From positions 118,952-138,951 of the forward strand of contig QPGO01000196.1 in assembly GCA_008632985.1 (NCBI GenBank): a stretch of 20,000 bases of DNA. The letters run 5' to 3'. Numbering within the stretch: the stretch's first letter is position 1; every line of letters begins with the position of its first letter. This DNA is from Psammoneis japonica. Its lineage: Eukaryota. Below the pieces are notes generated by a model. That model was not told where the DNA came from, made no database searches, and was given only the letters and a program-made list of their open reading frames with translations. The translations under genes were made by a program, and so were the position numbers. Positions 1-20,000 of this stretch are shown here, piece after piece.

Positions 1-395
1 GCATGGTGGCAACGCCCAGAATATACCGAGTTCAGCCTTGAGTTCTTCGAGGCTCGTTTGGAGCACTATAGAGAAAAAGCATGCATGGAAAATCATCAAG
101 CTGCTGCTGATGAGCTAGCACTGGCTCATGACAGGCGGCTGTTCCCCAAGAAGCCAACCAATTCCATTGGCAAGCCTCGATGGGATCTTTGGCAGAAAAA
201 TATTTGAAGACAGACATTGACAAGGAAAAGCACACAGTGCTTGCACCACGAGAACTTTGCAAAACCCATGAAGAGCACCAGGTATTCGAGCTAGAGGTGT
301 TCAGAAAGCACATTCACCAAGAGGTGAAAAAGCGAAAATACATTGCGTGGTGCAAGAACGATGCAGAGAAGAAGGCAAAGGGAGAAAAGAAGTAG
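1..395 (+). pseudogene. Frameshifted C-terminal part of a transposon accessory (putative DNA-binding) protein
   Basis: Frame 1 reads AWWQRPEYTEFSLEFFEARL...LAHDRRLFPKKPTNSIGKPRW up to 183, then shifts to the 180..395 frame GSLAEKYLKTDID...EHQVFELEVFRKHIHQE. There is an internal repeat (RPEYTEFSLEFF / HEEHQVFELEVF). From recall, it resembles ORFs found beside diatom DDE_Tnp_4 transposases. Confidence 0.55.
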
Positions 396-417
396 TAACT
401 TTCCAGAAACTACCTAA

Positions 418-750
418 TTAGTAGCTGCTACCTTGTTCCACCACCATGCCATCCCCACGCTTTTTCTTCTTGGCGCCACCCTCCATGGTCGTCTTGAATG
501 ATGCGAGCAAGCGATCCGCAAGTTTCTTGACATCGCTCTCGTCAAGTCCCATCTTGCCAACCTTCCTGGCGAGCACATCGACTTCTTCTAAAGGCTGCAT
601 CTCCTTGATGAACTTCTTCTTGATGTAGAACGTGTCGTCCTTTTCATGCAAAAGCACCTTGACCTTCTGCGCGGTGATCTTTTTCACCCTTCCCCATTCG
701 CCTTGGTGTTCTCCACCGACAACGTCAACGATACTTCCTTTGGCAATCAT
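418..750 (-). CDS. Small (110 aa) KOW-motif protein with a basic C-terminal patch
   Basis: From the ATG at 750 it reads MIAKGSIVDVVGGEHQGEWGRVKKITAQKVKVLL, matching the KOW pattern G-x-x-V-x-V-x-x-G-x-Y/H-x-G-x-x-G-x-V. The frame is open to TAA at 418 and includes an NLS-like KKKKR. Confidence 0.6.
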   Translation of the reverse strand: MIAKGSIVDVVGGEHQGEWGRVKKITAQKVKVLLHEKDDTFYIKKKFIKEMQPLEEVDVLARKVGKMGLDESDVKKLADRLLASFKTTMEGGAKKKKRGDGMVVEQGSSY

Positions 751-988
751 GGTGGCCTTTTCTGTTCCAATTGTGGATTGTGATTTGACTGCGAGTGTGA
801 GCTGTGTAGTGCTGTGCTGTAGCATGGACCGTGAGCATGTGGAACTACATTTGCACACTACAATTGTAGCCCACCTAATCTATACGGCAAACCTGTCGAA
901 CATGTAAGTCCCACAAAATCTTGACTATTTTTATAGCTACGCGAGGGTAAGAGCCACAATTCCACAACAAAATTCACTGGTCCGCACG

Positions 989-1459
989 ATGCTTCATATG
1001 TCGAGTAGTCAAGTGCTGCGGGTTGGCCTGCAGCTCTATGGAGTTGACATCCATCACCAGAAACGGTCATCTGAGGTGGGTAACATCCGTCGATTCAAAA
1101 AAGTCTATGGCTCTAGCCCTGAAGTTTGCAAGAAAATTTTTCATGACCTCCAAATGACCAAGGTAGAAGCGGCAAGGATTGATCCAGCAGACATCTGTCT
1201 CGACTATTTCTTTATGGCCATGAATTTCCTAAAACTGTATGAAACGGAGGAAGTCCGCTCGGCCACTTTTGACGCATCTGAAAATACAATGCGCAGGTGG
1301 GTATGGCATTATGTTAGAAGGATTCAAGCACTCAAGAAAGAAAAAATCCTTTCGGAGACGTTTCGCCACGGCATCAAGAAGCATCGACGATGCTTCGAGG
1401 CCGTGTGCATGATTGCGCAGTGCCAGTTGGAATGTGGCTCACCCCTCTTTGACATTTAG
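989..1459 (+). pseudogene. PIF/Harbinger-ISL2EU-type (DDE_Tnp_4-like) transposase with an in-frame deletion of the catalytic core
   Basis: N-terminal motifs (RRFKKVYG, FFMAMNFLKLYETEEV, SENTMRRWVWHYVRRIQALKKEKI) join directly to the C-terminal motif LSETFRHGIKKHRRCFEAVCMIAQCQLECGSPLFDI. No DDE residues lie between them; the junction is near 1343-1348. Confidence 0.7.
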
Positions 1460-1507
1460 AGTGTGACGTCACATCACGATGTTTCTAGTAGTCATTAACA
1501 TTTAACA

Positions 1508-1631
1508 AATGACTTTCCACGATGAGTGGTCATTAATGACTTTCCACGATATTTAATGACTTTCCACGATAGCATCGTGGAAAGTAAAGACTTTCCACGA
1601 TGGAAATGAATCGTGGAATACTTTCCACCAT
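1508..1631. repeat. Cluster of direct and inverted 12-16 bp subterminal repeats, (AAT)GACTTTCCACGAT
   Basis: Direct copies at 1511-1523, 1538-1550, 1558-1570, 1589-1601 and a variant at 1620-1631. Inverted copies at 1574-1585 and about 1610-1620. Positions 1559-1585 form a perfect 12-bp stem with a 3-nt loop. Confidence 0.9.
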
Positions 1632-1740
1632 GCGACTACCTTCCGTTAAATTATGACTGCATTGAATAATCATTACATACATTAATTAAATGTGTTTGAA
1701 TTAATGGGGCAGTAAGTATTTTTTCAACGGACAGTGAGAG

Positions 1741-2688
1741 GGCAACATGTGGATTCAGATGTCCTCTTCACGTAATCCCATAGTAGATTCTATACTGAGA
1801 AGTACGAGCGTGCCCAGTACGACACTCAACGTACTTTCCACGCTTTTGCGGCGACTTCCAGTACTCGATGTACGCTCTTGTTTATGGCGGTCACTTACTT
1901 GTGGATTTCGTGTAGTTTGGCGGGCTTACTTTATGTGCCACATTGCTCTGCTGCACTACCACATTTCACAAGCAATTAACGATGGTCAAGGACATGACCA
2001 TTTCGTCTTGATAATCAATCCTGTGATGGTTATGAATTCCATTATGGATTTTTTGTACTTCAACCATCTATCAGTTGGATTTTAATCATGATTTGGACGT
2101 TTCTTTTTGACATGCCGGTGCTATTTTGTCATTCCGTAGGCACTGCTTTCGTGCACTAAGTGGATAAATGTCCATTTTTCTTTTCTTTTTCTGAATCTTT
2201 GGCACATCTCGTGTGTCGACATGATAAGTTATTTATGTCTTGCCTCGTACATTGTACAATGCAACCGTATGGGTGTTGTGAGATTGTCTTTTGCCATTGT
2301 GAAGTGGATGCATATAATGCACACCAATCTGTCACTGTTTTTTCCTAACCGTCCTTTAATGAGGTGATTATATCCTCATGACATGAGCATTTTTCGATCT
2401 CACTCGCCTCCATGAAAAGTGTTCGTATGACATGTTGCGTCCAACAATTTGGAGGGAATGTCTTTATCCCGTTTTAACGGCAGGACAGTGTCGTAGGATT
2501 CAATTTTCTACACCATAGTAAGTCAGCTGATCGCGTCTATCATGACGATGTTCGCCTTGCCCTCGATGCATTTTAATTCGGGACTAAAGTTTTCTATAGT
2601 AAGTCGCCAACGTATGACTTTGTCCGTTGTGTCTTATGATCTGTATGTGTGTTAATCTGTTGGCCAAACAGTGTGTTTCGGAATTTTA
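1741..2688 (-). pseudogene. pol: Ty3/Gypsy pol, 3' part (RNase H C-terminus and integrase), highly degenerate
   Basis: Minus-strand remnants: FRNTLFGQQINTHTDHK (~2635-2685), TTDKVIRWRLTIENFSPELKCIEGKANIV..DAIS*L (~2520-2630), zinc-finger end CQRFRKRKEK.GHL (~2165-2205) and RNPQ...ER.HRVL (~1860-1910). Many frameshifts. Confidence 0.8.
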
Positions 2689-3259
2689 TCATTCAGTGAG
2701 GGCGCGTGAAAAACCCGGGTGTGATGCGTGTTTTTTCACTTTGGCGAAGGCCATTGAGCTGTTATCAAATTTATTTGATCACTAAGACGTGTGTTCACTG
2801 TTTCTCCTTTATCATGATCGTTGATCAATGAATCAACAGTTGCAATGGTCCGAACAGTTGCGGTGTTGCTGCCTCCAACACGTGAAGGGGCGTGACGCCT
2901 GGGGCACTCGGGGAATTTTCCCGGGTTTTTATGTGTGCTTCGTGCCCGTAGAAGTTGTACGGTGCTGCACTGCAACTCACGACGAAAAAGGCAACACGCG
3001 AGCCTTGTTGCCGCAGTGACAACAGAATGCACCAATAGAACAACAAACGTTGGTTTCTCGTCATGCCATCGAGTTTACAGCATCAACAGCAATTAGGTAC
3101 GGCTGAGGAGGCAGAAGTGGGATCCTCACCATTGAGCATTCGAGGCTTGATGGTCGCTGGTGTGGGTGGTGATGACGCGACAGAAGTATGTTTTTTACAG
3201 GTGACCATAGCAGAGGCCGACTGAGAGGGAGACGGCAGCGACAGTGGAGTAGAACATTG

Positions 3260-4805
3260 TCAGCTCAAGACCAACAACACTTGAAACACCTCTGTGTAGC
3301 AATAAAATGACAGAAACACTCACATTCTGTTAATTCACCATCTTCATCCCCATCACCAGAATTTTTGATTGTTGCACACAAGAGCATCGTGAGGCCTCCC
3401 GACCCACTGGCATTATTAATGTTTGCATTTCACCCATGAAAGATGAGAAGCAGTAACTCTCAAGAGCACCAGTAGTGAGTTTTAGACACTGCAGAAATAA
3501 AGGGAATGGAGAGAGTAAAAACAATGTAGCCGCACATGCCTTGAGCACCGCAGAAAAGGATTGACGTCATCATTCTTTGAAAAGACTCATCAAAATGCTA
3601 TGAAGCATTCAGCACATTCATCAGCTCAAGAATGTCAATATAAACAACTGTGTGTAACAAAATGACAGGAAAGCTCACATTCAGTCAATTTGATTGTTGC
3701 GTTCGAGAGTGTCGCAATCGCGAAGTCGCGTCGCTGTGCATCCCGACCACTGGCATTTTTGGTTGTTGCATCTCAATGAGTTGAATTGTTCAGCATCTGA
3801 ACCACAGCAGGAAAGAGGAGAAATGGTAAGTCTCAGACAAAAAAGAAAGAAAGGGAATGCAGAGAGAATCAAAATAATGTTGGCACATGCCTTCTGTGTC
3901 GCACAGTGCATTGGCGTGTTGTAGCGGCATTCCGACCACCAGTGTTCCACTAGCATTTTGATTCTTGCATTTTAACATCTTGAATTACTCAGCATCTGAA
4001 CCACAGAAGGCAAGAGCAGAAATATTAAGTCTTAGACAACAAAGAAACAAAGGGAGAATCACAATAATGTGGCACAAACCTGGAGTGTCGCACAGTGCAT
4101 CGGCGTGCACCGGCATCCCGACCAACAGCATTCCACCACTGTTTTTTTTAATCTCCCATTTCAATGTCTTGAATTTATCATCACCTGAGCCAGCAGGCAA
4201 GAGGACGAATAGCAAGCCTCAGTTAGCAAGGGAAAAAAGGGAGAATCAAAAAAACACCGCACATGCCTTGAGTGTCGCACGGTGTGTGCTGGCATCCCGA
4301 TCAACAGTGTTCTACTAGCATTTTTGATTCCTCCATTTCAACATCTTGAATTGCTCGGCAACTGAACTACAGCAGGCAAGAGGAAAAGTAATAAATCTCA
4401 GACAAGAAAGAAACAAAGTGAAAATCAACACAATGCCGCACACACCTTGAGCATCGCATGGCGTGCACCGGCATCCCGACCAATGGATTCCAATAGTGTT
4501 TTTGATTCCTCCATTTCAATGTCTTGAATTGCTCAGCAACCCTCTTGTAGCAGACAAGAGGAACAATAACAAGTCTCAGACAACAACAAAAAAACAAAGT
4601 GAAAATCAAAATAATGTTGCACACACTTGAGCATCTCATGGCGTGCACCGGTGTCACGACAACTGGAACTCGACTAGCAGCATTATTGATTGTTGCATTT
4701 TAAAATTGGTTAAATTGCTCTGCACCTGGCTATAGCAGGCAAGAGGAGAAATGGTAACTGTCAGACAAAAAGGAAACAAAGGCAATGCAGAGAAAATCAA
4801 AATGA
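3260..4805. repeat. Diverged ~180-bp tandem repeat array (about 6 clear units plus older, longer units at the left)
   Basis: The anchor GCATCCCGACC (with variants) recurs at about 3394, 3738, 3927, 4113, 4292, 4471 and 4651, with spacing of roughly 178-189 bp across the last six. Shared blocks include TTGAATTGCTCAGCA, GCAGGCAAGAGG, AAGTCTCAGACAA and GAATCAAAATAATG. 3262-3328 is also echoed at 3622-3683. Confidence 0.9.
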
Positions 4806-5089
4806 TGGTCTTGTTTCGCTGTCATCGGCATTTGCGCAAAACCTTAAGTGTGTGGTCGTGAACGTTTCGTAAGAGAAAAAAGAAGCATTCTTAGAAAATG
4901 CAGCAATGCTGTACACAGAATACACACATGTGTCATTGTACTTGCATGCCTTGCGGCATCGTACCGACTCAATCGCATCGTGGCTTTGCCACTGTCACCA
5001 TTTATGCCGACTCCATTGTTGTTTCACTGTCGTTGCTGTTTATTGTCACCTCTTGTACTCATCCTGCGATGAATTCTACGCAGACAAAA

Positions 5090-5232
5090 ACCAGGCGTGA
5101 TGCCCCGGTGCTTCACACCCGCGTTATTTATGCGGGTGTGACACCCCAGGTGTCACACCCCATAAAAAAAGGGGGTGTGATGCCTGTTTCTGAATCCGGG
5201 CGTCACGCCTACCCAGGCGTGACACCCGTGCG
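5090..5232. repeat. Subterminal quasi-palindromic GGCGTSACGCC-type repeats of the TIR element
   Basis: Several decayed copies occur in 5090-5232 (GGCGTGATGCC, GGTGTGACACC, GGTGTCACACC, GGTGTGATGCC, GGCGTCACGCC, GGCGTGACACC). The same motif occurs at the left end (~2718 GGTGTGATGC, ~2889 GGCGTGACGCC). Confidence 0.8.
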
Positions 5233-5253
5233 AAATGCGCCCTCACTGAACGA

Positions 5254-6900
5254 CAAGTGTTTTCACTATGGACAGAAGTTCTTTTTTCCGTTGTAACGTA
5301 TAACATTGAAATTCGTGCATGACAACAACATGGTTTTTGATTTGATGCGCTCCACATTTTCGGAGACTTTTCATTCTGTACTTGCACTTTTGCTGTTTGA
5401 CCTTTATTAAGGTGAATTTGGCTAGCATTGTACAGGAGATTGTTGAGACTACATGTCTTGATAGTAGTAACGTATAACGACGAGATGTTGTCGTGTTCTT
5501 TACGTTTTTCTCGTGTTGCGATTACCTGAATCGCCTCCATTTCCTTTGTAATTGATTGCATGTCGTTACGCATGGAAGTCTTGATAGTTTATTTCAAGTT
5601 AAGTAGTGAAGGACTTTTGTTGTTAACCTTCTAAGCAACTGTTCTAGTTGTGTGATGCCGTTTCAAGCTTTTCTTGTACTGGTGACATTTTGAAGTCACT
5701 TTTTGTCAGGTATAAACGATCATATATAGTCTTTCTGACAACTTCAAACCTGTTATGAGTTCACTCATGTGTTGTATAAAAATATCTGGGGCTCTATAGC
5801 TTCTCATTGGAAGTTCATAGTGCTCATTTTCTCCCCACGGCATGATTTTCGTGTTGGCACGACATGTGCTTTTATAATTTGATGTGACAATGTCCCACAT
5901 TCAAATCGAGTGAGGTTGTATATATGAAATTTCTGAAGTATATCCTGAATGTTTGGTAGAGGATGCGGTGCACGTACTGGCCTCTTATTCAGTTCACGAA
6001 AGTCGGACAGAAACCGAGCTTCAACCATTTTTCTATTTTTTAAAGGTTGGAGCTGTCCATTCAGAATAGTTTATTTTTCTTTAGGACTTTTAGCTTACAG
6101 AGCCTTTCAATCTACTTACGAGTCGCCTCCAAGGCTTGTAGAAACAGGAAACCTTTTGCCTGACATGGTTTTGAGCCAGATTTCACTGCGAGGTTTTCCG
6201 GTCCACTTGCCTAGAGAACCATCAAAAAGAGTTTTAAATCTTTTCAAAGGGAAGATCAATTGCTTCTGCTCCTCTGGAGTCAGATGAGTTGCCGCAGCTG
6301 TCACATTATTGAGATTAGCAGTGTGATAATGTGAGTAGTCGAGGACCATTGGTTCAGTTGTTAACTCTATTCACGGTGTCACATTTTTCAATGTGATCAG
6401 CATTCAGCTGGAAACATCAGCTTCGAAGAGTGGATCAACATTCTTCATAGATGTAGTTGCTTCTTCCTCTTTGATTTCTTCATTTGCATGGTCCAATGTG
6501 ATTTCAAGACTGGACATTAAGTCGCATCTCATGATCGTGTCATATGGACTTGAAGAAGAACAATTTTTATCAACACATGATGTTGTTTGTATCATCATAT
6601 GCTTGTCAATTTCAGGCAAAGAGAACTGTATTGAACAGCGACTATCAGCCGTGAAGAGTCACCCTCGGTTTCCCAAGTTTTGGTGGCGGACTTCATTCTC
6701 ACTTCCGTGTGAATTTGCGCAAAATTATGGATGACAATGTTCTTTAACAAAAAGAATGGCGTTGAAGCTTATTTTTTGCTTTCCTCAGAGAAGTGCTCAT
6801 ATGAACAGCGAGGATAGGACTAGCACAACATGCTATGATGCTTTTTCTGGATTGCCAGACGTCCTGTAATGCGTTATACTCCTCGAGTGGTATAAATTTT
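5254..6900 (-). pseudogene. pol: Ty3/Gypsy pol, 5' part (protease, reverse transcriptase, RNase H), highly degenerate
   Basis: YDTIMRCDLMSSLEITLD (protease YDMIIGRD-like), HLTPEEQKQL...FKTLFDGSLGKW, RFLSDFRELNKR...HPLPNIQDIL, MPWG..E..LPM...APDIF..MSELI, a broken YIDD at ~5715-5730, and KELLSIVKTL at ~5256-5287. The PR-RT-RH-IN order defines Gypsy. Confidence 0.85.
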
Positions 6901-7735
6901 TGATCGGAATCGATCGGATCAATTTTTCCGAATTGACAGTTTCGTTCACTAAGTGTTTTAGAGTCGTAATTTTTGTTCTTATTTTTACGTTCCTTTGCCG
7001 AGGAACTCATTTTTATTGTTTTTGTGAACTGCCCAGTCACTGTGGCATTCAATTCCTCTTTCACAGAGACATTTTTCTGCTGTTGTCACGTCGCGTGCGA
7101 TTGCTGTTAGAGTGTCATATTTTTGGGTCTCTCTCAGAGCCACCCTTGCACTCTTTTTGCTGCTTCATTTTCAGAATAGCTTCAATCCGTGATGCAGGTG
7201 TTCTTTTTTCAAAGATTGGACCTCTTGTTCACTTTGGATTGTGCAGGCACCACACAGGAGACCATTTTGGAATCAAATTTGGAACCATTTTGAATTTGGA
7301 ATCAACTTTGCTGTCAGTGCCTGATTTGATATATTTTTTCGTCATGGACGTCTTCAACGACCTTTAGATGACTCAAAACTTAATCAGCTCATCAAGGATG
7401 AGTTCCAACAGTTGATTGTTTTGAACAGTAGACTGATGCTGCCATCCTTGCGGTGCGAGTCATGGCTGATAGCTCAGCGCTCGGTTTCGCGCTAGATTCG
7501 ACTTAGAATCGATTGAAGGGTCGTATAGACGCTCTTCATTGACCTCTTGGGTCTAGCAGAGGCTTTCTTGCTGTTAAGCTGCTCTGGTTTCTTCAGATCG
7601 TCTCGAAAATAATGATTCTGATTCTAAAGTGCAACTTGTAACTTCTCTCCATAAACAAGTCGAGGGGAGTGTAATTAAGTAGTTTAAACACTTTGTTATG
7701 TGAAATGTCCAAGTTTCCATCGACCGGGAGAGGGT

Positions 7736-8878
7736 TCAAGTTGGCGAGCCGACTTTGGTGATTTGTGTAGAAAACATACTAAGCTCTACGTACGTAGAAT
7801 CTGGCCCACTTTTGTACCCATACCACCTTAAGTTAAGGTCGCGGAAGTAATCAAGCTCTTCCTCGCGTGCCTTGCACTTTTTCTGAGCATTGGCAAAGCA
7901 CTCGTCTGCCTTTGTTCCGATGATAGTATGAACATCTTCTTCAGGCTTGGATTTCTGATTGGGCTTGCCGCCTCCACCATTGGCATGGTTAGTCTTGACA
8001 GGTTTCACGTGAAGCTTGAGTGCACGGCAATCGTCAGCATGATGTCCACAGTTAGTCCCATGGAGCATGCACGACTTCTGGGTGTTCTTCTGATTCGTGA
8101 TCAATGACTCAGAATTGTCCGTTCTATGGCCCCGCTTACGTGGGACCTTAGTATGTTGGTCCTGGTTACCTTTGGTAGACTCGACCTGCTAGATCCACTC
8201 GCAGAATTGTACAAACTTGGACATAGTATGAGCCAACGGGTCAAAATTCTGTAGTGTCATGATCTTCTGCCACGCATTTGTCACTCCGTACTCGAGCAAG
8301 TCACAGAGTTCGTCATTAGGTAATGACACCAGTGCTGCTCCTCCCTGCGTCACAGGCGGAAACTGAGAGACACAGCCATTAATTTAAACAGCCCTTGCTG
8401 CATAGTCATGAGTAGAAACATCAGCAGGCTTGCGCATGAAGCGTCACAGATAACGTTTCTGCAATGGTGCCACCCCATGTGGGAAGATACTTTCCTTTAG
8501 CTTTGCTATGCACGCGGCATGCGCAGCATTGGTTTGAGACGCCTGCTCTTCAGCGGCATTGTTAAAGGTTGTCAGGGCATCGCCCTGGAGAAGCCTGCAC
8601 ATAAGTGCATGCTTCGCCGGCCCCATAGTCATGTTTTGTCCTTGATGCACGTGCTCGGTGTTGCATAGAAAAACAAGAATTTCCTCGCATGTTCCCATAG
8701 AAAAGTGTGGTAGACCCATCTCGTGCATTGGACTGTCAGGATCAGCAGGGTCGTTACATAGCTTGAACGTCTGGTACTCACCCTGCTGCAGTTCCTTCTT
8801 CTCCGGCCGTGCAAACGGAATCGGCGGCTTGAGACGTTTCTTCCTGGTGGTTTTCAAGTTTGTTGGTCCTACCAACAT
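7736..8878 (-). pseudogene. gag: Ty3/Gypsy gag, one reading frame with three premature stops
   Basis: Reads LKPPIPFARPE...GTCEEIL...RLLQGDALTTF...QKRYL*RFMRKP...QFPP...LPNDELCDLLEYGVTNAWQKIMTLQNFDP...FVQFCE...CMLHGTNCGHHADDC (zinc knuckle). In-frame stops at 8444-8446, 8384-8386 and 8189-8191; no frameshift up to the knuckle. Confidence 0.8.
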
Positions 8879-8905
8879 ATCGTAGTTTTCGTTTTGTAGA
8901 TTTCA

Positions 8906-8922
8906 TAACCTCGCACACCATG
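8906..8922 (-). promoter_or_regulatory. Candidate LTR 3' end (CA) and primer-binding site
   Basis: The minus strand reads ...CCCGCA TGGTGTGCGAGGTTA about 30-40 nt upstream of the gag ATG. CA followed by TGG is the canonical LTR/PBS junction. The priming tRNA was not identified and there is no second LTR in the window. Confidence 0.35.
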
Positions 8923-10153
8923 CGGGAGTAACATTACTGTGCCCTGTGCATGCAATGGGCGACGAAAATGTAGATGTGTTGCAACTGTATCGATGTGAAA
9001 ATTATGAGCTAGTTTACATGTAGAGAAATGTAATTGTGCGAATAGGGAATCTTGTCAAATTAGCTGTTTGTTAGCATTTTGGATCGTACCAATCGATTGT
9101 GCGTTCGCATTGTGGATCGTGCAAATCACACCATCACGCACTGTGCATGAGTGATGTCATCGTGTGGAATCACACCACTGTTGTGGGCCAGACAACAGGT
9201 TAGTGTGCTTCACATGGGTGCTCTCTTGGCATCCTTCTAGATTGCCTAAGACACAGAGCCACGCCCTCCTATGGTCGTGCTTCCCAGGTACGTGCTGACA
9301 ATGCTACATTGCCAGCACGTACAAGAGGCTATGCACGGTCTCACCGTGTTGTCCAGTGCTGAGGCATGCTGCAGTTTGTGTGAGCTTATACATGCTTAAT
9401 GACCATGTGTTATTGTGTAACTTGCGTACGTGACTGTCTTGGCATGTTATTTCGTGCAATGTCTCAACGGTCAAAACACTCATAGTAAACAATTAAAGCC
9501 ATTAATTTAGTTTATGGCTAATAAAATGTCATGGAAGCATTGCCAGCTGTTGACAAATGCATCGCTGAAAAGCTGAGATCAAGAGCTTTCGATCAGCATC
9601 CATACCTCAAAATCGACCATACGAGCTATTTCGAGCTCCGTTAGCACCTTTCTATGTGGCCAGTCTTAAATGCTCACAAAAACACAGCTACGTGTCTCGC
9701 CACATACAAAGCCACTACCTGCGACGACCATGGCTGATGCATCGACACATCGACGCGATGCGCCCCCCCTTGTGGTAGAATTAGGAGGAATGAGCTTTTC
9801 CATTAAGTTCTCCACATTAACATCAGTCATGTGTGGTTCTACTGTGGCCTTAGCCTTTACTGTAGATGCCTCATGGCTTGCATTTGTGACCACACAACAC
9901 AAGCATGATAAAACGATCTGCTGCATTCTGCACATAAGATGCATGGAAGGGAGGAAACAACGTGACTGTTCAATCCACCACATTTTTATTAGCCATGTAA
10001 GGTTCTACTTTTGCCTTAGCCATCACTCTAGTTGCCTTATGATTCGCATTTGTGATGACACGACACAAAAACAGTGCTTTTCTGACAACCGATCTGTTGC
10101 ACTAGCATTCTGCATATAAGCCACCATATTTCACCTTATCTTTTATGCTATAG

Positions 10154-10168
10154 ATGACATTCAATCAA
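10154..10168. repeat. LINE target-site duplication, left copy
   Basis: ATGACATTCAATCAA, identical to 18126-18140. Confidence 0.9.
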
Positions 10169-10279
10169 AAAAAAAAACAGATCTATGTTTATAGTGCTGT
10201 CACTCCTTTGCCAGCTAAGCCGGCACCGGCTAACCCACACTTCCAGTGCACCGTTAAGTGCGGCAGAAGCTTCTTGGGA

Positions 10280-13200
10280 TCAGCCGGAAGGGGCATCACC
10301 ATGAGATGACGCCCATCCAAAATAGCTTGCAATGGAGCGAGTGCCACGAAGCGCTTCACGCTTCGCCTTCTTTAGGCTTTCTTTTAGACGTGGTTTGACC
10401 ACAGCAATCCAATTCATAATCCGTAGTGTAGAGTGGGACATGTGGTCGTCAACTGAATCCAGCAGCACCTCTCTGTCTTTAGCCAAATAATCCTGTCTTT
10501 TGTTGTAAACAGCCGTAGGCTCGGCTTCCGCCTGACGGCGTAAAGATGATTTCCTCGAATCTGCGTCATGACCATGAACCTCTTGATTATGTTCTTCCCA
10601 CAGTTCCCACCAGGACTTCCAAATGTAACTTCCCATCTGCACTCCCCACACAGGAGGGGGTCAATTCTCTTTCCCACATTTCTCCAACAGACCCGTCTCA
10701 CGAAGATGTGTCTCCTGAAACACATTCCAAAGGGTAGAGCACCGTCCGTTAAAAACTTGTCGCCATCCTATCTCTGACTGGGCTTTCCATGGCATTCTCA
10801 GCATTGGGGTAATGTCAGATTCACACTGCATCTCACCTCCTGGCCATGTCTCAAGGGAAGTCAGCAGTGGATCGCATGGAGGTGGCATTGTGTCAATTTT
10901 GTTACAGTATTTTCGTAAGCCCTGTGGGAATTTGCAATGCCAGGCCTTGTTGGCGGTGCACCGTAAAATATGGTCGCGATCCTCCACAGGGTGTTCGCAC
11001 GTGAGGCAATGATGTGGCCGTACAGGATTGCACCGATGAGCAATCTTGTTTGTTGGAAGGAGCTCGTGGATGAGTTTAACCATGGAGACATGTTTCTTGG
11101 AGTACCTGCACACCAATGTTGCATGGACCTCCCAGTCGATCTTTTCTGTGATAGATTCATCCCAATCGTTTCTTTCCCAAACACATGCTAAGAGAGCGGG
11201 AGCCGTAGTGGCACATCTGACCGTGGATTTCATTCCTGCAGTGACTGTTCCATCGGTGAGGCACAGGCATGATTGACAATGGGGAAAGGGAAGTGCCTCC
11301 ATTGTGTCTGTGTCATGTTGTCCCTGGCATCGTCCTTCCAACTTATCTGCACTTACGTTAACTTGTGCATTCAGTGGGAGGGTCTCCACTGACTGGAGCC
11401 TGTCTATCCTGGTGTCCTTTTACCCAAGCTATGGACGGAGCTTGCCCGGGGGAAGAAGGATTTAGAGCCTGAGAGATGGCTTCAAGCGTTAAGTGCATTT
11501 CATTGATGACATCCCAATTGGATGAAAGCACATTGGCATCATGCTGTCACAGATAAAAGTCTCTGTCGGAATGTTCTTGTGCCGACGGGTCGATGGATGG
11601 GCGGCTGGAAGACAATCTGGAAAGGACGTGGACCAAGGCCCTGTTGTCACACCAGTTGTCGACACCTTCATACATTGACATCTTGCAAAACTCAATCAGA
11701 TGATAGATGAACCGAATCAGGGAGAGAAAACCGTAAGCCTCGGCTTGACAGAATGATGGCGAACGACCAAACACCGGACCAGCACAATCCACCAAGGGTC
11801 TGCCGTTGTATGTAACAGTCCATCTGAAGGTTGCATCGTGATGAAGCATGGATCCGTCACTGCCCGCCACGAGGCGACTTGATACAAAAAAGTCCACCAG
11901 TTCATAAACGGGAATGTGGAAATCAATGTCTGAAAAGAGAGAGAACTCCCAGGTGGGCAATGCTTGCAAGCGGTCTGCGAATAGGTCGGGTAAGGGTGGA
12001 GTTGTTTCAACCGAGAGTTTCGGGCAATGAGGAATGTATTTCCATCTGCCGTCTTCTATGGAGACAATCTCAACCGGGAATGATGAGTCAGAGGGGGAGG
12101 GAACCGTTTCGAGTTGGTGCATCGACGTAGCAACAGTGTCCTGGACTGGAAAAATGTCAAATCCTGATGGAGATCGAACGTACAAGTGTGATTCTTTGGG
12201 AGACCAGCATGCTGAACATTGCATCCTCATTTCGGAAGGGGGCATGAGCCAGTCTCCTAAGGGAGCTTTCAAACGAAAATGAGTCTTGATGGCACAACAA
12301 TTCACATAACCGCATCCAAGGACTCCATGCATGGTGGCAAGGTTTAATCTGTTCGACATTGTTGAGGGTGCTGACACTGCTGAGGTACGTAGGATCACCA
12401 TAAACTTTGGACTCATCTAAGAAGCGTCTGTCTGCCAGAGTGATGTCCGAGACTTTCAGGACCTGAAGATGCAAGCAGCAACAGTTGATCCATCGGATCT
12501 CTCTAGAAGAGAATGCTTGTGACTCAAGAGCAACATCCATTAAAAACTGATCGTTGACTCTTTGCAAGGGGAGTGCACCGTCTTGGGATAGTGTAATGCA
12601 TCCTCCAATGCTCCGTAGAAAAGACCAAACTGACCAAACCATAGCGACTCGTCATGTGGATGAGGAGCATTGACATCTCTGAGGAAGCTAACCCCCGTGC
12701 CTAGATGCAGCTGATTCCATGCAATGGCAATGTGAACCGCAGCGTATGGTTGGTCATCTTGAATCAGATGCTGTGTGCCTCGAGAATGTTTCAATGGCTG
12801 TTGTATTTGGGCAATGCCCTGTTCTACATCAAGAGAACAAAATCCACCGCCACCAAGAGATTGCGGGCCGTATAGTATCAGACGCTTTGTATTCCTGTTG
12901 TAACCACATTTGGTGAATAACATAACTCTCATAGCGCGTTGCTGTATTTGTTTCAACACTTTGGAAGCAAATTGAGAGTTAGCGAGAACAAAAGACATCG
13001 ACGGCAAATAACATGCATGGTAGCATCTCCACAATTCGGTCCAGTCTAGAGGGACAGCCCGAATGAATAACGCTTTTCCATCACTCTTGGCTTGGAGCAC
13101 TTGTTGCTGTTTCTTTAACGTCCCAGCTGGGGAAGGGTAGTGTCCCAGTGTTTTATGCGGAGCAAAGGGAGACAACTGCTTGCTGCATCTGGAAGTGGAG

Positions 13201-16100
13201 CGATCGGCTGAGAAAATTTCCACTGACATTGTACGGTTGGAGGCTCGGTTAGCCAAATTCTGAGAAGTCCCAATTGATCGCATGAAAGGAACACTTAGGG
13301 AGTTCTAGTTCATGTCCACTGGCATGGAGCAAGTCGCACCAGAGTTGGTTATCGTGCTGCAATTTGGGAGCTAAATCTTCTGCAGAAGGCTGAGGAGATG
13401 CTCTGAAGTCATTCACTTGCTTGGACGTGTCGTCTACATGTCCTCTTGTGTAGATGTTGAGCTGATGAGACCTGTCTGGTGATTCGAAGAATGCGCCATT
13501 GGCCTTGGAGTCGAAGATATCAAACAGAATGCTGCATAAGTTGTTCCAGTAAATAGGGGAGTCACCACTGCCTTGGCCAGCACCGTAGATGGGGCATTCT
13601 GCATTGTGTGAATAAGATTCCTCAGAGACCCAACAAGGTGAGCAACCAGCACCTGGCAAGATGGACAGTTGTAATTGCTGCAGCCACTGCTGACAATTCC
13701 ATGCCCAAACTGACTGATGTGATCGCCATGAGAACCGGGAGATTCCTGTCGTAACACGAAGTGCAATCGTCATCACTCGTGATTGACGTCTTGCGAGAGA
13801 CCCTTGATTCTCCAACATTAGAACTTCTAGGAATACAGGAGTCTGAGCACACAGGAAAGCTCGAGTGCCGTAGATGCCTGGATTGAATAATTGATGTTGT
13901 TCCACATGTTGCGCGAGGGCTCGCCATTTCACGCTGGTAATCAACTGGAAGTCCGCTTCGTATATGTGGATCACTGGAGACGGTGGATCTTGTATTGCCT
14001 GGCTCTTTGAAGATCATACATTGACAACATCCCGCCACCTGTCGTAAGAATATCCCCATTTGAGTGCGCAGTTGAGCAGATTTAAGCGGATCTGTTGTAG
14101 TCTGTCTTGAACTTCATCCAATTCAATGCTTCTTGTAGTGGGTCACCTTGTGAATCCGTTTCTGAAGAATGCATGTGCTTAGAATACATGGCTTTCCAGT
14201 GGCCTAAATGAAGACCGGACTTAATCGAAGTAGAAGTGGATTCTGTCCATGACTTGAATTTCCCACGAACTTCTTCGGGTGCAAGAAAATTGGACACAGA
14301 CACTGGGGTTCATCGCTGGAGATGCTTAATCAGTAGAGCCGTAGCTTCAGTCAATCCGGACGTGGAACACTTGCCGTCAAGAATAAGATCTGCCATGATG
14401 GTGTTACCTTCGTACCCCGGGTCTATCAACAAAGGAGGAACGGTTGGAGGAGTGCCGTGAGCCTGTCCAAAATGTTTTCGATTCCGTGCTGTCAGGGCAG
14501 CTGCGACATCTTGTGGAGCGTCATTGTTCCCAGTTTTCACATGTCTTGGGATCCTCTAGAGGATTAGCCGGGACCTGCACTTTGCCAACACTGGAACCAT
14601 CCTTGTCGTCAAACGCATTGATTTTTGGAATACTCGAACCGTCTCTTCTGCACATCTTATGTTCCGAAGAATCTTTGCCTCTTTAGTCGCTGCCTTGGTA
14701 CCTTCTAGATCTAGTTCTGTGATCCGAGCGTCACGTTTTCGTTCACGGTGATGTAGACTGTCGCGAGCAACTTTCTTACATTTGGACTGGGCACGTCGGA
14801 GAGCATTCTGACATTCCTCCAAAGCAGTCGGGAGAAGGAACGACTCCTTTAATTTGTATTTTTCATGAACAATCGATTCCACAAAGGCAGTCCTGTTTTT
14901 AAACATAGAAAGAAGGCGAGACAGGATGAAGACTTTGCTGCACAGGTCCGCGAGTTTTGAGACCACTCTGGTTCATGATGACGCCGGCAATGTTTTGCTG
15001 CTGAGATACAAAATTGTGTCATATCGTGGTCCAACCATTCTGCAAGGGCATGGTCTGGCTCTTCAGATGCAAGGAGTGCTGCACTTCTATCTAACACATT
15101 TCGACTCTTGAGCATTGGACCAATGGCTTCGAGGTAAGTCACAACATGCTTCGGAGACTTTGCGAGGAGGGTTCGATGGGATGGGCGAGGGAGCTCGGCG
15201 GAAGAATTACCAAACAACAACTCTGTATCAAAGTCCACATAGTGGCCGCGGTGGTCCAAGGAAATTCTGTATCCAAATGATTCGTAACCGCATTTTGTGA
15301 CAGCTTGGAGAGCACCTGAAGTGGCAAGGACGTAATCAAGTCAGCGGGATCCGCAGAGATAGGTGGCAAAGTCAAGGTCCTGTATTTTGTTGTACATCAT
15401 GTCAGAGAGCTTGAATCTCATCGCTAAGCGGGCCAGAGAGTCAGTGCCATTTCGAAAATCAGTGCTAAAATCACCAAACAAAATGACTTCCCGATTAGGA
15501 TTGTCCAGAAATGTTTCCAATATCTGGGAGAGATCATAACAAAACGCGTGTCTTGGCTCTGGTCTTGCTCAACCTTGCTGGCGCAGTAAGTTAACCTGCT
15601 GGGCGTATGCTGTAGTTTTTTCTGCAGTCAAGGAATTGTTAGAGCGCACATGGCAGCACGAGATGAACATGACTTGTTTGCCGTCAAAAATTTGTATGGA
15701 CCATCTTCCTAGTGGATCGAGCATCTTGGTGCGGCAGTGAGAAGCGACTGAATTGCATGACATGATTGCGGTGCCTCCAGGCTTATGTGGAGTTGTAAAG
15801 GGGATGGATGATGCCGAGAAGGTGACTCGGCCGTGGTGGAGGGTGTTTTGGATGACAGAGCGGCAAGGTTGTGCAATGGAAGGTTGGGTGGTGTCTAGAC
15901 ACGTCTCTGATGTCCCAATGACATCAGCCTGAATCTCATTGATAACCTGGAAGCAGGAGTTGAAGTCGCCACCAAGAGAATCAAAGGCACAACCATTTGC
16001 ATTGAACGTAGAGACGAGTGGCATCAAGAGATTTTGGACCAAGCGGGTCCCCAAGTGAGTCATTTGATTTTAGATTCGAAATGGTCAATGGTTTGAGGGG
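10280..16100 (-). pseudogene. LINE ORF2 polyprotein (APE endonuclease, reverse transcriptase, RNase H, CCHC), multiple frameshifts and stops
   Basis: APE (~15230-16060): RLYVQ/NANG, VIGTSET, KPGGT, DPLGRWS, LFGDF, DHRGHYVDFD. RT (~13250-14250): SGLHLGHWKA, KEPGN, IHIYEADF, GAGQGSGDSP, GHVDD, GHELELPKC. RNase H (~11340-11870): GSDGS, AEAYG, WCDN, DWDV, NVSADKL. C-terminus: CLTC..EDRDHILRC, QSEIGW..F.GR, WELWEEHN..HG, stop at 10280. The start position is approximate. Confidence 0.9.
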
Positions 16101-16229
16101 GAAGAGAGCACTGTCTGCCGTCAAGGAGGTGTTGCCATTGTTGAGCAGTGGCTTGCACTGAGGTGGATGATGGTGCATTAGAAGAGGTCCCCTGCAAAGC
16201 AGCAGGAGCATTTGTGTGGGAAGGGGTGT

Positions 16230-18036
16230 CACCCCTCACATTGAGGCCGTGCTCCCTTGAAGGGAGACTGGAATAGATTCATTATCTGCATCTGAGGTCA
16301 TGGGCGAAGAAGACGACTTGGTCCGCCCCGTTAAAAATGCGAGTCCTTTAGGGACATGTCCATCAAGGAGTTGTCCAGGGGTGCCTCAGAAGAAGCTCCA
16401 GCAGGGGCACTGGCATTTGGTTTCTTGCACACAGGAATGAGCATGCATCTGATGCTTGGTCCGGGAGGGGCAACCGAGCCTGAATAAAGGTCTGTAGTTC
16501 CTTAATGAGATTATCGATTTGAAGCTGATGCTTTGCCGTGAGGTCCTGTTGGAGGGCAGCCACAGATTGTTGGTGTTGCTTTTCAATCTTTGTTGGCCTG
16601 TCTTCATTTTCTTGTTTCATACGAGCCATTTCTTGTTTTAAATCATCCATGTCAGACGCGTGATCTGTAAGATCTGAGGTGGCAGCAGTGGGCAAAGGTT
16701 CAGCAGGGGATGAGTTAAGAACTTCAGCAAACGTTTTGAAGGGAGGAACGCCAACGTTGGAGGGAACCAGAGGAGCAGGAGGGGCCGTACTTGTCGCTGC
16801 AGGTTTTGGGGAAGCATCTGCGCTGTCTTGGGAAACATCTGAAATGTCAAGGGAGGTCCAGCTCTTGACACTGGCGGAAGTGATAGAATTCGCTGTGTCT
16901 GATAATTCATCTGAAATGCCTGGAATCATGGGGAACGGTTCACCTGGGGCTGTCAAAGAGCCGTCGGGGATTACATCCAACATTCTCCTGAGATTCTTTG
17001 AAATGTAATCACGAACAGACTTATGATGTTTCTTGGAGGCCAAGACATTAAACCTTGAAAAGGCAGTCTTCCTCTTAGAAGGAACTACGTCTGTGACTCC
17101 TTCAAGGATGATGAAACGGGGACGAAATAAAAAGTTGATATCAGTGGCATACAATGCAGAAGGGGAACCACGTAAGTCGTTGCCTGGAGTTTCTGTTGGT
17201 GTTCGACCGCCTTCTCATAAGCTTCAAGCTCGGTTTGTGAGTACCGCCAACAGGATAGGATTAAGAATCTTGGACACTTCTTCAGGATTTCCAGCAACAC
17301 TCGAATAACATCTTTCGCCTTATCACGCGGTGTTTCAATTGAATAAAAGTCGGCACTGACATTCTTGTCAGTCGGAGAGGTAATCTTTTGAGGAATAAGC
17401 CGGATAGGCATTTTCGCTCGGCGACTCTTAGGTGCAACTGCTTGAATGCTCTTGATGACAACATCAGCTGTGTAGCATTTTGGGAGAAATTCGGAAACTT
17501 GAGCTACACGAACCAAATCCACTACCGTTTCGTCCCATTCATGGCGGCGCATATAGATGGAGTTAGTTTGGAGAGTTTTGGTTACGAAGGGAATGTCTCT
17601 AATGTCCGACATAGTCAGGGACATGCGGATACGATGAACAATTACATGTGTTGGCTTGCGACGATGAGAACCGCCGATACGGTGAATCACAAAATGTTGG
17701 GAGTGAGTAAGGCCAGCAGTCCATTCAACCATGTTGATTTCCGGAATCACCTTTCCGCGACTGGAGAAAATAGATATCTTGTTGACTAGTGGGTCTTGAG
17801 TTGCTTTTTGTTGTAGAATTTGTAACACCTGTGTGTGGCCCATGGCGAGTGCAGTAGAAGCATTGGCATCATCGGAGGTACATTCAAAACAGAGGGTGAT
17901 CTCGGTAGTTCCATCATTGTTTGAAGTGCAGTTTCTGGCACGGGCAGGAGTAGAAGGAGCATCGTCTTTGTCTTTGGGAGGATCAGGGGGGATCTTTGCC
18001 AGTGGGGCTAGCCTGTGGTGTCGGAGAGGTCGTCAT
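16230..18036 (-). pseudogene. LINE ORF1 (gag-like protein with Pro/Ser-rich linker and coiled coil), frameshifted
   Basis: ATG at 18036 (MTTSPTPQASPTGKDP). A +1 frameshift in a C6 run (~17986-17991) leads into the 17085..17843 frame, then the 16363..17154 frame with the coiled-coil-like MDDLKQEMARMKQENE...LIKELQ. It lies upstream of APE and inside the TSDs. The end is approximate. Confidence 0.7.
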
Positions 18037-18125
18037 GGTGACGAGAACGTAGCACAAAACACACGTAGAATTCCATGTAGAAACTGTCAATGTGAAGCTA
18101 CGTAGAAAAGTTTCCAAGCTGCAGA

Positions 18126-18140
18126 ATGACATTCAATCAA
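18126..18140. repeat. LINE target-site duplication, right copy
   Basis: ATGACATTCAATCAA, identical to 10154-10168. Confidence 0.9.
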
Positions 18141-18402
18141 CAGTGTCGACTGCATTGACTTGTGTCATGATTGATCGACAATTGCCGTCATAAAATGGAT
18201 TCGAACACGCCATTGCGTGTCTTGCCCCTTCTGTTTGTTGCGCGGTCGTCTGGAGCCGGCATTGTTAGCGAGTGGCTCCGTACATGCGTGGTTTGGCGTA
18301 GAAATGTATGGAAGGGGTGTTTTTGTTTTTGTTCGGCGATGAGGCCATTGCACGTGTCACGAAAACAAAAAACGTTTTTGTTTTTGTTTTTGGGCGACGT
18401 CA

Positions 18403-18462
18403 AGGGAGTTTAGTTGGTAACCGGTTACTTGATGACCTGGGTTCGAATCCTGGGTGTGGCTC
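18403..18462 (+). pseudogene. tRNA-like remnant (tRNA pseudogene or tRNA-derived SINE head)
   Basis: A-box/D-loop-like AGTTTAGTTGGTAA (18407-18420) and B-box/T-arm CTGGGTTCGAATCCTGG (18437-18453). The spacing is too short and there is no anticodon arm or clean acceptor stem. Confidence 0.45.
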
Positions 18463-18723
18463 ATAGTAGATGTTACTGGATCTTTTAATCGAGAGCTCGT
18501 AATCACGCACTGTATGTAGAATTTGTATAGGGAGAGTCGTGCGAAAACCGCGTGGTTTTTAAAAAAATGCCTCGATTCAGCCAATCAGAAGCTCTGAAAT
18601 CATCCTCTCACGCTCGTGTCAGCAATGAATCTTTCCGAGGGGTCGTCATACTGCAGACTCCACTGTACCTCCTCTCTGCTAGCTAGAGAGTGCTCTTTAC
18701 TTCAGCAGCTACTCTCCACTCTA

Positions 18724-18749
18724 CTAGAGTAGAGAGGGCTCTACTCTAG
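18724..18749. repeat. Perfect 11-bp inverted repeat in a CTAG/TAGAG-rich tract
   Basis: CTAGAGTAGAG-AGGG-CTCTACTCTAG, with a smaller stem CTCTCT-GCTAGCT-AGAGAG at about 18672-18690. Confidence 0.8.
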
Positions 18750-20000
18750 AGTCTAGAATGTTAATGATGCTGGAACCAACCGTTGAAGAAACTAATTTCA
18801 TGAAGCTGCGACATGCCTCTACAGGTTAAATGCAAAAGGACGAATCTCGGCAAAAAGCTGTGAATGATGTGCTGTCGCAACTGTTCCCGGAAGTTGCACG
18901 ATGTTCCAACAGAAACAGGGGGCAAACCAGCCGAATGCAGCATTTTTCTGGCAAGCCATCAGTGGCAGACCCGATCCCTGAAAGAGTGGGAGCACTGCTT
19001 GCCGGCATGGTGTTGAGAACCAAATTTGCCATGCATCCAACTCCGTTCCCCATCCACAAACACATTATGTTGCCTTTCATGCCCTCAACCATTGTTCTAG
19101 TTCTGATGGCCAAACAAGGGAGTGCTGCTTGCCGGCACAGTCTTCAGAACAAAACATGTGACAAGGTGGTGGCCAAACCAAGGAATGCCACCAATCAAAC
19201 TCGGTTTCCTGTCTACACTACAAACACAGATGATTGGCCTCAATGTGAGCATCACAATGTGCTGGGAAACAACATCAATGGCACAAAAGGTCATGACAGA
19301 GCCTCTCACATGCAGAACTTACATGCACCGTGTAGAAAGCCAAACTAAACACCGTTGCGGTGCCCGTGGCAATGACGGTGGTTCACAATGCTGAAGGTGT
19401 GAGCATCATAGCATTGGCAACAACAAGAGCAGCAAACAAGGTGGCAATGGACACGCTCATGAGCATCACTTGCCACACACATTGCAACCAAATCGAGTGA
19501 CGCTTTTCCTGAAACGGATTGATTGACGGGAAGAAAGCAGCAAGAATGACATCACATTTAATGCCAAGCCCACCTCTCGACCAAATCCAGGAACACCGCC
19601 AATCCAACTTGGTTCCCCATAAACAAGCACGTGTCTGACACAGAAACTTGACAATTGGTCTCGATGAGACTGAACGTGAGCTTCACAAAATGGGCAACAT
19701 AATCAGCAGCAAAAAAGCTCGTCACACACACACACTCATTAGAAGTGGTGCATGCCACATGCACTGCAACCAATTCAATTGACACTGCTTCAAGACAACA
19801 GCATCTTTTTCATCCACACATTTACAGCCTTCCACGAGAAATGGGTGGGTCACACATTCTTGAATCTGTCGAGAAAAAACAAAAATAGCGACGAAAGCAG
19901 TGAGCAACAGGTGTGAGTGACAGCAATGTCATACAAGGCAGTGATTGTCCATTTTTGGATTTGTTCTCACCTCTCTTTTCATAGATGCACATGACAGATC

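Follow-up and report, generated by a model that had tools for sequence, protein, structure and literature searches.

Loss of TpA dinucleotides through A:T to G:C transitions in transposon-rich domains of the diatom Psammoneis japonica

Do the mobile elements in a single stretch of the Psammoneis japonica genome record a mutational process that erases TpA? The question was raised by an initial annotation of 20,000 nucleotides of contig QPGO01000196.1 (assembly GCA_008632985.1, positions 118,952 to 138,951), here called the window, which proposed that TpA decays to TpG and CpA across repeats, on top of CpG decay, through an undescribed, repeat-directed process. We are highly confident that a host process exists in which mutation of A:T to G:C is all but restricted to TpA, in silenced transposon-rich domains. 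It is not new to science, since TpA to TpG/CpA change has already been reported in Bigelowiella natans (Mettrop et al., bioRxiv 10.64898/2026.01.13.699255).

TpA change in the elements of the window

The features of the window are collected in Table 1. Pfam named almost none of its degraded frames. The first remnant, without a Pfam match, is presumably PIF/Harbinger-like, and the frames at 7736-8902 are taken by us to be gag. The window sits at the end of its contig and is lightly hit, and its counterpart C57 is likewise light (four further stretches were sampled).

Table 1. Coordinates of the features in the window
Feature	Positions	Strand	Remarks
DNA transposon remnant, presumably PIF/Harbinger-like	1..1861	+	accessory ORF 132-395, transposase remnant 908-1459, 3' part to 1861
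Gypsy-like pol fragment, left side of TIR insertion	1858..2689	-	
Target-site duplication AT, left	2688..2689	+	empty site in L036; flanks of other copies
Non-autonomous TIR element	2690..5252	not assigned	
Tandem array, unit ~180 bp, within TIR element	3745..4830	+	carries the TATA/TACA/TGTA/CACA site
Target-site duplication, right, AT to AC (T>C at a TpA)	5253..5254	+	
Remainder of gypsy-like remnant	5255..8902	-	pol fragment 5930-6622; frames taken to be gag-like 7736-8902
LINE target-site duplication, 15 bp, left copy	10154..10168	+	
Dead full-length diatom LINE	10169..18125	-	endonuclease and RT
LINE target-site duplication, 15 bp, right copy	18126..18140	+	identical to left
Most TA-depleted kilobase of the window	19001..20000		TA o/e 0.22, CG 0.45

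Change to TpG or CpA at TpA greatly exceeds change at other T or A sites in the LINE, the DNA transposon, the gypsy fragment and the array, as the initial annotation had suspected. Bases 1-1347 of the DNA transposon have a second copy 11 kb upstream of the window's one. Sorted by hand, the 34 differing columns of this pair comprise 14 with TA versus CA/TG, 12 with CG versus CA/TG and 8 others; 14 of 108 TpA bases were changed, compared with 2 transitions in ca. 1125 other bases (p = 7e-14). In the left gypsy fragment, 17 of at least 54 TA sites of the related copy L036 read TG or CA in the window while the reverse was seen at 1 of 40, and in the remainder of the gypsy remnant TA and CG are partly lost relative to copies L036 and L145. 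The sister of the TIR element on contig C2 carries TG or CA at 62 of 69 window TA sites.

The variants described for the array were all located (TATA at 4731, TACA at 4368, TGTA at 4546, CACA at 3803 and 4002) and belong to one aligned site; TRF places the array at 3781-4623 with a period of 179 and 4.5 copies. The unpolarised comparison of 13/16 TA columns with 53/115 control columns (p = 0.014) makes the array by itself weak support for TpA decay. The reading of AACATC/AATGTC as CpG decay could not be called: all 10 listed instances have CA or TG and none has CG or TA, so that a TA ancestor fits equally well. The TIR element had been described as flanked by TA and CA. The duplication is instead AT, with AC on the right; as this base is T in L036 and L145, the copies without the insertion, the right side has undergone a genuine T>C at a TpA. 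With a TA o/e of 0.50 the window is only lightly hit and understates the effect, most sister copies being near saturation.

Direction, spectrum and distribution

The initial annotation had listed peptide motifs in which Tyr seemed to have become His or Cys. All are present in the window, and eight were checkable against relatives. IAQCQ of the transposase reads IAQYQ in L124 and IAQHQ in L125; in pol, LKCIEG corresponds to IKYIEG/LKYIED in L036/L252 and HTDHK to YKDHK in L036. In the LINE, two positions of NCCCLHLQV are Tyr in 61/67 and 52/67 outside homologs, and HKPGGT has Tyr in 68/83. Tyr is also the most frequent residue at the C of HRCNP (LINE), although conservation is weak there (28 homologs). 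For HIHQE and EEHQ of the accessory ORF, His and Cys alternate among relatives but Tyr was not seen, and the loci retrieved contained no relative for either of the two gag motifs. Further, the window's LINE has Cys or His at 9 of the 26 conserved-Tyr columns bearing Tyr, Cys or His. At 15 conserved Tyr columns of TA-poor copies (127 residues), Cys occurs 43, His 24 and Tyr 11 times, while 27 Phe and 12 Asp are family-level. His was retained in 74/76 cases in TA-poor copies, and no stops were found at their 111 Gln and 86 Trp positions.

The direction of change was fixed by outside homologs (120 outside proteins), by CA/TG discordance, and by less-decayed sister and empty-site copies. Two depleted copies disagree between CA and TG at 17 of 47 sites converted in both, and CG occurs at no more than 2 of 167 such converted sites; TA is therefore ancestral. 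A CA or TG ancestor is contradicted by both the outside proteins and the discordance between copies. Judged from these alignments, the change runs from TA to TG/CA and from Tyr to Cys/His, not from His to Tyr.

The spectrum is highly specific. In the depleted copy L032, T>C occurred at 63/178 TpA sites but at 7/557 TpC and 20/515 TpT sites (p = 4e-37; TpC and TpT pooled, 27/1072), which disposes of the possibility that TpA behaves like other TpN contexts. The same holds on the window's own lineage (7/67 at TpA vs 8/360, p = 0.004). Altered window-TA sites are CA or TG in 123/132 cases in L032 and in 96/102 in L033, with both strands hit (CA 69 and TG 54 in L032; CA 58 and TG 38 in L033). Each site is hit once, yielding TG or CA and hardly ever CG. 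Spill-over outside TpA is slight (40/2226 vs 12/1802). In depleted copies, A>G was found at 19/716 ApA, 12/792 CpA and 9/718 GpA sites, compared with 2/577 at ApA in TA-rich copies, and CpA>TpA at 3/851. Both strands lose TpA, one site at a time, with the 3' context order TAT>TAC>TAG>TAA. Relative survival was 0.51 for TTAA, 0.18 for CTAG, 0.05 for GTAC and 0.005 for ATAT, and mixed 4-mers match the product of two strand terms (hand fit). Sequence alone cannot distinguish A>G at TpA from T>C at TpA.

In the sampled parts of the genome, TpA loss is confined to sharp-edged, repeat-rich compartments. In the window's LINE family, TA o/e is 0.12 or less at 20 of 30 loci. Among 204 blind 1-kb bins, 99 fell below 0.2, 90 reached at least 0.35 and 15 were intermediate; this bimodality, with depleted blocks (o/e down to 0.00-0.1) directly beside normal sequence, rules out a single genome-wide spectrum. 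Depleted sequence shows no drop in GC (0.496 vs 0.479). Targets include LINEs, LTR elements, Helitrons, TIR elements, arrays and duplicated gene copies (L084-L086, L090, L078). Gene-like stretches have a TA o/e of ca. 0.5-0.7, and DNMT and deaminase loci are normal. Most ORFs had no Pfam match; RT and Helitron domains matched in depleted stretches and host-type domains in normal ones. The term repeat-directed is too strong: rDNA units are spared (TA o/e ca. 0.5-1.3), copies of one family differ greatly, with gypsy copies L036 and L145 untouched though multi-copy, and in B. natans it is a single-copy target that is hit.

Comparison with known mutational processes

The loss of TpA is uncoupled from CpG decay and opposite in polarity to RIP, as had been proposed. 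TA and CG losses have common block borders and are of similar size in the window. However, one L124 copy had 17 of at least 23 TA sites converted with 16/16 CG kept, and four copies have a TA/CG hazard ratio of 2.2-2.8, three others one of 0.2-0.5. The strength of the TpA process relative to CpG decay thus spreads 5- to 10-fold among copies, a spread compatible with non-constitutive activity. The decay of 5mCpG in DNMT5-methylated diatom transposons (PMC9998398) is alike in its blocks, its TG/CA end products, its action on both strands and its lack of runs, but acts on C; the TpA process may run ahead of it, fall behind it or proceed in its absence.

Fungal RIP (RID/DNMT4, ascomycetes) likewise destroys repeats by dinucleotide-specific transitions and leaves sharp-edged compartments. 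RIP, in contrast, changes C>T at CpA, creating TpA and stops, lowering GC and leaving AT- and TpA-rich scars. Here TpA is removed down to an o/e of 0-0.2 at undiminished GC, and His codons, Gln/Trp positions and CpA stay nearly intact (see above). With regard to a pairing trigger, gene duplicates are hit here while rDNA and some multi-copy transposable elements are spared.

The closest likeness is to B. natans, where TpA-only A:T>G:C hypermutation of integrated NCLDV and virophage DNA arises de novo in lines (bioRxiv 10.64898/2026.01.13.699255). In both systems TpA undergoes A:T>G:C transitions on either strand, so that TpG and CpA result; both also have uneven activity and are confined to foreign or silent regions, with long-term clusters that are poor in TpA, rich in CpA/TpG and enriched for RT and DDE domains. 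An A-deaminase (ADAT2) was proposed there as a candidate. The host there is a chlorarachniophyte (Rhizaria), here a diatom (stramenopile). Activity was seen directly there, whereas here it is inferred from copies. B. natans has 124 clusters at Rho<=0.43 (NCLDV region 0.45), whereas around half of the sampled kilobases are depleted here, most with o/e <0.1. Here the targets extend to the mobile-element classes, arrays and gene duplicates named above, CpG decay occurs in the same blocks, and the 3' context order was measured; the main text of the preprint does not contain the words 'trinucleotide', 'CpG' or 'diatom'. Our literature search, in which subscription papers were thinly covered, found no report of TpA hypermutation in a diatom.

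Candidate mechanisms and implications

With somewhat better than even confidence, we favor an A-to-I deaminase of the TadA/ADAT fold, acting in silent chromatin, as the mechanism and candidate enzyme. A zinc deaminase of the TadA/ADAT2-3 fold would gain access to DNA in silenced domains and convert the A of TpA to inosine, which replication would fix as G, and a converted site would cease to be a target. Activity would be regional or episodic, guided by chromatin state and not by sequence pairing. Tyr, Ile, Val and Leu codons would be lost and mobile elements permanently damaged without new stops.

The genome holds an ADAT2-like gene with HAE and PCIMC motifs plus the Asn required for DNA editing in amphioxus ADAT2. 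Counting against the deaminase, this Asn is common to eukaryotic ADAT2s. TadA-based editors, which also change A>G via inosine, have their peak activity at TAY (PMC10879117), the order seen here; they are engineered, however, and require an R-loop. Amphioxus ADAT2 prefers GAA and TCG, not TA, and BjADAT2 also deaminates C (BjADAT2/3, PMC10354150). A search for a lineage-specific mutator gave 10 matches to PF00383, 6 to PF14437 and 4 to PF02137 (two genes), ordinary-looking and none expanded. Endonuclease V is present, and MPG gave no match in the genome search, which is not proof of absence. Also against it, a second editase paralog is pan-diatom whereas none of the best 80 of 198 loci of metagenome LINE relatives was depleted (TA o/e 0.49-0.80, lowest kilobase 0.34), a set that disfavours decayed copies because one of two patterns required Tyr and best matches were kept. 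No natural chromatin-targeted, TpA-only DNA deaminase has been demonstrated in the literature examined. Same-direction neighbours showed no excess in 7/8 copies (the exception being L031, p = 0.03), which speaks against processive, APOBEC-style deamination of ssDNA since it would give same-strand runs. RNA editing of ADAR type fixed by reverse transcription would affect retroelements alone, on their sense strand, whereas here both strands, DNA transposons, arrays and target-site duplications are hit.

An unlikely alternative is Pol-eta-like, error-prone gap filling during repair in methylated chromatin, with A>G at WA motifs. Pol eta produces A>G at WA motifs in somatic hypermutation and is far less specific than a TpA-only process. 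The common block borders of TA and CG losses and the independence of hits on the two strands suit such a polymerase, and the excess of A>G at ApA over CpA and GpA is better explained by WA-type error than by TadA. On the other hand, TpA is struck more than 10 times as often as ApA, 123/132 changed TA sites in L032 are explained by two transitions, and the B. natans signature is TpA only. The L124 copy shows that TA can be erased without CG loss, and repair of 5mC deamination is therefore not the trigger.

By analogy with 5mC decay, a base mark placed on TpA within repeats (6mA that is subsequently deaminated, or oxidised or alkylated thymine) could miscode and be fixed as G:C, which we also consider improbable. 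The clock-like, run-free, two-strand pattern does resemble CpG decay, and TA and CG loss are comparable in the window. However, TET/JBP gave no match in the genome search (not proof of absence), nor did MT-A70, a weak result as its control was silent, and the line-specific bursts in B. natans, at 6e-7 per site, suit an enzyme better than passive decay.

Still less probable is a homology-triggered 'reverse RIP' in which repeat pairing would recruit a mutator, perhaps via RID-related diatom DNMT4. Diatom DNMT4 groups with RID, its role being undefined (PMC9998398). Several genes that we read as DNMT4-like are present and gene duplicates are hit, but the spared rDNA, the untouched gypsy copies and the single-copy B. 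natans target speak against pairing, and DNMT4 was not found beyond diatoms in MMETSP. We know of no chemistry by which a C5-methyltransferase would yield A:T>G:C.

A sequencing or assembly artefact is very unlikely. Long reads do carry systematic miscalls at modified motifs, and run X1, whose library type is off record, may be the assembly's own sample. De Bruijn contigs of X1 (depth 28-44) nevertheless match the depleted locus L033 (7/8 listed pieces of 188-700 nt identical, one with 1 difference), and the effect is graded among copies, so that this reading is largely refuted. Ordinary CpG decay with general TpA scarcity, or RIP-type CA>TA gain in TA-rich copies, can practically be dismissed: TpA is low everywhere, including gene-like stretches and metagenome LINEs, and the window's 0.50 alone is not unusual, but all polarisations give TA as ancestral and depleted blocks fall to 0.00-0.1.

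The signature is thus found in another algal lineage, far removed from the first; it is close to saturation there and present in every mobile-element class examined. It bears on what the B. natans preprint left open: whether the process is a one-off, whether transposons are reached at all, and the enzyme. The order TAT>TAC>TAG>TAA is a measured context that any candidate enzyme must reproduce, and diatoms are a host group with working gene knockouts. The dating and annotation of transposable elements are distorted because frames stay open while tyrosines vanish. If it exists, a natural, chromatin-guided DNA adenine deaminase would be of interest for base editing. Tentatively, and at somewhat less than even confidence, we propose that an ancient genome defence directed at adenine is common to diatoms and chlorarachniophytes, in the form of a natural TadA/ADAT-fold DNA A-to-I deaminase steered to silenced chromatin, preferring TAY and erasing TpA, which may have rewritten around half of this diatom's genome as the mirror image of RIP in scale and purpose. 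Such a defence would join RIP as a second one that works by mutation on a large scale, with the opposite chemistry.

Elements of the window and their TpA loss

The window forms the final 20 kb of contig C196 in a 91.4-Mb assembly of 597 contigs and is a nest of dead elements. Because few of its frames are named by Pfam, the superfamily labels of the elements other than the LINE are partly our own presumption. The named relatives of the LINE family, like those of a host editase, are diatoms.

Mobile elements nested in the window
Element	Position	Features
DNA transposon remnant	1-1861	
Gypsy-like remnant	1858-8902	interrupted by TIR element
TIR element	2690-5252	contains 179-bp array
LINE, full-length	10169-18125	identical 15-bp target duplications on both sides

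A minus-strand ORF (418-879) with a weak KOW-motif match (E=8e-4) lies between two transposon ORFs and is retained in duplicate transposon copies. The 3' end of the LINE is an A run on the plus strand (10169-10179), so that its sense strand ends in oligo(T). The TIR element has a 2-bp AT target duplication (2688-2689 and 5253-5254), a trait of ISL2EU-type transposons; GT stands at the left flank in depleted copies of this element. A gypsy element with an open pol frame of 1164 aa (L144:975-5729), located some 15-19 kb upstream, has normal TA and CG levels. Contig C57 ends in a stretch (L252) that shares 98-99% identity with the ca. 9 kb upstream of the window and the window's first 0.9 kb (L145); this is probably an alternative haplotype.

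Observed/expected (o/e) ratios for the whole window were 0.50 for TA, 0.72 for CG and 1.37 for CA/TG. By itself this TA value is unremarkable since gene-like stretches of this genome show about 0.5-0.7. The best in-window test is a young duplicate of bases 1-1347, where 34 columns differ: 14 pair TA with CA/TG, 12 pair CG with CA/TG, 2 are other transitions and 6 are transversions (hand classification; p=7e-14). Of at least 54 TA sites in the uninterrupted gypsy copy L036, 17 read TG or CA in the gypsy fragment at 1858-2689, the reverse being seen at 1 of 40; the fragment also lacks 12 of 41 CG sites. At the 37 LINE columns where at least 60% of outside homologs carry Tyr, the window retains 17 Tyr and shows 7 Cys, 2 His, 6 Phe and 5 other residues, while none of 25 columns with His in outside homologs reads Tyr.

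The TpA-specific process is real and strong, as the initial annotation had correctly read from strings in the array and from peptide motifs. All five array strings were found in place and mutually aligned. The proposed Tyr ancestry was borne out by sister copies for IAQCQ, LKCIEG and HTDHK and by outside homologs for the LINE motifs NCCCLHLQV, HKPGGT and, weakly, HRCNP; it found no confirmation for HIHQE/EEHQ and the gag motifs. CpG decay is not demonstrable at the AACATC/AATGTC site. The TIR flanks had been given as TA and CA; the duplication is AT/AC, the C being a T>C change at TpA.

Direction and anatomy of the change

The window is a light case, as 20 of 30 fetched LINE-family loci (window counted) have a TA o/e of 0.12 or less. 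In the sister LINE L032, scored where the window and sister L031 agree, T>C reached 63/178 at TpA (ceiling 0.5) compared with 7/557 at TpC, 20/515 at TpT and 36/582 at TpG; C>T at CpG was 39/191. A copy of the TIR element on contig C2 carries TG or CA at 62 of 69 window TA sites. Direction was assessed at 15 Tyr columns conserved among 120 outside proteins. Here, depleted copies carry Cys 43, His 24 and Tyr 11 times (n=127 residues), whereas His is unchanged at 74/76 positions in depleted LINE copies and no stops occur at 111 Gln or 86 Trp positions. Further, L032 and its sister L033 oppose CA to TG at 17 of 47 jointly converted sites, which is impossible from a CA or TG ancestor. At most 2 of 167 such sites carry CG while L032 retains 120/218 CG elsewhere; the ancestor was therefore not CG either.

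TpA is lost on both strands, with one hit per site and same-strand runs absent in 7 of 8 copies. Survival in depleted relative to normal bins was 0.51 for TTAA, 0.18 for CTAG, 0.049 for GTAC and 0.005 for ATAT. Mixed 4-mers (CTAA 0.29, GTAA 0.145, CTAC 0.10, ATAA 0.061, ATAG 0.039, ATAC 0.011) match the product of two per-strand terms in a hand fit, giving the A>G order TAT>TAC>TAG>TAA. A preference of TAY over TAR was also seen in aligned copies. Outside TpA, private A>G changes numbered 40/2226 in depleted and 12/1802 in TA-rich copies, pooled counts that are non-independent because the copies are related. These changes lean weakly towards a 3' pyrimidine (24/956 vs 16/1270; p=0.035, one of several comparisons), with ApA as the top context (19/716).

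TA loss is uncoupled from the CpG clock. Four copies had a TA/CG hazard ratio of 2.2-2.8; for three more, including the window, it was 0.2-0.5. In one L124 copy all 16 CG sites persist but 17 of at least 23 TA sites are gone, CG o/e exceeded 0.6 in 38 of 99 TA-depleted bins, and L254 is the opposite case with low CG and moderate TA. Neighbouring copies of one repeat (L124:1501-2018 and 2130-2456) have a TA o/e of 0.58 and 0.13, CG being intact in both.

A sharply bounded genomic compartment

Among 204 1-kb bins from 28 stretches chosen blind on larger contigs, TA o/e was below 0.2 in 99, at least 0.35 in 90 and intermediate in 15. Block borders are sharp, within about one 500-bp bin, and those of TA and CG coincide in several stretches. 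Depleted and normal bins differ in mean CG o/e (0.43 vs 0.98) and GC content (0.496 vs 0.479). Most ORFs had no Pfam match; where matches occurred, depleted stretches yielded reverse transcriptase and Helitron domains, and normal stretches yielded host-type ones. One Helitron Rep-helicase frame of 1661 aa (L062:1-4983) is still open at a TA o/e of 0.19; the process removes tyrosines and creates no new stops. A sequencing artefact is very unlikely: contigs from run X1 (library type unrecorded, possibly the source sample) reproduce the depleted locus L033, with 0 differing letters in 7 of 8 listed pieces and 1 in the other.

rDNA units have normal TA (18S o/e 0.86); their 8 matches (L136-L143) are dispersed over at least 7 contigs and diverge by 1-5% over the fetched stretches, chiefly in spacers. 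Gene duplicates are affected, namely methyltransferase copies and one deaminase gene copy. DNMT4-like C5-methyltransferase duplicates (L084-L086 and L090 on C301 and C297, L093 on C28), among 29 genomic PF00145 matches in all, have a TA o/e of 0.03-0.11 and are partly broken, some in tandem, alongside the intact-looking L080, L081 and L087. A decayed guanine-deaminase-like copy (L078, C151) carries His for Tyr of its intact paralog L073.

Candidate mechanism and known systems

Borders shared with CpG decay, the sparing of rDNA and the unequal fates of sister copies suggest a mutator that would be steered by chromatin state. The simplest chemistry for the TpA change would be A-to-I deamination of DNA, and its action within silent chromatin is the reading we favour by a modest margin over even chances. 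On sequence grounds the damaged base may be A or T. TadA-derived editors act maximally at TAY (PMC10879117). ADAT2/3 of amphioxus is able to deaminate A in DNA and requires Asn at the TadA D108 position (PMC10354150). The ADAT2-like gene of this genome has the motifs and this Asn. Several findings weaken the reading: ADAT2s commonly carry this Asn, contexts other than TA are preferred by the amphioxus enzyme (PMC10354150), the deaminase set of this genome shows no expansion, same-strand runs are lacking and changes at ApA are somewhat elevated. Two paralogs carry an editase domain (PF02137; L166 on C40, L167 on C79), the second with no further precomputed domain and widespread in diatoms. Endonuclease V is present (C147:47318-48118) and the genome search gave no match to the inosine-removing glycosylase MPG; if inosine is poorly repaired, this could promote the fixation of such mutations.

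An error-prone polymerase seems improbable as the source, and a miscoding base mark equally so. RIP-like targeting triggered by pairing is very doubtful. The process differs from RIP in chemistry and product and does not belong to it. Diatom DNMT4 is placed near RID, with its function unknown, according to Hoguin et al. (PMC9998398).

The initial annotation had called the process possibly undescribed, but the signature was already reported for B. natans by Mettrop et al. In their mutation-accumulation lines, two viral insertions gained 231 changes, of which 230 were A>G/T>C, all at TpA; the rate was ~6e-7 per site per generation, and only some lines were affected. The authors found RT and DDE domains enriched in TpA-poor coding sequences and suggested ADAT2 as mutator; diatoms, CpG and trinucleotides are not mentioned in the main text. 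Our literature search found no diatom report of TpA hypermutation, and 0 of 80 metagenome LINE relatives, retrieved in a way that favoured intact copies, were depleted. The diatom process is a variant of the just-described B. natans TpA hypermutation, which it extends to a new lineage, a far larger scale and all mobile-element classes examined; its 3' context and its independence from CpG decay have both been measured.

Follow-up and report, generated by a model that had tools for sequence, protein, structure and literature searches.

The window, by which we mean the whole 20,000-nt stretch of DNA analysed here, contains a non-LTR retrotransposon of 7,957 bp on the minus strand (10169-18125), which is bracketed by exact 15-bp target-site duplications (TSDs) (Table 1). 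Both TSD copies read ATGACATTCAATCAA and form a direct repeat that is identical at 15 of 15 positions. Only these two sites were found in a 16-mer search allowing up to two mismatches (chance expectation 0.04), in agreement with the exact 15-bp TSDs that the original prediction had placed at both ends. On the plus strand, the copy at 10154-10168 ends in ...TCAATCAA-3'OH, the primer of target-primed reverse transcription (TPRT). Long terminal repeats were absent from the element. At its 5' end, a second copy in run X1 (one public DNA run with this sequence, stored as contigs) could be aligned as far as 18111. The element had been described as full-length. This holds for its extent, which is near full-length because the 5' UTR, the ORF1-like region, ORF2 and the 3' UTR are all there; it fails for the coding state, as ORF2 is split into eight frame pieces. 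No second copy of the element was found elsewhere in the 20-kb window by blastn.

Table 1. Parts of the retrotransposon and its target-site duplications, in window coordinates.
Feature	Position	Strand	Evidence or remark
Target-site duplication, 3'-end copy	10154-10168		exact 15-bp repeat and empty-site contigs
Oligo(T) tail	10169-10177	minus	T9 in the sense direction; T11 with the TT of the TSD (10167-10168)
Spacer TCTG	10178-10181	minus	between box and tail
Terminal box TATAAACA-TAGA	10182-10193	minus	homologous to the (T)AAAATAGA box of the clade
Structured 3' UTR, stem-loops just upstream of the box	10194-10279	minus	fold and covariation
ORF2 remnant	10280-16082	minus	tblastn; stop codon 10280-10282
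ORF1-like region, two overlapping open pieces	16363-18032	minus	tblastn against relatives
5' UTR and 5' end of the element	18033-18125	minus	boundary from the TSD
Target-site duplication, 5'-end copy	18126-18140		exact 15-bp repeat and empty-site contigs

The LINE is embedded in repetitive DNA (9784-10153 and 18141-18500), and the summed contig depth of the flank was ~460-1,200. One side of the flank holds a direct repeat of ~166 bp (9784-9902 versus 9950-10068, 73% identity). The idea that the TSD is a by-product of this repeat was ruled out, as the identity of the two TSD copies extends over only 15 bp and the empty-site contigs described below join seamlessly. Beyond the 5' end of the element, the region 18318-18399 contains two (TGTTT)n-like tracts. 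One is TGTTTTTGTTTTTGTT, at 18318; the other is GTTTTTGTTTTTGTTTTTG, at 18379, in front of which stands its near-complement CGAAAACAAAAAACG. These tracts resemble the (TGTTT)n tails described below and had no match to our nhmmer 3'-end profiles. A tRNA-like stretch follows at 18405-18460, with a perfect B-box-like GGTTCGAATCC at 18440. ARAGORN found no tRNA in this stretch, nor did Rfam at E values up to 1, so that GGTTCGAATCC is not a confirmed tRNA or SINE head. The stretch may be a decayed tRNA, a SINE head or a chance resemblance. TA dinucleotides were depleted throughout the window (observed/expected 0.23-0.72), with an excess of TG+CA (1.19-1.79), and a sharp contrast between element and flank was absent.

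The coding direction was examined by tblastn with five full-length relatives (P0002, P0003, P0006, P0007 and P0080; four of 1,898-1,934 aa and one of 1,224 aa). All homology to these ORF2 proteins lay on the minus strand, from 16082 to 10319. Therefore, minus is the sense strand and the T-run is its 3' end; the minus-strand direction first read from open reading frames thus rests on homology to LINE proteins of ~1,900 aa. The homology fell into eight pieces, in frames -1, -2, -1, -3, -1, -3, -1 and -2. The window copy is dead, as it has at least seven frame changes. Indels of 1-4 bp distinguish it from other copies in X1, and at least three of them (11388, 12634 and 14142) sit at ORF2 frame changes.

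ORF2 comprises an APE endonuclease, a reverse transcriptase (RT), a putative RNase H-like region (a motif recognised by eye) and a CCHC zinc knuckle. Among the 12 ORF pieces of the window, 11 had no match in Pfam, and the piece at 15569-16069 had a sub-threshold match to the endonuclease family PF03372 (E 0.0014). The match to PF03372 was clear, at up to E 2.5e-12, in full-length relatives whose alignment with the window spans ORF2. In these relatives, the RT family (PF00078, RVT_1) was weak (E 1.7e-09 in P0042), zf-RVT (PF13966) was found and no RNase H family was matched in Pfam. The RT of the window (13249-14013) shared 39-41% identity with the top-ranked relatives. In an alignment of 25 full-length proteins, invariant columns occurred along the whole length. 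The conserved columns GQGSGxSP and VDD were present, which we take to be RT motifs, together with SDGS and HQD, presumably RNase H-like, and a C-C-H-C set on the C-terminal side, presumably the zinc knuckle. The first piece of the ORF1-like region was homologous by tblastn to sequence upstream of ORF2 in 19 related loci (best match L019, E 2e-31). With an endonuclease at the N-terminal side of ORF2, an RT, TSDs and no LTRs, the element is an APE-type non-LTR retrotransposon.

The sense strand of the element ends in ...TATAAACA-TAGA-TCTG-T9, which can also be read as ...TATAAACATAGATCTG-T9, followed by a TSD beginning with TT. On the plus strand this is an A11 run at 10167-10177, the sole homopolymer of at least 9 nt in the 20-kb window; the only further run of at least 8 nt is a T8 at 4142. 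As the TSD may account for two of the 11 A, the element itself contributes A9, or T9 in sense. A poly(A) tail, as in L1, is thus replaced by T9-11 at the sense 3' end, just as the sequence had first been read. We also considered a poly(A) tail on the other strand. This was rejected, for the A-run lies at the 5' side of the plus strand and neither strand has an A-run at its 3' side.

One explanation of the run is a local accident: it might have arisen by slippage of the terminal AA of the TSD, or have pre-existed in the target, and would then have no meaning for the family. The TSD does end in AA, which leaves the boundary ambiguous by 2 nt. We surveyed this possibility among the 1,146 contigs of run X1 placed on 9800-18500. 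X1 is possibly the source sample of the window and is then not independent for this locus; other copies of the element in X1 are independent. Two X1 contigs joined 10153 to 18126, skipping 7972 and sharing 15 letters. They contained a single copy of the TSD followed by CAGTG, and the A-run was absent. These contigs may be paralogous rather than allelic, as the flank is repetitive (depth ~1,200), and in either case they show the sequence before insertion. Therefore, the T-run belongs to the insertion and not to the target; an empty allele already carrying A11, which had been set beforehand as a refuting observation, was not what we found. Other "empty" joints (10167 to 18161, 10168 to 18149 and others) were variant and look like paralogous copies of the host repeat.

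Copies at other sites gave the same answer. Loose contig ends, at an agreement of 0.44-0.46, lay before 10168 in seven cases and before 10169 in eight. These 15 contigs align from the tail position on and have unrelated flanks; the evidence here is the start of the alignment. Moreover, all 35 related loci whose contig extends to the terminus have homologous tails, as described below. Slippage of the TSD, which had been named as another way in which the prediction could fail, is contradicted by the 15 contigs and the 35 loci, and a local accident of either kind is extremely unlikely.

Summed depth in X1 rose from ~80-100 at 16200-17950 to ~830-1,050 at 10382-11545, and it was 2,305 in the terminal bin (10091-10381), which is partly repetitive flank. 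The rise towards the T end points to 5'-truncated copies, as expected for a LINE. The family is multi-copy with a pattern of 5' truncation. Two details of the terminal region stand beside this. The depth of the terminal bin was more than twice that of the next bin, and 10 X1 contigs matched up to 10246 and six up to 10252 before diverging (agreement 0.55-0.58). These 16 contigs, which share only the last ~80 bp of the LINE (10169-10252), could represent a SINE-like non-autonomous element or diverged subfamilies in which the 3' module is conserved.

Relatives of the element were sought with its RT-bearing piece, which matched 96 proteins (E up to 3e-45). Two of them were named, both from Fragilaria crotonensis, and a protein atlas placed the family in Bacillariophyta. 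A profile of 25 proteins had 0 matches in a sequence search of PDB. As no PDB chain matches by sequence and RVT_1 is weak or absent, the family is a deep-branching LINE clade. The metagenome scan yielded 80 loci of 314 confirmed stretches. The C-terminus of ORF2 was reached in 40 of the 80 loci, and in five of these (L010, L020, L026, L036 and L065) the contig stops before the terminus. All of the 35 loci that reach the terminus have a 3' UTR of ~70-420 nt, a (T)AAAATAGA-like box, a spacer of 4-8 nt and a T-rich tail, with the reservations that the score used for picking the box rewarded T after it and that contigs assembled from metagenomic repeats may be chimeras where an element ends. Poly(A) ends were found in 0 of the 35, and no A-run of at least 6 nt followed the box in the loci tabulated by script. 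The T-run is therefore a trait of the clade and not confined to one copy, given these 35 T-rich ends and the 15 other X1 contigs that start at the tail.

Tails of T7-T11 were seen in 11 of the 33 tabulated loci (L031, L032, L038, L043, L050, L051, L055, L061, L069, L072 and L080). Seven loci had tails of the (TGTTT)n type and three had (TTTG)n; the rest were (TATC)n, (TA)n, (ATT)n, (ATTGT)n, (TATTGC)n, (TTTA)n and mixed T-rich strings. The variant box TATAAGTTATAAGA occurred with (TATC)n or (TA)n in L015-L018, where the termini of L017 and L018 were read by eye. AATAAA-like variants of the box were present in L012 (TAATAAATAGA), L038 (GTAATAAAGC) and L076 (AAAAATAAAGA). The composition of the tail zone was 65% T, 15% A, 13% G and 6% C. 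Long T-runs are otherwise rare in these sequences: on the sense strand, the 80 loci (544,537 nt) contain 16 T-runs of at least 7 nt, 11 of which are these tails, and eight of at least 9 nt, seven of which are tails. Three further termini were revealed by the nhmmer 3'-end profiles, on the minus strand of L028, on the minus strand of L038 and in L062, and they are T-rich as well, with the ends TGTTTTTCTTTTC, (TTA)n and TTATAT, respectively.

Two of these loci have an unusual arrangement. L028 contains a second, inverted element (7371-9537, minus), in which ORF1 homology (9537-8158) and a LINE 3' end (7467-7371) are ~0.7 kb apart. It appears to lack ORF2 and may be an internally deleted, non-autonomous derivative. 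In L038 (9165-9337), two 3' ends of the clade lie tail-to-tail in opposite orientation, ~65 bp apart, with the tails T5AT9 and (TTA)n.

The RT tree retained each of the 36 rows for which a tail had been called. T-homopolymer tails occurred in three clades, each with its own support (L069+L080, the L031 group and L032+L038), which are interleaved with lineages carrying other T-rich repeats. Close relatives had the same type of tail (L001-L008, L075/L077 and L015-L018). The RT of the window (13237-14175) formed a very long, unplaced branch of 3 changes per column, compared with a median end branch of 0.29 among the metagenomic relatives, and its best identity was 44%. The window copy belongs to a distinct deep lineage or has undergone heavy mutation. 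The differences among copies in run X1 were mostly transitions; transition-type mutation may contribute to the long branch and has no bearing on the tail.

The 3' UTR before the box is also conserved. Two nhmmer profiles of the 3' end matched the window at 10163-10267 (E 3.8e-05) and 10163-10246 (E 2.3e-07), values to be read with the fact that the profiles were built from the same aligned segments with the window's own row included. Within the window, the profiles found the known end only. The terminal 117 nt of the window copy had a minimum free energy of -44.6 kcal/mol (z = -3.42), and 0 of 200 shuffled sequences folded as well. RNAalifold called 0 pairs on the full MAFFT alignment of 25 sequences, and structure was seen only within subgroups. 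In A3 (8 sequences), 96.1% of the cells were paired, compared with a shuffled mean of 82.3%, and seven of ten pairs had compensatory changes; 0 of 500 shuffles reached the observed value, and the slid controls gave 31-63%. In A4 (12 sequences, window included), 93.3% of the cells were paired (shuffled mean 84.6%; 0 of 500 shuffles as high; slid controls 26-51%), with compensatory changes in five of ten pairs. The A3 structure is a two-helix hairpin that ends just before the box. The closing helix of A4 was paired in 12 of 12 sequences, the window among them. The window keeps this helix via a double change, the lone UA at pair 23/74 presumably being its own row. No match was found in Rfam.

Taken together, we consider it likely that the T-run is a genuine, inherited 3' tail of a diatom APE-type LINE clade that moves by stringent, templated and annealing-primed TPRT. 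In the RNA, the structured 3' UTR would be followed by a (U)AAAAUAGA-like box, then by a spacer of 4-8 nt and finally by a short U-rich simple repeat. Several lineages would have U7-11 at this place, and elsewhere the repeat would be (UGUUU)n, (UUUG)n, (UAUC)n, (AUU)n or (UA)n. The ORF2 protein is presumed to recognise its own 3' UTR module, i.e. to show "stringent" recognition. Its endonuclease would nick the plus strand at 5'-TCAATCAA^CAGTG-3', and the freed 3'-OH ending in AA would pair with the U-rich repeat, so that reverse transcription would start inside the tail. Because of this internal start, the template would supply the sequence of the tail, subject to some slippage. The 15-bp TSD would then result from a second nick at a distance of 15 bp. 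The U-tract may also be internal to a longer transcript, either read-through or polyadenylated.

Templating of the tail, with specific recognition of the 3' end, is suggested by the heritable mixed repeats of the sister lineages. The same repeats bear on terminal uridylation, in which there is no encoded tail and a uridylyl-transferase adds untemplated oligo(U) that pairs with the A-ended nick. Pure T-runs in 11 loci and the window are what such an addition would leave, and the 3' ends of human LINE mRNAs are reported to be uridylated, which restricts L1 (PMC6191937). However, uridylation cannot make (TGTTT)n, (TTTG)n, (TATC)n, (ATT)n, (TA)n or (TATTGC)n behind the same box; the type of tail is common to close relatives; and the length of the T-run is narrow (7-11) over deep lineages. 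Uridylyl-transferases cannot produce lineage-specific mixed repeats, and terminal uridylation is therefore very unlikely. The original prediction had left open whether the U-tail was templated or uridylated, and the mixed heritable repeats speak for the former and against the latter.

It was also suggested that the nicked target ending in ...ATCAA-3'OH could have primed on oligo(U). At the window insertion, the end of the primer (...CAA-3'OH) and the tail overlap by 2 nt. This overlap fits annealing-primed TPRT, and it is that of one insertion only. No convincing TSD was found in the metagenome loci, either as exact repeats of at least 9 nt or as 14-mers with up to two mismatches near the tail in 22 loci; the matches from these searches were scattered and did not adjoin the tails. 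As a result, the target preference, like the suggested priming, rests on one site.

This leaves room for a different view of the priming step, which is possible but distinctly less likely. The U-tract might not be the end of the RNA, and the 3' UTR module might fix an internal start of reverse transcription at which the primer pairs hardly or not at all, as in R2. The AAUAAA-like box and the U/GU-rich tract might, with the same modest probability, act as or overlap with a cleavage/polyadenylation signal and its downstream element; transcripts might likewise read through or be polyadenylated further on. An internal, structure-defined start is a live rival for the priming because the box is AAUAAA-like in some lineages (its variants in L012, L038 and L076 read AATAAA-like in DNA) and the tails, being U- or GU-rich, resemble downstream elements. 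Retrotransposed copies of UnaL2 end in TGTAA repeats despite the polyadenylated RNA of the construct, which also favours an internal start. However, the sharp boundary after the repeat and the 2-nt overlap at one site fit annealing as well. A structure-defined start keeps the templated, stringent core of our preferred explanation, and the priming step alone differs.

[quoted passage not shown] The diatom elements resemble these two in having a conserved stem-loop in the 3' UTR with compensatory changes, followed by a lineage-specific short tandem repeat; both features of stringent-type LINEs were thus found. They differ in that the tails of the diatom clade are all T-rich, several being pure T7-T11, and in that, throughout the clade, a (T)AAAATAGA-like box precedes the tail by 4-8 nt. 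Their protein is also divergent, with Pfam RVT_1 weak or absent and no sequence match in PDB. As non-poly(A) tails are well known among LINEs, the earlier statement that the oligo(U) end "inverts the usual logic" was overstated: mixed T-rich repeats behind the same box and hairpin follow the known pattern of simple-repeat tails.

The endonuclease of L1 nicks at the consensus 5'-TTTTT/AA-3' (PMC8565326). Like the present family, human and mammalian L1 combine an APE-type endonuclease with an RT, produce TSDs of ~15 bp, leave copies truncated at the 5' end and have a primer whose end is complementary to the tail (here at one site). However, the pairing is mirrored: the diatom element has an A-ended primer and a T(U) tail, whereas L1 has a T-ended primer and poly(A). 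In place of the T-rich nick with a T-ended primer, the single site seen here is 5'-TCAATCAA^CAGTG-3', with a primer ending in A. Moreover, the diatom tail is short and apparently templated, and a specific 3' UTR module is conserved. The uridylation of L1 mRNA by TUT4/7 likewise places U residues at the 3' end of a LINE RNA, but it is described as a host restriction on a poly(A) element, whereas the T-rich tail here is encoded and heritable (PMC6191937). Ambal, a candidate clade that the original prediction had brought up, is a non-LTR clade in Repbase (PMC5753468, PMC4455052) reported only from "protists" (PMC4438587); the element here is from a diatom-type genome.

We found no description of T-tailed LINEs in the literature on non-LTR elements and stramenopiles, and Repbase entries may already show such ends. 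The "A/T-rich tail" of PMC5063351 and PMC7385966 is generic wording, and the papers on diatom transposable elements PMC2806351, PMC5029228 and PMC5348765 contained nothing on LINE termini. The unusual point is that tails which are uniformly T-rich, and in many cases T homopolymers, occur together with a clade-wide box and with a primer-tail pairing that is mirrored relative to L1.

The 3' end of a LINE determines both the choice of RNA to be copied and the site at which reverse transcription begins. This apparently widespread diatom clade therefore offers a natural contrast to the poly(A)-dependent L1 for testing primer-template pairing in TPRT. A bolder reading, which we think unlikely, is that the clade is a mirror image of L1, tuned to A-ended nicks and U-rich template ends and thereby able to mobilise RNAs with a natural oligo(U) end, such as RNA polymerase III transcripts. 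If this were true, SINEs and retrocopies with terminal T-runs could arise in diatoms by a route that does not depend on poly(A), and the contigs that share only the terminal ~80 bp might be such passengers. Finders of LINEs and SINEs that are based on poly(A) would miss T-tailed elements. The succession of hairpin, (T)AAAATAGA, spacer and T-rich tail provides an annotation signature for diatom genomes, by which the ends of elements, 5'-truncated copies and possible SINE partners could be recognised.
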